A stretch of DNA of 64,000 bases from an uncultured Armatimonadia bacterium (GCA_964528605.1 CAZGSV010000003.1:2094-66093); one strand, 5' to 3'; shown: positions 1 to 64,000, counted from the stretch's first letter. Notes: generated from the letters alone by a model not told the origin. A program made the numbers and translations.

Positions 1-1
1 G

Positions 2-748
2 GTGTCCCGCGCCATGGTGGAGGAGATGGAGCGCACGGGAACCGACCACGTGCTGCTCGACCTGCGCGCCATCGGACGGCAAAGGATGGAAGAGGAGTTC
101 CCCACCGTTCTGGCCGGCTGCCGCGAGTATGGCCTCGACCCGACGCAGGAGCCGATTCCGGTCTCGCCGGCCGCTCACTACATGATGGGGGGGGTGCGCA
201 CGGACCTGTGGGGGCGAACGGCGGTGCCCGGGCTGTACGCCGCAGGCGAGTGCGCCTGCACGGGCGTGCACGGAGCCAACCGGCTCGCGAGCAATTCCAT
301 GCTGGAGGGCATGGTGTTCGGCCATCGCGCGGGGGAGCGCGCGGCGGAAGAGGCTAGCGGGAACGGCTTGGGGAGCGGCCAGACTTGCTTGGCGGAGGAG
401 GGCATTACGGAAACGGTGCGCGAGGCGATGTCCCGCGGAGCCGGAGTGCGGCGCAGCGAGAGGTGCTTGCGCGAGGCTTTGGCCGCGCTGCAACGGGTCG
501 CCCCCCCCGAGCAAGGCGCCCTCACCCGGGGCGCCGTGGAGACGGCTCACCTACTATTGGTGGGACAGGCGGTGTGCGGCGCCGCCTTGGCTCGCAGAGA
601 GAGCCGCGGGGCACACTACCGGCTCGACTACCCGGAGACTCAGCCGCAGGCGGAACACAGCGTCGCCCGGCTGTCTGAGGAAGGGCAATTGCAGGTTCAC
701 TTCGAGGCGGCAGGCGCGCCGGGCAAGGAGGGAGGCGGCGTTGAGTAG
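2..748 (+). CDS. nadB: L-aspartate oxidase, C-terminal part (5' end outside window)
   Basis: Translation carries HYMMGG and GLYAAGE-x-ACTGVHGANRLASNS-LEG, diagnostic of the fumarate reductase/succinate dehydrogenase/L-aspartate oxidase flavoprotein family. The ORF runs off the left edge. Confidence 0.75.
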   Translation: MSRAMVEEMERTGTDHVLLDLRAIGRQRMEEEFPTVLAGCREYGLDPTQEPIPVSPAAHYMMGGVRTDLWGRTAVPGLYAAGECACTGVHGANRLASNSMLEGMVFGHRAGERAAEEASGNGLGSGQTCLAEEGITETVREAMSRGAGVRRSERCLREALAALQRVAPPEQGALTRGAVETAHLLLVGQAVCGAALARRESRGAHYRLDYPETQPQAEHSVARLSEEGQLQVHFEAAGAPGKEGGGVE

Positions 749-1238
749 CGGAGAGAGAATAGCCATCGCCCCCTCGCAGGGCATCACCCATATCAAGCGC
801 CGCGAGGGACTGGCGCACCTGAGTTTCCCGGTGGACCCGTACCGCAGTATGGGAGGGCCGCTGCAGGCGCTCGCCGAGGCGGAGGTCAGCCTGCTTTTCG
901 TCAAGCGCACGCCCAGTTTGGTTTCGCTGGCCGTGAGCCTGAAGCAACAGCAAAAGGCGGCCGACATACTGCGGCAGCAGGGGTTGGAGGTCGAGGTGGC
1001 GGCGCCGTGTGGGGTGGTATGCGTGGTCGGTTCCAACATGCGCCACACGGCCGGCGTGATGTGGAGGATTCTGGCTCGGCTGCACCAGGCGGAGGTGCGC
1101 GTGCTCAGCACCTCGGACTCGTTCAACTCGGTGTCCTGCTTAGTGCCGCAGGAGTCGGTGGAGCAGGCGGTGGCGGCGCTGAGCGAGGAGTTCTCGGTAA
1201 GCGAGCGCCGCGAGCCGGCGCCGCTGGATCCCTGGTAG
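741..1238 (+). CDS. stand-alone ACT-domain protein resembling an aspartokinase regulatory (beta) subunit
   Basis: 165 aa with two ACT-like segments (VSLLFVKRTPSLVSLAVSL..., VVCVVGSNMRHTAGVMWRILARL). TTG start overlaps the nadB stop by 8 nt. Lies between nadB and the aspartokinase. Confidence 0.5.
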   Translation: MSSGERIAIAPSQGITHIKRREGLAHLSFPVDPYRSMGGPLQALAEAEVSLLFVKRTPSLVSLAVSLKQQQKAADILRQQGLEVEVAAPCGVVCVVGSNMRHTAGVMWRILARLHQAEVRVLSTSDSFNSVSCLVPQESVEQAVAALSEEFSVSERREPAPLDPW

Positions 1239-1250
1239 CCAGAGGTAGCG

Positions 1251-2657
1251 ATGGAACGGCGTGCGCTAGTCACCAAGTTCGGCGGCGCCTCGGTTACTCC
1301 CGAGCATCGGCACTATGTGGCGCAGCGCGTGGCGCAACTGGTGGGCGAAGGCAATCCTGTCGTCGTGGTCGTTTCGGCGATGCACGCAGGCCAGGAGTAC
1401 GAGCCCTACTCTACCGACGCCTTGCTGGAACTGGCCCAGTCCGTGGGGCCCGCGGCGGACTTGCGCGAGCGCGACCTGCTGCTCTCCTGCGGTGAGATCA
1501 TCTCCACCGTGCTGATGGCGCACTATATGCGGGTGCACTATCCCTGGCCCGTCATCGCCCTCAGCGGGGGACAGGCCGGCATCATCACCGACTACAACTA
1601 CGGCAACGCCTCCATTGTGGCCAGCTACCCGGAGTACATTCGGGACATGTTGCAGCAGGGCTACGTGGTGCTGGTGGCCGGCTTCCAAGGCGTGACCGAG
1701 GCGGCGGAGAGCAGGAGCGGAGTGCACGGGGCCATCACCACGCTCGGCCGCGGGGGGGGCGACGCCACTGCTTGCGCGCTGGGCTATGCGCTCGAGGCCC
1801 AGAGGGTGGACATCTACACCGACGTGCCTGGCGTTATGACCGCGGACCCGGGTTTGTTCGAGCCGGGCGCGGCGGAGACGCCCTATCCGCTGGCGCGGGT
1901 CACCTATGAGGACGTGTGCGAGATGGCGCACCTGGGCGCGAAGGTGATGCAGGCGCGCGCGGCGGAGATCGCGCTGGTGCACCGCGTGCCTTTGCGCATC
2001 GCCTCCACCTGGGAGGACTGCCCCGGCACTTACGTAGTCAGCGGCGAGGGCTTCGCCGGGCCGGCGGTGACCGCGGTGGCCAACTCGGCGCGCGTCTTTC
2101 CCGTGGAGTTCGAGGTCGAGCGCGAAGAGGATAAGCGCGAGGTCGAAATCCAGATCATGCGCGCGCTGGGCGAGGCCGGCATCAGCGTCTATCTGGTGCA
2201 CAGCCGCCCCAACGGATGCTCCTTTGTCGTCGAGCAAGAGGCGCTGGAGCCGGTCAAGGACCTGCTTTACGGCCTAGTCATGCCTCTCCAGCGCGAAGGG
2301 CACGGACGCTACTACGTGATGAGCCCTTGGGACGCCAGGCCGCAGCGCTGGCAGCGGCTGGCGCCGGCGCAGTTGCAGGCGCGGGTGCTGCGCGAAGGCG
2401 TGCGGGACGGCGAAGTGCGCGAGGTGCCGCTGCAGTTCGGCGAACCGGCGAGCATCGTCTCCGTCATTGGCCCCGGCCTAAGGGATCGGGTGGGAGTCGC
2501 CGCCGCCGTGATCAGCGCCCTAGAGGAGCGCGGCCTCGAGGTGTGCGAGAGCGCCGAGTCGAGCAACTCGCTCTCTTGCCTGGTCTCCGAGCACGATCTG
2601 CCCGCAGCCGTGCAGGCCCTCCACCGGCGGCTGATAGTCGAGAGGGCGTTGGGGTGA
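1251..2657 (+). CDS. lysC: aspartate kinase with C-terminal ACT domains
   Basis: N-terminal KFGGASV motif, amino-acid kinase fold, and two C-terminal ACT repeats. 468 aa. Confidence 0.9.
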   Translation: MERRALVTKFGGASVTPEHRHYVAQRVAQLVGEGNPVVVVVSAMHAGQEYEPYSTDALLELAQSVGPAADLRERDLLLSCGEIISTVLMAHYMRVHYPWPVIALSGGQAGIITDYNYGNASIVASYPEYIRDMLQQGYVVLVAGFQGVTEAAESRSGVHGAITTLGRGGGDATACALGYALEAQRVDIYTDVPGVMTADPGLFEPGAAETPYPLARVTYEDVCEMAHLGAKVMQARAAEIALVHRVPLRIASTWEDCPGTYVVSGEGFAGPAVTAVANSARVFPVEFEVEREEDKREVEIQIMRALGEAGISVYLVHSRPNGCSFVVEQEALEPVKDLLYGLVMPLQREGHGRYYVMSPWDARPQRWQRLAPAQLQARVLREGVRDGEVREVPLQFGEPASIVSVIGPGLRDRVGVAAAVISALEERGLEVCESAESSNSLSCLVSEHDLPAAVQALHRRLIVERALG

Positions 2658-2730
2658 GACCGGGCGGCCTGTGGGGGCCGGCAGAACCTGTGGGTTGCCG
2701 CCGCGGACACTGGTCAGGTAGGGTAAGCAC

Positions 2731-3366
2731 ATGCGGATAGTTGACCTGAGTTACCAGATCTATCCGGGCATGTTCAGGTTCCTCGGCGACTACCATCCCG
2801 AGGTCAAGGTCGAGGTGACCGGCACCTACGAGCGCGACCGGTGCGAAGTGCGCCGCCTAACGATCGGCACGCACTCCGGCACTCACGTGGACGCCCCCGC
2901 GCATTTCATCCCCGGGGGACAGACGATTGAGCAGGTGCCGCTCGACGTTCTCTTCGCGCGCACGCAGATGATAGATGCCTGGACGGAGGTTGAGGGCGCG
3001 GTGCTACCGGGCGCGTTGTTCGACGACGCGGATTTCGCGCGCGTGGGCGGCGTGCTGATCCGCACCGGCTGGGAGCGGCGCTGGGGCGACGCCGCGTTCT
3101 ACCGCGGCTTCCCCGTGCTCGCGGGTGGTGTGATCCAGCGCCTGATGGCGCGCGGGTGTAAGCACTTGGCGGTTGACTTCCCGCTCACCACCGAGGTGCA
3201 CCAAGTGGCTCTAGGGGGGGGCGCAGTTCTCATGGAGAATCTGTGCAATGTGGCGGCGATAACGGAGCGCCGCCCGCTGCTTTCTGCCTTGGCGTTGCGA
3301 CTGCGCGGAGGAGACGCGTCACCGGCGAGAGTAGTGGCCATCGAAGGCTGGCCGGAAGAAGGTTAG
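2731..3366 (+). CDS. cyclase-family protein (kynurenine formamidase-like)
   Basis: HSGTHVDAPAHF motif (HxGTHxDAPxH) of the putative cyclase/arylformamidase family. 211 aa. Confidence 0.7.
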   Translation: MRIVDLSYQIYPGMFRFLGDYHPEVKVEVTGTYERDRCEVRRLTIGTHSGTHVDAPAHFIPGGQTIEQVPLDVLFARTQMIDAWTEVEGAVLPGALFDDADFARVGGVLIRTGWERRWGDAAFYRGFPVLAGGVIQRLMARGCKHLAVDFPLTTEVHQVALGGGAVLMENLCNVAAITERRPLLSALALRLRGGDASPARVVAIEGWPEEG

Positions 3367-3368
3367 CG

Positions 3369-4484
3369 ATGCGCTCCGCCTGGGTTGAGGTGGATCTCGG
3401 CGCCATCGAGCAGAACGTGCGCGGCGTGGCTCGCCTGGTGGGACAAAACTGCGCAGTGATGGCAGTGGTCAAGGCCAACGCGTATGGGCATGGCCTGGTG
3501 GAGACGGCGCTCGCCGCTCTGCGGGGGGGCGCCAAGTGGCTATGCGTCGCGCTGCCCGCCGAGGGCGTACGGTTGAGGGAGGAGGGGGTAGAGGCGCCGA
3601 TCCTGGTGCTCGGGGGGGCGCTGCCTGAGGAGGCGGCGGACCTCGCGGCTTACCGCCTGAGCGCGGCGGTCTACTCGGCTCGGCAGGTGCGCGCATCGGC
3701 TGCGGCCGCGGCCAAACTGGGGCTGGAGGCAGGAGTGCAGATAAAGGTTGACACCGGCATGGGCCGGCTGGGCGTCACCCCGGCCGAACTCCCCGCCCTG
3801 GCACAGACCTGCCAAGGGACGGACGGCGCGCGGCTGGAGGGCGTGTGGAGCCATCTCGCCACCGCGGACTGCGAAGACGACCTCTACGCGCAGGCGCAGT
3901 TCCGCCAGTTCCGCGCCGCGCTGCGAGCGGTGCGCTGGACCGGCCCCAAGCGCCTGGCCCACCTCTGCAACAGCGCCGCCATCCTTCAATTTCCGGCGAT
4001 GCACCTGAGCGGGGTGCGGCCTGGCTTGCTCATCTATGGCTTGCGCTGCACGCCCGTGGAGGAAGTCAAGGTGAACTATCGCCCGGCGCTTTCGTTGAAG
4101 GCCAAGGTGGTCATGGTCAAGCGCCGCCCTGCGGGTTGCCCGCTTTCCTATGGTTGCACCTACGTGACCGAGCGTTCCACCCGGCTGGCGACGGTACCTC
4201 TGGGATACGCCGACGGCTACAGCCGCGCCCTGAGCAACCGGGGACAGGTGCTCATCAAAGGGAAGCGCGCGCCCATCGTGGGCCGCGTCTGCATGGACCA
4301 GTTCCTGGTGGATGTCACTCACATCGCGGCAGTGCGGGAAGGCGACGAGGTGGTCCTCATCGGCCAGCAGGGCAGGCAGCGGATAGACGGATGTGAGGTT
4401 GCCACCTGGGCGGGAACAATAGTAAATGAAACGGTCTCTGCTCTGGGTGAGAGGCTACCGCGGGTGTACGTGAGGAAGGAGTAG
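3369..4484 (+). CDS. alr: alanine racemase
   Basis: MRSAWVEVDLGAIEQNVR...AVVKANAYGHG PLP-binding signature. The ATG at 3369 was chosen over the upstream in-frame extension from 3243, which overlaps the cyclase gene. Confidence 0.9.
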   Translation: MRSAWVEVDLGAIEQNVRGVARLVGQNCAVMAVVKANAYGHGLVETALAALRGGAKWLCVALPAEGVRLREEGVEAPILVLGGALPEEAADLAAYRLSAAVYSARQVRASAAAAAKLGLEAGVQIKVDTGMGRLGVTPAELPALAQTCQGTDGARLEGVWSHLATADCEDDLYAQAQFRQFRAALRAVRWTGPKRLAHLCNSAAILQFPAMHLSGVRPGLLIYGLRCTPVEEVKVNYRPALSLKAKVVMVKRRPAGCPLSYGCTYVTERSTRLATVPLGYADGYSRALSNRGQVLIKGKRAPIVGRVCMDQFLVDVTHIAAVREGDEVVLIGQQGRQRIDGCEVATWAGTIVNETVSALGERLPRVYVRKE

Positions 4485-4488
4485 GGGC

Positions 4489-5340
4489 ATGCGCTTGGCG
4501 GTGAGTACCAGCCTGTTCGCTGACCGCACGCTCGACAAGGCGCTGCAGTCAGCGGCTCAGGTCGGCTACCAGGGTGTGGAGATAATGTGCCGCGAGCCGC
4601 ACTTGCCCCCCAGCGCCTCCCGGCAGCGCGTGGAGCAGGTCAAAGCCCTGGTCTCGGACTTGGGCCTCACCGTCTGCTGCTTGGCCACGGAGACCGGCAA
4701 TTACGGCGACGCCATGTTGCAGGAGTGCCGCTTCCAACTCGAGACCCTCCGCGTCTACCTGGAGTTTGCCCGCATTCTGGAATGCGACCTGGTCCGGCAC
4801 GGCCCCGGCGGCCCCCCCGAATGGCGCGCCGCGGCCTCCAACTGGCAGCAGGCGGCTGACTGGATGAGGCGCGCGGCGGAGACGGCGCGCGGGGCAGGCG
4901 TCCGCATTGCCATGGAGATGGCCTTCGGCACCCTGATTGAGAGCCCCGAAGCGGCGCAGCGGATGCTGCAGATGATAGGCCGCAAGGAAGTGGGCCTCAT
5001 CCTGAGCCCGGGTGACTCCTACGTGGCCCGCATCGAACTCGCCTCTCACCGCCTGTCTCCCGTCAAGGACCGGGTCTTCCTCGTGCGCGTCCGGGATGAG
5101 GCCCGCGTTGAGGGCAGCACCGCTACGGGCGTCTTCGCCGTCGGCGATCGCTATTACGAGCACCGCCTGCTGGGCGAGGGCGACGTGGACTACCGCATGA
5201 TCGCCGGCTTCCTGCGCTCCATGGAATACGACGGCTGGGTGACCACCTACTACACCGGGCTGGTCGCGCGCGACATCGCGGCCCAGCACGAGTTGCAGGC
5301 TCTGAAAGCGCTTTTCGCTCCGACGGGGGGCGAGGCGTAG
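4489..5340 (+). CDS. sugar phosphate isomerase/epimerase (xylose-isomerase-like TIM barrel)
   Basis: 283 aa, AVSTSLF...GYQGVEI pattern of the AP-endonuclease-2/xylose-isomerase-like TIM-barrel family. Stop overlaps the next start by 1 nt. Confidence 0.65.
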   Translation: MRLAVSTSLFADRTLDKALQSAAQVGYQGVEIMCREPHLPPSASRQRVEQVKALVSDLGLTVCCLATETGNYGDAMLQECRFQLETLRVYLEFARILECDLVRHGPGGPPEWRAAASNWQQAADWMRRAAETARGAGVRIAMEMAFGTLIESPEAAQRMLQMIGRKEVGLILSPGDSYVARIELASHRLSPVKDRVFLVRVRDEARVEGSTATGVFAVGDRYYEHRLLGEGDVDYRMIAGFLRSMEYDGWVTTYYTGLVARDIAAQHELQALKALFAPTGGEA

Positions 5341-6602
5341 TGCCCGGGGGGGGCTCCGCTCCCAGACTCGGGGGCGCCGAGATACTGCGTTTCCTCGAAG
5401 GCCTGCGGGGGCTCGCGCAGGAGTGGCTCACGGAACTGATCGCCATCCCCAGCCTCTCCGGGCAGGAAGCCGAGGTCCAAACCTGGGTTGTCGAGCGGCT
5501 GCGGGAAATGGGGCTCCGGCCGCAACAGTTGCCCGTCCCTGAGAGTCTGCGCGAGGACGAGGAGTACTCGCACTCCGACTGCACGGCGCCCTACGATGGT
5601 CGGCCCAACCTGGTGGCGGAGATGGGAGGGGACCAAGGAGCCAGCCTCATCTGGTCGGCCCACACCGATGTGGTTCCCGCCAAGGGCTGGGAGGGCGCCT
5701 TCACTCCGCAAGTCGAGGGCACCCGCGTGATCGGCCGCGGGGCCGTTGACGCCAAGGGACAAGTGCTGACCGCGCTGCTCGCCTGGCATGCTCTGCGCCA
5801 ACTGGGCATTGCGCTCAAGGGCCGCCTGGAGGCGCAGTTCGTCATCGAGGAGGAGTTCGGCGGCAACGGCGCCCTGGCCCTCATCCGCGCGGGACGGCGC
5901 GCCGACGGCGTCGTCGTGCTCGAGCCCACGAACCAGCAGATTCACCCCGCCAACCGTGGCGCCATCTGGTTCCGCTTCACCGTCGAGGGCAAGCCCACGC
6001 ACATGGGCCGCAAGCAGGAAGGCGTCAACGCCATCGAGGAGGCGGTCGAACTCATCCACCTGCTGCAAGATTACGAGCGCCGCTTGGTCGAGGAGAGCCG
6101 CGGCGTCCCCCAGTTCGAGCGCTACGAGGCGCCGGTGCAGGTCAACATCGGCATGATCAACGGCGGCGAGTGGCCCTCCATGGTGCCCGCCAAGGCCGTC
6201 CTTGAGGGCGGCGTCGGCTTCCTGCCCAACAAGCCGATGGCGCAGGTGAAGGAGGGACTCCGCGCCCTGGTGGAGGAGAAAGGCGGCGCATGGCTCCGCA
6301 CCCACTACCGCCTCGAGTTCCCCAAACTGCACAACGACTCGTATGCCATACCATCGGAGCACCCGCTTCCAGTGCGCTTGCAGGAGGCTTGCCGCGAGAT
6401 AGGCGTAGAGGCGGACATCTTCGGCTGGAACATCAGTTGCGACGCCCGCCTCTACAACCGCGTCGGCGGTATGCCCACGGTCGTCTATGGTGCTGGCGAG
6501 CCCGCCCAGGCGCATGCCAAGGGCGAGAACACAGATATTCGCGAGGTGCTGCGCGCCGCGGCCGCGCTGGCGCTCTTCAGCGCGCGCTGGTGCGGCACAT
6601 GA
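5340..6602 (+). CDS. M20-family metallopeptidase / ArgE-DapE-type deacylase
   Basis: AHTDVVPA motif and M20 dimerisation-domain pattern. 420 aa, GTG start. Confidence 0.75.
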   Translation: MPGGGSAPRLGGAEILRFLEGLRGLAQEWLTELIAIPSLSGQEAEVQTWVVERLREMGLRPQQLPVPESLREDEEYSHSDCTAPYDGRPNLVAEMGGDQGASLIWSAHTDVVPAKGWEGAFTPQVEGTRVIGRGAVDAKGQVLTALLAWHALRQLGIALKGRLEAQFVIEEEFGGNGALALIRAGRRADGVVVLEPTNQQIHPANRGAIWFRFTVEGKPTHMGRKQEGVNAIEEAVELIHLLQDYERRLVEESRGVPQFERYEAPVQVNIGMINGGEWPSMVPAKAVLEGGVGFLPNKPMAQVKEGLRALVEEKGGAWLRTHYRLEFPKLHNDSYAIPSEHPLPVRLQEACREIGVEADIFGWNISCDARLYNRVGGMPTVVYGAGEPAQAHAKGENTDIREVLRAAAALALFSARWCGT

Positions 6603-6764
6603 CGAGAGAGCGGTAGCATTGGGGACTGCACGTCGGGGGTGAACCCCGACGCTACGGGAGGTGCTCGGTAGCGTCCGGGTTTACTCCGGACGCCGCGGTC
6701 GCGTTCTGGGGTGGCGCCGGGAGGAGATGCGTTGGGGTGGGCTTAGAGGAAAGGAGCGTATGCA

Positions 6765-7838
6765 ATGCCCGTTCGCATTGGCGTAGTGGGCGTAGGCAAG
6801 TTCGGCGTCAACCATCTGCGCGCCTTTCGTCAGGCCGGCTGGGACGGCCGCGCGCAACTGGTGGCCGCGGCGGACACTGACGAGCGCCGCCTGGAGGAGG
6901 CGCGCCAGGAGTTCGCCGTCAAAGGCTATAGCGACTACCGCGTCATGATTGAGAAAGAGAAGTTGGACGCGGTCACCATCGTCACCCCCGATCACCTGCA
7001 CCGCGAGATCGCGCTTTTTGCGCTCGACGCGGCCAAGCACATCCTGGTCGAAAAGCCCCTCGACGTCACCGTGCAGGGCTGCCTGGACATCCTCGAGAAA
7101 GGCAGACAGGCCGGCCGCCTGGTGCAGGTTGACTTCCACAAGCGCTACGACCCCTACCATCTGGAACTCGAGCGCCTCGTGCAGGCGGGCGAACTAGGGG
7201 ACATCGAGTACGGCTACGTGCACATGGAGGACCGCCTCGAGGTGCCGCGCGACTGGTTCCCGCACTGGGCGCCGCGCTCCTCGCCCAACTGGTTCCTGGG
7301 CGTGCACTTCTACGATCTCGTTCGCTGGGTGCTGAAGAGCGACGGCAAGCGCGTCTTCGCCACGGGCAGAAAAGCGAAACTCACCTCTCTCGGCGTGGAC
7401 ACCTGGGACTCGATTCACGCGCACGTCGAGTTCGAGAACGGCGCGCAGGTGACTTTCCACTCCTCGTGGATATTGCCCGACCGTTTCGAGGCGATAGTCA
7501 ATCAGGGGCTGAGGCTGGTGGGCACCGAGGGGCTAATCGAGATTGACTCGCAGTCGCGCGGCGCGGAGATGGCGAGCGCAAAGCGGGGCCAGGCGACGCT
7601 CAACATGGGCTTCCTGCGCGAGTACAGGGACCGCAAGGGGCGCACGAACTGGGCGGGCTATGGCATCGAGAGCATTCTCGATTTCGCCGACAACGCGAAC
7701 CACCTGCTCGAGGGCGGGAAGTTGGAGGACCTCGGCGGCCGCTATCCCAGCGCGGAGGACGGGCTAGAGGTCACGCGGATCGCCTCCGCCGTCGAGGAAA
7801 GCATCGCCTCCGGCGCCCCGGTCAAGATTCAGCGTTAG
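6765..7838 (+). CDS. Gfo/Idh/MocA-family NAD(P)-dependent oxidoreductase
   Basis: N-terminal IGVVGVGKFG Rossmann motif and EKPL motif. 357 aa. Confidence 0.8.
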   Translation: MPVRIGVVGVGKFGVNHLRAFRQAGWDGRAQLVAAADTDERRLEEARQEFAVKGYSDYRVMIEKEKLDAVTIVTPDHLHREIALFALDAAKHILVEKPLDVTVQGCLDILEKGRQAGRLVQVDFHKRYDPYHLELERLVQAGELGDIEYGYVHMEDRLEVPRDWFPHWAPRSSPNWFLGVHFYDLVRWVLKSDGKRVFATGRKAKLTSLGVDTWDSIHAHVEFENGAQVTFHSSWILPDRFEAIVNQGLRLVGTEGLIEIDSQSRGAEMASAKRGQATLNMGFLREYRDRKGRTNWAGYGIESILDFADNANHLLEGGKLEDLGGRYPSAEDGLEVTRIASAVEESIASGAPVKIQR

Positions 7839-7866
7839 CGCAGCCGTCAGCGGATGCAGTACGTAG

Positions 7867-7888
7867 GGGCGGAGGCTCGGCTCCGCCC
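7867..7888 (+). terminator. GC-rich hairpin downstream of the oxidoreductase gene (GGGCGGAG-gctcgg-CTCCGCCC), preceded by a CGTAGGGGC motif
   Basis: Perfect 8-bp inverted repeat seen directly. No U-tract, so it may be a REP-like element rather than a classical intrinsic terminator. Confidence 0.3.
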
Positions 7889-8013
7889 GCCCCGGCCGCC
7901 GCGGCAGGCCCCGGCGCTCCACCTGCCTCGTCAGACCCCGGACCGATGGTGTTATACTCTGTTACGGTGGGCTCAACGCGACTAGAGCAAGACGCGACAA
8001 CGCCGGGCTAGAC

Positions 8014-9099
8014 TTGTGCCTCTTGGGTGTTGCCCTGCTGGTGCTCCTCGCGGGGTGCGGGCGTGGGGGCAACGACTGGGGCCCCGATATCGTGGCGCTT
8101 TCCTGGGCAGGTGACCGCCTCCTAGTGGGCTGTGGGCCGGCGGGGCCTCGGGCGGGCGTGCTCGTGCTGGCCGCAGAGGGGCGTACCACCACAAATGCCA
8201 AATGGCTGGCCCTTCCGCGGGCGCTGCGCGGGCTGCGGCTGGCCGCGGTCTCCGGCTCACCGGACGGCCGTCGCGTAGCCGTCACGCTCGAGCGAGAATA
8301 CGACGACGTGCTCGCATACGCCGACCTGGGCAAGGGGAAGTGGCGCAGGCTGGGGCAGGGATGGTTCCGGTTCGTACAGCCCTACTGGGCACCGGATGGG
8401 AAGCGACTGGCGGTCGTCGGCATGACCGACGCGGACGAGGATTTCTGCGCGCTCATGTTTGACGTGCAGGCCGAGCGCCCGCAGGTGGCAGCGCTCAAGC
8501 CGGCGGACCCGCAGGTCACTCACGTGAATGAGGTGTCTTGGTCGCCCGACGGCAGCCGTCTGGCCCTGATGGCCCTCTCCAAGGACCAACTCGGCGACAT
8601 CTGGGTGACGCAGGCGGCTCGCCCAGGCCGCGAGTGGACGCGCCTTAGCGACGACGGCGAGGGCTGGTGGCACATGCTATCCTGGACGCCGGGGAGCACC
8701 GGAGTGGTGTACGTTCGGATCCCCAGGGCGGGCGGTCCGTATGAACTCACTCGGGTGAGTCTGGGTCGGTCGAAGCCTCGCATCCTGCTACGGTTGCCGC
8801 TTCGGGGAGACAAGCGCGGATGGCCGGGAAGCGCGCTGGGTCCGGATGGACGCGTGGCGCTTGTCAAGGAACGGGACAGTGTGGTCACGATACTTCAGGC
8901 GGGACAGCAGGCGCGCAAGGTGGACCTGAAGGAAACCCCACTCGGCGCGTACGCCTGGCACACCTCGAAGCCCAGGCTCGCCGTGGTCGCTGGCGGACAT
9001 CGCGTGTACGTGATCGACCCGGAAGCGCGCCAGGGCCGGCTCGTGTTTGACAGCGCCGCGCACCGCGAGACCGGATCGACGGGGCGGCCACCCGGCTGA
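8014..9099 (+). CDS. PD40/TolB-like beta-propeller lipoprotein
   Basis: Lipobox LLAGCG after a hydrophobic leader. Repeated W(A/S)PDG(K/S)RLA PD40-type motifs. Confidence 0.6.
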   Translation: MCLLGVALLVLLAGCGRGGNDWGPDIVALSWAGDRLLVGCGPAGPRAGVLVLAAEGRTTTNAKWLALPRALRGLRLAAVSGSPDGRRVAVTLEREYDDVLAYADLGKGKWRRLGQGWFRFVQPYWAPDGKRLAVVGMTDADEDFCALMFDVQAERPQVAALKPADPQVTHVNEVSWSPDGSRLALMALSKDQLGDIWVTQAARPGREWTRLSDDGEGWWHMLSWTPGSTGVVYVRIPRAGGPYELTRVSLGRSKPRILLRLPLRGDKRGWPGSALGPDGRVALVKERDSVVTILQAGQQARKVDLKETPLGAYAWHTSKPRLAVVAGGHRVYVIDPEARQGRLVFDSAAHRETGSTGRPPG

Positions 9100-9149
9100 G
9101 GGGCGCTCCTATCGGGCAGAGGGCGGGCCCTCCTGCGGCTGGTAAACCA

Positions 9150-9360
9150 GGCGGCCGTCCCCTACGCCTCGACGCCTGGCGGCGTCGCGGGCGGAGTCAA
9201 GTCTCCGCCCCTACGAGGGATGGGCGGTGCCTGCGGCGTCGCCCCGCCAAAGGCGGGGCTCCTACAAGGCGACGCCTAACGGCGTCGCTGAGGGTCGCGC
9301 CCAAGGGCGCTCCTACAAGTCCGAGGCCCGGCGGCGTCGCGCCCCTGTCTACTGTCTACT
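9150..9360. repeat. cluster of REP-like units (CTAC + GACGCC-TGGC/TAAC-GGCGTC palindrome, at 9161-9176 and 9271-9286, plus a degenerate third) followed by CTGTCTACTGTCTACT (9345-9360)
   Basis: Palindromes and direct repeats read directly. The same units recur at 16070, 18632 and 18778. Confidence 0.7.
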
Positions 9361-9369
9361 CCCTTGGGG

Positions 9370-10041
9370 TCATGTGCGCCCGGCTGCCCAGAGCGCCGCG
9401 TTGCAGAGGACGCGCTTGACCTCGGACTGGAAGTAAACGGGACAGGTCTCGTGCCCGGGGCGGAAGTAGAAGATGCGGCCCTTGCCCCGCGTCCAGCAGC
9501 AGCCCGAACGGAACTCCTCGCCGCCCTCGAAGTAGGAGTAGAAGACGACCGCCTCCGGAGTCGGCACCGCGAACGGCTCGTTGTACATCTCGTCGTGCGG
9601 GATGACGAAGTCGGTCACGCCCTGGGCGATGGGATGGTCGGGCAGCAGCACCTTGACGCGCTCGGACTTGTCGTCCTCGCGCCAGCCACCCAGGCCGCAC
9701 TCGGTGCCCATGAGGGCCTTGAAGGGCTTGGAGTAGTGCGCGGAGTGCACGGGGCAGAAGCCCATGCCGTCCTCCTTCACGCGGCGGACGACGCGCTCGA
9801 CGTAACGATCCTCGACATCGCCGTGGCGGCCGTGGCCGAACCAGAAGAGCACGTCGGCTTCCGCAAGCCTGGCCTCCGACAGGCCCTGCTCGGGCTCGTT
9901 GATGTGGGCGGCGACGACAGTGATGCCGCCGCAGGCGTTGAGGGCTTCAGCGATGGCGCCGTGGATTCCGTTGGGGTAGACGTTCCTAGGCTCGGTCCAC
10001 TCAGACCAGACCAACGCGCGCACCGGGCAACACTCGCTCAT
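9370..10041 (-). CDS. ThuA-like (trehalose-utilisation/GATase1-like) protein
   Basis: 223 aa from ATG (MSECCPVRALVWSEW...). ThuA-like pattern (HG..H....GIHGAIAEAL, GKGRIFYFRPGH). Confidence 0.6.
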   Translation of the reverse strand: MSECCPVRALVWSEWTEPRNVYPNGIHGAIAEALNACGGITVVAAHINEPEQGLSEARLAEADVLFWFGHGRHGDVEDRYVERVVRRVKEDGMGFCPVHSAHYSKPFKALMGTECGLGGWREDDKSERVKVLLPDHPIAQGVTDFVIPHDEMYNEPFAVPTPEAVVFYSYFEGGEEFRSGCCWTRGKGRIFYFRPGHETCPVYFQSEVKRVLCNAALWAAGRT

Positions 10042-10249
10042 CTCAGCCTCCTGCTCAGGGCCCGGACCGGCTTCGCTCGCGGGCACGGGTTGACTTGTAG
10101 CGCGGCATAGTAGGCGGGCGCGAGGCGGGGGTCAAGCGACCAGGGCTGACGGCGCGCTATGAGCGTTCCCGCCTCTGGGCTATAATGCGCCCGCTCGCCC
10201 CTGGCGGGCGCACCTCTGGCTGCGAGCCAAGCGGAAAGGAAGCGTAGCG

Positions 10250-10879
10250 ATGGCGAAGATCAAGACTTTGCTTTTCTGCGGCGGGGAGATTCACGACGGC
10301 ATCGGGTGCGGCACGGTCATGCAGGAGGTGCTCGAAGAGACCGGGGAGTTCGAGATAACTCGCGTGGAAAACGACCTCTCCGTCTTCGAGAAGCCGGACC
10401 TGAAGAAGTACGACCTGATCGCGTTCTTCTACACCGTGGGGCAGATAACGGAGGCGCAGAAGAACGGCCTGCTCAACTTCGTCGCTTCGGGCAAGGGCAT
10501 CGCGGGGGCGCACTCGATGGCCGACTCGTTCCGCGACTGCCCGGAGTACCGGGCGATGGTCGGCGGCTACTTCGTCACCCATCCGCGCTTCCGCCAGTAC
10601 CAAGTGAGCATCGTGGACCCCGAGCACCCGCTCACGCAGGGCCTGGACGAGTTCTTCGTGGAGGATGAGCAGTACATCACCGCCTACGACTCGAGGGTGC
10701 ACGTGCTCGCCTCCGCATTGTGGAAGGGGCAGGCGATGCCGGTGGCGTGGACGCACACCTGGGGCAAAGGCCGCGTGTTCTACCTGGCGCTGGGCCACAA
10801 CCCCGAGGCCTGCCGCCATCAGATGTTCAAGGTGCTCTTCCAGCGCGGCGCGAAGTGGGCAGGGACGGCCACTGAGTAG
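10250..10879 (+). CDS. ThuA-like protein (second, divergent copy)
   Basis: 209 aa, LLFCGGEIHDG...GKGRVFYLALGH, the same family signature as the neighbouring gene. Divergently transcribed. Confidence 0.6.
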   Translation: MAKIKTLLFCGGEIHDGIGCGTVMQEVLEETGEFEITRVENDLSVFEKPDLKKYDLIAFFYTVGQITEAQKNGLLNFVASGKGIAGAHSMADSFRDCPEYRAMVGGYFVTHPRFRQYQVSIVDPEHPLTQGLDEFFVEDEQYITAYDSRVHVLASALWKGQAMPVAWTHTWGKGRVFYLALGHNPEACRHQMFKVLFQRGAKWAGTATE

Positions 10880-10933
10880 TCGCCAGTGACCAGTGGCCGG
10901 TAAGAGACCGCGGCGCGCCGGCGGGTGAGGGTT

Positions 10934-11806
10934 ATGCGGCATCTGATACTCGACACCGACATCGGCGACGACGTAGACGATGCCTTTGCTCTGGCGCTGC
11001 TCTTGCGGCTGCCGCAGGCCAACCTCACCGCGGTCACGACCGTGCACGGCGCGGTGGAGGCGCGCGCACGCATTGCATTGAAGATGGTTGCGGCGGCGTG
11101 CCGCGAAGATGTGCCGGTGTACGCCGGCAGCCCTGGCCGGGGCGAGCGCAGCCGCCCACTCGCTTACGGCGGCTGGGCATCGGATTGGCATGACACTCAG
11201 CCGGCCGCAGGCGATGCGGCATCGTTCATCGTCTCGCGCGTCACGGACTCGCCGCCGGGGACGGTCACGCTTCTCGCCGTGGGCCCCCTGAGCAATGTAG
11301 CCCTTGCGCTAAGGCAGGAGCCGCGCGTGGCCGCGCGTTTGCGCCGGCTGGTGATAATGGGGGGCTCGGTGCGAGTGGGCTACAGGCCTGGGAGTCCGCC
11401 CTGTCTGGAGTACAACATCGCCTGCGATCCGGCGGCGGCCAAGGTGGTCTTTGAGAGCGGCGCGCCGCTGCTGGTGGCGCCTCTGGACGCCACCATGATG
11501 CTCCAGCCCTCGCGCGAGCAACTCGAGGCCTTGGCCGGCTCCCCTGCCCCTCTGGCGCGGGCCTTGCAGGAATGCCTGACCCTGTGGGGCCGGGGCGTGC
11601 CCACGCTCTTCGATCCGATGGCCGCCGCCTGCGCGCTGGACGACCCGGGCCTGCGGTTCGCGGAGACCGAGCGGATGCACCTCGAGGTCACCGACAACGG
11701 GCTAACAGTGGAACGCCGCGGCCTGCCCCCCAACGCCGAGGTGGCGACCAGCGCGAGGGCGCAGGATTTCCTCAACTGGTACTTCGACGCGCTCCTGCGG
11801 GCGTAG
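10934..11806 (+). CDS. nucleoside hydrolase (inosine-uridine preferring family)
   Basis: DTDIGDDVDDAFAL Ca-binding aspartate cluster close to the N-terminus. ATG at 10934 preferred over GTG at 10925. Confidence 0.75.
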   Translation: MRHLILDTDIGDDVDDAFALALLLRLPQANLTAVTTVHGAVEARARIALKMVAAACREDVPVYAGSPGRGERSRPLAYGGWASDWHDTQPAAGDAASFIVSRVTDSPPGTVTLLAVGPLSNVALALRQEPRVAARLRRLVIMGGSVRVGYRPGSPPCLEYNIACDPAAAKVVFESGAPLLVAPLDATMMLQPSREQLEALAGSPAPLARALQECLTLWGRGVPTLFDPMAAACALDDPGLRFAETERMHLEVTDNGLTVERRGLPPNAEVATSARAQDFLNWYFDALLRA

Positions 11807-11809
11807 TGA

Positions 11810-13759
11810 CTACCGTCCGGTTCCCGCTCTGGGCCGTTGGTGCTTTGCGACCAGGGAGTTCGCCCGCCGCAATTGCGCCTCGATCTGGCCCAGTTGCCGA
11901 GTGATGTACTCCCGCGGATGGCCGACGGCCTCCTCCGCCTCGTGCGCCAGCCCGGCCTCAACGCGTTTCAGGAAGCCACTGATGTCCGCCTCGCCCAACG
12001 GGTAGGGATCCGCGGCCCAGCCCGCGAGCAGCGTGGCCAACTCCGCCCGCCACTCGGCCTGTTCCGCCTCCGCCCCTGAGACCAGCGGCGCGGGGTTGCT
12101 CTCCCACTGCATTCCCCTAAGCGCCAGTATGAGGGGCTCGTAGTCGCAATCGGACCGCAGGCGCGGGAAGCCGAACTCCACCACGCGAACGTCCTCCGCG
12201 CCCTCGAGCCGGCGGTGGTAGTTGAGCCGCGAAAACTCCAGGCCCGTGTAGGGATTCACGATCTCGCCCTCGTAGATGCGGCGCTCGCGCAGCCGGCCCT
12301 GCTCGTCCTCCCTCACGTCGCCGCCGAGCAGCAAGAGGCAGATGAGGTCGTTGGGATGCTCGGGAGTGGCGAACGGCCTCCCGCGCGGCGGATCCACGGA
12401 GAGATGAATGCTGTGCGAAGGCACGGGCACGAAGCGGACGATCTCCTCGATGAGCCGCGCCAAGACCCAGGGGTCGCACGTGGCCGGCTTGGACAGGTCG
12501 CCCACGATGCGGTAACGGCCGAGCGCGAATTCGAGGAAGCCGCGGCTGCGCTCGCGCGAGCCGGTGACGAATTTGTGGTCGTCCCTATAGCCGCCGAGTT
12601 TCCACAGCCGGCGCGTCAGGTCGAAGTCGTGGAAATAGTAGAAGCAATCGAACACCGGGTCCTGTCCGGGCCCTGCGGCGATGGTTGCCCTGCCTAGGTG
12701 GCTCAGTTCAAGTTCCGCGCCCAGGGGCGTCCCCCCCTTAGAGCGATGCCCCGCCACCCAGGCCGCGATTTCCGCTGCCTGGTGCTGGTCGAACAGAGCC
12801 TCGGCGATGAGCACCCCTGCCGCCACGTAGTCGCTGTACTCCATCTCGCCGTGGTAGAGCCCGAGGTCGCGCGCAGCGATATGCTGCGCCAGCGCCTGCT
12901 TGCGTTCGTTGAGGTAGCGCAGGGCGATCAGCGAGGAGAGCATGTGCTGATGGAAAGCAGCGGGCGTGCGCGTCAGCGAACGAAACTCGCGGCGCACTTT
13001 ATCCTCAACCTCGTTGAAGACCGTGAAGCGCGCGATCAAGTCGAGGTATGCAGGGGCGTAGGGCTGCGCTGCCGGCTCCTCAGCGAGCCAGCGGAGGCTG
13101 GGCAAGGGCTGCTGCCGCACGGCGTAGCGCAGGAGATGCGGCGAGAGCGCCCCCTCGAACTGCGCTTGCAGCATCTCCTCGGTGGCGCCGCCCAGCAACT
13201 CGGCCCGGATGCGTCCTTGCACGGCTGCCGACTTCTCGTCGCCCACCTCGGACTGCAGCAGGCGCTCCAGGCGCTCAGCGAGGTGCTCCTCTACGCGTTC
13301 CTCCGGCCCCATTCCCTCGGCGGCGCCAAAGGCGCCGGGGTTGCCCACGTAGGTGTAGGCGGCCACCTCCTCGCCTTCCACAACGACGGACACCTGGCGC
13401 CGAAAGTACAGGTGGCCCTCGCCCTCGTATTCGTCCATGCGGAGCAGCGACTCGGCGTCGAGGCCCTCGATGACCTTGCCGCGGACGGTGCGCCCTTCCT
13501 TGGCGATGATGTAGGGATAGGCCGAGCCCCCCCCTGCACGCTCGAACCCGCGCAGGATGGCGTCGCGGTAGTGGAAGCCCTTGCCCGTGAGCGCGCGCAC
13601 GTGTCGGGGGTCGAGCAGCGTGCCATAGACGAAGAGGCGGTAGGTTGGCGGCTTGGCCCTGGGCTGGGCGCTGGGCGCGCGCGGGTCCTGATTCCGCTGG
13701 TCCGCTGTGTCCGTCACGCCCTCCCGCCTCTTGGCCGGGCTACTAGCCTTTCCAGCCAC
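11810..13759 (-). CDS. large hypothetical protein with N-terminal gamma-glutamylcyclotransferase (GGCT/AIG2)-like domain
   Basis: YRLFVYGTLLDP...EGYLRMDEYEGEG matches the GGCT-like fold signature. The remaining ~500 aa were not recognised. The 5' end overlaps hypB by ~45 nt, so the true start may lie further downstream. Confidence 0.5.
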   Translation of the reverse strand: MAGKASSPAKRREGVTDTADQRNQDPRAPSAQPRAKPPTYRLFVYGTLLDPRHVRALTGKGFHYRDAILRGFERAGGGSAYPYIIAKEGRTVRGKVIEGLDAESLLRMDEYEGEGHLYFRRQVSVVVEGEEVAAYTYVGNPGAFGAAEGMGPEERVEEHLAERLERLLQSEVGDEKSAAVQGRIRAELLGGATEEMLQAQFEGALSPHLLRYAVRQQPLPSLRWLAEEPAAQPYAPAYLDLIARFTVFNEVEDKVRREFRSLTRTPAAFHQHMLSSLIALRYLNERKQALAQHIAARDLGLYHGEMEYSDYVAAGVLIAEALFDQHQAAEIAAWVAGHRSKGGTPLGAELELSHLGRATIAAGPGQDPVFDCFYYFHDFDLTRRLWKLGGYRDDHKFVTGSRERSRGFLEFALGRYRIVGDLSKPATCDPWVLARLIEEIVRFVPVPSHSIHLSVDPPRGRPFATPEHPNDLICLLLLGGDVREDEQGRLRERRIYEGEIVNPYTGLEFSRLNYHRRLEGAEDVRVVEFGFPRLRSDCDYEPLILALRGMQWESNPAPLVSGAEAEQAEWRAELATLLAGWAADPYPLGEADISGFLKRVEAGLAHEAEEAVGHPREYITRQLGQIEAQLRRANSLVAKHQRPRAGTGR

Positions 13760-14394
13760 GCGAGCCAGGCGTCCATGCCTTCCCCGCTCATGGCCGAGAG
13801 CGCGATGACCTCGACGCCCGGAGCGACCGCGCGCACGGTCTCGCGCAGGCGCGCCAACGAGACCGGCAAGTGCGGGAGCAGGTCAATCTTGCTTATGAGC
13901 GCCGCCGCCAGCCCCTGGAAGATCGCGGGATACTTGAGCGGCTTCTCCTCGCCCTCGGTGACGCTGAGCAGCACGACGCGCGCGTTCTCGCCCAGGTCGA
14001 AGGCGGCGGGGCAGATGAGGTTGCCCACGTTCTCGATGAAGAGCAGGTCCGCGGCCCGCAGGTCCAGGGAATCGAGCGCGCGCGCCACCATGCCAGCGCT
14101 CAGATGGCATTCGCCGCCGAAGGCGCTCGTGGTCACTTGCACGGCGGGGATGCCCAGGCGGTGGAGCCTGCGAGCGTCAAGATCGGTGGCGACATCGCCC
14201 TGCACGGCCGCCAGCCTCCAGCGCCCGCCCGCCAGTTCAGCCGTCTTCTCCAACAGCGAGGTCTTGCCTGCCCCCGGCGAACTCATCAGGTTGACGGCAA
14301 CGCAGCCGGCCTCCCGCAGGCGCCGACGAATGGCGTCCGCCTGTGCGCGGTCGTCCGCCAGCATGTCCTCGCCTATCTCTATGCGCTCGGACAT
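13714..14394 (-). CDS. hypB: hydrogenase/urease-type nickel-incorporation GTPase HypB
   Basis: P-loop SPGAGKTSLLE and ENVGNLICPAAFDLGE signature. ATG (MSERIEIGEDML) chosen at 14394. Confidence 0.85.
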   Translation of the reverse strand: MSERIEIGEDMLADDRAQADAIRRRLREAGCVAVNLMSSPGAGKTSLLEKTAELAGGRWRLAAVQGDVATDLDARRLHRLGIPAVQVTTSAFGGECHLSAGMVARALDSLDLRAADLLFIENVGNLICPAAFDLGENARVVLLSVTEGEEKPLKYPAIFQGLAAALISKIDLLPHLPVSLARLRETVRAVAPGVEVIALSAMSGEGMDAWLAWLERLVARPRGGRA

Positions 14395-14747
14395 TTCTGC
14401 TTCTCCTCGACCAACTCCAGCGACTCGATCTCCAGTTCCCGGCCGCTCACCAACTCCACCTGTTCGCTCCCGCACGCTGGGCACCTGAACGGCGGCCCGC
14501 GCACTTCGGACTCCTGTCCGCACCCTGAGCAGCGCAGCCTGGGCGGCACCGACTCGATCTCGACTCGTGCTCCGGCAAGCGGACTGTGCGGCAGCAGCAA
14601 CTCCAGGCCAAACCTGAGCGCCTCCACCTCGACGCCGGAGAGTTGCCCGACGCGCAGGCGGATGGCCGCCGCGCGGGTGCCCGGGCGGCTGTGCAGCGCC
14701 CTGGAGGCCCTGTCCACGATTCGACTCGCCAGCGCGAATTCGTGCAT
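14379..14747 (-). CDS. hypA: nickel-insertion protein HypA
   Basis: Starts MHEFALA, with two CxxC pairs (CSGCG...CPACG). 122 aa. 3' end overlaps the hypB start. Confidence 0.8.
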   Translation of the reverse strand: MHEFALASRIVDRASRALHSRPGTRAAAIRLRVGQLSGVEVEALRFGLELLLPHSPLAGARVEIESVPPRLRCSGCGQESEVRGPPFRCPACGSEQVELVSGRELEIESLELVEEKQKCPSA

Positions 14748-14928
14748 TCTCCGGTTCGGCGGTCCCGCCGCTTACGCCAGTGGTTCCGCCGCCATCCTCC
14801 CCAGTTTACCCGGCCCCGTCAACGGGCGTTCGGCGCCGAGTTCGCCGGCTGGCGGCCGCGGGATTTGAGGAAGCGGGCCGGTTGATGCACAATTGCACAC
14901 CACTTCCATATGGGAGGGAGCATCGGCA

Positions 14929-15996
14929 ATGGTTCGAGTAGGTGTTATCGGCGCCGGCATGATCGCTCAACGCGAGCACATCCCCGGTTATCAGAAGTGC
15001 GGCAACGCGGAGGTCGTGGCGGTTGCGGACCCGCTGGAGGACCGCGTCAAAGAGGTAGCGTGCTGCTTCAACATCCCCAACGTCTACACCGAGTGGCGCA
15101 AAGTGGTGCAGCGGAAGGACGTTGACGCCGTGAGCGTGTGCACGCCCAACGCGACCCACGCGGAGATCTCCATCGCCGCCGCCAAGGCAGGCAAGCACGT
15201 GCTGGTGGAGAAGCCGATGGCCACCTCCATGGCGGAGGTGGACGCCATGATAGCCGCGGCCGAGAAGGCCGGCGTGCATCTCATGGTGGAGCAGACCGTC
15301 CGCTTCTACCCCGAGTCGGAGGCCGCCAAGGACATCCTCGAGAGCGGCATACTCGGGAAGATCCAGACCGTCCGCGGTCGCGTCAGTCACGGCGGGCCCG
15401 AGTATTGGAGCCCGACGGGCAAATGGTTCTTGCAGAGGAAGCACGCCTTCGGCGGCACCATGTGCGATCTGGCCATTCACGGCATTGATCTAATCCGCTG
15501 GCTGGTGGGCGAACCCATCGTCGAGGTCGCGGGCTTCCAGGGGCTGCTCGAGAAGAAGGGCACCGACGTGGAGGACAACGGCGTCTTCATTTACAAGTTC
15601 GCCAGCGGGGCGATGGGCACCATGGAGTCCTCGTGGACCACGCGCCCGGAGGACACCTGCGTCCACCTCTACTGCCAGAACGGCAACATCAAGTTGACGC
15701 TATGGCAGGAGGAGGAGACGGTGGTGACGCAGCCGATGGTGGTGGAGGTGGAGTGCCCCGCTGGGGCGTTCGTGCCCAGCCTGCCGAAGGAGAGCCGGCG
15801 GGGCGGGCCGTTCGCCTACTTCGTCCACTGCATTGAGACCGGCGAGAAGCCGTTCGTCTCGGGCGAGGAGGGCGGCGCGAGCCTGGAGGTCATTCTGGCG
15901 GCCTACGAATCCGCCCGCACGGGCAAAATCGTCCGGCTGCCTCTGCCGCGCAAGAGGGCAGAGGCCGCGCCCACACGGGGCAAGAAGCGGAGGTAG
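14929..15996 (+). CDS. Gfo/Idh/MocA-family oxidoreductase
   Basis: MVRVGVIGAGMIAQ Rossmann start and EKPMA motif. ATG at 14929 preferred over the upstream extension. Confidence 0.8.
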   Translation: MVRVGVIGAGMIAQREHIPGYQKCGNAEVVAVADPLEDRVKEVACCFNIPNVYTEWRKVVQRKDVDAVSVCTPNATHAEISIAAAKAGKHVLVEKPMATSMAEVDAMIAAAEKAGVHLMVEQTVRFYPESEAAKDILESGILGKIQTVRGRVSHGGPEYWSPTGKWFLQRKHAFGGTMCDLAIHGIDLIRWLVGEPIVEVAGFQGLLEKKGTDVEDNGVFIYKFASGAMGTMESSWTTRPEDTCVHLYCQNGNIKLTLWQEEETVVTQPMVVEVECPAGAFVPSLPKESRRGGPFAYFVHCIETGEKPFVSGEEGGASLEVILAAYESARTGKIVRLPLPRKRAEAAPTRGKKRR

Positions 15997-16069
15997 AGAG
16001 CGCGACACCTGCGCGCGCGGGTTCCTCCTACGGCGGGCGAGCGGGAGCCTGCTCTACAGCGCCGACCCC

Positions 16070-16144
16070 GATGCCTGACGGCATCGCGGGCCGATTAAGA
16101 ATCGGCCCCTACGCCAGACGGCGGGCGAGCCGCCCGGCTCGCCC
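16070..16144. terminator. three GC-rich hairpins between convergent genes (GATGCCtgacGGCATC 16070-16085, GGGCCGATTaagAATCGGCCC 16088-16108, GGGCGAGCCgcccGGCTCGCCC 16123-16144)
   Basis: Perfect inverted repeats read directly and flanked by CCTACG motifs. Likely bidirectional terminators or REP-like elements. Confidence 0.4.
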
Positions 16145-17419
16145 CTACCGTTTGTCCACGCCGGGGATGGTCGTCCGCGGCTCGACGGGGATGCTCAGCA
16201 ATTCGTCGGCGTTCTCGTGGATCTTGGCGCAGGCGTCCACGATGGAATCGAGCCCCTTCTCCTCCTCCAGCAGCAGCCAGTGGAAGAGCGTGACGCCCTC
16301 GTCGTAGGCGGCCCTCTCCGCAACCGGGAGCGAGAAGCGCCGCGGGTCGATCTCCTTCCAGTGCGCCTCGCTGAAGTGATAGCGCGGCTTGGTGTGCGGT
16401 TGGTAGATGTCGCAGTTGTTCAGCGGCGAGTACGGCGTCCATAACCCGAGCCCGAGTTCCTTGCCGAGCGCCACGTTGAAGGCATCGCGCGGCGCGCCCT
16501 TGAAATGCTCGCGGTTGTAACGGAAGCAATAGAGGTAGCAGTCCTGCCGGGTCACCCGCGGGTCGCGCTTCATCGGCGCCAGGCCAGGAATCTCCGCCAG
16601 ACGCTTGTTGAGGTAGAGGGCACGCTCGTCACGCAACTTGGTGCGCTCCTCGAGCAGTTCGAACTGCGCGAGCAAGGTGGCGGCCTGGAACTCGGTGATG
16701 CGGAAGTTGCCGCTCTGGATGTTCTCGCCCTCGCCGTCCTTGAACTTGCGGCCGCAGTTGCGCAGCGAATAGACGCGCAAGAACAGGTCGCGGTCGTCCA
16801 TTAGGATGATGCCGCCCTCGCCCGAGGGCAGCACCTTGGTCTCCTGACAACTGAACGAGCCGAGATTGCCGATGGCGCCCGCGCCCTTGCCCTTCCAGAA
16901 GGAGCCGTGCTGGTGCGCCGTGTCTTCGACGACGAATAGGTTGTGGCGCTTGGCGATGTCCATGATCGCGTCCATGTCGGCCATGCAGTTGTAGAGGTGA
17001 ACGGGGATGATGGCCTTGGTGCGCGGGGTGATGGCCTCCTCCGCCTTCTTGGGGTCAATGCAGTAGGTGTCCGGCTCGACGTCCACGATCATGGGCACGG
17101 CGTTGACGTCGAGGCAGGCGGCGGCGGTGGCCTGGAAGGTGAGCCCGGGGACGATGACCTCGTCGCCCGCGCCGATGCCCAGGGCCTCCAGGCAAAGTTG
17201 CAGGGAGACGGTGCCATTGGCCACGCAGAGAGCGTACTTGGCGCCCTTGAACTGGGCGAACTTCTCCTGAAACTCCCACTCCTTGGGGCCGTCGAAAGAC
17301 CACTTGTCGGCCTTTACGACCTCGAGGATGAGGTCTATCTGGCGCTGGGTGTGCTGCGGCCAGGTGGGCCAGGGCTTGGTGCGCACCGGCGTGCCGCCGT
17401 GGATTGCTAGTTTGGCCAT
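16145..17419 (-). CDS. DegT/DnrJ/EryC1/StrS-family PLP-dependent sugar aminotransferase
   Basis: MAKLAIHGG...KWSFDGPKEWEFQEKFA... conserved pattern of the family. ATG at 17419. The 300-aa upstream in-frame extension in the ORF track overlaps the divergent aldolase gene and is rejected. Confidence 0.8.
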   Translation of the reverse strand: MAKLAIHGGTPVRTKPWPTWPQHTQRQIDLILEVVKADKWSFDGPKEWEFQEKFAQFKGAKYALCVANGTVSLQLCLEALGIGAGDEVIVPGLTFQATAAACLDVNAVPMIVDVEPDTYCIDPKKAEEAITPRTKAIIPVHLYNCMADMDAIMDIAKRHNLFVVEDTAHQHGSFWKGKGAGAIGNLGSFSCQETKVLPSGEGGIILMDDRDLFLRVYSLRNCGRKFKDGEGENIQSGNFRITEFQAATLLAQFELLEERTKLRDERALYLNKRLAEIPGLAPMKRDPRVTRQDCYLYCFRYNREHFKGAPRDAFNVALGKELGLGLWTPYSPLNNCDIYQPHTKPRYHFSEAHWKEIDPRRFSLPVAERAAYDEGVTLFHWLLLEEEKGLDSIVDACAKIHENADELLSIPVEPRTTIPGVDKR

Positions 17420-17520
17420 TCGTTCACCACTTCCTTGGGCTGGGCTCGCCCGCCTCAGGCGGACGGGAGAGTTATTGTAGCGCGCCGCGCGTGCCGCCGC
17501 AACGTGCTCCACCCGCCACC

Positions 17521-17554
17521 AAGTAGACAGTAGGTAGCAGACAGTAGATAGTAG
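17521..17554. promoter_or_regulatory. ACAGTAG direct-repeat array (AGTAGACAGTAGGTAGCAGACAGTAGATAGTAGC) in the divergent promoter region
   Basis: Repeats have 14-nt phasing and lie in an AT-enriched patch between divergently transcribed aminotransferase and aldolase genes. The same motif is at 9345, 30512, 30657 and 30739. Confidence 0.4.
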
Positions 17555-17602
17555 CGGGCAAGGGGACCTGACGTAGGCGCCCGGCGTCGGAAGAGGGCAA
17601 GG

Positions 17603-18388
17603 ATGAAGGCCAACAAGACCAAGCAGATTCTGCGGCAGGGCGGGACGGCGGTGGGGACGATGGTGGCGGACTTCCGCAGCCCGGAGGTGGCGGCGGTGCT
17701 GGCCTCCGCCGGCTTCGATTTCCTCATCATTGACAACGAGCACGGCCCCTACGACTTGGAGACGGACCACGAGATCATCCGCCACGCGCGCAAGTGCGGC
17801 ATTGACGCCTTCGTGCGCGTGCCGGACGCGCAGTATCACCTCATCGCGCGCACGCTCGACATCGGCGCCGAGGGGGTGATGGTGCCGCGCGTGGAGGAGC
17901 GGGCTACCGTCGAGGAGATCGTTGCCGCCGTCAAGTACCCGCCGGTGGGCAGGCGCGGCTACGGCGTGAGGAGCATCATCACCGACCGCGAGCCGGTCTC
18001 CATGCCGGAAGCCATCGAGTTCCTCAACGCCAACACGCTCATCATCATCCAGATTGAGACGGCCCGCGCCGTGGAAAATGTCGCGGACCTGGTCTCCGTG
18101 CCTGGCGTGGACGTGGCCCTCATTGGGCCCGCGGACCTCTCGGTGTCTCTGGGAGTTCCCGGGGAGTCCGAGCACCCCAAGATGATAGAGGCGATCCAGC
18201 GGGTAGTGGACGCCTGTCAGAAAGCGGGCGTTGCGGCCTCCGCGCATCTGGGAAGCGTGGAGCAGTTGCGCTTCTGGCACGAGCGCGGGATGCGCTGCCT
18301 CGTCTGCTCCACCGACAGCGGCTTCATGCATGCCGCCGCGAGCGAATGCGCTTCGGCGCTGAGACGGATAGCGGCCACCGGCCAGTGA
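17603..18388 (+). CDS. HpcH/HpaI-family 2-keto-3-deoxy-acid aldolase
   Basis: 261 aa; LIIDNEHGP and IIQIETA motifs of the HpcH/HpaI aldolase family. RBS GAAGAGGG upstream. Confidence 0.8.
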   Translation: MKANKTKQILRQGGTAVGTMVADFRSPEVAAVLASAGFDFLIIDNEHGPYDLETDHEIIRHARKCGIDAFVRVPDAQYHLIARTLDIGAEGVMVPRVEERATVEEIVAAVKYPPVGRRGYGVRSIITDREPVSMPEAIEFLNANTLIIIQIETARAVENVADLVSVPGVDVALIGPADLSVSLGVPGESEHPKMIEAIQRVVDACQKAGVAASAHLGSVEQLRFWHERGMRCLVCSTDSGFMHAAASECASALRRIAATGQ

Positions 18389-18599
18389 GCAGTGCGGAGT
18401 GGCGAGTGGGCAGTGCTCAGTGGCCAGCGGGCAGTGCGCGCCACGGGCAGAAGAAGTAGCCGGTAGGCGGCATCACGGGCGGTGAGTCGCAGGGCTGCGA
18501 CAAGGGAAGTCTGTGCGGTGCGCCCGGTTTCTCGAGGCCTGATGGGGTCTTGCGCCCGGGGTAGACCCGGACGCTACCGCCCGGTACGCGGGCGGAGGC

Positions 18600-18800
18600 G
18601 AGGGCTGTTGGTGCACCCCCGGACGCTGCCCGACGCCTGGCGGCGTCGCGGCTGCCTGACGCGAGTGCCCTGGGGCGACCGAATAGGGGAGGACGTAGGG
18701 GCAGGCCCCCGTGCCTGCCCTGGGTAGCACCAAGGCCCTCGCGCCCCATCGCGACAAGAATGTCGCTCCTACAGCGTCTACGCCTGGCGGCGTGCCCTAG
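18600..18800. repeat. REP-like units (GACGCCTGGCGGCGTC at 18632-18647; CTACGCCTGGCGGCGTG at 18778-18794) plus hairpin GTAGGGGCAGGCccccgtGCCTGCCC
   Basis: Near-identical to the units at 9161/9271. Located in a 400-nt convergent intergenic region. Confidence 0.65.
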
Positions 18801-21451
18801 CCACCGATGTAGCCGGTGGCGGCCGGTGAGCCGCGCTTCGTGGGCCACGGGGCAGGGCCGCGGCCCGCGGAGGAGAGGCAGTACAGTTTCCCGTCCCGCG
18901 AAGGCACCAGAATCTCCAGCAGCCCGTCGCCGTCCAGATCGGCAGCCGCCGGCGAGGCGCTTATCTTCATATCCGTGCGGAACTGCCATTCCAGTTTGCC
19001 CTGGTTGTCAATGCAGTACAGAGACCGGTCCGTGTTGCCGACGAGCACGTCGAGGCGCCCGTCCCCGGTCACCTCCGCGATCGCCGGCGCGGAATCGGCA
19101 CCCGCGGCGCAGCGGTAGCGCCACCTCTCCTGCCCGGTGCCGTCCAGCGAGAAGATCGTCTGCTGCCCGCCGCGCGCGCCCGAAAGGCAGAACACCCAGC
19201 CGGTGTTGTCCACGAAGACGAGGTCGAGGCGGCCGTCCGCGTCCATGTCGGCGCACGCCAGAGTCGCATCAATGTGGCCAGGCGTCCGGGCGAACCATTC
19301 GACCTGCCCGGTCGCGCCCGAGAGGCAATAGAGCCCATGCCCCTTCTTCCGCGAGCACCCGCAGACGACCTCCGCCTGGCCGTCGGAGTCCGCGTCCAAT
19401 ACGAGCGGGCCGCAGAAGAAGTCGCACTGGTCGTTGAAGGCCCAAAGCGGCGATCCGTCCGCACGCAGGCACACGAGCCCGACCTCGGCCGCCGGAGCCA
19501 CAATCTCCAACTCAGGCGTGTCGTCAACGTTGCCCACGGCCAGCGGAGCCTGGATCGAGCCGCCGCACTCGTGCTTCCACAGCAATTCTCCCGAGGCCGC
19601 GTCGAGGCAGTAGACGCGCCCGTCAACGTCGCCGGTGAGCGCCTCGGGCTTGCCGTCCTTGTTGAGGTCCGCGAGCGCCGCGCCCCCCCATTCGACCCCG
19701 TTGTCCAAGGCGCGCGTCCAGAGGAGCGAACCGTTGTCGTCCACCAGGCTTATCTCTCGGTCGTTCTGCGGCACGACCATTTCGTCGCGGCCGTCAACAT
19801 CCAGATCAGCGCAGGCCATGGTGGCGGTCTGCCGCGCGCCGAGGTCGAGCGCCCACAGGCGGTTCCCGTCGCCATCAATGGCATGCAAGAGGCGATCGTC
19901 CGCGCCCAGCAGAATCTCCGGCTGCGGATCGCTGTCCAGTTGCGCCAGGGTAGGCGAACACTGAATCTGCTGCCCGATGAAGTACGTCCACTTGACCCGC
20001 GGCTCGACCCAAGCCTGCGCATGAGCAGTCGAGGCGACCGTGCCGCGTGAGGTATGGAACGTGGCGCGGACGCGCAAGGGATAGACGCCCGTGGCTGCGT
20101 CCGCAGGAGCCACGATGCGGAACTCCACGGGAACCACGGCGCCGGCGGCTGGCCTGAGGCTCAGGACCTCGGGCTCGGCGCGCCAGCCTTTCGGCACGAG
20201 TGGCCGCAGGCGCGCGGCCTGAGCGCTCCCGCCGGTGGGCAAGCGCAGTCTGCCGCGCAGCGTTTGGGCCCGGTCACTGCCTTCCAGGGGCTTCACCGGC
20301 AGCGTCTGTAGGCTCAGGGCGGCGCGGAGCACGAGCGCCTGGGGGAAGCGCCCTCGAAAGACCGCCCCAGCCTTGGTCAGGGGCAGCCGCGCCCGGCCGT
20401 TGACAACCGGGACCTCCGACTCCTGCCCGTCCCAGGCGATCACCCTCAGCGACTCGCCCACGCCCGGTACGGACCACCGGGTGTCACCGGTGAGCGTCCA
20501 GGCGACCAGGAAGGGCCCGTCCTTGTCTTCAAGCACATGAACTTCGTTTCCTGTGAGCGTCTCCAGCGCGCCCAGGTAGCGCGCCTGCCCCAACTGGCTC
20601 GAGGCCATGCTGAGGGCCTTGTCTATCTCCGGCGCCGCGCCCTGGTGGAACGTGTCGTCGTAGGTGAAGAGGCAGCCGATGTCCGCCGCAAGCGCCATGG
20701 TGTAGTTGCGCAGCAGGAAACCCCAACCGGAACCGTCCTCCGTCAGCCAGAGGGGCGCGTCCCGCCGCCCATACTGCGCCAGCATCTCTCGCATGCGCTC
20801 CGCGTCCTGGCGCATCTGCGCCTCGGGGGCGAACGAGTAGGGATGGTATGCGAGTATGTCAAAGCACTGGCCGCCGGTCTGGGCGCACACCTCGGAGATG
20901 AAGGTGAGGTCCGGCCGCGCGACGCCGCCGAAGACGACCTGCAGCCTCGGGTCTATCGCCTTGATCTCCTCATAGGCCGCCTTGAGCAATCGCGCGTAGC
21001 CGACGGGGTCGCCCAGCGTCACCCAGAAAGGCGGGATGTTGGGCTCGTTCCAGATTTCCCAGTAGCGGATGCGGTCCTGGTAGCGAGTGACGGTGGTGGC
21101 GATGAAGCGGCGCCAGGCATTGACGTCCACTTCCGAGCCGCGGTTGCCCTCCTCGGTTCCGCTCGCCCAGCCCGGAGAGTAGCCGACTAGGCCGAGCACG
21201 TTGAGGCCGGCGGCGAGGTTGGCGGCGATGATGTCGTCCATCGAGGCGAAGTCGAACTTGCCCGGTTCCGGCTCAAGGTGGGGCCAGCCCATATCGGCGC
21301 GGAGCCAGCGGATGCCGACGTTGTAGAAGCGCTGCGAGAGGGCGAGGTCGGGGTTATGGCCGGCGAAGCCGAACAGCGGGCGCTCATCGGCGCCGGCGCT
21401 TCCGCAGAAGCAGAACACGAGCAAGAGCACTAGCGGGCGCTTCATCATTAC
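18797..21451 (-). CDS. secreted glycoside hydrolase (clan GH-A, GH5-like NEP motif) fused to FG-GAP/PQQ-like beta-propeller repeats
   Basis: Signal peptide MMKRPLVLLLVFCFCGSAGA. YWEIWNEPN acid/base motif and LTEDG nucleophile context. C-terminal repeated DxDGDG/xDGxxLW blades. Confidence 0.55.
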   Translation of the reverse strand, partial: VMMKRPLVLLLVFCFCGSAGADERPLFGFAGHNPDLALSQRFYNVGIRWLRADMGWPHLEPEPGKFDFASMDDIIAANLAAGLNVLGLVGYSPGWASGTEEGNRGSEVDVNAWRRFIATTVTRYQDRIRYWEIWNEPNIPPFWVTLGDPVGYARLLKAAYEEIKAIDPRLQVVFGGVARPDLTFISEVCAQTGGQCFDILAYHPYSFAPEAQMRQDAERMREMLAQYGRRDAPLWLTEDGSGWGFLLRNYTMALAADIGCLFTYDDTFHQGAAPEIDKALSMASSQLGQARYLGALETLTGNEVHVLEDKDGPFLVAWTLTGDTRWSVPGVGESLRVIAWDGQESEVPVVNGRARLPLTKAGAVFRGRFPQALVLRAALSLQTLPVKPLEGSDRAQTLRGRLRLPTGGSAQAARLRPLVPKGWRAEPEVLSLRPAAGAVVPVEFRIVAPADAATGVYPLRVRATFHTSRGTVASTAHAQAWVEPRVKWTYFIGQQIQCSPTLAQLDSDPQPEILLGADDRLLHAIDGDGNRLWALDLGARQTATMACADLDVDGRDEMVVPQNDREISLVDDNGSLLWTRALDNGVEWGGAALADLNKDGKPEALTGDVDGRVYCLDAASGELLWKHECGGSIQAPLAVGNVDDTPELEIVAPAAEVGLVCLRADGSPLWAFNDQCDFFCGPLVLDADSDGQAEVVCGCSRKKGHGLYCLSGATGQVEWFARTPGHIDATLACADMDADGRLDLVFVDNTGWVFCLSGARGGQQTIFSLDGTGQERWRYRCAAGADSAPAIAEVTGDGRLDVLVGNTDRSLYCIDNQGKLEWQFRTDMKISASPAAADLDGDGLLEILVPSRDGKLYCLSSAGRGPAPWPTKRGSPAATGYIGG

Positions 21452-22950
21452 CCCAGCGGCAGCCCGCAATCCCGCAATGCCCGCGCCAGATTCCCTCGCA
21501 CGTCGGCCTGGAAGGGGTGGCCGCGCTCGTCGAGGGCGCGAAGGGGCTCAGGAAGGGCAGCGTAGAGTATGGCAAGTCGCCCGGCGTTGGCGGCCCCCTC
21601 GCCGCCCTCTAGGTAGGTTCGCAGGCCCGCTAGCACATCCGCTTTCTCCCTGACTGGCGATGAGCGCCGGCGCAAGGGCTGCGGCTGCGCGGCGCGGCAG
21701 TCGAGCAAGCCGTCCGGCTCTTGCCCGACGAACCGCTGCATCAAGCGTTCGAGTTTCGCGCGCGTGAGCGCCTCGGGCGCGATCGGCCGGGAGAAGCAAT
21801 GCCGCAGGAAGGCGAGGTGCGAGACGTCGAGGCGCCTCTTGGTGTGCGTTGCGCGTGGGTGAGGCGGCCCCTCGTCGAGGATCACCAGCGACACCGGCTT
21901 GTCGCCCGAGAAGGGCGACTCGATAAAGAACGGCTCCGCCCCCCCCGCCGGCTCCTCCCAAACCGGCGGCACCGTTTCGGGCACGGGCACGACGAAGGTG
22001 GCTGCGCTGTCGCGGTCAATCACCTCCGCCAAGGTGTCGGGCCGGGCGCGCCTCGGCAGCACCACCTCGAAGTCGAAACTGTAACCCGGCGGGAACTCGT
22101 CCGCGGCCGCCCGCTGTACATACTGCGCATCCATCTGCTGGATGGGCACAAGGACATCGGCAGTGGAGTAAGCGAGCAGTATGGGACAGGTAAGCAGGGA
22201 CCACACGGCAAGCGGGCTGGCGCGGTGCCAGTTCTCCGCGTTCTCGCCGTAGGGGCCGAGCAGCGCCTCCAGGTCCCGCACTATGCTCTGCACCTGGCAG
22301 ACCACCGGCACGGGCAACTTCGGCAAGAGTTCGGCCCACTCCTCTTGGGTAGTCGGAAGCGAGGCCGGGCAGCCCGATACCTCGGCGGCGTGATGCAGAT
22401 AGGCCATGGTGTATGCGAGATTGAGCGGCGGCACGAAGGGCACAATCCCCGCCAGCGGGAAGGCCTCCGCGCCGACCATAAGCGAGGCGTAGCCGCCCGC
22501 GCTGCCGCCGACCAGGGCAATCTTCGCCGGGTCAACGAACGGCAGCAGCCGAGCCAAGTGCACCAGGGCGGAGCCGAAGTTGAGGCTGTCGCCCGCGGCG
22601 ACGAGCCCCTGACGCGTAGTGAGCACGGCCCACCCCTCGGCCAGATAGGCGGCAGCCCCTTCCGGCGACATCTCATAGTGCATGACGGCCACGAGAGGCA
22701 GCGGCGCCCGAGCGCCTTCGCGCACCCAGAGGCGGGCGGCGCCGATCTGCGGCTGACCGGCGATGTCCAAGTAGGGCACTTCGAGTTCTACCTGCGAGCA
22801 AGCGACACACGCGGCCCCCGCGCCGCCGATCTCCACTCGCTCGTCAGCCACCACCCGGGGCGGCGGCAGGAGCGCATCCGCCTCAGCCCAACGCTCGACG
22901 CGCGCGAGCCATTCACCCGGCCCGGCGCCGGCCCGTTCGTCCGCGTTCAA
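21448..22950 (-). CDS. alpha/beta-hydrolase-fold protein (putative esterase/peptidase)
   Basis: VGGSAGGY nucleophile-elbow motif. 500 aa. Confidence 0.5.
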   Translation of the reverse strand: MNADERAGAGPGEWLARVERWAEADALLPPPRVVADERVEIGGAGAACVACSQVELEVPYLDIAGQPQIGAARLWVREGARAPLPLVAVMHYEMSPEGAAAYLAEGWAVLTTRQGLVAAGDSLNFGSALVHLARLLPFVDPAKIALVGGSAGGYASLMVGAEAFPLAGIVPFVPPLNLAYTMAYLHHAAEVSGCPASLPTTQEEWAELLPKLPVPVVCQVQSIVRDLEALLGPYGENAENWHRASPLAVWSLLTCPILLAYSTADVLVPIQQMDAQYVQRAAADEFPPGYSFDFEVVLPRRARPDTLAEVIDRDSAATFVVPVPETVPPVWEEPAGGAEPFFIESPFSGDKPVSLVILDEGPPHPRATHTKRRLDVSHLAFLRHCFSRPIAPEALTRAKLERLMQRFVGQEPDGLLDCRAAQPQPLRRRSSPVREKADVLAGLRTYLEGGEGAANAGRLAILYAALPEPLRALDERGHPFQADVRGNLARALRDCGLPLG

Positions 22951-22956
22951 TCCGCT

Positions 22957-24084
22957 TCACCCCCTGAGCCGCTTGCGGGCAGGCGCTGTTGGGTAGCGCC
23001 CGTAGTCCCGCACCGCTTCCAGCATCGCCACGTAGTTCTCCAGCGGCACGTAGTCGGTGACGCTGTTGGCGGAGCCGACGGCGTAGCCCCCCCCGCGGCC
23101 GACGATCCTGATGCGTTCCTTCACCTCGGCGCGCACCTCGTCCGGCGTGCCGCGCGTCAGCGTGTAGCAGAGGTCAATGTTGCCGCAGAGGCACAACCGG
23201 TCGCCGTAGGCGCGCTTGATCTCGGCGATGTCCATCGCTTTCGGCTCGATGGGGTGAATGGCGTTGAAACCCATCTCGATCAGGTCGGGGATGACGGGGC
23301 GGATGTCGCCGTCGCTGTGGAATACCAGCGGCAGGTTGTGCGCGCGCGCGATCTTGCCTATCTCCCGATACCAAGGGAAGAGAGTCTTCCGCATCAGGTC
23401 GGGGTTGTAGAACATGCCCTCGGTGTAAGCCAGGTCGTCGCCCAGCCAGAGGGCGCCTACGTGCGGACGCTCGGCGACCTCCTCGAAGCCGTGGACTATG
23501 CGCTCGCCCACCTTGGCGTAGGCGTACTCAACAAGCCCCGGCTGGTCGGCCACCGCGTAGAGCAAGGTCTCGGTGCCCAGCATGGAGGCCGCCTGCTCGT
23601 GCAGGGTCGTGATGGCGATGACCTTCTGGCCGCGCCACAGGACCTCGCCGATGCCGTCCACGGAGCGGAAGGCGGCCTCGCTCTTGCGCGGCCAGCGGAA
23701 CGCCTTGAGTTCGGCCAAGGTCGTGGCCCAGCCGCTCTTCTCGGCGCGCCATTCCCGCTCGACCGCCTCGTCCGTGTAAAGGCTCCGGCGGAAGCGGGTC
23801 ACCCGGCGGCCCTCCTTAGGAGTAGCCCCGCGCGGCGCGAAGCGGTATCCGAAGAAGGCGGTTATGTGGTCGTAGCCGGCGCGCGCCCAGAACTCGGCGT
23901 GGTCCGCGTACTCCTTTATCGGCTTGCCGAGAAAGGCCTCCATGACTGGGCGGTCTATGGAGATCTCGAGCATGGGCACGCGGTCAGCCCGACCGCCGAG
24001 CAGGGTCTTGCGCAGCCGCCTGAAATCGGGCTTTGGGTTCTCGAGCGGGAACCGAGGGCGGGCAAGAGACCTGGGCGCAGGCAT
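22957..24084 (-). CDS. uroporphyrinogen-decarboxylase (URO-D) family protein, MtaA/CmuA-like
   Basis: N-terminal LLGGRADRVP motif and overall URO-D-like length (375 aa). Confidence 0.6.
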   Translation of the reverse strand: MPAPRSLARPRFPLENPKPDFRRLRKTLLGGRADRVPMLEISIDRPVMEAFLGKPIKEYADHAEFWARAGYDHITAFFGYRFAPRGATPKEGRRVTRFRRSLYTDEAVEREWRAEKSGWATTLAELKAFRWPRKSEAAFRSVDGIGEVLWRGQKVIAITTLHEQAASMLGTETLLYAVADQPGLVEYAYAKVGERIVHGFEEVAERPHVGALWLGDDLAYTEGMFYNPDLMRKTLFPWYREIGKIARAHNLPLVFHSDGDIRPVIPDLIEMGFNAIHPIEPKAMDIAEIKRAYGDRLCLCGNIDLCYTLTRGTPDEVRAEVKERIRIVGRGGGYAVGSANSVTDYVPLENYVAMLEAVRDYGRYPTAPARKRLRG

Positions 24085-24212
24085 TCCTCTACCGAACCAT
24101 CCCGAGGCGCATAGGCCGCAGGTTACCGGGGCGCCTTGACGCGGTCAAACGGCCTGCCCGTGTTGACAACTCCTGCGGGGGACGATTGACTGCCGGCTTA
24201 GGAGGTGCGGCC

Positions 24213-24674
24213 GTGAAGAAGATCATGATCGTCTACCACTCGCAAGAAGCCGGCAATACCAAGGCCATGGCCGAGTTGGTCGCGGAGGGCTGCAAGCAGG
24301 TGCCTGGCGTCAGAGTGTCGCTGATCAACACCAACGAGGCACGGGTGGACATGGACACATTCGCCGCTTGCGACGGCGTGGCGCTGGGGTCGCCTGACTA
24401 CTACTCCTATGTGGCCGGGGGGCTGAAGCAGTTCTTCGACGACGTCACGCTCGCCGCCTGGGCGGGCAAAGGCGTGAAGGGCAAGCGATACGTGGGCTTC
24501 GTGACCCACGGTGGCGGCGGTAACGCCATCAAGAGCCTCGAGAGCCTGGCCAAGTCCTGCGAGTTCGAGAAGGTGGCGGAAAGCGTCCTGTCGCGGGGCA
24601 AGCCGGCGGGCGAGGTGGTTGACGCGGCTCGCGCCCTGGGCAAGGCCCTCGCGGAGAAAGTGTCGAAAGGCTAG
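24213..24674 (+). CDS. flavodoxin-fold FMN protein (WrbA/NAD(P)H-FMN reductase-like)
   Basis: KKIMIVYHSQEAGNTKAMAELV flavodoxin-like start. GTG start 9 nt after a GGAGG RBS. Confidence 0.6.
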   Translation: MKKIMIVYHSQEAGNTKAMAELVAEGCKQVPGVRVSLINTNEARVDMDTFAACDGVALGSPDYYSYVAGGLKQFFDDVTLAAWAGKGVKGKRYVGFVTHGGGGNAIKSLESLAKSCEFEKVAESVLSRGKPAGEVVDAARALGKALAEKVSKG

Positions 24675-24821
24675 AGGACCCGCAGCGCTCTGCGAGGGCG
24701 ATCAGTGCGCCTTGCCATCACCCTTTTGGGCGACCTGCGCGCCGTTTCCCCCGGCTTGCGGCCGGCTACGCGCTGTGGTAACACCCCAAAGGTCGCCTTT
24801 GACGCATCCTAACCTATCGAG

Positions 24822-27272
24822 GTGATTGACTTGCCCATTTCCACCCTGATTGCGCAATCCTCCGTCCTGGGCGGGCCGTGGATTGACATCTCCGACTGTG
24901 TGTTCGTGAGCGCCGGCCCGATCAAAGAGAAAGCGTTCCAGATGCTGGTGGAGGAGGTGGAGAAGCGGAGCGGCGTGCACTTCCCCAAGGTGGCGCGGCT
25001 CGCGGACGCCGGCGGCCGCCCGGCGATGGTGGTAACGACCCGCGAGGCCGCCTCACAGGTGGGCATAGACGCCAAGAAGGTTCCCGGCAATGACTCGCCC
25101 AGGCCGATCCCCGATGGCTTTGCGCTGCACCTCGACAGCCGCATGCGCAAGGAGCCCACCCTTCTGGCCATTGGCAACGACGCCCGCGGCGCCATGTACG
25201 CGGTCGGCTGTTTCCTCAGAACGGCGCGCTACAGCGAGGGCAAAGTGGAGTTCCCCGCCGACTTCAGCATCGTGACCGCTCCGCGCTATCCCCTCCGCGG
25301 CCATCAACTAGGCTACCGGCCGCGCAGCAACACCTACGACCAGTGGGGCGTCGAGGAGTTTGAGCAGTACCTGCGCGACCTCATCGTCTGGGGCGCGAAC
25401 GCCGTGGAACTCATTCCCCCACAGTCCTCTAACGACAACATCTCAGGCAAAGCCGATTTTCAGGCGCAGGCTTGGGGGATGAACGCGCGACTCTCGCAAC
25501 TTATCGGCGGCGACTACGGCCTGGAAGTCCACGCCTGGATTCCCGTTGACGATCGCGTGGTGCCGGGCACTGAGTTCGGCAGCCTGAAGCCCTGGGAAAC
25601 CGTCTGCCCCTCGAATCGCGACGGGCGGAAGTACATCCTGGACGACCGACGCCGTCTCTTCTCCGAGATGCCGCATCTCGATGCCGTCTTTGTTCCCGGC
25701 GGCGACCCTGGCGGCTGCACCTGCGACAAGTGCCAGCCCTACGCCAAGACCTTCATCGGCCTCTGCGCCGACGTCGCCCGCATCCTCGCTGAGTCCCATC
25801 CCGAGGGGAAAGTCTGGCTCTCCGACCAAATCTTCTCCTTCGAGGACGAGGAATACCTTTGCGATTATCTCGAACGCGAACACCCCAATTGGCTCGGCGG
25901 CCTGGTCTACGGCCCTTCCTCAGTCCCCACCGTGGAGGAAATGCGCCAGCTCGTCTCACCCCGCTACCCCATCCGCTTCTACCCTGACATCACACACTCC
26001 GCGCGCTGCCAGTACCCGGTCATTGACTGGGACCCGGCCTATGGTCTGATTGAGGGCCGCGAGGTCATCAACCCGCGTCCCGTGGACGAGAAGCACATCC
26101 AGAACCTGCTGTCTCCCTACGCCTGCGGCTCCATCTCGTACTCCGACGGGGCGCATGACGACGTCAACAAGATCATCTGGTCGGCGCTCGACTGGGACCC
26201 GAGCCGGGAGGCGCGGGGCATCGTGCTCGAGTACGCCCGCTACTTCCTCGGGGAGGAGTTCGCGGAGCGCTTCACCGAGGGCACCTTCATGCTGGAGCAG
26301 AACTGGCAAGGGCCGCTGGCGACCAGCAAGGTGGTGCCGGAGACGCTGCCCTTCTGGCAGGCGATGGAGAAGGAGGCGCCACCCAAGGTGGTCAACAACT
26401 GGCGCTTCCAACTCGGCCTGATGCGGGCCTACCTGGACGCCTTCGTGCAGCAGCGGGTGCTCGCCGACATCGAGGCGGAGCAGAAGGCGCGCGAGATACT
26501 GCGCGGCGCGGCGGAGGGCGACCCGGACGCGGCGATGCGGAAGGCCCATAAGTTCCTGGCGGAGTCGCAGGCCCGGACGGTTGCCCCGGAATGGCGCGAG
26601 CGCATGAACGAACTGGGCCGCTCCCTGCGGGAGAACATCGGGATGAAGTTGGCCGCGGTCCTAGGCGCTGAGCCGGAGCGGGCGGATTTCCTTGACGACC
26701 TGGACGAGCCGCTCAACAACGGCCACTGGATGATGACCGAAATGGAGAAACTCCTGCGCTCCGACAACGAGGCCGAGAAGCGCGCCGGCATTGCCCGCAT
26801 CCTCTACTGGGAGGATCCCGGGCCGGGAGGCTTCTACGACGACCTGGGCACGCCCACTAGGCAGCCGCACCTGGTGTATCCGAAGCCGGTGAGCGAGGAC
26901 CCCGGCCGGCTCGAGACCGCGGCCCAAGAGATAGATCACAAGGGCCTCAAGGGCGGCCGCATGTCGTGGCGCACGACCGCCTGCGCCTTCAGAAAGAGTT
27001 CGCTCCACATGCGCTACGAGGGACTGGACCCGGCGGGGCGCTACCTGCTGCGCGTGACGTACCCGGCGCATCGCCCGGGCACGAGTGTGCGTCTGGTGGC
27101 CAACGGGCAATTCGAGTTGCAGCCGATGACGGCGATGCCGCGCGAGTTGCACCAGCGGGAGTACGAGATTCCCGCGGAGGCCACCAAGTCCGGCAAGTTG
27201 GAACTCGCCTGGAGCCGCAAGGGCGCGCGCTGCGTCTGCCTGTGCGAGGTCTGGCTGATCAAGCAGCAGTAG
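24822..27272 (+). CDS. large glycoside-hydrolase-like protein (N-terminal beta-sandwich + TIM-barrel-like core), specificity unknown
   Basis: 816 aa. Segments such as RGHQLGYRP...YDQWGVEEFEQYLRDLIVWGANAVEL resemble GH20/GH67/GH89-type architectures but I cannot assign a family. Confidence 0.35.
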   Translation: MIDLPISTLIAQSSVLGGPWIDISDCVFVSAGPIKEKAFQMLVEEVEKRSGVHFPKVARLADAGGRPAMVVTTREAASQVGIDAKKVPGNDSPRPIPDGFALHLDSRMRKEPTLLAIGNDARGAMYAVGCFLRTARYSEGKVEFPADFSIVTAPRYPLRGHQLGYRPRSNTYDQWGVEEFEQYLRDLIVWGANAVELIPPQSSNDNISGKADFQAQAWGMNARLSQLIGGDYGLEVHAWIPVDDRVVPGTEFGSLKPWETVCPSNRDGRKYILDDRRRLFSEMPHLDAVFVPGGDPGGCTCDKCQPYAKTFIGLCADVARILAESHPEGKVWLSDQIFSFEDEEYLCDYLEREHPNWLGGLVYGPSSVPTVEEMRQLVSPRYPIRFYPDITHSARCQYPVIDWDPAYGLIEGREVINPRPVDEKHIQNLLSPYACGSISYSDGAHDDVNKIIWSALDWDPSREARGIVLEYARYFLGEEFAERFTEGTFMLEQNWQGPLATSKVVPETLPFWQAMEKEAPPKVVNNWRFQLGLMRAYLDAFVQQRVLADIEAEQKAREILRGAAEGDPDAAMRKAHKFLAESQARTVAPEWRERMNELGRSLRENIGMKLAAVLGAEPERADFLDDLDEPLNNGHWMMTEMEKLLRSDNEAEKRAGIARILYWEDPGPGGFYDDLGTPTRQPHLVYPKPVSEDPGRLETAAQEIDHKGLKGGRMSWRTTACAFRKSSLHMRYEGLDPAGRYLLRVTYPAHRPGTSVRLVANGQFELQPMTAMPRELHQREYEIPAEATKSGKLELAWSRKGARCVCLCEVWLIKQQ

Positions 27273-27361
27273 GCCATAGCCCTGCAGGCCGGGGGCGCCC
27301 GCCCGGCCTCCGCTCTCGACTCCCTAACGCGGCGCTGGTAGAGGCGCAACGTGACTAGGCG

Positions 27362-28111
27362 ATGAGAGTCGCTCTTGCTGTCAACTACGTCCTGCCGGAC
27401 GCGGACGCCAACCTTGAGGCGATCGTGCGCATGACCGAGGAGGCCGCCCGCGAGGGCGCGGAACTAGTCCTGTTCCCTGAGGCGGCGCTGACCGGTCTGA
27501 TCAACAACGGCGACCCGGAGCATGATCTGCCGCTTGGCCAGCCGATACCGGGCCCGGTGACGGATTCGCTGGCGGCGGTCGCGTGCAGGCTGGGCATCTA
27601 TCTAGCCATCGGGCTGCTGGAGCGGGAGGGGCATAGGCTATACGACTCGGCTGTGCTCCTGACGCCAGAAGGCGGAATCGTGCTGAGGTACCGCCGCCGT
27701 CAGCCGCAGTGGCACGGGAGGGACGCCGATCCAGCCGTCTATCGTCAGGGCGAGGAAGTGGCGAAATGCGAGACGCCACTGGGCTCCTTCGCTTTCCTGA
27801 TCTGCGGGGACCTCTTCGACGACAACATCGTGGCACGCGTTCGGGACCTGCGTCCTGACTGGCTGCTCTTCCCTTTCGCGCGGTGTTTCGACGACGGCTC
27901 ATGGGACCGGCAGCGCTGGGAGCGAGAGGAGCAGGCGGCGTACGTGGAGCGCGTGCGGCTAGTGAGAATAACGACGCTCATGACGAACTACCTCGCGGAC
28001 TCTAGCCTTGACGGCGGCTCGTTCGGCGGGGCCCTGGTGGTGGGCGGGGATGGCAAGGTGTTGGCTAGCCTGCGCCTGGGGGAGGTCGGCATCTTGGTGG
28101 CAGACCTCTAA
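27362..28111 (+). CDS. carbon-nitrogen hydrolase (nitrilase/amidase superfamily)
   Basis: LVLFPEAALTG (catalytic Glu context) and FLICGD (catalytic Cys context). 249 aa. Confidence 0.7.
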   Translation: MRVALAVNYVLPDADANLEAIVRMTEEAAREGAELVLFPEAALTGLINNGDPEHDLPLGQPIPGPVTDSLAAVACRLGIYLAIGLLEREGHRLYDSAVLLTPEGGIVLRYRRRQPQWHGRDADPAVYRQGEEVAKCETPLGSFAFLICGDLFDDNIVARVRDLRPDWLLFPFARCFDDGSWDRQRWEREEQAAYVERVRLVRITTLMTNYLADSSLDGGSFGGALVVGGDGKVLASLRLGEVGILVADL

Positions 28112-28333
28112 CCCGAGCGTGCGCGGGGCACACGATCGCAGGAAAGACCGGGGGCGTCACAGGGGCACTGGGGACAGTCCACGACCAGGGCGCCGCCACC
28201 CGCCTGAGGCGGGGACAGTCCCCGTGAGCGGGTCGTAGGGGCGGGCCAGCCCTTGCGCGGGCGAACGGGGCCCTGCCCCCACGGCCGGGCGACCAGGCGA
28301 GGTCGCCGCTACAGAGGGCGGCCGGGAACGAAA

Positions 28334-28519
28334 CTAGGTTGCTTCGCGAGGCGCCGTGGGGATGTGGGTGACGATCATGAAGAGGCCAGTGCCCACGAGC
28401 AGGATGAGGAGGCCCCGCTGGTAGAGCCCGAGCCACCACGGTTGGCACAGCGCGAACACCGCGAAGGCCATCAGCACCTGCGCCAAAGTCTCAAACCATC
28501 CTACGACTCGGCCGACCAT
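28334..28519 (-). CDS. small hydrophobic protein (61 aa) directly downstream of the ABC ATPase gene
   Basis: Two predicted TM segments, 12 nt after the upstream stop. Could equally be noise. Confidence 0.25.
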   Translation of the reverse strand: MVGRVVGWFETLAQVLMAFAVFALCQPWWLGLYQRGLLILLVGTGLFMIVTHIPTAPREAT

Positions 28520-28531
28520 CGCGCCCCTCCC

Positions 28532-29623
28532 TCAGGACAACGCCCGCTCCGTCTCGCGGTCGAAGAGGTGCATCCGCGCCTGGTCAATGGCAAAATGGAC
28601 CGTCGCTCCCATCGCCGGCTTGAACGTCGGCGGCGTCTTGGCGCGGATGATCTGCTCGCCAACCTTGAGATCAATGATGTTCTCCGAACCCAGCGGCTCG
28701 ACCACATAGACCTCCGCCGGCAGCCAGCCTCCGGGCGCGTCGGTGGACACCGCCACGTCTTCCGGCCGCGCGCCGAGCACCAGCGCCCGTCCCGCGCCCT
28801 GCTGCGTCATCTCGGGACCGAGCGGCGGCGTCAGCCTCAGTTGGAACTGCGCGCGCGTGGCGTTCAGCGCCGCGCCGTCGCCGCTCACGGTGCAGTCCAC
28901 GAAGTTCATGCCGGGGCTGCCGACGAAGTGCGCGACGAACAAGGTCTGCGGGTTGTCGTAGACCTGCGCCGGCGTGCCGACCTGCTGCAGCAGCCCGTTG
29001 CTCATCACCGCGATGCGGTCGGCCATGGACATCGCTTCCACCTGGTCGTGCGTGACGTAAACGGTGGTGGCGTGCAGGTCCACTTGCAGGCGCTTGAGTT
29101 CCGCGCGCATCTCCTCCCGCAGTTTGGCGTCGAGCGTGCTCAGCGGCTCGTCCATGAGGAAGGCGCGCGGGCGCCGCACCATCGCTCTTCCCAGCGCCAC
29201 GCGCTGCATCTCGCCCCCGGAGAGTTGGCCGGGCCTGCGCGAGAGCAGGTCGCCGATGTGCAGCACCTCGGCGACCTCCCTCACCGCGCGCTCTATCTGG
29301 TCGCGCGGCGTGCGCTGGGCGCGCAAGGGGAAGGCGATGTTGTTGTAGACGGTCAGGTGCGGATAGAGCGCGTACATCTGGAACACGAAGGCGATGTCGC
29401 GATCCGCGGGAGAGAGGTTGGTCACCGGCTGCTCGCCGATGTGGATCTCACCCTCATCGGGCCGGACCAGGCCCGCGATGCAGCGCAGCGTGGTGGTCTT
29501 ACCGCTGCCGGAGGGACCCAGCAGAACCATGAACTCGCCGTCCTGAATGTCCAGGTCCACTCCGGCGACGGCCACCGTGGCGCCGTAGCGTTTTCTCAAG
29601 CCGCGTATCTTGATGGATGCCAT
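28532..29623 (-). CDS. sugar ABC transporter ATP-binding protein (MalK/UgpC-type with C-terminal TOBE domain)
   Basis: Walker A GPSGSGKTT, signature LSGGEMQRVALGRA, Walker B FLMDEPLS. ATG (MASIKIRGL) at 29623. Confidence 0.9.
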   Translation of the reverse strand: MASIKIRGLRKRYGATVAVAGVDLDIQDGEFMVLLGPSGSGKTTTLRCIAGLVRPDEGEIHIGEQPVTNLSPADRDIAFVFQMYALYPHLTVYNNIAFPLRAQRTPRDQIERAVREVAEVLHIGDLLSRRPGQLSGGEMQRVALGRAMVRRPRAFLMDEPLSTLDAKLREEMRAELKRLQVDLHATTVYVTHDQVEAMSMADRIAVMSNGLLQQVGTPAQVYDNPQTLFVAHFVGSPGMNFVDCTVSGDGAALNATRAQFQLRLTPPLGPEMTQQGAGRALVLGARPEDVAVSTDAPGGWLPAEVYVVEPLGSENIIDLKVGEQIIRAKTPPTFKPAMGATVHFAIDQARMHLFDRETERALS

Positions 29624-29631
29624 CAGCGTTC

Positions 29632-30489
29632 CTAACGACGCACGGCGCCGAAGGTGACGCCGCGCAGGAGATGGTTGCGCACCAGGAAGGTGAATACCAG
29701 CACCGGCAGCAACATGACAAACCCGGAGGCGGAGACCTCGCCCCACTGGATGCCCTCGGGCCGTATCTTGCCGACGATCTCGGGGGGGGCGGTGCGCGCG
29801 TTGGCGCCGGTGAGCACGAGCGCAAAGGCGAACTCGTTCCAGGCGGTTATCAGGCAGAAGACGGCGGTGGCGGCCATGGCGGGGATGGCCTGCGGCAGCA
29901 CTACCTTGAAGAAGGCGCGCGCGCGCGAATAGCCGTCGCACATTGCCGCTTCCTCGTAGTCCGCGGGAATCTCGTCAATGAACCCCTTCATCATCCACAC
30001 GGCAAAGGCCATGTTGAAGACAGTGTACAGGAAGATCATGCCCAGATGGGTGTCGCGCAGGCCCCAGTCGCGGTACATGAGGAAGACGGGGATGACGATG
30101 GCGATGGGCGGGAGCATGCGCGTGCTCAGGATGAAGAAGAGCAGGTCGGCCTTGCCCTTCATGGGGAAGCGCGAGAAGGCATAGGCGGCGAGGGTGCCGA
30201 GCAGAACGGCCAAGATGGTGCTGATGGTGCCGATGATGATGCTGTTGGCCAGCCGGCTGGGGAACTCGGTGGCGCCGGCCAACTGCCCCTTGGCCACGAA
30301 GACGTTGCGGTAGTTGAGCAGGGTGGGCTTGAAGAGATGCTTGGGAGGCATGGCGAAAACGTCGCCCGGCGCCTTCAGCGAGGTGGCCAGCATCCACAGG
30401 ATGGGGAACAGGTAGAACAGCAGGGCACCCAGGAGAATGACGAGCACGAGGACGCGCCAGAGCCCGAGCCCGGCCCTGGGCCTCACCAT
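29632..30489 (-). CDS. sugar ABC transporter permease (MalG/UgpE-type)
   Basis: EAAMCDG...RAFFKVVLP EAA loop. 286 aa from the ATG at 30489. Confidence 0.85.
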   Translation of the reverse strand: MVRPRAGLGLWRVLVLVILLGALLFYLFPILWMLATSLKAPGDVFAMPPKHLFKPTLLNYRNVFVAKGQLAGATEFPSRLANSIIIGTISTILAVLLGTLAAYAFSRFPMKGKADLLFFILSTRMLPPIAIVIPVFLMYRDWGLRDTHLGMIFLYTVFNMAFAVWMMKGFIDEIPADYEEAAMCDGYSRARAFFKVVLPQAIPAMAATAVFCLITAWNEFAFALVLTGANARTAPPEIVGKIRPEGIQWGEVSASGFVMLLPVLVFTFLVRNHLLRGVTFGAVRR

Positions 30490-30511
30490 GTCCACGGCGC
30501 CACCCCCGCCC

Positions 30512-30547
30512 GAGTAGACAGTAGCCGGTAGACGGTAGGTGTAGTAC
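30512..30547. promoter_or_regulatory. ACAGTAG/ACGGTAG direct repeats (14-nt phasing) 23 nt upstream of the permease start
   Basis: GAGTAGACAGTAGCCGGTAGACGGTAGGTGTAGTAC read directly. Further copies at 30657-30669 and 30739-30751 in the same 265-nt intra-operon gap. Confidence 0.4.
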
Positions 30548-30754
30548 TCACGCAGGTTGTTGACACTTTGGGGCAGAGAAGAGGGCGTTGCGACACTGGT
30601 AGTAGGGGCGGCATCTTCTGCCGCCCGCCGGCTGTGCGGACGCGATAAGATGGTGTCCCTACTGTCCCCTCCCGCATCGTGCCAGGCACGCCTTGACCCT
30701 CCTTCGGTCTGGTCGTCTGCCTCTCTCTGCCGCCTGCCACCTACTGTCTGCCTC

Positions 30755-31693
30755 CTATTGGCCTGCGGCCTTCGCCAGGCGCCGCACATAGATGTTGGAC
30801 AGCCCGATGATGATCACCAGCAAGACGTACGCCAGCGCGCATGAGCGTCCGGTCGCGAAGTGCTCGAAGGCGTCGCGGTAGAGGAGCAGCGAGACGGTCG
30901 CGGTGCTGGTGCCCGGCTGGCCGCCGGTGAGGCTGTAGACCAGGTCGAAGAGTTTGAAGGCGTCCATGGTGCGAAAGAGCAGCGCGATGATGAGCAGCGG
31001 CCAGACCAAAGGCAGCGTGACGTGCCGGAACTTGAACCAGCCCGAAGCCCGGTCCACCTCCGCCGCCTCGTAGAGCGACTGCGGCACCGCCGAAAGCCCC
31101 GCCAGCGATATGAGCATGATGAAGGGCGACCACATCCAGGTGTCCACGACGATGAGCGCGGCCAAGGCGGTGTTGCCGTGGGACAGCCAGGCGACGCGAG
31201 GTAGGTGCAGCAGGCTGAGGTAGTAACCCAGTATCCCCCAGTTGGGGTCGAGCATGAACTTCCAGAAGAGACCCACGACGGCGGGGCAGAGCATCATCGG
31301 CGTGAGCATCAGTGTGCTCACCAGCCCCCGCCCGCGAAAGCGGTTTTGCAGCAGCAGCGCCAACCCGAAACCGATCGCGAACTGGAGCGCCACGGCGCCC
31401 ACCACGAACTCCGCGGTGGTGGTGAAGTGAGACCACACGTAAGTGCTGGAGAGCAGCTCGCGGTAGTTGCCCGCGCCCACGTAGTGCGATTCGGCCCCCA
31501 CCATGGCGCTGTACTCGCGGAAAGAAAGGTAGAGCGACCACACCAGCGGCCGCGCCACGAAGACCACCAGCAGCGCCAGCGTAGGCAGCACGAACAGCCA
31601 CTTCAGTTGGTTGTCCGACAGTGGCCGCCGCCACAAAGGCCGCCGTCTTCCGCGCCCCTGTGCCTCCACCGGTGCGGCTTGGCTAAGGCTCAA
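30755..31693 (-). CDS. sugar ABC transporter permease (MalF/UgpA-type)
   Basis: EAAEVDRASGWFKFRHVTLP EAA loop, six TM helices. Start codon uncertain. Confidence 0.85.
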   Translation of the reverse strand: MSLSQAAPVEAQGRGRRRPLWRRPLSDNQLKWLFVLPTLALLVVFVARPLVWSLYLSFREYSAMVGAESHYVGAGNYRELLSSTYVWSHFTTTAEFVVGAVALQFAIGFGLALLLQNRFRGRGLVSTLMLTPMMLCPAVVGLFWKFMLDPNWGILGYYLSLLHLPRVAWLSHGNTALAALIVVDTWMWSPFIMLISLAGLSAVPQSLYEAAEVDRASGWFKFRHVTLPLVWPLLIIALLFRTMDAFKLFDLVYSLTGGQPGTSTATVSLLLYRDAFEHFATGRSCALAYVLLVIIIGLSNIYVRRLAKAAGQ

Positions 31694-31738
31694 CGGCTCC
31701 GCTGCCTCCGCGCCCGGTGCAATGCCTGCAAACCTGGC

Positions 31739-33097
31739 CTACTTGTAATACCCGGCCTTCTCAAGGAGGACCTGCTGCTTGTCGGCGATGGTGTCCAGGG
31801 CCTCCTTGGGGCTCATCTGCCCTACCACGGCCCCGTTCAGATACTCCTGCATGTAGTCGAGCATCTGCGCATACTCCGGCATGTTCCAGAAGTCTTTCAG
31901 CAGCGGCAGGCTCTCGCGCAGCGGCCCATTGTAGGGTTTCGCCTTGAGGAAGCGATCGGTGTTGAGGATGGACTTCTTGCCGGTGTAGCCGCCGCCGTCC
32001 ACCCACTTCCACTGCGTCTCGTCGGACTGGAACCAGTCAATGAACTGCAAGGCTTCCTTCTGGTGCTTGGAGTAGGTGCAAACGCCGATGCCTTGTCCGC
32101 CCAGAGAGACGAAGTGCTTCTCCGCGCGCGGGCACACGGCGAAGCCCACTTTGTCGGCGACTTTCGAGTTCTGCGGATCCAGATAGGAAGGCATGAAAGC
32201 GAACCAGTTGACCCCCATGGCGACGAGCCCTTCCTGCACCGCGCGGTTGACCTCGTCGAAGCCATAGGTGGCGGAGCCGGAAGGGGCGAACTTATAGAGG
32301 CTCTTGTAGAACTCGAGCGCCTTGACCGCCGCGGGGGAGTTGAGGTAGCCGCGCACCTCGTGGGTCACCGGGTCCCAGAGGTCGCCGCCGAAGCACCACA
32401 GAATCTGGTTCCAGTCGGTGGAGATGCAGTCACCGGCGCGGGTGAACTTGGTGGCCAAACCGTAGAGTTTGGGCGGGCGGGTGAAGAACTGCGCGATGTC
32501 GCGCAGGTGCGCCCAGGTCTCTGGCGGCTTCAGGTCGTAGCCGTACTTGGCCTTGAAGGCAGCCTGCTCCTTCGGGTTCTCAAAGAGGTCCTTGCGGTAC
32601 ACCAGGCCCAGCGCATCTTGCTCGCAGGTGACGGCGTAGTAGCGGTTGCTGCCGGAAGGGTATTCGCCGTACGCCTTGAAGGTGGCCTCGTAGTAGTCCT
32701 CGGGCTTGATGTTCTTGGCCTCGCTCTTGATCCAGTCGGTCAGTTGCAGCAGGTGGCCGCCGGTGACCATCTCGCCCACCCACTGGCTGTCCACGACAAT
32801 CAGGTCCCAGGAAGACCCCTTGGCGTGCATCTCGGTGAAGAGGCGGCCGTGATACTGGTCGTAGGGCACGTAGTCCCCCTTCACCACGATGCCGGTCTTC
32901 TTGGTGAAGTCCTCGGCCACCTTGGTCAGCAGTTCGGCGGGCTGCCACTGGAACCAAGTGACGCTGAGGGTGATGCCCTTGCCGGGCCCGGCAGGGCCTG
33001 CGGCCCGCTCGCCCTTCTTGGCACAGCCGAAAGCGATAAGGGCGCCGGTCAGGGACAGCACGGCGAGCAGCACAATTCGCTTACGCACTTGTATCAA
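31739..33097 (-). CDS. ABC transporter extracellular solute-binding lipoprotein (family 1, sugar)
   Basis: Lipobox LIAFGCAK. 452 aa. Family-1 SBP-like composition. Confidence 0.8.
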   Translation of the reverse strand: MIQVRKRIVLLAVLSLTGALIAFGCAKKGERAAGPAGPGKGITLSVTWFQWQPAELLTKVAEDFTKKTGIVVKGDYVPYDQYHGRLFTEMHAKGSSWDLIVVDSQWVGEMVTGGHLLQLTDWIKSEAKNIKPEDYYEATFKAYGEYPSGSNRYYAVTCEQDALGLVYRKDLFENPKEQAAFKAKYGYDLKPPETWAHLRDIAQFFTRPPKLYGLATKFTRAGDCISTDWNQILWCFGGDLWDPVTHEVRGYLNSPAAVKALEFYKSLYKFAPSGSATYGFDEVNRAVQEGLVAMGVNWFAFMPSYLDPQNSKVADKVGFAVCPRAEKHFVSLGGQGIGVCTYSKHQKEALQFIDWFQSDETQWKWVDGGGYTGKKSILNTDRFLKAKPYNGPLRESLPLLKDFWNMPEYAQMLDYMQEYLNGAVVGQMSPKEALDTIADKQQVLLEKAGYYK

Positions 33098-33268
33098 CCC
33101 CCCTGTGTGGGCGCGACTTTACGGCAGTTGCTTGCGGGCGTCAAGGAGCCGCGGGCCGATGTCGGAGATGCCCAACCAGCCCCGACGGGAGGGCCGGGCG
33201 GCCCTCCCCTACGAATCGCGACCCAGCGGGTGCGGGGCTCCTGCACTGGAAGACTCGGCGAATCGCCG

Positions 33269-34390
33269 CTACGGAGCAGCCGGGAACAGGCGGTCGGTGC
33301 GCGGATTGGGCACGGGCACCGGCGCGCCGCCGCGGGCAATGGATTCCTGCGAGGCCATGTCGCAGAGAGTCATGTCCAGTGTCCTGAACACGTCTATCGG
33401 AGGGTCGGTGTCGTTGATGATGCTCCGGACGAACTCGTAGGCAACGAAGTAGTCGCCCCCACCGTGCCCGGCAGCCGCCGCTTTCTCGCTTAGGCTGCGC
33501 CACGGCTCGGGCATGAACTCGGCCTCGAAATCCCAGAGCGAGTGCCACTGGTTCTCGTCCTCGCCATGGAAATCCTCGACCCATACTTTGTGCTCATCGC
33601 CGAAGCCGCGCGCCGCTTCGTAGCAGCCCTTGGCGCCCTGAAGCAGATACCAGGTCATGTTGTGCGGACGCTTGGAGACGCTATCGTGGCCGATGACTAT
33701 GAGGTGGCCCTTCTCGGTCTGGCACAGCATCACCGTGGTGTCGTCCATCCGCCCTCGCTTCCAGCGGTGCATGCCCGAGCCCATGCAGCACACTGTTCTG
33801 ACTCTCTCCTGCATCCAGTTCAGGCAGGGCCCGAGGCTGTGAGTGCCGTAGGTAGAGCCGCGTTTCCGCGCGCGCAGGTCGCCGCGCCAGGTGAGCGATC
33901 CGTCCGGGTTGGCGTAGAGCGAGACGCAGTCGTGGAGGTAGGCGCCCTCGCAATAGTGCACCTCGCCGAAAAGCCCGGCCTCCACCATCCCGCGGACCAA
34001 CTGCTGCGCCTTACCGTAGACGTAGTTTTCCGCCATCATGTACTTGGCGCTGCTCGCGCGCACCGCGTCCAGCAATTGCTGGCACTCCTCCAGATTCGTC
34101 GCGGCGTTGACCTCGCAGAGCACATGAATGCCCCGCTCCAGGGCCGCGACCGACTGCGGCACGTGCGCCGGCATAGGCGAGGCCACCACGAGCGCGTCAA
34201 TCCCGGACTCAAGCAGCGCCTCAAAATCGGTGAACTGGTGCTTGACCCCCAGGGCCGCGGCGCCACGCGCCAGGTTCTCGGGATCGGGGTCCATCAGCGC
34301 CCAGTTGGTGACGCCTTCTAGGGAGCCGATGTGACCGAAGGAAGGGGCGCGCCGCGCGCCCGTAAAGCCGACCTTCAACTCGTGACGCAT
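33269..34390 (-). CDS. Gfo/Idh/MocA-family oxidoreductase
   Basis: ATG at 34390 (MRHELKVGFTG...). EVNAATN/Rossmann pattern. Confidence 0.7.
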   Translation of the reverse strand: MRHELKVGFTGARRAPSFGHIGSLEGVTNWALMDPDPENLARGAAALGVKHQFTDFEALLESGIDALVVASPMPAHVPQSVAALERGIHVLCEVNAATNLEECQQLLDAVRASSAKYMMAENYVYGKAQQLVRGMVEAGLFGEVHYCEGAYLHDCVSLYANPDGSLTWRGDLRARKRGSTYGTHSLGPCLNWMQERVRTVCCMGSGMHRWKRGRMDDTTVMLCQTEKGHLIVIGHDSVSKRPHNMTWYLLQGAKGCYEAARGFGDEHKVWVEDFHGEDENQWHSLWDFEAEFMPEPWRSLSEKAAAAGHGGGDYFVAYEFVRSIINDTDPPIDVFRTLDMTLCDMASQESIARGGAPVPVPNPRTDRLFPAAP

Positions 34391-34418
34391 CGCCGGTCTC
34401 CCGCTCGAGCGGTCGCCG

Positions 34419-35384
34419 TCACTCTCCCGCCGCTCGGCGCAGCACGCCCCAGACGCCGTCCCAGTCATCGGCCCCCGGGCAGTTGCTCAGGTTGGTCTGC
34501 TGCGTGCCGTCAGCGCGCATCTTGTACTGTTCGATGTTGCCGTCGCGGTCACTCTCGAAGAGCAGCCAGCGGGCGTCCGGGCTCCAGGCCGGCCAGCTCT
34601 CCCACGCCGGATTGTTGCTCAGGTTCTTCAGGCCGGTGCCGTCGGTGTTCACCCCGTAGATCTCGTGGTTGCCGTCACGATCGGTGGCAAAGGCAATCTG
34701 ATTGCCGCGCGGCGACCACGCAGGCCAGGAGTCCCAGGCCGCGTTGTTGGTCAGGTTCCGCGGCTGCGTGCCGTCGGCCCGCATGATGTAGATCTCGGAG
34801 TTGCCGTCGCGGTCGGTGCGGAAGACTATCTGCCGCCCGTTGGGTGCAAACCAGGGGCGGTCGTCCTTAGCGGGATTGTTGGTGATGTTGCGGAGGTTGG
34901 AGCCGTCGGCATTCATCAAGTAGATGTCGTCGTTGCCGGTGCGGTCGCTGACGAACGCAATCGTGCGTCCATCCGGCGACCAGGCGGGCTGGCAGTCGCT
35001 AGCGGGATCGAAGGTGAGTTGCCGCTGGTTGGAGCCATCGGCGTTCATGACCCAGATATCGCCGGCCGGCAGGTACTCCGAGGGCCCGGCGCTGGAGACG
35101 AACGCGATCTTCCTGCCGTCAGGCGACCAGAAGGGCTCCGCGTCGCTGGTGTCGGGGCGGTTGGTGATGTTGCGTTGACCGGTGCCGTCGGTGTTCATCA
35201 GGTAGACGTCCCAGTCGCCGGTGCGATTCGAAGCGAAGGCCACCAGGTCGCCGCGCACCGGCCCCGAGACGCCCATCACCGGCTCATCGGTGACCACCCC
35301 TCCTCCGCACCCCCAGACCGTGAGTGCTCCGAGCGCCAGCACAAGCCAAGCCAACGTGCGAGTGCAACTGCGCAGAACAGTCAT
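34419..35384 (-). CDS. PD40/TolB-like beta-propeller lipoprotein
   Basis: Lipobox VWGCGGG. Five or more repeats of the form DGxxIAFxSDRDGNxEIY. Confidence 0.65.
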   Translation of the reverse strand: MTVLRSCTRTLAWLVLALGALTVWGCGGGVVTDEPVMGVSGPVRGDLVAFASNRTGDWDVYLMNTDGTGQRNITNRPDTSDAEPFWSPDGRKIAFVSSAGPSEYLPAGDIWVMNADGSNQRQLTFDPASDCQPAWSPDGRTIAFVSDRTGNDDIYLMNADGSNLRNITNNPAKDDRPWFAPNGRQIVFRTDRDGNSEIYIMRADGTQPRNLTNNAAWDSWPAWSPRGNQIAFATDRDGNHEIYGVNTDGTGLKNLSNNPAWESWPAWSPDARWLLFESDRDGNIEQYKMRADGTQQTNLSNCPGADDWDGVWGVLRRAAGE

Positions 35385-35612
35385 CCTCGACTCCCCCATC
35401 CTGAAGTTTGGCATGGATTCTAGCCGTCGGAGCCGGACGGCGCAATGACGGCGTACCTGCCCCGTAGGGGACGGCCGCCTGGTTTACCAGCCGAAGGAGG
35501 GCCGTCCCGTGTGCGCGAATCTGCCGGCCACGCGGCACGAGGGCGGGCACGGTGGCCCGCCCCTACGCAAGACAAGCACCGGTAGGAGCCCGGCTCAGAC
35601 GGGTCGCGAGGG

Positions 35613-36527
35613 CTACGGCGGCCCCATAATGCCATCCCAATCGGTCGCCGCCGGGTAATTGCTCAGATTGGTCGGCTCGCTCCCGTCAGGACGCATCTTG
35701 TACTGTTCGATGTCCCCGTCCCGGTCGCTTTCGAAGAGAATCCACTGCCCGTCGGGGCTCCACTCGGGCCAGGTCTCGTTCGCCGGATTGACGGTCAGCC
35801 TCGTTAGGCCGCTGCCGTCCCGGCTCATCACGTATATCTCCTTCATGTCCCCCGGCCCATCCCGGTTCGTGGCAAAGGCGATCTGCTGTCCATTGGGGGA
35901 CCACGAGGGCCAGCCGTCCCAGGCCGGATTCTTGGTCAGGTTGCGCAGGTCGGTGCCGTTCGCGCGCATCAGATAGACCTCGGAGTTGCCGTCGCGCCAA
36001 CTGCGAAAGGCGATCTCGCTGCCATCAGGTGCGAAGCGCGGATGGGTGTCCGCCGTCGGATCGTCAATGATCTTCCGGAGGTTGGAGCCGTCCGGGTTCA
36101 CCATCCATATGCCCCCGCTGCCTCCCTTGTTGGAGGAGAACGCGATGGTGCTGCCGTCGGGGGACCACGCCGGCTGGCCAGCCTCGGCCGCATCGTAGAT
36201 GACCTGGCGCTGGTTCGATCCGTCCGCGTTCATCACGCAGATCACCGCGACGTAAGGTTCTACGCGGCTGCCGGACACGAAGGCGATCTGCCGGCCGTCT
36301 GGAGACCAGAAGGGCTCGTCCTCATCGCTGTACGGCCGGTTGGTGAGGTTGCGCTGCCCGGAGCCGTCGGCATTCATCACGAAGATCTCCCAGTCGCCGG
36401 TGCGGTCGGATGAGAACGCGATCAACGGCCCTCCGCCCGCGCTGGTCCCGCACCCGCACATGACTCCCACTGCCATCAACGCCGCCGCCAGCCCCACACC
36501 CAACAGCACGCTCCGATAGCCCTGCAT
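35613..36527 (-). CDS. PD40/TolB-like beta-propeller lipoprotein (paralog of the preceding gene)
   Basis: Lipobox GVMCGCG and the same repeat architecture. Shared C-terminal motif NLSNxPxAxDWDG. Confidence 0.65.
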   Translation of the reverse strand: MQGYRSVLLGVGLAAALMAVGVMCGCGTSAGGGPLIAFSSDRTGDWEIFVMNADGSGQRNLTNRPYSDEDEPFWSPDGRQIAFVSGSRVEPYVAVICVMNADGSNQRQVIYDAAEAGQPAWSPDGSTIAFSSNKGGSGGIWMVNPDGSNLRKIIDDPTADTHPRFAPDGSEIAFRSWRDGNSEVYLMRANGTDLRNLTKNPAWDGWPSWSPNGQQIAFATNRDGPGDMKEIYVMSRDGSGLTRLTVNPANETWPEWSPDGQWILFESDRDGDIEQYKMRPDGSEPTNLSNYPAATDWDGIMGPP

Positions 36528-36708
36528 CTTTGACCCCTCCTTAGCCGGGTTCCGGGGCCTATTGTACTCGGGGCGGTCAACCCGTGCGAGCCGTAGCGCC
36601 AACCCCCCGCTTGCCCGCCTCAGGAGGGTGGTTGCCCTCCTGGCGACCGGCTTGCCTAGCGACTCTTCCCGGCGGCAGCGCGCTGGCGGCGGAAAATGGT
36701 TCCTGTCC

Positions 36709-37239
36709 CTATTTCCCGCCGAGGGTTCTGCGCACGGTGTCCCACCGCTCCTCGCCGGCGCCCTCCACGTAGGAAGGCTGGAAGCCCATCTTCAGGTACA
36801 TCCTGACCGCCGGCAGGCGAAAGTCGTCCGTGCGCAGGTACACTTCCTTGCACCCGTGCTCGGCGGAGTAATGCATCACCGCGAGCGAGCACACCTTCGC
36901 CAGCCCCTTGCCCTGGTGCTCCGGTTTGGTGGCCACCATGTGCAGTTGGATGACCTCGCGGCTACTGGGATCGTCGAGAAAGGCGCAGGCAGTGGAGACG
37001 GGCGTGCCGTCCCAAGTGGCGAAGAACATCGCCTCGCGGATGAAGCGAGGCGACTCCGTGATGTCTCTCCGGACCTTCTCCGCCGTCCAGGATCCCATTT
37101 GCCCCGTGCTGTTCATGATGTCGGCCCAGTGCTGCTCGTCGCCTTGCCGATAGGTGCGCAGTTCGTAGCCTGCCGGGGCTTCGACCGGCGGCAGACGGGC
37201 GAAATTGGTCATAGCCATTCTCAACTGTGGCTGGGGCAT
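36709..37239 (-). CDS. GNAT-family N-acetyltransferase
   Basis: 176 aa; QGKGLAKV motif-A-like segment. Confidence 0.65.
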   Translation of the reverse strand: MPQPQLRMAMTNFARLPPVEAPAGYELRTYRQGDEQHWADIMNSTGQMGSWTAEKVRRDITESPRFIREAMFFATWDGTPVSTACAFLDDPSSREVIQLHMVATKPEHQGKGLAKVCSLAVMHYSAEHGCKEVYLRTDDFRLPAVRMYLKMGFQPSYVEGAGEERWDTVRRTLGGK

Positions 37240-37488
37240 GCGGTTGCCTCGCTCGCGATTGGTGGGCGCATCTTAGCGGCGCCGCGCCGCTTAGTCCACG
37301 GCACAACCTCGACGCCTGCTGCCTGCATCTTCGTCAGGAGCGCCGCTAATCCCCTCGTCCAGCTCCACACCCAGACCTCCTCTTCGTTACCCGCGGTCTG
37401 GACGACGAGCCGGATGGGCACCAAGGGCACAGCCAGTGGCCAAGCCGATTCCCACTCTGCCGCACGCCGGCGGCGGCACGCCTATCGC

Positions 37489-38226
37489 TCAGCGCGCCGG
37501 CAACCCGCGTGCCTTGAGGATTTCCCTCAGCGAGACCGCGTCCCGCACCGCGTGACCTCCGATGTCGTTGTTGAAGTAGCAGTAGGCGTCCACGCCGGGC
37601 GCCAGCTCCGCCTCCATCTTGTCTCCCCAGGCCGAGAGTTCCTCTTGCGTGTAGTGGTCGGCGTAGCGCGCTTCGGCCCCGTGAAAGCGCACATAGATGA
37701 AGGGCGCAGTCCGCACCAAGACCGCCGGGAACTTCGGCAGGGTTATCGCGCAAAAGGCGACCTTATGCCCGCGCAGTAGTTCAAACACGGGGGCCTCCAG
37801 CCACGACTTGTGCCGGAACTCCACCGCGTGCCGGTAGCCTTGGGGCAGCGCTTCCAGAAAGCGCGCGAGCCGATCGTCGTCTCGCTGCATGCTAGGGGGC
37901 AACTGCCAGAGCACCGCGCCCAGTCGCTCGCGCATGGGCTCGATGCGCTCGAAGAAGAAACGGAGGCGGTCCTGCGGCTCCTGCAAGCGCTGGCTGTGGG
38001 TGATGAGGCGGCTGCCCTTGACGGAGAAGACGAAGTCGGCGGGCGCCTTCTCCAGCCACCCCTTCACCATGCTTTCGCCGGGAACGCGGTAGAAGGTGGC
38101 GTTGATCTCGACGGTGGAGTAGCGCTCGGCGTAGTAGGCGAAAAAGCCCGCCTTCTTGAGGTCTTCGGGGTAGAGATGTCCCCGCCAATGATGGTAGAAC
38201 CAGCCGGCAGTGCCGACCCAGTTCAT
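37489..38226 (-). CDS. DUF72 (YecE-like) family protein
   Basis: MNWVGTAGWFYHHW...FYAYYAERYSTVEINATFY is the hallmark DUF72 N-terminus. ATG at 38226. Confidence 0.65.
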   Translation of the reverse strand: MNWVGTAGWFYHHWRGHLYPEDLKKAGFFAYYAERYSTVEINATFYRVPGESMVKGWLEKAPADFVFSVKGSRLITHSQRLQEPQDRLRFFFERIEPMRERLGAVLWQLPPSMQRDDDRLARFLEALPQGYRHAVEFRHKSWLEAPVFELLRGHKVAFCAITLPKFPAVLVRTAPFIYVRFHGAEARYADHYTQEELSAWGDKMEAELAPGVDAYCYFNNDIGGHAVRDAVSLREILKARGLPAR

Positions 38227-38416
38227 CGGCACCAGTCTACCACGCACGCGTTCGCTGCGGGCTACGAGCGCTCTGCCGCGCCAGGCCCGCGGGAGAGCCA
38301 TAGGCTGCGGCGTCTGGCCTCCTGCCGGGCTTCCTTTCGGCGCCCAGGTGCGTTTCCGCGCGGCGCCGTGTATTCTCTTTGGCCTACACCGATGATAGGA
38401 AAGGCGGGTGCGCCTA

Positions 38417-39286
38417 ATGCCTGATCAGTTCTCCGGAGAGAACTTGGACCAAGTCGAGGGGGAGCCGGGGCGCGCGCCCCGCGCGTTCACCTGGCGGGGC
38501 AAACGCTGCGCGGTCGCGGAGGTGCTGCAAAGCCGCTATACCTACGGCACCGGGCGCGCCACCGCAGGCCGCGTCTGGCTGCCGCGCGGGCGGCAGGCGT
38601 ACTACTGCCTGCGCACAGAGGAGGGCGATTACTTTGAGTTGTGCGCCGAGAGAAGCGGGGACGTGGAGGAGTGGTTCGTCTACCGCCTGCTGTCGGCGCC
38701 TCCACCGCCTGAGGAGCCCAGTATGGAGGCGAGGCGGGAGATGGTCGGCGTGGGCCGGCCCAAGCCGACGCTTCCTCCACCCCATCGCATCATCGCTTAC
38801 CAGCCCTCTCTTCGCCCCTGGCGCGATTTGCTCCTGAGACTGAGCCTCGACCAGCCCGCCTCGCTACTGCCGCACGCTGAACCCCGTATCGCTCTCGGAG
38901 CGGAGTACGGCCGGCTCATGGTCGGCCTCATCGAGGCAGGTGAGCCGCTGCTGGGAGGAGCGCCGGGCTCGGCGGAGGTGCACTGCCTGTGCGTGCTGCC
39001 TGCTTTCCGCCGTCTGGGAATGGGCACCGCGCTGCTCAAGGAAGTGCAAGCCTGGGCGGCGCGCAGCGGCTACCAGCGCCTGGAGGCCGCCGCGCCCGTG
39101 AGCGACGAGAGCGGAGCCTCGGACGGCCTGCTCCGGTCGAACCGCATGCCCTATCACCGCACCGTGCTGGTGGTGCGCAAAGGGGAAGCCGTCGAGGTGG
39201 TAGCCCCGGCGCAGTACTGGGCCCAATGGCCTGCGCAAGACCACGTCCTGCTCACCGTGTTCGCCATTCACGCCATGGGACTTTGA
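38417..39286 (+). CDS. protein with C-terminal GNAT acetyltransferase domain, N-terminal domain unknown
   Basis: VLPAFRRLGMGTALL (GNAT motif A) near the C-terminus. Confidence 0.5.
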   Translation: MPDQFSGENLDQVEGEPGRAPRAFTWRGKRCAVAEVLQSRYTYGTGRATAGRVWLPRGRQAYYCLRTEEGDYFELCAERSGDVEEWFVYRLLSAPPPPEEPSMEARREMVGVGRPKPTLPPPHRIIAYQPSLRPWRDLLLRLSLDQPASLLPHAEPRIALGAEYGRLMVGLIEAGEPLLGGAPGSAEVHCLCVLPAFRRLGMGTALLKEVQAWAARSGYQRLEAAAPVSDESGASDGLLRSNRMPYHRTVLVVRKGEAVEVVAPAQYWAQWPAQDHVLLTVFAIHAMGL

Positions 39287-39348
39287 GCCGCGCGCCGACT
39301 GCCCTTCGTGCTGCACGAAGAGCAGGGCAACAAACTTCAGATTCCATC

Positions 39349-39376
39349 TTGACGACCCACAGTGCGGTGCTATAAT
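39349..39376 (+). promoter_or_regulatory. sigma70-like promoter upstream of dnaA (TTGACG -16 nt- TATAAT)
   Basis: Canonical hexamers read directly. Unusually AT-rich for this genome. Confidence 0.45.
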
Positions 39377-39554
39377 GCTCGCGCTCTGGCGGTCGCGAGG
39401 GATGCTGGAGGAGGGTCTAGGGAAGTGATGTGTGGTCACCGGGGTGGTGCGCCGACAGGCGAGAGTGCGGCTGCGTGAGCCAGAAGTCCTGTATGGGGGA
39501 ACGTGCGAGGAGCGGAGGCGCTGAGGGTTCAGCGGGGGCGGGGACAGTCGCTTG

Positions 39555-39586
39555 TTATCAACATCTGTGCATAACGCTGTGGATAT
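39555..39586. promoter_or_regulatory. cluster of three DnaA-box-like 9-mers (TTATCAACA, TGTGCATAA, TGTGGATAT)
   Basis: Each is one mismatch from TTATCCACA or its complement, spaced 11-12 nt apart, 70 nt upstream of the dnaA start. Confidence 0.5.
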
Positions 39587-39652
39587 GTTCGTCGCTCTCG
39601 CGAGTTGGTGCCCGGAGCAACATATTGTCTGCAATCGAGGAGCGGCATTTGC

Positions 39653-41017
39653 GTGAGCGCCTCGCATAGCGAGATCGCCGACATCTGGGGTGAGGTCCTC
39701 GCCGACCTGCATACTCAGACCCCACGCGCCAGCGTGGAAACCTGGCTCAAGAACATCGTGCCCCTCTCCATGGACGGCGACGAGGTGGTGCTCGGCGTCC
39801 CCTCGGAGTTCGCCCGTGATTGGCTGGAGCGCGGCTATAGCGAGGTAGTCGAGGAGGCCGTGGGCGGAGTGCTGGGCAGAGAGGTGCGCGTGCGCTTCAC
39901 CGTGCACCCAGCGGCGCAGACGCCCGAGCCGGCGCCCCAGGCCGTGGCCGCGCCCGGTGAAGAGGGCGAGCCCGCCCTGGGCTTCTATTCCATCCCCCTC
40001 AACCGCAAGTACACCTTTGAGAACTTCGTGGTTGGTGACTCCAACCGCTTCGCGCAAGCGGCCGGCCTGGCCGTGGCAACCAATCCCGGTCGCAAGTACA
40101 ACCCTCTCTTCGTCCACGGCGGCGTCGGCCTGGGCAAGACGCACCTGATGCAGGCCATCGGCCACTACGTGCGCGAAAGACAGTCGAACAGCCAAGTGGT
40201 CTATGTTCCGGGGGAAACGTTCGTTTACCACGTGGTTTCCTCCATCCGGGAGAACAAGACTGACCTCTTCCGCAAGAAATACCGCTCGGTGGACATCTGG
40301 CTCGTGGACGACGTGCAGTTCATCGCCGCCAAGGAGCGCACCGAGGCCGAGTTCTTCCACACCTTCAACGCGCTCTACGAGACCCACAAGCAGATAGTCA
40401 TCACCAGCGATTGCCCCCCCCGGGACCTGCAACTGATCAACGATCGCCTGCGCTCGCGCTTCGAGTGGGGCCTGATCGTGGACGTCGGCGCGCCTGACCT
40501 GGAAACCCGCGTGGCCATCCTGCAGAAGAAACTGGAGCCGCAGGGCACGCCCCTGCCCTACGAAGTGCTCCACTACATCGCCACTCTAATCCCCTCGAAC
40601 ATCCGCGTTCTCGAGGGCGCGCTGCTCAAGGTGTTGGCGGTCGCCTCCTTGCTCGATCGCCCGGTCACACTCGAGGACACCCAAGAGGCGCTGAAGGACT
40701 ACACCCAAGCCGGGGCCCCGTTCCGCATCACCCTGGAGCGGGTCATGCAGGCCGTGTGCGAGCACTTCGGCGTCTCCCTGGACGAGGTGCAGAGCAGAAT
40801 CCGCAGCAAGAATCTGGTGGTGCCCCGGCAGATAGCCATGTACATCTGCCGCGAGATGACGGACCACTCCCTACCGGACATCGGCCGCTACTTCAAGCGG
40901 GACCACTCGACGGTCATCCATGGCCACGGCAAAGTGCGCGACCTGCTCGACGAAGACCCCGTCTTCGCTAAGATGATCGAAGAACTGATGGAGAGGATTC
41001 AACACGGGCACCCCTAG
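39653..41017 (+). CDS. dnaA: chromosomal replication initiator protein DnaA
   Basis: AAA+ Walker A GGVGLGKTHL, DnaA signature and C-terminal HTH (DHSTVIHG). GTG at 39653 preferred; the TTG at 39605 is an alternative. Confidence 0.9.
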   Translation: MSASHSEIADIWGEVLADLHTQTPRASVETWLKNIVPLSMDGDEVVLGVPSEFARDWLERGYSEVVEEAVGGVLGREVRVRFTVHPAAQTPEPAPQAVAAPGEEGEPALGFYSIPLNRKYTFENFVVGDSNRFAQAAGLAVATNPGRKYNPLFVHGGVGLGKTHLMQAIGHYVRERQSNSQVVYVPGETFVYHVVSSIRENKTDLFRKKYRSVDIWLVDDVQFIAAKERTEAEFFHTFNALYETHKQIVITSDCPPRDLQLINDRLRSRFEWGLIVDVGAPDLETRVAILQKKLEPQGTPLPYEVLHYIATLIPSNIRVLEGALLKVLAVASLLDRPVTLEDTQEALKDYTQAGAPFRITLERVMQAVCEHFGVSLDEVQSRIRSKNLVVPRQIAMYICREMTDHSLPDIGRYFKRDHSTVIHGHGKVRDLLDEDPVFAKMIEELMERIQHGHP

Positions 41018-41229
41018 ATCCTGTGGGCATGCTGTGCACACCTGTGCCCCTGCCCTACTCGTGCCTTGCTGTTGACAAGCACCCGCGCTTTCCCACACCC
41101 TTATGCACACCTAAGAGTGGCGTCGCCTGGGGACGCACTGCGCTTCATCAACGCCGTGCACACCCTTATTACTCTTAGTGATCTTTTGTACATAAGTTAC
41201 AGAGGTACTAATAAGAGGAGGGTGGCAGG
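41018..41229. other. dnaA-dnaN spacer with a DnaA-box-like TTATGCACA (41091-41099) and a ~50-nt AT-rich putative DNA-unwinding element (41165-41215); candidate oriC segment
   Basis: AT-rich tract TTATTACTCTTAGTGATCTTTTGTACATAAGTTACAGAGGTACTAATAAGAGG stands out in a ~70% GC background. dnaA-dnaN synteny is typical of bacterial origins. Confidence 0.5.
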
Positions 41230-42345
41230 ATGAAACTGACGTGCGCGCGCGAGGAACTCCAACTGGCCCTGCAACGCGTCGGTCGGGCCGTGACCGCACG
41301 GACTACCCTACCCGTTCTGAGCAATGTTCTTCTCAAAGCGGGCCCGGAAGGAGCGGAAGCGGCTGCCTACGATCTGAGCATGGCCATCCAAACCGCCGTG
41401 CCCGCTAAGGTAAGCAGGCCCGGGGCAACAACCGTCCCGGCTCGCCTGCTGCAGGAGATAATCAATCTGTTGCCCGAAGATGACATCTCGGTCGAGAGCA
41501 TCGAAGACACCAACATCTGCACCATCCGCGCCGGCAAGGCCACCTACCGTATCCACGGACAGTCGGCCCAAGAGTTCCCTGCGCTTCCAGAGGTCACTGG
41601 TGGACATTGTTTCTCGCTGCCGCAGTCCCTGTTGCGCACCATGATCCATCAGACCGCCTTCGCCTCGGCCGAAGAGGAGACCCGCCCCATAATGACGGGC
41701 ACGCTTGTCCTAGTGGACGGCGGCACGCTGACGCTGGTCGCGACTGACACCTATCGGCTCGCCGCGCGCGCGGCAGCCCTCGAGCCCCCCGCGGCGGAGA
41801 CCTTCCGCGCGGTTGTGCCTACGCGCGCGCTGCGAGAAGTCCAGAGGCTCGCCGCTGAGGACGACGCCGCAGCCCAGGTCACTTTGGGCTCTAACCACGC
41901 GCGCTTCGAACTTACCGACGCAGTCGTGACCAGCTCGCTCATCGAAGGTCACTTCCCCGACCACAGCGCTGTCATCCCCACTGACTACCACAACCGCATC
42001 CGTGTGGAGCGCGAGGCGCTTGCGGCGACCATCAGGCGGGCGCAGGTGGTCGCGCGCGAGGACGGGAACAAGGTGGTGCTGCGGGCGGAGGAGGGCAAGA
42101 TGACGGTGCAGGCCTCTTCGCCGGGCCTCGGCCAATTCGCAGACGAGTTGCCGGTGGCCCTGGAAGGTGGAGAGGTCGTCGTGTCCTGCAATGCCAAGTA
42201 CCTGCTGGACGTGCTCAGCGTGCTGGCGGAGCAAGAGGCCGACATCGAACTGAAGGGTGCCGCCAGCCCCGGTCTGATCAAGCCCGCCGACGGCGTGAAC
42301 TACAATTACGTCTTCATGCCCATCGCCCTCCCCGAGGAGGGCTAG
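41230..42345 (+). CDS. dnaN: DNA polymerase III beta sliding clamp
   Basis: 371 aa, three-domain beta-clamp pattern. AGGAGG RBS 8 nt upstream. Confidence 0.9.
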   Translation: MKLTCAREELQLALQRVGRAVTARTTLPVLSNVLLKAGPEGAEAAAYDLSMAIQTAVPAKVSRPGATTVPARLLQEIINLLPEDDISVESIEDTNICTIRAGKATYRIHGQSAQEFPALPEVTGGHCFSLPQSLLRTMIHQTAFASAEEETRPIMTGTLVLVDGGTLTLVATDTYRLAARAAALEPPAAETFRAVVPTRALREVQRLAAEDDAAAQVTLGSNHARFELTDAVVTSSLIEGHFPDHSAVIPTDYHNRIRVEREALAATIRRAQVVAREDGNKVVLRAEEGKMTVQASSPGLGQFADELPVALEGGEVVVSCNAKYLLDVLSVLAEQEADIELKGAASPGLIKPADGVNYNYVFMPIALPEEG

Positions 42346-42562
42346 CCCCTGGCGTCTCAGGCGCCCCCAGCGGCTCCCATAGCCGGGCCCGGGCCCGACC
42401 GCGGGGGTTGTGGGTACCGTAGCGATCACCTCCCTGCGGACTTCGGTGTGCGCGCAGCGGTGCTGCTGATACAATGCTGGCGCGGCTTTGAGGAGAGGCG
42501 CAGGCCAACCTGGGAGGTGTGTTGGGCGCTTGAGAGCGAGACGTTCGGGGAAACTGAGCCGC

Positions 42563-43129
42563 ATGTCCGACGCCGTGCAGGGCTTCCTCGACCTTTGGGC
42601 GCGGGGCCGCAAGGCGCGCGAGAACCTGGCGTTCTTCGTCTGGGCCCAGGCGGTCGGCCCTGAGATCGCGCGGCGCTCGCGCGTGCGGTCTGTGCAGTCG
42701 GGCGTGCTCTATGCGGACGCCGAGTCGCCGGTGGCGGCGAGCGTATTCCAGACCGAGGCGGAGCGCATCCGCCAGCGCCTCAACCGCCTTCTCGGCGACG
42801 ATCTTATCAGCGAGGTGCGCTTCTCCAGTCGCGGCATCGAGAAAGAGCGCCGTCCGCCTCGCCGCGCGCCGCGCCTGACGCCGACCGAGGAGGACCTGGC
42901 CGCCATCACGCTCGAGGACCGCGAGCAGGCGCAGATTGACATCCTGTGCGAGCGCATAGAGCCGCCGGAGTTGCGCAACCTGGTGGCCTTCGTTACCACC
43001 AGAGCCGCCAAGGTGGAGGCGTGGCGCAAGCAGAAACGCTGGAAGAAGTGCTCCGTCTGCGGCTGCCGCTTCCGCGGCGAAGGCAGGATGTGCGAACTGT
43101 GCGAGGTGCGGAGGAGGTCCGGTGCCTAG
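42563..43129 (+). CDS. DUF721/DciA-like protein with C-terminal CxxC...CxxC zinc-ribbon extension
   Basis: Position after dnaN, with the LAFFVWAQAVGPEIA...GVLYADAESPVAASVF pattern I associate with DUF721. Terminal CSVCGCRF...CELCE motif. Confidence 0.5.
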   Translation: MSDAVQGFLDLWARGRKARENLAFFVWAQAVGPEIARRSRVRSVQSGVLYADAESPVAASVFQTEAERIRQRLNRLLGDDLISEVRFSSRGIEKERRPPRRAPRLTPTEEDLAAITLEDREQAQIDILCERIEPPELRNLVAFVTTRAAKVEAWRKQKRWKKCSVCGCRFRGEGRMCELCEVRRRSGA

Positions 43130-44345
43130 GATACTGGAACTGACCTGGGAGTACCCGCCGCGCCTGGTGGGGGGCATCGCCAGACATGTGGCGGGCCTGG
43201 TGCCAGGGCTGGCAGCGGAGGGGTTCGAGGTGGTGGTGGTGACCCAGGCGCCGAACGGGGAACGCTCGCGCACCGAGGAAAGCGGGGTCACGATCATACG
43301 CACCGTCGCTTCTGGGCCCAGCCCGCGGGACTTCATCGAGGAGATCCACCTGCTCAACCACGCGCTCGCGCAAGAGGCGGTGGCCGCGCACGGGGGGCAG
43401 TCCTTCGACCTCATTCACGCCCACGATTGGCTCGCCCTCTTTGCGGCGCGCGCGCTCAAGCACGCCTGGCGGGTGCCGCTAGTGGCGACGATACACGCCA
43501 CTGAGCGCGGGCGTCAGCGGGGCATTCACAATCCCACGCAGGCCTTCATTGACCAAGCGGAGTGGCACCTCTGCTACGAAGCCTGGCGGGTCATCTGCTG
43601 CAGCCAGGCGATGCAGGGCGAGATTCACTCGTTCTTCGGCTGCCCGGAGGACAAGATATGCGTCATTCCCAACGGCATAGACACGCAGAGGCGGGCCCCC
43701 GCAGCGCCCGAGCCGCAGGTCCGGCGGCAACTGGCGCTGGGCGCGGACCGCATCGTCCTCTTCGTCGGGCGGCTGGTATGGGAGAAGGGATTGGCGCCGC
43801 TGCTGCGCGCTTGGGCGGACGTGGCGCGTGAAGCGCCGGAGGTGAGGTTGGTGGTTGTCGGGGGGGGCGACCAAGGGCCGTGGCAGGCGCTGGCGCGAGA
43901 GTGCGGCGTCACCGATAGCGTCACCTTCGCCGGCCACGTGGACGAGGCGACGCTGAGCAGCCTCTACCAGATGGCGCAGAGCGCCGTTATGCCGAGCCTG
44001 TACGAGCCGTTCGGTATCGTGGCGCTCGAGGCTATGGGGTCCGGGGTTCCGGTAGTGGGCTCGGAGGTGGGTGGGCTGGCCGAGGTGGTGCGGCAGTGCC
44101 AGGGCGGCCTGCTGGTGCCTCCGGATCGCCCCCAGGCTTTGTCGCGGGCGCTGATGCGCGTTTTGACGGACCGGCAACTGGCCGGTAAACTCGCTATCCG
44201 GGGCAGGGAGAGCGTCGAGGAGATCTACTCCTGGCGGGCGATAGCCAAGCGCACCGGGGCGGTGTTGGAGGAGGTGCTCCGCGAGCGCGCGCGCACGCAG
44301 TGGGATGACCCTGTGCATCCCGCAGGGCGCAACACCCGCCACTAG
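43122..44345 (+). CDS. GT4-family glycosyltransferase
   Basis: EPFGIVALEAMGSGVPVV (E-x7-E motif region) and an N-terminal GT-B Rossmann domain. Confidence 0.8.
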   Translation: MPRILELTWEYPPRLVGGIARHVAGLVPGLAAEGFEVVVVTQAPNGERSRTEESGVTIIRTVASGPSPRDFIEEIHLLNHALAQEAVAAHGGQSFDLIHAHDWLALFAARALKHAWRVPLVATIHATERGRQRGIHNPTQAFIDQAEWHLCYEAWRVICCSQAMQGEIHSFFGCPEDKICVIPNGIDTQRRAPAAPEPQVRRQLALGADRIVLFVGRLVWEKGLAPLLRAWADVAREAPEVRLVVVGGGDQGPWQALARECGVTDSVTFAGHVDEATLSSLYQMAQSAVMPSLYEPFGIVALEAMGSGVPVVGSEVGGLAEVVRQCQGGLLVPPDRPQALSRALMRVLTDRQLAGKLAIRGRESVEEIYSWRAIAKRTGAVLEEVLRERARTQWDDPVHPAGRNTRH

Positions 44346-44357
44346 GGGGCGTTGACG

Positions 44358-46400
44358 ATGATAGAGAAGCGTTCGATGTTGCTCTGCTTGGTCGCCGCGC
44401 TTGCGCTGCCCCTTGCCTCGGCGGCGGACGCCGACGGCCCCGTTCAGGTGGGCGCTAAGGAGACCTTGGTGGTGGTACAGCCCGCGCCTCAGGCTTATGC
44501 CGCGGAAGGGGGCGCTCCCACGGCGGACTCACTATGGCCGACACTCGCCCTCACCGACGCATTGAGTGGCGCACTGGGGGCAGTGCCCGGCTACCGCGTC
44601 CAACTGTGGCGCCCCATGGCGGACATAGGGGTGGCCTACCTGGTCCAGGCGCGCGCGGCTCTGCAGGGGGGGCTGCTCAACGGCAACGTCACCATTCGCC
44701 GGCCGCCTCAGGAAGAGCCGCTCAAGGCCCTCACCGTGCAGCAGGCGGCGGATGCCACCCTCGCCGGGCTCCTGCGTCAGGCGTGCCTCATTGCGCTGCA
44801 GGGCGTTGGGCTGAGCGCCGAGCAAGCGCAGCAGGCGGCGGCCTCCCAGCCGGGCACGGAGAACACCGAGGCCTTGCAGCATTACTACAAGGGCGCCGCC
44901 ATGTGGCAACTGGCTGACAGCGCCGGCGCGCGCAAGGAGTACGAGGCTGCAGTGGCGCTGGACGCGCGTTACCAGAAGGCCCTCAAGGCAGTAGCCGGGG
45001 CCCTATATCAGGAGGGCGTAGATGCCTACAGCGCCGGCGACCTGAAGGCCGCAGTGGCCAAGTTCGAGGCCGCCGCCCAGCGCTACACCGAGGCTGGCGA
45101 TCAGGAGAACGCCATCCTCAGCGTTGCCTTCGCCCACCTCTATCAGGGCGAGGCGCTTTGGTCCGCGGGCGACAAGGAGGCGGCCCTGGAGCACTTCCGG
45201 GCCGCCGCCGCGGAAAGCATGAAGGGCGAGCAACATGCCCTGCTGCCCAAGGCCCACATCAGTTACGGCGCCGCGCTCTGGGAATGGGGCCAGAAGCTGC
45301 TCGCGGCCGCTAAGGAACAGGAGGCACTGGACGCGCTGCAGAACGCCGCCGCCCAGTACGGGATCGCGGGGCAACTCCACGAGCGCGCCGTCTGTCTCGC
45401 GGCCGCCTCCGCGGTGTTGGAGAAGCTCAACCACCCGGAAGAGGCTGGCGAGGGCTATCTCGAGGCGGGCCGGCTCCTCGTGCAAGTGGGTGAATACGAA
45501 CTCGCGCGTCCCAACCTTGGCAAGGTCCGCGGGCTGGACGCCAAGTTGGCCGCCGATGCGCTCGTGTTGCAGGCGCTCTGCGACCTGCGCACCACGGAAC
45601 TGGGGCCGCTGAAGGAGTTGCTCGACAACGCTTTGAACGCGGTGCTCGCCGACGACACTGCGGGCGCTCAGACGACACTGACTCGGGCGCGTTTGCTCGC
45701 CCAGCGCGCTGGCATCGGCGAGGCCGATGTGCTCATCGGGCGCGCGTTGGAGAAACTGCAGCAGGGCCAGACTGATCCCGCGGCGCAGGACATCACCGAC
45801 GCCAAAAAGCCCGTGCGGGAGACGGACAACCTCAGACGGGCTCGCCGCCTGCTCACCGAGGCGGTCGGCCTCGACGACAACCATGTGTGGGCGCACAAGT
45901 ACCTCGGCGATGCCCTGATGCGCCTCGGCGAACTCTCCGGCGCCATCGAGCAGTACGCGCGCGTGCAGGCTCTCCTGCCCAATGACGAAGGCCCCGACGC
46001 CGACCTCGGCGAGGCTTACCTGAAGTCCAATCTCTACACCAAGGCCGAGGAGACCTTCCTCGCGGGCCTCAAACTCGTTGCGCCGGACAATACCGAGGTC
46101 GCCTGGCGACTCGAGCGCGGCCTCGGCGACGTCTCCATCAAGTTGCGCAAGTATGCCCAGGCGCGCGACGCCTACAAGCAAGCGCTGGAACTCTTCTCCT
46201 TCGACGTCCAGTCGCTGCTCAGCCTTGTCGTCGCCCAGTACAATCTCAAGGAGTACGACGAGGGGCTGCGCAACACGGAACTGGCGGCCACCCTGGCAAG
46301 CGACAACCCGGAAGTAGTCAAGGACGCCAATCGCCTGGCCGACCTCATCCGCGCCGCCCAAGAGCGCGAGCGCAAACTGAAGCAGGGCAATGGCGGCTAG
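44358..46400 (+). CDS. secreted tetratricopeptide-repeat (TPR) protein
   Basis: Signal peptide MIEKRSMLLCLVAALALPLASA. Many Ala-rich TPR-like helical pairs. Start uncertain (TTG at 44352 or ATG at 44358). Confidence 0.55.
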   Translation: MIEKRSMLLCLVAALALPLASAADADGPVQVGAKETLVVVQPAPQAYAAEGGAPTADSLWPTLALTDALSGALGAVPGYRVQLWRPMADIGVAYLVQARAALQGGLLNGNVTIRRPPQEEPLKALTVQQAADATLAGLLRQACLIALQGVGLSAEQAQQAAASQPGTENTEALQHYYKGAAMWQLADSAGARKEYEAAVALDARYQKALKAVAGALYQEGVDAYSAGDLKAAVAKFEAAAQRYTEAGDQENAILSVAFAHLYQGEALWSAGDKEAALEHFRAAAAESMKGEQHALLPKAHISYGAALWEWGQKLLAAAKEQEALDALQNAAAQYGIAGQLHERAVCLAAASAVLEKLNHPEEAGEGYLEAGRLLVQVGEYELARPNLGKVRGLDAKLAADALVLQALCDLRTTELGPLKELLDNALNAVLADDTAGAQTTLTRARLLAQRAGIGEADVLIGRALEKLQQGQTDPAAQDITDAKKPVRETDNLRRARRLLTEAVGLDDNHVWAHKYLGDALMRLGELSGAIEQYARVQALLPNDEGPDADLGEAYLKSNLYTKAEETFLAGLKLVAPDNTEVAWRLERGLGDVSIKLRKYAQARDAYKQALELFSFDVQSLLSLVVAQYNLKEYDEGLRNTELAATLASDNPEVVKDANRLADLIRAAQERERKLKQGNGG

Positions 46401-46458
46401 GTCCTTCTCGCGCGCGTACTTCCTTGCGGAGGCCGAAGCGCGAGGGGGGGGCTAGGCC

Positions 46459-47133
46459 GTGGCCGGCAACGCGCAAGGACCGCTGGCGGAGGTCGAGCAG
46501 CGCCTCATGCGCATGGCGGAGCTAGCCGGGCAGATGGTGGGCGATGCCGTGCGCGCCGTCTGCGAGCGCAACGAATTGCTGGCCGACACCGTCATCGCCC
46601 GCGATGACGAGGTGGACCAACTGGACTTCGAGATCGAGTCCCGCTGCGTGCGGCTCATCGCGGCCGAGCAGCCCACCGGCAGGGCGCTGCGCAGCGTGGC
46701 CTCGGTGCTCAAGGTCATCGGTGACATCGAGAGGATCGCCGACTACTCCCTCGACATCGCCAAGACGGGCCTGCTGCTGGGGCAGGGCTCGGGGCCGTGG
46801 CCCGTGGACCTCAAGCCCATGGGCGACCTGGGGCAGGAGATGTTGAGGCAGGCCATGGCCGCCTTCGCCGCCGGGGATGTGGAGGCGGCGGGGCGCGTGG
46901 TGGAGATGGATCGCGAAATGGACCGCCTCTACCATTCCCAACTCGCCAGCCTGCTCGAGACCATGTGTGAGAGCCCGGAGGGCGTGCGCGCCGGAGTCTA
47001 CCTGGCGCTGGCGATGCGCTATCTCGAGCGCATCGGCGACCACATCTCCAACGTGGCCGAGCGCGTGCTCTACGTCGCCGTCGGCCAGCCGGCCCGCCTG
47101 CGCACCGACTTCGAGTCCGACGCCCAGCCGTAG
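46459..47133 (+). CDS. phoU: phosphate-signalling regulator PhoU
   Basis: Two PhoU repeats with IGDIERIADYSLDIAK and LERIGDHISNVAERV motifs. Confidence 0.8.
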   Translation: MAGNAQGPLAEVEQRLMRMAELAGQMVGDAVRAVCERNELLADTVIARDDEVDQLDFEIESRCVRLIAAEQPTGRALRSVASVLKVIGDIERIADYSLDIAKTGLLLGQGSGPWPVDLKPMGDLGQEMLRQAMAAFAAGDVEAAGRVVEMDREMDRLYHSQLASLLETMCESPEGVRAGVYLALAMRYLERIGDHISNVAERVLYVAVGQPARLRTDFESDAQP

Positions 47134-47203
47134 CAGGCGGCTGCTTGCGCCGCAAGAGCGCCGCCACTACACTCGGCTGCGCAATCCCCGGAACCGAAGG
47201 CGA

Positions 47204-48943
47204 ATGCCCGTGTCACTCGATCCTCTGGCGCCCTATCTTGACGAGGCCGCCACTTTGGTGGCGCAAGCGGCCGCCATGCCCAAGGAGGACGCACTGGCGG
47301 CGCTGGAGTGGCCGCCTGACCCTGCCCTGGGCCATGCTGCCTTCCCCTGCTTTGTGCTGGCCAAGCAGAGGCGGCAGCCGCCCGCGCGCATCGCCGCCGA
47401 ACTGGCTCAAAGCATCACCCCCGGGCCTCTTGTCGCGCGCGCGGAGGCCAAGGGGCCCTACCTCAACTTCTTCTTCGACCTGCGCTGCTTGGCCAGGGAT
47501 AGCGTCGAGAGCGCCGTGCGCCTGGGCGCGGATTGCGGACGAGGAGAGGAGGGCGCCGGCAAGACGGTGGTCATTGACTACTCCGCGCCCAACATCGCCA
47601 AGCCCTTCGGCATCGGCCACCTGCGCTCGACCATCATCGGCGGCGCGCTCTACAGAATCCACGAGCGCCTTGGGTGGGGCTGCGTGGGAATCAACTATAT
47701 GGGCGATTGGGGCACGCAGTTCGGCAGCCTGCTCTACGCTTACCGCACTTGGGGTGATCCGGCCCAACTGGAGGCCAATGCGGTAGGGCACCTCTACCAA
47801 CTCTATGTCCGCTTCCACCGGGAACTCGAGCGCGATCCCTCGCTCGCGGACCAGGCCCGCGACTGGTTCCGCCGACTGGAGAACGACGAGCCCGAGGCCA
47901 TTGCGCTCTGGCGGGAGTTCCGCGACCTGAGCCTGCGCGAGTTCAAGCGCCTCTACCAGCGCCTCGGGGTGGACTTCGACTACTACGAGGGCGAATCGTT
48001 CGAGCGGCAGGGGGCGCAGCGGCTGGTCGAGCAGGCGTTGCGCGACGGCATCGCGCAAGAGGACGAAGGCGCCGTTATCATCCCGCTGCAGGAGGACGAG
48101 CCCCCCCCTGGTGCGGAGGCGCTGCCGCCGGCACTGCTGCGCAAGTCGGACGGAACTACCCTCTATGAGACGCGCGATCTGGCCGCCGCGGTCAGGCGCT
48201 GGGAGCGCTTTCACTTCGACCTCATGCTCTACGTCGTCGGCGCGCCGCAGGCCTTGCACTTCAAGCAACTGTTCGCCGCGCTGCGCCGCCTCGGGTGCGA
48301 CTGGGCCGACCGCTGCCGCCACGTCGCCTTCGGACATCTCCGCCTGGGCGGCAAGATGATGTCCACGCGGCGCGGCCAACTGGTGCTGCTCGAGGAGGTG
48401 CTGGACGAGGCGCAGGCGCTGGCGCTGAGAATGATCGAAGAGAAGAACCCTGACGTGCAGGGCAAGCCGGAAGTGTCTCGCCGGCTTGCGGTGGGCGCGC
48501 TCTTCTTTGGCGACCTGGTCAACGACCGCACCCAAGACGTCGAATTCGACTGGGATCAAGTGCTCAACCTCGAGGGCGACACCGGCCCTTACATCCAATA
48601 TGCTTGCGTGCGCATCAGCAGCATCTTCCGCAAGTTCGGCGCCGACCTGCCGCAGTCCGCCGACTTCGGCCTTCTGCAGGCTGACGCCGAACGCGACCTC
48701 ATTCTCGGGATTGCGCGCTTCCCGTTTGTCGTGCGTTCGGCCGCGCGCACGCTCAAGCCCTCCGTCGTGGCGCGCTATACGCTCGACCTCGCTAAGCAGT
48801 TCAGCCAGTTCTACCATCAGTGCCCAGTGCTGCAAGCGGAGCCGTCGCTGCGCGAGGCGCGCCTGCTGCTCTGCCGCGCCGCGCAGGCCACGCTGGAAAG
48901 CGGCCTCTCACTGCTCGGCATCCCCACCGTGCAAGAGATGTGA
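47204..48943 (+). CDS. argS: arginine--tRNA ligase
   Basis: NIAKPFGIGHLRSTIIG (HIGH-region variant), anticodon-binding C-terminal domain ending ...LLGIPTVQEM. ATG at 47204 chosen over the long upstream extension. Confidence 0.9.
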   Translation: MPVSLDPLAPYLDEAATLVAQAAAMPKEDALAALEWPPDPALGHAAFPCFVLAKQRRQPPARIAAELAQSITPGPLVARAEAKGPYLNFFFDLRCLARDSVESAVRLGADCGRGEEGAGKTVVIDYSAPNIAKPFGIGHLRSTIIGGALYRIHERLGWGCVGINYMGDWGTQFGSLLYAYRTWGDPAQLEANAVGHLYQLYVRFHRELERDPSLADQARDWFRRLENDEPEAIALWREFRDLSLREFKRLYQRLGVDFDYYEGESFERQGAQRLVEQALRDGIAQEDEGAVIIPLQEDEPPPGAEALPPALLRKSDGTTLYETRDLAAAVRRWERFHFDLMLYVVGAPQALHFKQLFAALRRLGCDWADRCRHVAFGHLRLGGKMMSTRRGQLVLLEEVLDEAQALALRMIEEKNPDVQGKPEVSRRLAVGALFFGDLVNDRTQDVEFDWDQVLNLEGDTGPYIQYACVRISSIFRKFGADLPQSADFGLLQADAERDLILGIARFPFVVRSAARTLKPSVVARYTLDLAKQFSQFYHQCPVLQAEPSLREARLLLCRAAQATLESGLSLLGIPTVQEM

Positions 48944-48978
48944 GGGCCCGCACTGGGCCGCACAGAGGATGCACTGGG

Positions 48979-49932
48979 ATGACGTCCCACATCGCGGGCG
49001 TGACACTCTTCGATGCGCAGGAGGGATTGACCGTCCGTGCGCCGGAGGGCAGCGGACCGGGCTGGTGGGCGGGCGCGCCTGGAGTGCTCTGGGATGAGGA
49101 GGCGGCCAGGTTCTATCTCTACTACCGCTTGCGCCAGCGGCGCCCCGGCAGAGGATACGAGTGTCGCCTCGCGGAGTCCGAGGACGGGGTGCAGTTTCGC
49201 GACCTCTGGGCCGCGCGCAAAGAGGAGTTTCCCACGCTTTCGATGGAGCGCGCCGCCCTCGTCAAGGTGCCCGGCGGCCCGTACCGGCTGTACGGCGGCT
49301 TGGTGGACGCGGACGGGCGCTGGGGGATTGACCTAGTGGAGGCGGAGCACCCGGGCTTGTTTCGCGTGGACAGACGCCGCCCCGTGCTCCGCGCGCCGGC
49401 ATTGGGCCTAGAGGGCGTGAAGGATCCCTGGATTCGGCGTAGGGGGGGGCAGTGGTGGATGTGGTGCAGTTATGCGCCACGGCCGGCCAAGCAGGTCAGC
49501 GCGCAAGAGATGCACGGAAGCGGCGACGTCTACGACACCGGCCTCACCAAGTCGCACTCCGGCTTGGCCGTGAGCAACGATGGCGTAGAGTGGGAATGGC
49601 GGGGCGACGTTCTCTCGCCCGGTCAGGGCTGGGACTCGTATTGCGCCCGGATCTCTTGCGTGCTTGAGGCGGGCGGCTCCTGCGTTGGCCTCTACGACGG
49701 CAGCGCCAGCGTGGCGGAGAACTATGAGGAGCGCACAGGGCTCGCCGTGTCATCCGACGGCGTCCATTTCAGGAGTGCGAGCGAAAGCGGGCCGGTATTG
49801 GTGTCGCCTCGCGGCAGCGGCTCGCTCCGCTACCTTGACGTCGTCGAGCGCGAAGGCTGCCGGTTCTTCTACTACGAGTACTGCCTGGCCGACGGCTCGC
49901 ACGAGTTGCGCGTGAGCCGAGTGAAGCGCTAG
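48979..49932 (+). CDS. beta-propeller glycosidase-like protein (GH43/GH130-like fold)
   Basis: 317 aa with repeated GxxxDxW/ DGxxW blades (VKDPWI, GLAVSNDGVEW, GLAVSSDGVHF). Family assignment uncertain. Confidence 0.35.
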   Translation: MTSHIAGVTLFDAQEGLTVRAPEGSGPGWWAGAPGVLWDEEAARFYLYYRLRQRRPGRGYECRLAESEDGVQFRDLWAARKEEFPTLSMERAALVKVPGGPYRLYGGLVDADGRWGIDLVEAEHPGLFRVDRRRPVLRAPALGLEGVKDPWIRRRGGQWWMWCSYAPRPAKQVSAQEMHGSGDVYDTGLTKSHSGLAVSNDGVEWEWRGDVLSPGQGWDSYCARISCVLEAGGSCVGLYDGSASVAENYEERTGLAVSSDGVHFRSASESGPVLVSPRGSGSLRYLDVVEREGCRFFYYEYCLADGSHELRVSRVKR

Positions 49933-49967
49933 GCAGCGCGCGCCCGCGGTTGTAGCGTCGGGCGGGG

Positions 49968-52868
49968 GTGCGGTTCGGGTATTGGCCTGCTACAATCGCG
50001 GCCAGGCCTCCGAAGGGATGGGTGATCGTGAGAGCAGCGCTGATCTGCCTTCTGTTCCTGGTGTTCGCGCCGGCGGCGTGCGCGCACTACTTGCCGCCGG
50101 AGACTTCCACGCTGACCGCCTGCCGCACTGCCTCGCCGCCGCAGATTGACGGCGCGCTGTCAGAGGCCTGCTGGTCGGGCGCGACGCCGACAGGGCCGTT
50201 CGTGTTGCTCGGCCAGAGCACGCCCGCGGCCCAGGCCACGGAGGGGTACCTCTGCTGGGATGACGACAACCTCTACGTCGGCATGGTGTGCGACGAGGAC
50301 GCTATGGATCGTCTGGTGGCCGAGGAGCGCGCCCGCGACGACGGCCAGTGGCGCGACGACTGCGTGGAGATAGTCCTGCAGCCGCAGAAGGACTACTACC
50401 ACTTCATCCTGACCACTATCGGCAGCCGCTACGACGCGGTCACGCGCAACGGCGAAGCGGACGAGTCCTGGAATCCCGAATGGCAATACGCGGTGCGCAA
50501 GGACGCGGATCGCTGGACCGCCGAGATCGCCATCTCCTTCGCCATTCTCGCAGCGCGCCCCAAAGTCGGCGAGCGCTGGCGGGCCAACCTGTGCCGCGAA
50601 GAGCAGCCGCACGGCGAACTGAGCACCTGGTCGGCTGGCCACACGGGTTTTGAGGAGCCCGAGCGGTTCGGCACTTTGGTCTTTGCCGATGAGGCTTCGC
50701 GCCTCACGGTCACTTCCTGGGGCGCCCTGCTCTCGACGCAGCCCGTCTGGTCCGCAGCGCTGGAAGGACTCGCCGCCGGCCGCGCCGTCAGTACTCAGGC
50801 CCGCGTCGTCCTGCGCAGCGAGCGGGGAGAGGCGCTCGCCAGCCCGGAGGTGGCGCTGCGCGGGGGCGACACGCGGATAGCCGCGGAGTTCCCCAAGCCG
50901 GGCGAGGGCCAATGGGCCATCATCGCCTCTGTCCGACGGGCGGGACGTTGGGAGTACCGCCACGTGCTTCCGTTCTTCATACCCGCGGGCCTTCCCAGCG
51001 CGGAGGCTCCGCTGGAGCGGCTGGACGCGCTGCAGGCGCAGGCGAGCGGCCTCGACCTGGGCAGCGCAGCAGGGGAGTACGCGTCAATGCTGACGGAGAC
51101 GCGACAGGACGTCCACGAGATGGCGGCTGCCCTCACGGCCTGGACCGCAGCCACACCCTGGCGCGACACCGGCCGCCGCCTGCAAAGCGTTCTCCGCAAG
51201 GTCGGCTGGCTCGAGCAGGTCGCCGCCTCCTACGAGAACCCCGAGCCGGTGCAGGTCTCGCCTCACCCCCTCGCGACCTCCCACGTGTTGAAGCCGCTCA
51301 GCCGCTACTTCGAGGCCCGGGACAGGCTGGGCTACGTGGTCTGGCTCGCCAACCCGTGGCTCGACTTCGAGGCCGAGGTAGAGCCCGAGCGACTGGCGAG
51401 CGTTGAAGCGGTGGAGATGCACGGCGCTCAGGGCGAGACTAAGAACCTCGCCCTCATGGTGAGCAACATCTCCCAGCGCCCGCTCACTTTGCGCGTCGAG
51501 GCCTCGCCGCTCCGGAGCGAAGCGGGCGCCTCTCTCGGAACGCCGACGGTGAGGCGGGCGGTCTGGATTCGCCGCAGCCTCTACGCCGAGGAGACCGTGG
51601 CCGATCCCCTGCCGCGACTCGACGGCGCCGGCCTGCTCGAAATCCCGCCCGGTGAAACGCGGCAGTTGTTCGTGTCGCTGGCGACCGAGGGCGCGCCCAC
51701 TGGCGCCTACGCCGGCGCGTTGCGCCTGCGGCCGCTGGGGTTCTTCGACGAGAGAACCATCAGCCTGACGCTAACGGTGCACCCGGTCGAACTGGAACTG
51801 GGCCCTGCACCGCGCATCTGCACCTGGGGAGCCATCCTCGGCATCAGCTGGGCCACGCCCGACGCCATGCCTTACCTCGAGGACGCCGCCGCGCGTGGGG
51901 TCAACGTCTTCTTCGTGCCGCCGCCGTTCGTGCTGCCGAAACTCGACAAGGAGGGCAATATCGTTGCCCCCATTGACTGGACCAAGCACGACGAATACGT
52001 GAACACCTACCGCAAGTACGGCCTGATCGTGGAGGCCTACAGCGCGGCCGAGTACTTTGACGAGGTCGCGGCTGCCGCCGGCATCGAGTTCATGTCGCCC
52101 GCATACCGCAAGGCCTACTCCGCCTGGATCACCGAATGGGTGGCGCACCTCAAAGCCATGGGCCTCGACTACGATGACTTCGCCTTCCAACTGTACGACG
52201 AGCCCAGTGAGGGAGTGCGCTACGAGAAGCACGTTGCGGTGGGCAGGCTGATGAAGGAGATTGACCCCAAGGCGCGCGTGGTCATCACCGCGAACACCAG
52301 GAACTTGGACAGACTGCGGGCGCTGGCCACGGGGGTGGACATCTGGGTGCCGCACATCAGCACGCTGCGCGATAAGGCGGCGGTGGAGTTCATCCGCTCG
52401 ACCGGCAAGGAAATCTGGTGCTACGCGTGCGAGGGCTGGTCCAAGACGCTGCACCCCATCTCCTACTATCGTCTCCTCCCTTGGGAGGCGGCGCACTACG
52501 GCGCCACCGGCTGGGGCTTCTTTGCGCATATGTGGTGGGGCGAGGACACCTGGGGGGTGTGGGGCGCGCGCGGCAGCGAGAAGCAGGACGGTTCCACCTA
52601 CTCGACCGTCTACCCGGCGGTTGACGGGCCGGTCAGTTCGCGCCGTTGGGAAGCCTACAACGAGGGCCGGCAGGACTACCTCTACCTGAGGCTGCTGGCC
52701 GAGCGGGTGGCGCGGGGCGATGCCGCGGCCGCGGCGCTGCTCAAGGAAGCGGACGCGCTGGCAGTGTCCCTGCTGCGTGAGGGCTACCCGACCAGGCTGC
52801 CGGCCGACGCCGACCCAAACGCGCTCGAGGTCATGCGGGCCAAGATGCTGGAGGCGCTGCTAAGGTAA
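49968..52868 (+). CDS. large secreted protein with N-terminal CBM9-like domain and DUF4091-like glycoside-hydrolase-like C-terminal region
   Basis: Signal peptide (IVRAALICLLFLVFAPAACA); N-terminal carbohydrate-binding-like domain. C-terminal segment (DYDDFAFQLYDEP...WCYACEGW) resembles DUF4091. Confidence 0.4.
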   Translation: MRFGYWPATIAARPPKGWVIVRAALICLLFLVFAPAACAHYLPPETSTLTACRTASPPQIDGALSEACWSGATPTGPFVLLGQSTPAAQATEGYLCWDDDNLYVGMVCDEDAMDRLVAEERARDDGQWRDDCVEIVLQPQKDYYHFILTTIGSRYDAVTRNGEADESWNPEWQYAVRKDADRWTAEIAISFAILAARPKVGERWRANLCREEQPHGELSTWSAGHTGFEEPERFGTLVFADEASRLTVTSWGALLSTQPVWSAALEGLAAGRAVSTQARVVLRSERGEALASPEVALRGGDTRIAAEFPKPGEGQWAIIASVRRAGRWEYRHVLPFFIPAGLPSAEAPLERLDALQAQASGLDLGSAAGEYASMLTETRQDVHEMAAALTAWTAATPWRDTGRRLQSVLRKVGWLEQVAASYENPEPVQVSPHPLATSHVLKPLSRYFEARDRLGYVVWLANPWLDFEAEVEPERLASVEAVEMHGAQGETKNLALMVSNISQRPLTLRVEASPLRSEAGASLGTPTVRRAVWIRRSLYAEETVADPLPRLDGAGLLEIPPGETRQLFVSLATEGAPTGAYAGALRLRPLGFFDERTISLTLTVHPVELELGPAPRICTWGAILGISWATPDAMPYLEDAAARGVNVFFVPPPFVLPKLDKEGNIVAPIDWTKHDEYVNTYRKYGLIVEAYSAAEYFDEVAAAAGIEFMSPAYRKAYSAWITEWVAHLKAMGLDYDDFAFQLYDEPSEGVRYEKHVAVGRLMKEIDPKARVVITANTRNLDRLRALATGVDIWVPHISTLRDKAAVEFIRSTGKEIWCYACEGWSKTLHPISYYRLLPWEAAHYGATGWGFFAHMWWGEDTWGVWGARGSEKQDGSTYSTVYPAVDGPVSSRRWEAYNEGRQDYLYLRLLAERVARGDAAAAALLKEADALAVSLLREGYPTRLPADADPNALEVMRAKMLEALLR

Positions 52869-52994
52869 GGCGTCTGCGCCTCGGCGAGCAAGGTTCCTCT
52901 CGGACCGCGCGAGGTTGTAGCGCCCTGACTCCGTGCAGGGCTGCCTCGTGGCGCGAACGGCCGCCGCCCGGCGCCGGAACTTGCTTCCGCGAGT

Positions 52995-53840
52995 TCAGAA
53001 CCCAAGCAACCGCAATGGAATGCCGATGATGAGCGCGACCACGAGGTCGAACGCTTTCAGGTAGATCGCGTCCCGCCGGGTGTGGTGCAACAGCGGCAGC
53101 AGCCCGTGCCCATCCTGGACCAAGGAATTGGTCAACAGCACGGAGAAAGGCGCCTGGTGCTTCAGGAACATAAGTGTGAACGCCAGGTGCGGCCCCGAAG
53201 TCGGCAGTAGACCGATGATGGCGCCCGCGAAGAGCAAGCCAAGACTACCGCCGGGCGCCAAGGCGCCGACCTTGAGCCGCGTGCCCACCAGGTCGAGAAC
53301 GATTATCATGCCGAAGATCCAGGCCGCCAGCGCCGGCAGGTGGCGCCGGAGGATGTGGTCCCACACGTGCTCCGTAAGGAAGTGGCGCGCGCCGCGGAAG
53401 CACTCTTCCGGGTCCTCGTGAACGGTCACCGCGCACTCCTTGCACAGTTCGAGGTTGAGCCGCTTGGTCAGCCAGTCGGCCGCAAATCCGCCGAGCACCC
53501 CGACGGCGCCGCACACGCCCAAGAGCAGAGGGAGCGTCCTGGGTATCAACCTGACCATCATGAGGCCCTCGTCCCCGACCGACGCCAGCATCACCGCCAC
53601 CAGCGCCCAGAAACTGGCGATGCCCCTGACGTAGAGCCCGACTACCAGCCAGTCCGTAACGCACCCGGGCACCAAGCCTAGCAGAGCGGCCAGCACGTAC
53701 TGCCGCCAGGGCTTGCCGGTGAAAGCGCTGCGGACGCGGCCGCGCCAGCGCAACTCGGCGTACTCGATGACGACCATCAGCACGAACACGATCGCCGTGG
53801 TCTTGGCCGCTTCCTTGAGCGATCCGAGAAAGACTGTCAT
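52995..53840 (-). CDS. polytopic integral membrane protein, function unknown (cytoplasmic Cys/His loop)
   Basis: About eight predicted TM helices. LCKECAVTVHEDPEECF loop. ATG at 53840. Confidence 0.4.
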   Translation of the reverse strand: MTVFLGSLKEAAKTTAIVFVLMVVIEYAELRWRGRVRSAFTGKPWRQYVLAALLGLVPGCVTDWLVVGLYVRGIASFWALVAVMLASVGDEGLMMVRLIPRTLPLLLGVCGAVGVLGGFAADWLTKRLNLELCKECAVTVHEDPEECFRGARHFLTEHVWDHILRRHLPALAAWIFGMIIVLDLVGTRLKVGALAPGGSLGLLFAGAIIGLLPTSGPHLAFTLMFLKHQAPFSVLLTNSLVQDGHGLLPLLHHTRRDAIYLKAFDLVVALIIGIPLRLLGF

Positions 53841-53941
53841 GTCTGGCCTGGTGTTGGACCCAGGCACCCTGGGCCTCGTGCCCCGGGACCTGGTCAGAGC
53901 GCCGGCGCCGAGCCGGGCAAAGCCCCGGCGCCCGAGCCCGC

Positions 53942-54595
53942 CTAGTCAGAATACGAGATGTCCCAGTACTTGCGCCAGACGTTCTCGGACACTACCTGCG
54001 GGCTGGCCGGCGCGGGGTTGCCGGCCTCGTCGGCGTGGTCGGTGTCGCTGTGATACATCTCCGGCCGCATCCACTCGCTGTGCCCGTCAGCGAAGAGCAC
54101 ATTGGACCCGCCGTTGTGCACCCGACACACCGCCCAGTAGCAGAGCGCGCCCCCCTGGAACAGTCCTACCGGCCCGCACGGCGGACCCGCGAGACACCTG
54201 TCCCATTCGACCAGCAGAATCTTGTCGGCCGGTGCGGTGACGGCCGCAGCCCCCCTCCCCGGGAAGCCAGCCACGTAAGGGCTCTGACAGCCGACGTTGT
54301 AGCCGTGACCGTAGAACCACGACAGGTCAGGCCGGCTCGGGCACTTGAAGAAGGTTTCCTTGGTCACGAAGGGCGCTATCCGTTCCTTCCACTTGTAGGC
54401 CAAGGGATACCGCTCCTGCCAGTCGGTGACATACATAGAAAAGGCCATCCCCATCTGGCGCATGTTCGAGAGGCAGGTCGTCTTGCGCGCCGCCTCGCGC
54501 GCCCTGGCTATGACGGGGAAGAGGATGGCAGCCAGAATGGCAATGATAGCGATGACGACCAGCAACTCGATGAGGGTGAAGCCTCGCTTGGCCAA
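53942..54595 (-). CDS. prepilin-type N-terminal cleavage/methylation protein with H-X9-DG (DUF1559-like) C-terminal domain
   Basis: [28 protein letters not shown] class-III signal and LFADGHSEW motif. TTG start 7 nt after a GGGAGGG RBS. Confidence 0.8.
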
Positions 54596-54728
54596 ACTGA
54601 GCCCTCCCGCGGGACGGTGGCACGATTCCCTGAATCGTAACACTGGCGCCCCGGCCGGGCAAGTCCCGGAGCGCGGGACGGGCGTGCCGCTCTCAGGCTG
54701 TTTGCCCTGGCAGGACGAAGATGCCAGA

Positions 54729-56156
54729 ATGCGGCCCCTGGTGACCGCGATGAATAGTGTGACTGAATCGGCGAGACAACTGGCGGTCGTCGCGCAGGCC
54801 GAGGTGCTCGTGGCCGGCGGCGGCGTCTCCGGCCTGGCGGCGGCGATCTGCGCGGGGCGGGCGGGGGCGCAGACGATGCTCCTAGAGCGCACTAGCCTGC
54901 TGGGCGGGACCGCTACCGCCGGCCTGATGGCCAACGTGACGAATCACTGTTTTGAGAAGAGCGGCCGGCAGGTAGTGAAGGGCTTTACGGAGGAGTTCCT
55001 GAACCGCCTCGCCGAGCGCGACGGGGGGCTGCGAGATTGGCGGCATCCCGAGGTTCCCCAGGTGCCTTTCGACCCGGAGGTATTCCAACTGGTCGCGATG
55101 GAGATGCTGCGCGAGGTCAAGGTGCGGGTGTGGCTGGAGACTTGGGCTGTCGGCGTGCTGACGGAGGAGGGGAAAGTCACGGGGATCGTCGTCGAGACCC
55201 GCGGCGGGCGCAAGGCGCTACGCGGCAACGTCACGGTTGATTGCACCGGTGACGCGGACCTAGCCTGCCTCGCTGGCGCAGAGATGCGCGTCGGCCACGG
55301 TGGGCACAGCCTCGAGTTCCGAATGGGAAACGTTGACCTGGAGCGTGCCTACCAATTCGTCCGCGATAACGCGCGCAACTTCATCGAGAAGTCGGACGTG
55401 CCGACCCTGTTTGCCGAGTTTTGCCGCAACTGGGAGGAGCGCGGCCTGTTCCATCTGCCGCACGGCGGCGGCCGCGAGATGCCGCTGTTGCAGGAGGCCA
55501 TCAAGCGAGGCGAGTTCAAGGCCGAGGACGGGCGGGCCTACGGCATGGACTCGCTGGGGATGTACGCGGTGCGCGGCGACAGCACCGTGATCGTCAACGC
55601 CAACTTCTTCCGCTTCGACGTCTTCGACCCGGACGAGTACACCGCGGTGCAGTTCGAGGCGCGCGAGAAGTGCTTCTATGTCGCGGACTTTCTGCGGCGG
55701 CACTTCCCCGGGTTCGAGAACGCCTTCATCGTGGCAACCGCACCCACGCTGGGGCTGCGGCGGACCCGCTGCATAACAGGCGCCTATGTGCTCAACGACG
55801 ATGACCTGCGGCGCGGCGCGCAGTTCGACGATGTCGTGGGCCTGGCGAGCGAGATTCGCCAGGAGGCGAGGCTGGAGCGGGCGGTCGAGATTCCCTATCG
55901 GTGTCTGCTGCCGCAGCGGGTAGAGGGGCTTCTCGTCGCCTCGGGCAAGACCATCTCGACGGACCCGTGCGCCCTCATCCGGGGGCAGGCTCACTGCATG
56001 ACCATCGGGCAGGCGGCGGGCGTGGCCGCCACGCTCTCCTCGCGGCCCGGCGTCGTTCCCTCACAACTGGACGTGAAGGCGCTGCAGCGCGCGCTGCTGG
56101 CGCAGAATGTCTTCCTCGGCGACGCCGACCGACTGAGCGCCCTCGGTCTGTCCTAG
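54729..56156 (+). CDS. FAD-dependent oxidoreductase (FAD_oxidored-type)
   Basis: [21 protein letters not shown] dinucleotide-binding motif. 475 aa. Divergent from the pilin-like gene. Confidence 0.7.
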
Positions 56157-56215
56157 CGAGCGCCCCCCTGGCGCGTAGAGGCGTATTGCCATACGCCCCT
56201 GCGCACGATGCTCCC

Positions 56216-57346
56216 CTACTGCTGCGCGCCGGCTTGCGCCCCGCCGGCCGGCGGTGGGTGCGCCGCCAGGGCCTCCTGCGCGAACCGGACAGCGTTGCGC
56301 CAGACGCGGACTTGCGCCGCCGCGTCCGTATGGTACCCGGTTCCTGACGCCACTTGCCGTATGACCACGACGTCCACCTCGCCGCCGCTCTCAATCTCCA
56401 TGATCTCGCCCTGGTAGCGCCGGAACTTGGCCTCCTTCTTTTCCTGAGCCGTCTGCGTCTTCCAGAAAGCCCGCGAGGCCGCGGGCGGCGGCTCCGCGCG
56501 CTTTTCCGCAAACGCAGCCAGTCCGAACGCGGGTCGCGCCAGCACTACGCAGTACAGGTAGGGATAGGCAGTGCCCTGCACGCTGTTGAGGGACACCTGC
56601 GTCTGCACGCCGATGAACTCCGGGGGGGCGCCCGTGAGCTCGAACAGCAGCCGGCAATCGGTGGGTGTGCGCTTGGGTTCCTTGCCCGACAACTCCAACA
56701 TGGGCACGCACTGGAGCGGCATCTTTGGGTCGCGCTGCAACTCTCTGTAGACGTTGAGCAGCGGCTCCAGTTTGAGCGCGATCTGCGGCGGTTCCCAAAC
56801 CAGCGCCCATCCGGAGAGCCAGAAGGGAATGAGCAGCAGCAGCGAGTCCACCACCCACACCGCCAGCAGGCTGTCCGTAGCCGGGCGCATGCCGAGCAAG
56901 GCCCAGAACTGATCTCCCACGTCCAATGGCGGGGGCCCACCGACCTCGTACAGGCCGACCGTTACGCCGCCCACGAGCACGAGATACCCCAGGAATCCCA
57001 AGCAGCCCCAGCCGCAGCCGAGGCCGAAGCGCGAGGCCCGCCGCTTGGCCTCCTCGGCTTGCCCGTGGAGCGCGGCGAGCCGCTTGAGTTCCTCGACGGT
57101 CACCCGCTCCCACTTGCGCTCGCGCGAGACGGGCGCTTTGGCGCTCCTCACCGACCGTAGGATCAACAGCCCCACGCCGACCACATAGACCAGCGTCCCG
57201 AGCAGGCCCGCCACCAGCAACTGCAATGCCGCCCCCGCGAGCAGCGCCGCCCCGGCAAGCACAAGGCGCGCCCTGCGCGGCAGCCCCGGGGCGAATAGGT
57301 ACTTGGGCTGTGGCGGCTTCTCCGTCGCCTGGGAGCGCTTAGCCAT
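56216..57346 (-). CDS. polytopic membrane protein, last gene of the rSAM operon
   Basis: 376 aa, 4-5 predicted TM helices, GLGCGWGCLGFLGYLV segment. ATG overlaps the rSAM stop (ATGGCTAA). Confidence 0.45.
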   Translation of the reverse strand: MAKRSQATEKPPQPKYLFAPGLPRRARLVLAGAALLAGAALQLLVAGLLGTLVYVVGVGLLILRSVRSAKAPVSRERKWERVTVEELKRLAALHGQAEEAKRRASRFGLGCGWGCLGFLGYLVLVGGVTVGLYEVGGPPPLDVGDQFWALLGMRPATDSLLAVWVVDSLLLLIPFWLSGWALVWEPPQIALKLEPLLNVYRELQRDPKMPLQCVPMLELSGKEPKRTPTDCRLLFELTGAPPEFIGVQTQVSLNSVQGTAYPYLYCVVLARPAFGLAAFAEKRAEPPPAASRAFWKTQTAQEKKEAKFRRYQGEIMEIESGGEVDVVVIRQVASGTGYHTDAAAQVRVWRNAVRFAQEALAAHPPPAGGAQAGAQQ

Positions 57347-58763
57347 TCCGTATCGGCCTCAGTTCACGAGTGCCCATGGCGTCCCAGTAGATGGGGCAGG
57401 CAGCCCCGCACAGGTCGAGCAGATTGCAGTCGCGGCACAAGTCCGGCGCGTAGTCGCGGCGCTGCCACCAGCGCGCCGCCGCTGACGACCATACCTCGGG
57501 AAACGGCTCCCGCAGCAGGTTGCCGACGGGCTCGGTCACACTGGAGCACGGCAGCACACCGCCGTCCGGGGCCACGCTGAGCAAACCGTCACATGCCGCG
57601 CACGCCTTGTTCCCCAGGCCCTCGGCCACCGGGTTGAAAAGGCAGTAGGGCGTGGGAGAGTACCACATGAACTCCAGCCCGAGCCGCCGCGCGCGGTCGC
57701 GCACGCGCAGCACCGCCTCGCCTATCTCCTCGTAGGCCACGTAGTTGGCCTCGGGCTCCAGCGCAGCGCTGCCGCAGGGCATGATCATGTTCATCGAGAG
57801 TCGCTCGCGGCCCAGACGCGCGGCCAAGTCGACCACGCCCTCGACGCAGTCAATGTTGCCACGGCTGATCGTCGTGTGCGTGTGCGCCGTGATCCCGGCC
57901 TCGGCCAGGTTGCGCACCCCCGCGCACGTGGCCTCAAAGGACCCCGGCACGCGGGTAAGCCTCTCGTGGACCTCCGCCGTCGGGCCCTCAACGCTCACCT
58001 GCGCGCTGTTGAGGCCGTGCTCGCGCAGCGCCCGCGCGCACTCGGGCGTGATGAGTGTTCCGTTGGTGATGAGGTTGACGCGCATGCCGAGGCGGCGCGC
58101 ATAGCGTACCAGCCGCGGCAGGTCCGGGCGGACGGCCGGCTCGCCGCCGGTGAAACTAGTCGTGGGCACTTTGGCCTCGTGCCAGATAACGCGGAGCACG
58201 CGCTCGATGTCCCGTGTGCTCATCTCTCGCCCCGCGGGACCGCCGTGACAGCCGGGCCCTCCCGCGCCGACGCAGCCCGCGTAGCAGAACGTGCAGGACA
58301 AGTTGCAGCGGTAGGTGACCGCAATCTCGCTGAGCACCGGCAGCACATTGAACGGCCTGCGGAACGGCACCGTCTCCACCGCGCGCCGCGCCTGCCCTTC
58401 CCGCAGGCACCCGACCAGCAGTGCGCGCACGTCGCAGAAGAAGTCATGGATCTGCTGGCGTCGCTGCGGGGTATCTCCGACGCGCCTGAGGAACCGTTCC
58501 ACCGGCTCGCCGGACAGCGTCGCCTTGAGCAACGCGAGCGCCGTGGGGTTTAGGCGGTGCGCCTTGTTGGGCCGCAAGATTAGCAGGCTGTCCTCTTCGC
58601 GCACGTAGATGAAGGGCGCGATCTCGCGCACGAAACCGTCTATCCAGCGGATGTAAACCTGGTCGCCGTTGCCGGGGGCGGCACGCCTCCCGGCGCGCCC
58701 CTGCGCTCGCCTGCGCAACACAGACACTAGTGAGCCCCCCCGCTGACGCAGGCGCCGTGGCAT
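57339..58763 (-). CDS. radical SAM/SPASM-domain enzyme with N-terminal PqqD-like peptide-recognition (RRE) domain
   Basis: CNLSCTFC (CxxxCxxC) rSAM cluster motif. C-terminal CAACDG...C...CRDCNLLDLCGAAC SPASM cysteines. N-terminal LLILRPNKAHRLNPTALALLKATLSGEPVERFL matches the PqqD/RRE fold signature. A GTG at 58727 forms a TAGTG stop/start overlap and is an alternative start. Confidence 0.85.
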   Translation of the reverse strand: MPRRLRQRGGSLVSVLRRRAQGRAGRRAAPGNGDQVYIRWIDGFVREIAPFIYVREEDSLLILRPNKAHRLNPTALALLKATLSGEPVERFLRRVGDTPQRRQQIHDFFCDVRALLVGCLREGQARRAVETVPFRRPFNVLPVLSEIAVTYRCNLSCTFCYAGCVGAGGPGCHGGPAGREMSTRDIERVLRVIWHEAKVPTTSFTGGEPAVRPDLPRLVRYARRLGMRVNLITNGTLITPECARALREHGLNSAQVSVEGPTAEVHERLTRVPGSFEATCAGVRNLAEAGITAHTHTTISRGNIDCVEGVVDLAARLGRERLSMNMIMPCGSAALEPEANYVAYEEIGEAVLRVRDRARRLGLEFMWYSPTPYCLFNPVAEGLGNKACAACDGLLSVAPDGGVLPCSSVTEPVGNLLREPFPEVWSSAAARWWQRRDYAPDLCRDCNLLDLCGAACPIYWDAMGTRELRPIRNG

Positions 58764-60346
58764 GCGCTATGGCAGGCGGAGTGACAGGCCGAGTGGCACG
58801 CCGAATGGCATGCGTTGTGGCAGGCATCGTGGCAGGCGGTGTGCACGTAGCAGGCGCTGTGGCAGGCGTCCGAGTGTATCAGCGCACTGTAGCTTCTCTC
58901 CGGCGCGATGTTGGTTTTCTGCAGCGAGCGGTCTAGGTCGTGCGTGCGCCGGTAGTAATCGTCGCGGTCGCCGTAATACCAGTAACTGCTGTAGGGCCGG
59001 TAGTAGCGCTGGCCGAACGGCCCCTGGTACCATTCGTCCCCTGGTCCCTGTTGCGCCATCTGCTCGAAGTGCCCCCGGTAGGACTGCTTGGTCGCCTCCA
59101 GATCGCAGTCCCACGCCTTGCGCTGGAGGTTGTCCGACATCCGGACGAACATCTCCTTGACGTCGCTCTCCTCCAGCGTGCCGTCGAGAGTGATCGCATT
59201 GAAGAGCAGTTGGTCGTACTCGGGCACGTCCTGAAGCGTGGAGACGCGGCGTTCCAACTTGAGCGGGTCCACCGACTGGATCGCGATCAACTTCCGCCGC
59301 TCCATCCCGTCCAGCATCAGCGCCAGGATGGAGTTGATGGGATAGTCCAGCAGCAGCGCCGCCTCAAACATGTCGAGTTGCGCGATCTTGCCCGGCTGGC
59401 GGAAGGTGCTCACCTCAATCTTCGGAGGCACCCAGTCGTCCGAGGACCAGCGGATGCGACTCAGGTCCTGCGCCGTCTCCGTGGTGACCTGGTACTTGCG
59501 CTCCGCCAGGAAGAGCCCCAGCAGCACCAACCCTACCAGCGCCGCGCCCGCAATCAGCAGCCTCAGTCGCCGCCGCTGCGTGGGGCTGGTCAAGCGCGGG
59601 AGCGACTGCCCCTGAAACGGCGCCGCGTCAAGGTAGACCTGAATCGGCATCTTCTCCAGGGGTGCGACATTGGCCTTGTGCACGAGCATCGAGAGCCAGT
59701 AGCGGCCTTCCGATTCCTGCCCGTAGTAGTCAATCTTGTAGTTCTGGTTCATGAACTTCTCGGTCAGGATCTTGGCCTTGCTGACCTGCTCCGGGGTTAC
59801 GGCCTTGCCTTCGACCTCGATGGGGAAGTGCAGGTACACCGTCTCGTGGCCCATCGGCTCCTGGAACTGGCACGGCGCCCAGTCGAGATACACCAACTGC
59901 CCGTGCTCCTTGCTCTCGGTGGAGCCGAACATACCCTCCCGCGCCAGGTCCTGTGCGAAGACGACGCTGTAGGTCACGGAACCGCCCGTTGCCGCCGCGC
60001 CCTCCGCGAGTACGATGTCGTACTTCTCCTCTGCGCCGGAGACTTGGTTTATCGAGAGCGCGTGGGTGCGCCCCTGGCTGTCCTGTGCCTGGGAGCGCTC
60101 GAGGTCGAAGTACGGGTTCCCGTTGAACCCCTGCAGATAGAAGCCGTGCAGCGCGCCGCTGACCACCGAGTAGCGCGCCTGGTAGACGAAGGTGGCCTTG
60201 CCGTCTTGCTGGAGGCTGAGGTGCACCTCGACCCAGTCGAGGGTGACCTCCACTGCCGCCGCGGGCATGGCCGCGGCGCAGAGCAGCGCGACGAGCGCAG
60301 CGAGAAGAGGAACCGCGCGCAAGCGGCTCACTTTAGCGAATGCCAC
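58727..60346 (-). CDS. signal-peptide/membrane protein (DUF2207-like architecture) with Tyr-rich segment and C-terminal (Ala-Cys-His-Xaa)10 repeat tail
   Basis: Signal peptide AVPLLAALVALLCAAAMPAAA, a TM segment (LRLLIAGAALVGLVLLGLFLA), and the tail SDACHSACYVHTACHDACHNACHSACHSACHSACHSACHGACVSGGAH. GTG start at 60346. Confidence 0.6.
   Translation of the reverse strand: MAFAKVSRLRAVPLLAALVALLCAAAMPAAAVEVTLDWVEVHLSLQQDGKATFVYQARYSVVSGALHGFYLQGFNGNPYFDLERSQAQDSQGRTHALSINQVSGAEEKYDIVLAEGAAATGGSVTYSVVFAQDLAREGMFGSTESKEHGQLVYLDWAPCQFQEPMGHETVYLHFPIEVEGKAVTPEQVSKAKILTEKFMNQNYKIDYYGQESEGRYWLSMLVHKANVAPLEKMPIQVYLDAAPFQGQSLPRLTSPTQRRRLRLLIAGAALVGLVLLGLFLAERKYQVTTETAQDLSRIRWSSDDWVPPKIEVSTFRQPGKIAQLDMFEAALLLDYPINSILALMLDGMERRKLIAIQSVDPLKLERRVSTLQDVPEYDQLLFNAITLDGTLEESDVKEMFVRMSDNLQRKAWDCDLEATKQSYRGHFEQMAQQGPGDEWYQGPFGQRYYRPYSSYWYYGDRDDYYRRTHDLDRSLQKTNIAPERSYSALIHSDACHSACYVHTACHDACHNACHSACHSACHSACHSACHGACVSGGAH
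58730..58870 (-). repeat. in-frame ~12-nt tandem DNA repeat (GTGGCAGGCNNN on + strand) encoding the ACHX array
   Basis: Eleven near-identical 12-mers read directly from the + strand. The rSAM start codon (ATG at 58763) lies inside the array. Confidence 0.85.
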
Positions 60347-60352
60347 TACCCG

Positions 60353-60742
60353 CTACTGCTGCAGGCTCTCCACGCGCGCGCGCAGCAGGTCCGCCTGGGC
60401 GCAGATGAACTTGGCGAAGTCGCCCTTGGCCTCCGCCCACTCGCGCTCGCTGGGGAAGGTGTCCACGATCCCGCGCCACACTATCTGGTAGGCGCGCTCC
60501 AACGCCGGCTGGGCCTCTCCCGAGCCGCAGAACTCGAAGATGGCCTTGATGTCCACTGGGCGGAACACCGGCGAGGGGCCCGAGGGAACCTCCGTGGTGC
60601 AGCCCAGGAACATCACCCCCATCTCCTCCAGCATGTCCAGATGGAGGCGGACGGCCGCGATCACGGAGGCGACGGAGAAATCGGCCGAGGAGAAGTTCAT
60701 GTGCAGACTGCGCCCTTCGATCTGTGCATAAGGCGTGCTCAT
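60353..60742 (-). CDS. hypothetical cytosolic protein (129 aa), first gene of the rSAM operon
   Basis: ORF ends 6 nt before the start of the repeat-tailed protein gene. No family recognised. Confidence 0.4.
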   Translation of the reverse strand: MSTPYAQIEGRSLHMNFSSADFSVASVIAAVRLHLDMLEEMGVMFLGCTTEVPSGPSPVFRPVDIKAIFEFCGSGEAQPALERAYQIVWRGIVDTFPSEREWAEAKGDFAKFICAQADLLRARVESLQQ

Positions 60743-60870
60743 ACGGTCACCCCGCTGACTGAAGTGGTCTTAAGCGGCGCTGCTGGCGCGTAAGGGTAGC
60801 AGCCCACTGGGGGTGGGTCAAACCGGGCCGGCGCGAGCGCGGCTGGGGCTCGGCGGGCCGGAAGGGCAAG

Positions 60871-62268
60871 TCACTCGGCCAGGTAGCCGAGAGCCCGCAG
60901 GCGCTCCCTCTCGGCCGGGGTCAGCGGTCGCTGCACGCGCGTGACGGTGGGAAGGGGCTTCTCGAGCGGCCGCAGCGCCCAGCGTACATATTGCTCCGTC
61001 AGTTCAGGCCTCTGCGCCGCCAGGTCGCGCGTCTCGCCGGGATCGGCCTCGAGGTTGAAGAGCACGGGCACCCGCGACTCGGACAAGAGCAACTTGGCCT
61101 TGTGCGAGCGGACGAAGTCCAGCGTAGTCGGCGCCGGCTCCGCGCGGCCGTCAAGCAGGTAGGACAGCAGGGGGGTCCTGCTGTTGAACCGCTGTCCGTA
61201 GGCGAAGCCGCGGCCCAGTTTGGCGTTCTCGCGCTCCAGCAGCGGCACCAGACTCCTGCCCTCGTTCGGGGGCGCCGTGACGCCAAGCAACTCCAAGACG
61301 GTGGGAAAGATGTCGGCCAGGTCCACAATGTCGCTGCTGCGCTTCTTTGGCACCCCGGGGCCGCTCATCACCAGCGGCACGTGCAGTTCCTCATCGTACA
61401 CGCGCATCGCGTGCAGCAGGTAGTCGTGGTCGCCCAGCCCCTCACCGTGGTCGCCCGTGACCACGATCAGGGTGCTGTCCGTCAGATTCCGCTGGCGCAG
61501 TTCCCGCCACAGGCGCTGCAATTGCCCGTCCGCGTAATGGATCTCGCAATCGTACAGGTCGCGCAGCCGCTGCAACCCGTCACCGCCGGGAGTGAAGAAC
61601 GTACGCCGGTACGCCGGCGGCGGAGTGTAGGGGCCGTGAGGGTCGTACACATGCACGAAGAGGAAGAACGGCTCCTTGGCAGAATCTCTCAGCCAGGGCA
61701 GCGCCCGATCCAAGACATCCTCGGCCGGCACTTGCACGCCCCTGTCGAACGGGGACATCAGCCGCCAACTAGGCGCCACCTGAACGCCCCTGAAGGCGCC
61801 GCGACGATAGTACGCGTTCATGTTGTCGTCGTAGACTTGAAAGCCCTGGCTAAGCCCGGTGCCGGCCGACAGCACGCTGGAGCCGATGAAGCCGGCAGTG
61901 GAAAAGCCCGCGGCCCGCAGCACTTCCGCGAGCGTGACCAACTCAGGGCTGCCGATGCCGCTATTGGTGAGCACATCGTGCGTGCGTGGATGCAGACCGG
62001 TGAGCATAGTCATGTGCGAAGGCAGCGTCACGCTGGAGCACGCGAACGTCTTGAGGAAGACTGCCCCCTGGCGCGCAAGCGAGGCCACCCCCGGCGCCGT
62101 CTCGCGCCGGTAGCTGTGTAAGGACAAGTGGTCCGCTCGCAGCGTGTCAATGCTCACGAGAACGAGATTGCGGGGCTTCCGCGGCTGCGCCGGCGTCGGG
62201 CGAGAGAGCACGGCGAGTGTTCCGACCAGGCAACCCGGAATCACAACCGCCACCACCAGCCTCCTCAT
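60871..62268 (-). CDS. sulfatase-family (alkaline-phosphatase-superfamily) hydrolase/transferase, secreted
   Basis: LVLVSIDTLRADHL metal-binding motif and ...ACSSVTLPSHMTMLTG. ATG at 62268. Confidence 0.7.
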   Translation of the reverse strand: MRRLVVAVVIPGCLVGTLAVLSRPTPAQPRKPRNLVLVSIDTLRADHLSLHSYRRETAPGVASLARQGAVFLKTFACSSVTLPSHMTMLTGLHPRTHDVLTNSGIGSPELVTLAEVLRAAGFSTAGFIGSSVLSAGTGLSQGFQVYDDNMNAYYRRGAFRGVQVAPSWRLMSPFDRGVQVPAEDVLDRALPWLRDSAKEPFFLFVHVYDPHGPYTPPPAYRRTFFTPGGDGLQRLRDLYDCEIHYADGQLQRLWRELRQRNLTDSTLIVVTGDHGEGLGDHDYLLHAMRVYDEELHVPLVMSGPGVPKKRSSDIVDLADIFPTVLELLGVTAPPNEGRSLVPLLERENAKLGRGFAYGQRFNSRTPLLSYLLDGRAEPAPTTLDFVRSHKAKLLLSESRVPVLFNLEADPGETRDLAAQRPELTEQYVRWALRPLEKPLPTVTRVQRPLTPAERERLRALGYLAE

Positions 62269-63989
62269 CCCTGCATCTCCCTCAAGTGCGCCTCCACACG
62301 TGCGAGACGCTCGGCGGCGAGGCGCTTCCACTGGGGCGCGCAGCCCAGCACCTGAACAGCCGAGAGCGCTTCCCGAGCGCGCGAGAACTGCCCCTCCATT
62401 TCGTACGCGTACGACATGTTGAGTTGCGTCATCGCCCTCAGGTCGGGCCCCGGCTTGTACGTCAGCAACCCCTGGTAGTTCACCAGCCCCTCGCCCGGCT
62501 TCAGGCGCCGGAGGTAGGCGTTGCCTTGCAGCAGCACCCGGTCCGGCGAGGACCAGCCCGGCTCGGCGGGCTGCGCCAGGTCCGACTCCTTGAGATAGGG
62601 CGCCTGCGATTCCGTCAGGGGATCGCTGGCGTCCACCAGCACCATCTGCGCCCCGGTGACGTCAGGTTGCAGCCTGAGGGCGCGCCGGGCCTCCGCGATG
62701 GCCTGCGGAAACTGCCCCTGCCACAGATGCGCGCGCCCCAGAGCGGCGTGCGCTTCCGCCCAGTCGGGCGCGACCTTGACTGCCTGCTGCGCCGCTGCCA
62801 TGGCCCCCTGAGGGCGTCCCTCCCGCGCCAGCGTGGAGGCCAGTTGCACCAGCGGCGCCGCGTATCCCTTGTCCAGTTCCGCGGCCCGGGTCAAAGCGTT
62901 GATGCCCTGCAGAAACAGGCGCTCCTCGTAGCGCCGCAACTCGCCCTCCCAAGCGATCGAGACCTGCCCCATGCCGCACTGCGCCCGCGCATAGTCAGGC
63001 CTGGGTTTGAGCGCCGCCGCAAAGGCTGGCATCGCATCGCGCGCGTTGCCCCGGTCCAGAAGTTCCCAGCCCCGCTGGCAGAGGTATTGCGGATTCGAGG
63101 GGCTGAGTGCCAGCGCCCGGCCCGCCATTCTCACGTCGTCTCCCCAGGCTGCGGCATACCAGAGCCGTAGAACGACGAGTGGTACGAGCGCGACGATTCC
63201 CAGTCGCCACGGCCACGACGCGCGAGTCGGCGCACGCTGCTTGCGCGGTTGCGGCGCCGGCCGCACGACCAGTGTGGCCAGCAGCAGCGCCAAGCCGCCA
63301 ACCAGCATCGAGGTCGCCGCGGGCGCGGTCGTGACCGGAGCCCTGCGGCCCGCTGCCTCGAGCGCGGGCAGCAACGCGCCTGCCAGCAACCATACCGCGG
63401 GCACCAGCGTCTCCCGCTTGCGTACGGCGAGCCAGACCAAGCCGCCGGTGGCCGCAACGAACCACAGAGACAGCCCCACCGAGGTGCCCACGCTCACCGG
63501 CACTGCGCGCTCGAGGAGGAGCGGCACCGGCAGCAGTGTATGAAGGATCTGCAGGCCCGCGCTCGAGAGGACTGCTGCGATCCCGCCGCTTACGGGCGGT
63601 AGTTCTCCGCTAGTGCCGACCTGCGGCATCGGGCCGCGCAGATACGAGGCGGCTACTGCCCACAGCGCCGCCACGGCGAGCGAGGCCACCCCAGACCATA
63701 GCGCGGCCCGTCTCGAGGCCTCGTCTCGAGTGCTGAAGTAGATCGCCAGAGCAACGGGCCCTGCTACGGCTCCCCAGGGCCCGGCAAACGCAGCGCACAC
63801 GCCGAACAGCACGGCCAGCGCTACCCGCGGCCGGGCCGCCCGAAGCGCAAGCACCATCGCCCACACGAGGATGCTCGCGAGAAGCGCGCCTTGGTAGCGC
63901 AGCAGAAGCGCCGGCAGCAACGAGGGATGGAGCGCAACGACCAGGGCCCCGAGCAGCCCGACCGTCCCGCTCCTGGCCCACCGCGTCAA
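62265..63989 (-). CDS. polytopic membrane protein with C-terminal periplasmic TPR repeats (N-terminus may lie beyond the window)
   Basis: About 10 TM helices followed by TPR-like pairs (ALSPSNPQYLCQRGWELLDRGNARDAM...). Open frame continues to the window edge. Confidence 0.5.
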   Translation of the reverse strand: MTRWARSGTVGLLGALVVALHPSLLPALLLRYQGALLASILVWAMVLALRAARPRVALAVLFGVCAAFAGPWGAVAGPVALAIYFSTRDEASRRAALWSGVASLAVAALWAVAASYLRGPMPQVGTSGELPPVSGGIAAVLSSAGLQILHTLLPVPLLLERAVPVSVGTSVGLSLWFVAATGGLVWLAVRKRETLVPAVWLLAGALLPALEAAGRRAPVTTAPAATSMLVGGLALLLATLVVRPAPQPRKQRAPTRASWPWRLGIVALVPLVVLRLWYAAAWGDDVRMAGRALALSPSNPQYLCQRGWELLDRGNARDAMPAFAAALKPRPDYARAQCGMGQVSIAWEGELRRYEERLFLQGINALTRAAELDKGYAAPLVQLASTLAREGRPQGAMAAAQQAVKVAPDWAEAHAALGRAHLWQGQFPQAIAEARRALRLQPDVTGAQMVLVDASDPLTESQAPYLKESDLAQPAEPGWSSPDRVLLQGNAYLRRLKPGEGLVNYQGLLTYKPGPDLRAMTQLNMSYAYEMEGQFSRAREALSAVQVLGCAPQWKRLAAERLARVEAHLREMQG

Positions 63990-64000
63990 CGCGACGCAAG

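Follow-up and report, generated by a model that had tools for sequence, protein, structure and literature searches.

The three-gene cassette

The window analysed here is a stretch of 64,000 nucleotides from an uncultured Armatimonadia bacterium. Towards its end the minus strand carries a gene for a membrane protein with a repetitive Cys-His tail (the tail protein), a gene for a radical SAM (rSAM) enzyme and a gene for a second membrane protein. The features to which the text refers are listed from the upstream to the downstream side.

60353-60742, minus strand: upstream gene, 129 aa, a clade-specific accessory (22 of 83 loci) and not core
58727-60346, minus strand: tail-protein gene, 539 aa (ORF and AF2 model), upstream of the rSAM gene in 82 of 83 loci
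58838-58867, minus strand: clade-specific lead-in ACHS plus ACYVHT, a 12-nt and an 18-nt unit (translation, relatives)
about 58745-58870: 12-nt periodic array, with the periodicity on the plus strand and coding on the minus strand (motif count, lag-12 identity, TRF)
58754-58837, minus strand: seven uninterrupted xCHx units, 7 x 12 nt, the conserved array core (translation and relatives)
58761-58763, minus strand: in-array ATG, earliest start-like codon in the mechanical ORF, not considered the true start
58730-58753, minus strand: C-terminal cap ACVSGGAH, conserved; the TAG stop comes next, at 58727-58729
58735-58741, minus strand: run of 7 G, Shine-Dalgarno (SD)-like, 7 nt upstream of GTG 58727
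58725-58727, minus strand: GTG, most likely the rSAM start, in a one-base overlap (TAGTG) with the TAG stop
57339-58727, minus strand: gene of the putative rSAM/SPASM maturase, 462 aa from the GTG (Pfam, AF2, Foldseek)
58416-58610, minus strand: RRE-like domain of the rSAM enzyme (AF2 fold, weak PqqD matches)
57825-58319, minus strand: Radical_SAM core (PF04055)
57423-57602, minus strand: SPASM domain (PF13186)
56216-57346, minus strand: third cassette gene, 376 aa, with four predicted TM helices and a conserved cytoplasmic domain

The tail protein, predicted to be bitopic, consists of a signal/TM segment, an extracytoplasmic beta-sandwich, one TM helix, a small cytoplasmic domain, a Tyr-rich linker that is predicted to be disordered, and the tail. 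Its AF2 model has a pLDDT of 68.9 and was built on a 7-sequence alignment, for which reason the topology is a prediction. In this model the beta-sandwich covers residues 33-240 (pLDDT ~90), the TM helix residues 258-297 and a further domain residues 326-432, while residues 432-539 have a pLDDT below 50. The Cys-His tail is predicted to be disordered and to lie on the cytoplasmic side of the TM helix. Read from the minus strand, the C-terminus is ...ACHS-ACYVHT-(xCHx)7-ACVSGGAH*, in which the seven units are ACHD, ACHN, ACHS, ACHS, ACHS, ACHS and ACHG. The tail thereby contains some 10 Cys and 8-9 His, spaced four residues apart. No other part of the protein is conserved as strongly: the A, C and H columns of the xCHx units are at least 90 % invariant in the family alignment against a mean column identity of 39 %. 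In other clades CYEGPF(L/V)QNV or CYxGCFVH(S/T) occupies the place of the lead-in, and the endings found in the family are ACVSGG[AS]H or ACVSSGH. In one relative (L084) the protein has a Gly-rich tail with the ending ...GGW.

In Pfam and NCBIfam the tail protein is without a curated family. It resembles DUF2207 (PF09972) in overall architecture (signal peptide, beta-sandwich, TM segment, cytoplasmic part), but the match is below the cutoff (16.6 bits; cutoff 24.4; E=0.0096) and confined to the N-terminal half; NCBIfam yielded 0 matches at E<=0.01. A fold search gave scaffold-type likeness only, to the luminal domain of ribophorin I/OST1 and to the N-domain of M1 aminopeptidase, and these likenesses of the model do not suggest a function. 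A word-indexed homology search returned the same 6 proteins with the single sequence as with a 31-sequence profile; as the collection is without the window's own protein, this number is not read as rarity.

The rSAM enzyme was matched by PF04055 (8.8e-29, 101 bits; cutoff 29.5) and by PF13186 (1.9e-9, 38 bits; cutoff 21.5). The cluster motif C153-x3-C157-x2-C160 and the SPASM motif CX2CX5CX3C (C443-x2-C446-x5-C452-x3-C456) are both invariant in the family alignment. By its sequence, the enzyme can be placed in the radical SAM superfamily as a member with a SPASM domain. Its AF2 model (pLDDT 88.4) has a beta3-alpha3 N-domain with a pLDDT of 85-97 (E40-43, E48-51, E55-58, H61-71, H76-83, H87-104), and PqqD (PF05402) weakly matched 10 of 20 members, with a best E of 0.0017. 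As modelled, the enzyme carries an N-terminal RRE-like peptide-recognition domain. It aligns structurally with SuiB over nearly its full length (~450 of 462 columns), and its Foldseek neighbours are SkfB, SuiB, PqqE and anSME. SkfB is the best match (1e-29 by sequence, 8e-18 by Foldseek) and CteB was also matched. No family cutoff of NCBIfam was reached; the best scores, far below the cutoffs, were to AhbD and NirJ2, which are non-peptide enzymes. PADLOC gave only generic viperin-like rSAM matches, which provides no link to defence.

The third gene begins at an ATG within the 3' end of the rSAM gene, the two genes sharing 8 nt. In 78-83 of about 84 loci this third gene, which has conserved motifs, follows the rSAM gene in the same orientation, and its 4-TM product has no family in Pfam, NCBIfam or PADLOC. 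The 129-aa upstream protein (median identity 61 % in its 22 loci) is likewise without a family and showed a weak TetR_C_6 match (E=0.027). Across 84 loci only three genes recur, all on one strand, and no peptidase, protease, transporter, exporter or immunity gene is recurrent among them. The cassette is present in about 520 species-level genomes, mostly of uncultured phyla, and the closest relatives of the window locus are Armatimonadota and Planctomycetota MAGs. Sequence comparison presents a conserved cassette in which an RRE-rSAM-SPASM enzyme is encoded between a tail protein and a 4-TM protein; the set matches no curated Pfam or NCBIfam family, and a literature search found no description of it or of its Cys-His motif.

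The 12-nt array and its number of units

The initial annotation described the array as about eleven copies of a perfect 12-nt repeat. The periodicity is real: with at most 2 mismatches, GTGGCAGGC occurs 10 times in phase within the array where 0.54 occurrences are expected (P=3.5e-10), all spacings being 12 nt save one of 18. At lag 12 the identity is 0.65, compared with 0.30+-0.04 for shuffled sequence, and TRF reports a period of 12 with 10.6 copies. The perfection, however, was not borne out. TRF gives 67 % matches and 10 % indels, there are only 3 exact 9-mer cores, and the longest word that is exactly repeated in the tail-coding DNA is 10 nt. The significance of GTGGCAGGC lies in this local in-phase clustering only and not in its window-wide count, which at 2 mismatches is uninformative (460 vs 465 expected). 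The array is indeed in frame with the (ACHX)n of the minus strand, where the translation reads ...DACHSACYVHTACHDACHNACHSACHSACHSACHSACHGACVSGGAH*. At the DNA level the four consecutive ACHS units are GCATGCCATTCG, GCGTGCCACTCG, GCCTGTCACTCC and GCCTGCCATAGC; these are not identical, which reveals synonymous-site differences among the units. Rfam and tRNA scans of the window gave no matches. That the array might be an artefact of assembly is argued against by its identical presence in five independent assemblies.

It had further been proposed that slipped-strand mispairing in a perfect repeat alters the number of modifiable units, the maturase being translated from the in-array ATG 58763. We regard this reading as highly improbable. 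A unit length that is a multiple of 3 would suit it, as would the unit count in very divergent family members, which varies from 1 to 10 in whole units and implies in-frame gain and loss of units over deep time. However, exactly seven xCHx units were counted in 72 of 82 related loci (88 %), in a survey that covers the best 80 of about 523 genome matches. These loci belong to at least a dozen phyla, among them Armatimonadota, Planctomycetota, Omnitrophota, Elusimicrobia, Acidobacteriota, Nitrospinota and Gemmatimonadota. A comparison of copy number across strains had been suggested as a check: in four independent assemblies of about 97 % identity the array had no indel and differed by a single synonymous change. 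Moreover, the synonymous sites are randomised. Identical 12-mers make up 5.2 % among ACHS units (permutation null 4.8+-0.6 %) and 2.7 % among adjacent ones (4.9+-1.1 %). The units also keep a positional identity, because in close genome pairs they agree at 0.85-0.99 with the unit at the same position and at 0.68-0.79 with units at other positions.

With 67 % matches, no exact repeat above 10 nt and no indel among five assemblies of about 97 % identity, the array does not have the properties of a slippage-prone contingency locus. Sequence comparison does not support a change of unit number as a contingency mechanism, nor is that number absolutely fixed. Judged from the same comparison, the 12-nt periodicity reflects, at the DNA level, strong purifying selection on a peptide motif and is not a mutable simple-sequence tract. 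The near-constant seven units point to a product of defined size, which would be unusual among repeat-type rSAM substrates.

The rSAM start and the junction of the two genes

For the rSAM gene two starts had been indicated, ATG 58763 and GTG 58727 with its TAGTG overlap. Both are in frame, but only the second withstood the comparison with relatives. ATG 58763 is the first start-like codon, and some gene callers start there, giving 474-aa calls in which the rSAM frame and the tail-protein gene share 37 nt. This ATG exists because Ala (GCA) and Cys (TGC) codons are read in the rSAM frame. It is without an SD, its anti-SD pairing being +1.3 kcal/mol compared with -10.1 for GTG 58727, and it is not conserved in relatives: in L003 the codon at this position is TTG, and an in-frame ATG inside the substrate gene is absent in 44 of 63 loci. 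In 27 of the 63 a stop closes the rSAM frame less than 30 nt ahead of the junction, which makes an in-array start impossible there. The conservation of the enzyme starts at residue ~34-40 of the 474-aa ORF, and the residues that ATG 58763 would add are not conserved.

GTG 58727 is the positional homologue of the starts in TGATG (18 loci), TAATG (1 locus) and TAGTG (L045), and three gene calls in the >=90 % cluster have 462 aa, as they would from this codon. Other candidates are GTG 58721 and TTG 58718; between 58718 and the onset of conservation no canonical start codon is present. By synteny and SD pairing, the rSAM enzyme most likely starts at GTG 58727. Dual coding was considered as a reason for the rSAM frame being open over the length of the array, and was rejected because GCN-TGY-CAY-NNN codons rarely make stops in that frame, where a stop arises only from CAT followed by a codon with A or G as its initial base. 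As stated, 27 of the 63 loci have this frame closed.

The run of 7 G consists of the Gly-Gly codons GGG GGG and the G of GCT. Its anti-SD duplex has the strength given above for GTG 58727, and -10 kcal/mol is reached by only 2.2 % of the window positions. In tightly coupled relatives the Gly-Gly codons are GGA-GGN, and hence contain GGAGG, in 25 of 35, and GGAGG occurs in 25 of 46 tight loci compared with 2 of 16 far loci (Fisher p=0.004). The SD of the window is GGGGGGG and not the canonical GGAGG. Because conserved Gly codons of the cap make up the SD, the same bases would be constrained both as peptide and as mRNA, so that one sequence serves the tail and the translation of its probable modifying enzyme.

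Junctions were evaluated in 63 loci in which the rSAM N-terminus could be anchored on invariant alignment columns, about 20 loci without such an anchor being left out. The start shares one base with the stop in 21 (+2 overlap), ATGA occurs in 2, a TTGA-type overlap only in 10 and a gap of at most 15 nt in 15, so that the genes overlap or lie within 15 nt in 48 of 63. In the other 15 they are more than 15 nt apart, and coupling is therefore not obligatory for the family. The window has the stop/start overlap geometry and the SD inside the upstream gene that would be expected of a translationally coupled pair. An arrangement of the tail-protein and rSAM genes for translational coupling, as initially proposed, is supported by these sequence features. 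The repeat and start codon as initially described are in themselves mostly ordinary: the repeat is a coding one, and the mutational interpretation fails.

A probable function of the tail and related systems

Taken together, we consider it probable that the Cys-His tail is under selection, that the rSAM enzyme is translated from GTG 58727 by coupling and that this enzyme acts on the tail. From adjacency, coupling and the RRE-like domain we infer the tail to be the substrate. Ribosomes that end the tail protein would re-initiate at GTG 58727, aided by the SD-like G run that the Gly-Gly codons of the tail supply 7 nt upstream. The enzyme may use its modelled RRE to bind the segment that immediately precedes the array, and may modify the Cys-His units, probably once per unit by analogy to TvgB on TVGG. 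The modified product would stay on the membrane protein because the cassette is without a protease or an exporter, and the third protein, with its four predicted TM helices, may be a membrane partner.

The absence of protease and exporter would also fit a tail that is not a substrate but a metal-binding or redox-sensing module (Cu, Zn, Ni or Fe-S), the rSAM enzyme acting elsewhere, for instance on a lipid, a small molecule or the 4-TM partner. The Cys/His composition agrees with this, a defined metal site would go well with a fixed length, and the best NCBIfam scores of the enzyme, although far below the cutoffs, are to the non-peptide enzymes AhbD and NirJ2. We nevertheless think it rather unlikely. 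The enzyme has an RRE-like peptide-recognition domain, its nearest solved structures (SkfB, SuiB, PqqE, anSME) modify peptides or proteins, and the genes of tail and enzyme lie side by side in 82 of 83 loci, in most cases with translational coupling. Both ideas are compatible if the modification makes the metal site.

An RRE-rSAM-SPASM enzyme adjoining a Cys-rich repeat region is a RiPP signature, and TvgA with its TVGG repeats is a precedent for modification per repeat (PMC9062424). Still, we regard it as highly improbable that the tail is a core peptide that is cut from a 490-residue 'leader' and released as a natural product. Three genes recur in the 84 loci, and none of these is for a peptidase, a transporter or immunity. 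The tail is carried by a conserved membrane protein of ~540 aa (539 in the window), which is modelled with a folded domain on either side of the membrane, and is itself almost invariant in ~520 species of many phyla, unlike the diversifying precursors of natural products.

If the enzyme does act on the tail, it is conceivable, though a tentative suggestion, that each of the seven Cys-His units receives an undescribed modification (e.g. a Cys-His or Cys-backbone crosslink), yielding a tethered metal-binding or redox-active module. A disordered tail would in this way become a module of set length on the inner side of the membrane. It would represent a new protein-derived cofactor or class of post-translational modification in more than 500 uncultured species, spread over the PVC group, Armatimonadota, Omnitrophota, Elusimicrobia and others. 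The partner of the RRE-rSAM-SPASM enzyme is here not a small peptide but the C-terminal tail, almost invariant, that a ~540-aa membrane protein carries, and neither the tail protein nor the enzyme subfamily nor the third protein is in a curated Pfam or NCBIfam family. Standard RiPP mining typically seeks short ORFs adjoining rSAM genes and would miss such substrates.

In the poly-cyclopropylglycine pathway the RS-SPASM enzyme TvgB modifies each TVGG repeat of TvgA once; TvgA itself is short, and peptidase and transporter genes and an oxidase belong to its cluster (PMC9062424). The present locus shares with it a four-residue repeat at the C-terminal end of the probable substrate and an adjoining radical SAM enzyme. 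It differs in that the unit is xCHx, without Val, that it is carried by a 539-aa membrane protein, with 7 units in most loci, and that processing or export genes do not recur.

The ACGX system, which is known only from its in silico definition, pairs the TIGR04340 enzyme (rSAM_ACGX) with an ACGX-repeat peptide. An Ala-Cys-x-X unit, a four-residue period and an adjoining radical SAM/SPASM enzyme are common to both, whereas the third residue here is His instead of Gly and the candidate substrate is a large membrane protein instead of a short peptide. The rSAM enzyme scored 79.9 bits against the TIGR04340 cutoff of 400, and the tail protein, as stated, has no NCBIfam match. Of the Hxs system only HxsC4 was matched (86.4 bits; cutoff 500), and the tail repeat reads H-S-A-C with Ser at +1, not at +2 as in His-Xaa-Ser.

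SkfB and CteB, which form thioethers of the sactipeptide or ranthipeptide type, are both matched by the enzyme, SkfB best of all, and act on Cys-rich substrates, as the tail would be. PapB introduces one crosslink per repeat into the six CxxxD repeats of freyrasin. The present system differs from these three in that the candidate substrate is not a short leader-core peptide, export machinery is lacking, no family cutoff is reached and no acceptor residue is assignable. A modified product that stays in a functional protein, with Cys as target residue, as would be the case here, is known from anSME, which converts Cys/Ser to formylglycine in sulfatases, and from QhpD, which makes thioethers in the QhpC subunit. 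anSME, however, has one target site and no RRE, whereas there are seven tandem units here and an enzyme with an RRE-like domain. The C/S-x-P/A-x-R motif is absent from the tail, and a sulfatase-family gene adjoins the cassette in only 3 of 83 loci.

Coupling by stop/start overlap (ATGA/TGATG) is a general feature of bacterial operons. The window junction resembles it in its one-base TAGTG overlap and in having the SD inside the upstream coding sequence, and departs from it in using a GTG and a G run in place of ATG and GGAGG. It is further distinguished by an SD that is provided by two conserved Gly codons of an invariant cap.

Repeat array at the end of the tail-protein gene

The gene for the tail protein, a membrane protein with a C-terminal Cys-His array, ends in a 12-nt periodic stretch:

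58727-60346, - strand: tail-protein ORF, 539 aa, with the array as its 3' end (ORF reading)
58745-58870, + strand: 12-nt array, 10 in-phase copies of the core GTGGCAGGC (counted with at most 2 mismatches)

The 10 core matches were spaced by 12 nt, once by 18, whereas 0.54 were expected from the remainder of the window (P=3.5e-10). The lag-12 identity of the array was 0.65 versus 0.30±0.04 in shuffles, and TRF returned a period of 12 with 10.6 copies, 67 % matches and 10 % indels. The periodicity thus exceeds chance by a wide margin and the array is real. Exact cores number only three, however, and no word longer than 10 nt is repeated exactly in the tail, so that the perfect DNA-level repeat of the initial annotation is in fact a periodic but imperfect one. 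Its frame for (ACHX)n on the minus strand was borne out by the end of the 539-aa ORF, which reads ...SDACHS ACYVHT ACHD ACHN ACHS ACHS ACHS ACHS ACHG ACVSGGAH*. The four consecutive ACHS units are spelled GCATGCCATTCG, GCGTGCCACTCG, GCCTGTCACTCC and GCCTGCCATAGC; their synonymous sites vary while the peptide stays the same.

Exactly seven uninterrupted xCHx units precede xCVS in 72 of 82 related loci, as in the window; the remainder carry 8 (seven loci), 9, 5 or 3 (one locus each). In an alignment of 31 sequences, invariance reaches at least 90 % at the tail's A, C and H columns, versus a mean column identity of 39 % for the whole protein. At the fourth position, unit 1 has Asp (66/72 loci) and units 3-5 almost always Ser, and Gly is confined to units 6-7.

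It had been proposed that slippage could change the number of units. Within loci, 5.2 % of ACHS unit pairs had identical 12-mers versus 4.8±0.6 % when codons were permuted among units, and adjacent units were identical slightly more rarely than expected (2.7 % versus 4.9±1.1 %). Concerted evolution was not seen in close genome pairs, where same-position units were 85-99 % identical versus 68-79 % for other positions. The strain comparison suggested earlier was made with four assemblies of ~97 % identity to the window over ~5 kb (ENA ERZ27247683, Logan SRR11722086 and SRR11721626, JGI 3300035688). All encode the same tail peptide as the window; the array showed one synonymous change (GCA to GCG) and no indel. 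This agreement among independent assemblies makes an assembly artefact as origin of the array unlikely. Slippage is opposed by the seven units of most loci, the lack of indels in close assemblies, synonymous sites at the permutation null and the positional identity of units. Among 26 complete tails from a library of 50 %-identity representatives, in which outliers are over-represented, counts between 1 and 10 occurred, never with a partial unit. This indicates in-frame gain and loss of units across deep time; signs of a contingency-type mechanism behind it were not found. On this evidence the tail is a conserved motif whose length hardly varies.

In two divergent family members, P0207 and P0246, ACVHD units break up the array and the ends differ (ACVSKF, ACVSSCAGSF); the two may form a sub-family with a distinct unit grammar. 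Searches of a word-indexed protein collection gave only six tail-protein relatives, of which four deviate from seven units and two are truncated. The window's tail protein was absent from it and the neighbouring enzyme was included; the collection seems poor in repeat-bearing proteins.

Start of the radical SAM gene

The next gene encodes a radical SAM/SPASM enzyme (rSAM), the putative maturase. Its start was sought among the canonical in-frame start-like codons before the conserved region, which are only ATG 58763, GTG 58727, GTG 58721 and TTG 58718. Candidates were scored by pairing with the canonical anti-Shine-Dalgarno (anti-SD) sequence:

57339-58763, - strand: rSAM ORF as listed mechanically, 474 aa
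ATG 58763: anti-SD ΔG +1.3 kcal/mol, pairing absent
GTG 58727: anti-SD ΔG -10.1 kcal/mol, a level attained at 2.2 % of window positions
GTG 58721: anti-SD ΔG -10.0 kcal/mol, through the same G run, at 13 nt
58735-58741: SD-like run of seven G, 7 nt upstream of GTG 58727, arising from the two Gly codons of the conserved cap ACVSGGAH
58646-58727, - strand: N-terminal extension, residues 1-27 from GTG, Arg-rich, unconserved, of low confidence, ahead of the conserved core

In 20 family members conservation sets in at residue ~34-40 of the 474-aa ORF with the motif D-x-x-W-[IV]-D-x-F, and the Met of most homologues lies 2-5 residues ahead of this motif. ATG 58763, placed inside the array by the initial annotation, does lie in the rSAM frame. 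However, it lacks anti-SD pairing, the related locus L003 carries TTG there, and the frame is stopped less than 30 nt ahead of the junction in 27/63 related loci; 44 of these 63 have no in-frame ATG within the substrate gene. Start-like codons arise in the array automatically, because the Ala-Cys codons GCA-TGC, GCG-TGC and GCT-TGC yield ATG, GTG and TTG in the rSAM frame.

An ATG stands exactly at the position of GTG 58727 in L003 (79 % identical rSAM), L004, L009, L062 and L070, the closest relatives that share the long extension. The Arg-rich extension occurs in the window's clade and a few others (these five loci and L013), and an 18-nt in-frame indel between window and L003 fits its translation. 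The lengths of 474, 462 and 460 aa given by gene callers for the rSAM cluster are ambiguous and favour neither side. The junctions of the 63 loci were distributed as follows:

One base common to start and stop: 21/63 (TGATG 18, TAATG 1, TAGTG 2, the window and L045)
ATGA overlap: 2/63
TTG alone within a CAT-TGA (TTGA) overlap: 10/63
Start at most 15 nt past the stop: 15/63
Start farther from the stop: 15/63

At the cap's Gly-Gly codons, 25 of 35 tightly coupled relatives have GGA-GGN and so spell GGAGG; this word was found in 25/46 tight versus 2/16 distant junctions (Fisher p=0.004). GTG 58727 is thus most likely the rSAM start, its TAGTG overlap being favoured by the homologous ATG starts and the anti-SD pairing. 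We conclude from this geometry that the two genes appear laid out for translational coupling. Strict coupling had been expected for either arrangement; coupling is supported with TAGTG, and a start in the array is not.

A three-gene cassette and its proteins

The repeat and start-codon claim points to an uncharacterised, widespread cassette, which is its more notable part. A pattern scan with one genome per species found an rSAM relative in 523 genomes. The best 80 of these (47-60 % rSAM identity), nearly all MAGs, belong to Armatimonadota, Planctomycetota, Kiritimatiellae/Lentisphaerae/Verrucomicrobia, Sumerlaeota, Omnitrophota, Elusimicrobia, Acidobacteriota, Nitrospinota, Gemmatimonadota, Calditrichota, Spirochaetes and others. 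In 82/83 loci the gene immediately upstream, on the same strand, encodes a tail-protein homologue, and the one immediately downstream encodes, in 78-83 loci, a homologue of the 376-aa membrane protein whose ATG, in the window, overlaps the rSAM end by 8 nt. Clustering of all flanking ORFs gave no other recurrent gene, be it a peptidase, transporter or immunity gene. By this synteny the cassette consists of three genes. The window's neighbouring genes include:

60353-60742, - strand: 129-aa ORF preceding the tail protein, clade-specific
60871-62331, - strand: sulfatase-family gene immediately ahead of the cassette

The former occurs in 22/83 loci, all of one clade (61 % median identity), with a weakly matching TetR C-terminal domain (E=0.027) as its sole family hint; the latter adjoins the cassette in 3/83 loci only. 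The sulfatase-family gene reads SSVTLPSHMTMLTG where formylglycine sulfatases carry C/S-x-P-x-R, and its product may therefore use a Thr nucleophile. The ORF at 53942-54934 (-) has a prepilin-type N-terminus and a C-terminal DGHSEWM motif, a combination typical of the pseudopilin-like proteins that abound in PVC and Armatimonadota genomes. Scans of the whole window (1-64000) found neither an Rfam family at the gathering threshold nor a gene for tRNA or tmRNA.

The AF2 model of the tail protein (7-sequence alignment, pLDDT 68.9) comprised:

N-terminus: hydrophobic segment
Residues 33-240: beta-sandwich, confident
Residues 258-297: single long TM helix
Residues 326-432: small cytoplasmic alpha/beta domain
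Residues 432 to end: disordered Tyr-rich linker and tail

The beta-sandwich was likened by fold to the ribophorin I/OST1 luminal domain and the M1 aminopeptidase N-domain. It matched DUF2207, for which no established function was found in the literature, below threshold (E=0.0096). In Bacterium UASB270 (L084:4000-4125) the tail runs on past ACVSGG as GGGGSSGGGGASGGW, a Gly-rich end typical of DUF2207 proteins, which hints that the carrier and this family may share an ancestor. For the third protein four TM helices are predicted, together with a cytoplasmic domain that is conserved but contains no conserved Cys or His. No Pfam/NCBIfam family was found for the tail, 376-aa and 129-aa proteins.

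The rSAM protein matched PF04055 (8.8e-29) and PF13186 (1.9e-9) and no NCBIfam model at cutoff (best AhbD, 137 bits, cutoff 500; 'ACGX system' rSAM, 79.9 bits, cutoff 400). In its AF2 model (70 sequences, pLDDT 88.4, pTM 0.89) residues 40-104 form a beta3-alpha3 element arranged as in a RiPP recognition element (RRE), where 10/20 family members gave weak PqqD matches. The nearest solved structures, SkfB, SuiB (~450 of 462 columns aligned), PqqE and anSME, are all peptide/protein modifiers. The enzyme is accordingly predicted to combine RRE, radical SAM and SPASM domains. Besides CxxxCxxC and SPASM, the family (window 57339-58727, -) has four more nearly invariant cysteines, C110, C119, C164 and C172 (474-aa numbering), two in the post-RRE linker and two directly past the radical SAM motif, which could hold an additional metal site.

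Proposed function and comparison with known systems

The tail would be cytoplasmic and accessible to the enzyme, whose RRE would bind the conserved segment directly ahead of the array (...Y-S-x-F-I-x-S-D-A-C-H...). The rSAM would then modify the Cys-His units singly, as TvgB modifies TVGG repeats one by one (PMC9062424). As processing or export genes do not recur, the product would stay on the membrane protein. For this enzyme class the candidate chemistries are Cys thioether crosslinks, Cys oxidation in anSME style and a His crosslink; for the thioether, the H-x-x-C spacing of the tail resembles the N-x-x-C motif of NxxcB. A serious alternative is that the tail binds metal, modified or unmodified, which is compatible with modification.

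The general kind, an RRE-rSAM-SPASM maturase adjoining a repeat-bearing substrate, is already known. Literature searches found no paper on the cassette, and tests placed it outside the ACGX, Hxs and anSME systems and classical RiPP clusters. The named systems nearest to it are the experimentally characterised TvgA/TvgB, the NCBIfam 'ACGX' system, defined in silico, and the thioether-forming enzymes of sactipeptides/ranthipeptides. From these the cassette differs in its xCHx unit, its 540-aa bitopic membrane protein as repeat carrier, its count of seven in most loci, its wide spread in uncultured lineages, and its tail and 4-TM proteins without curated family next to an rSAM without cutoff-passing subfamily model.
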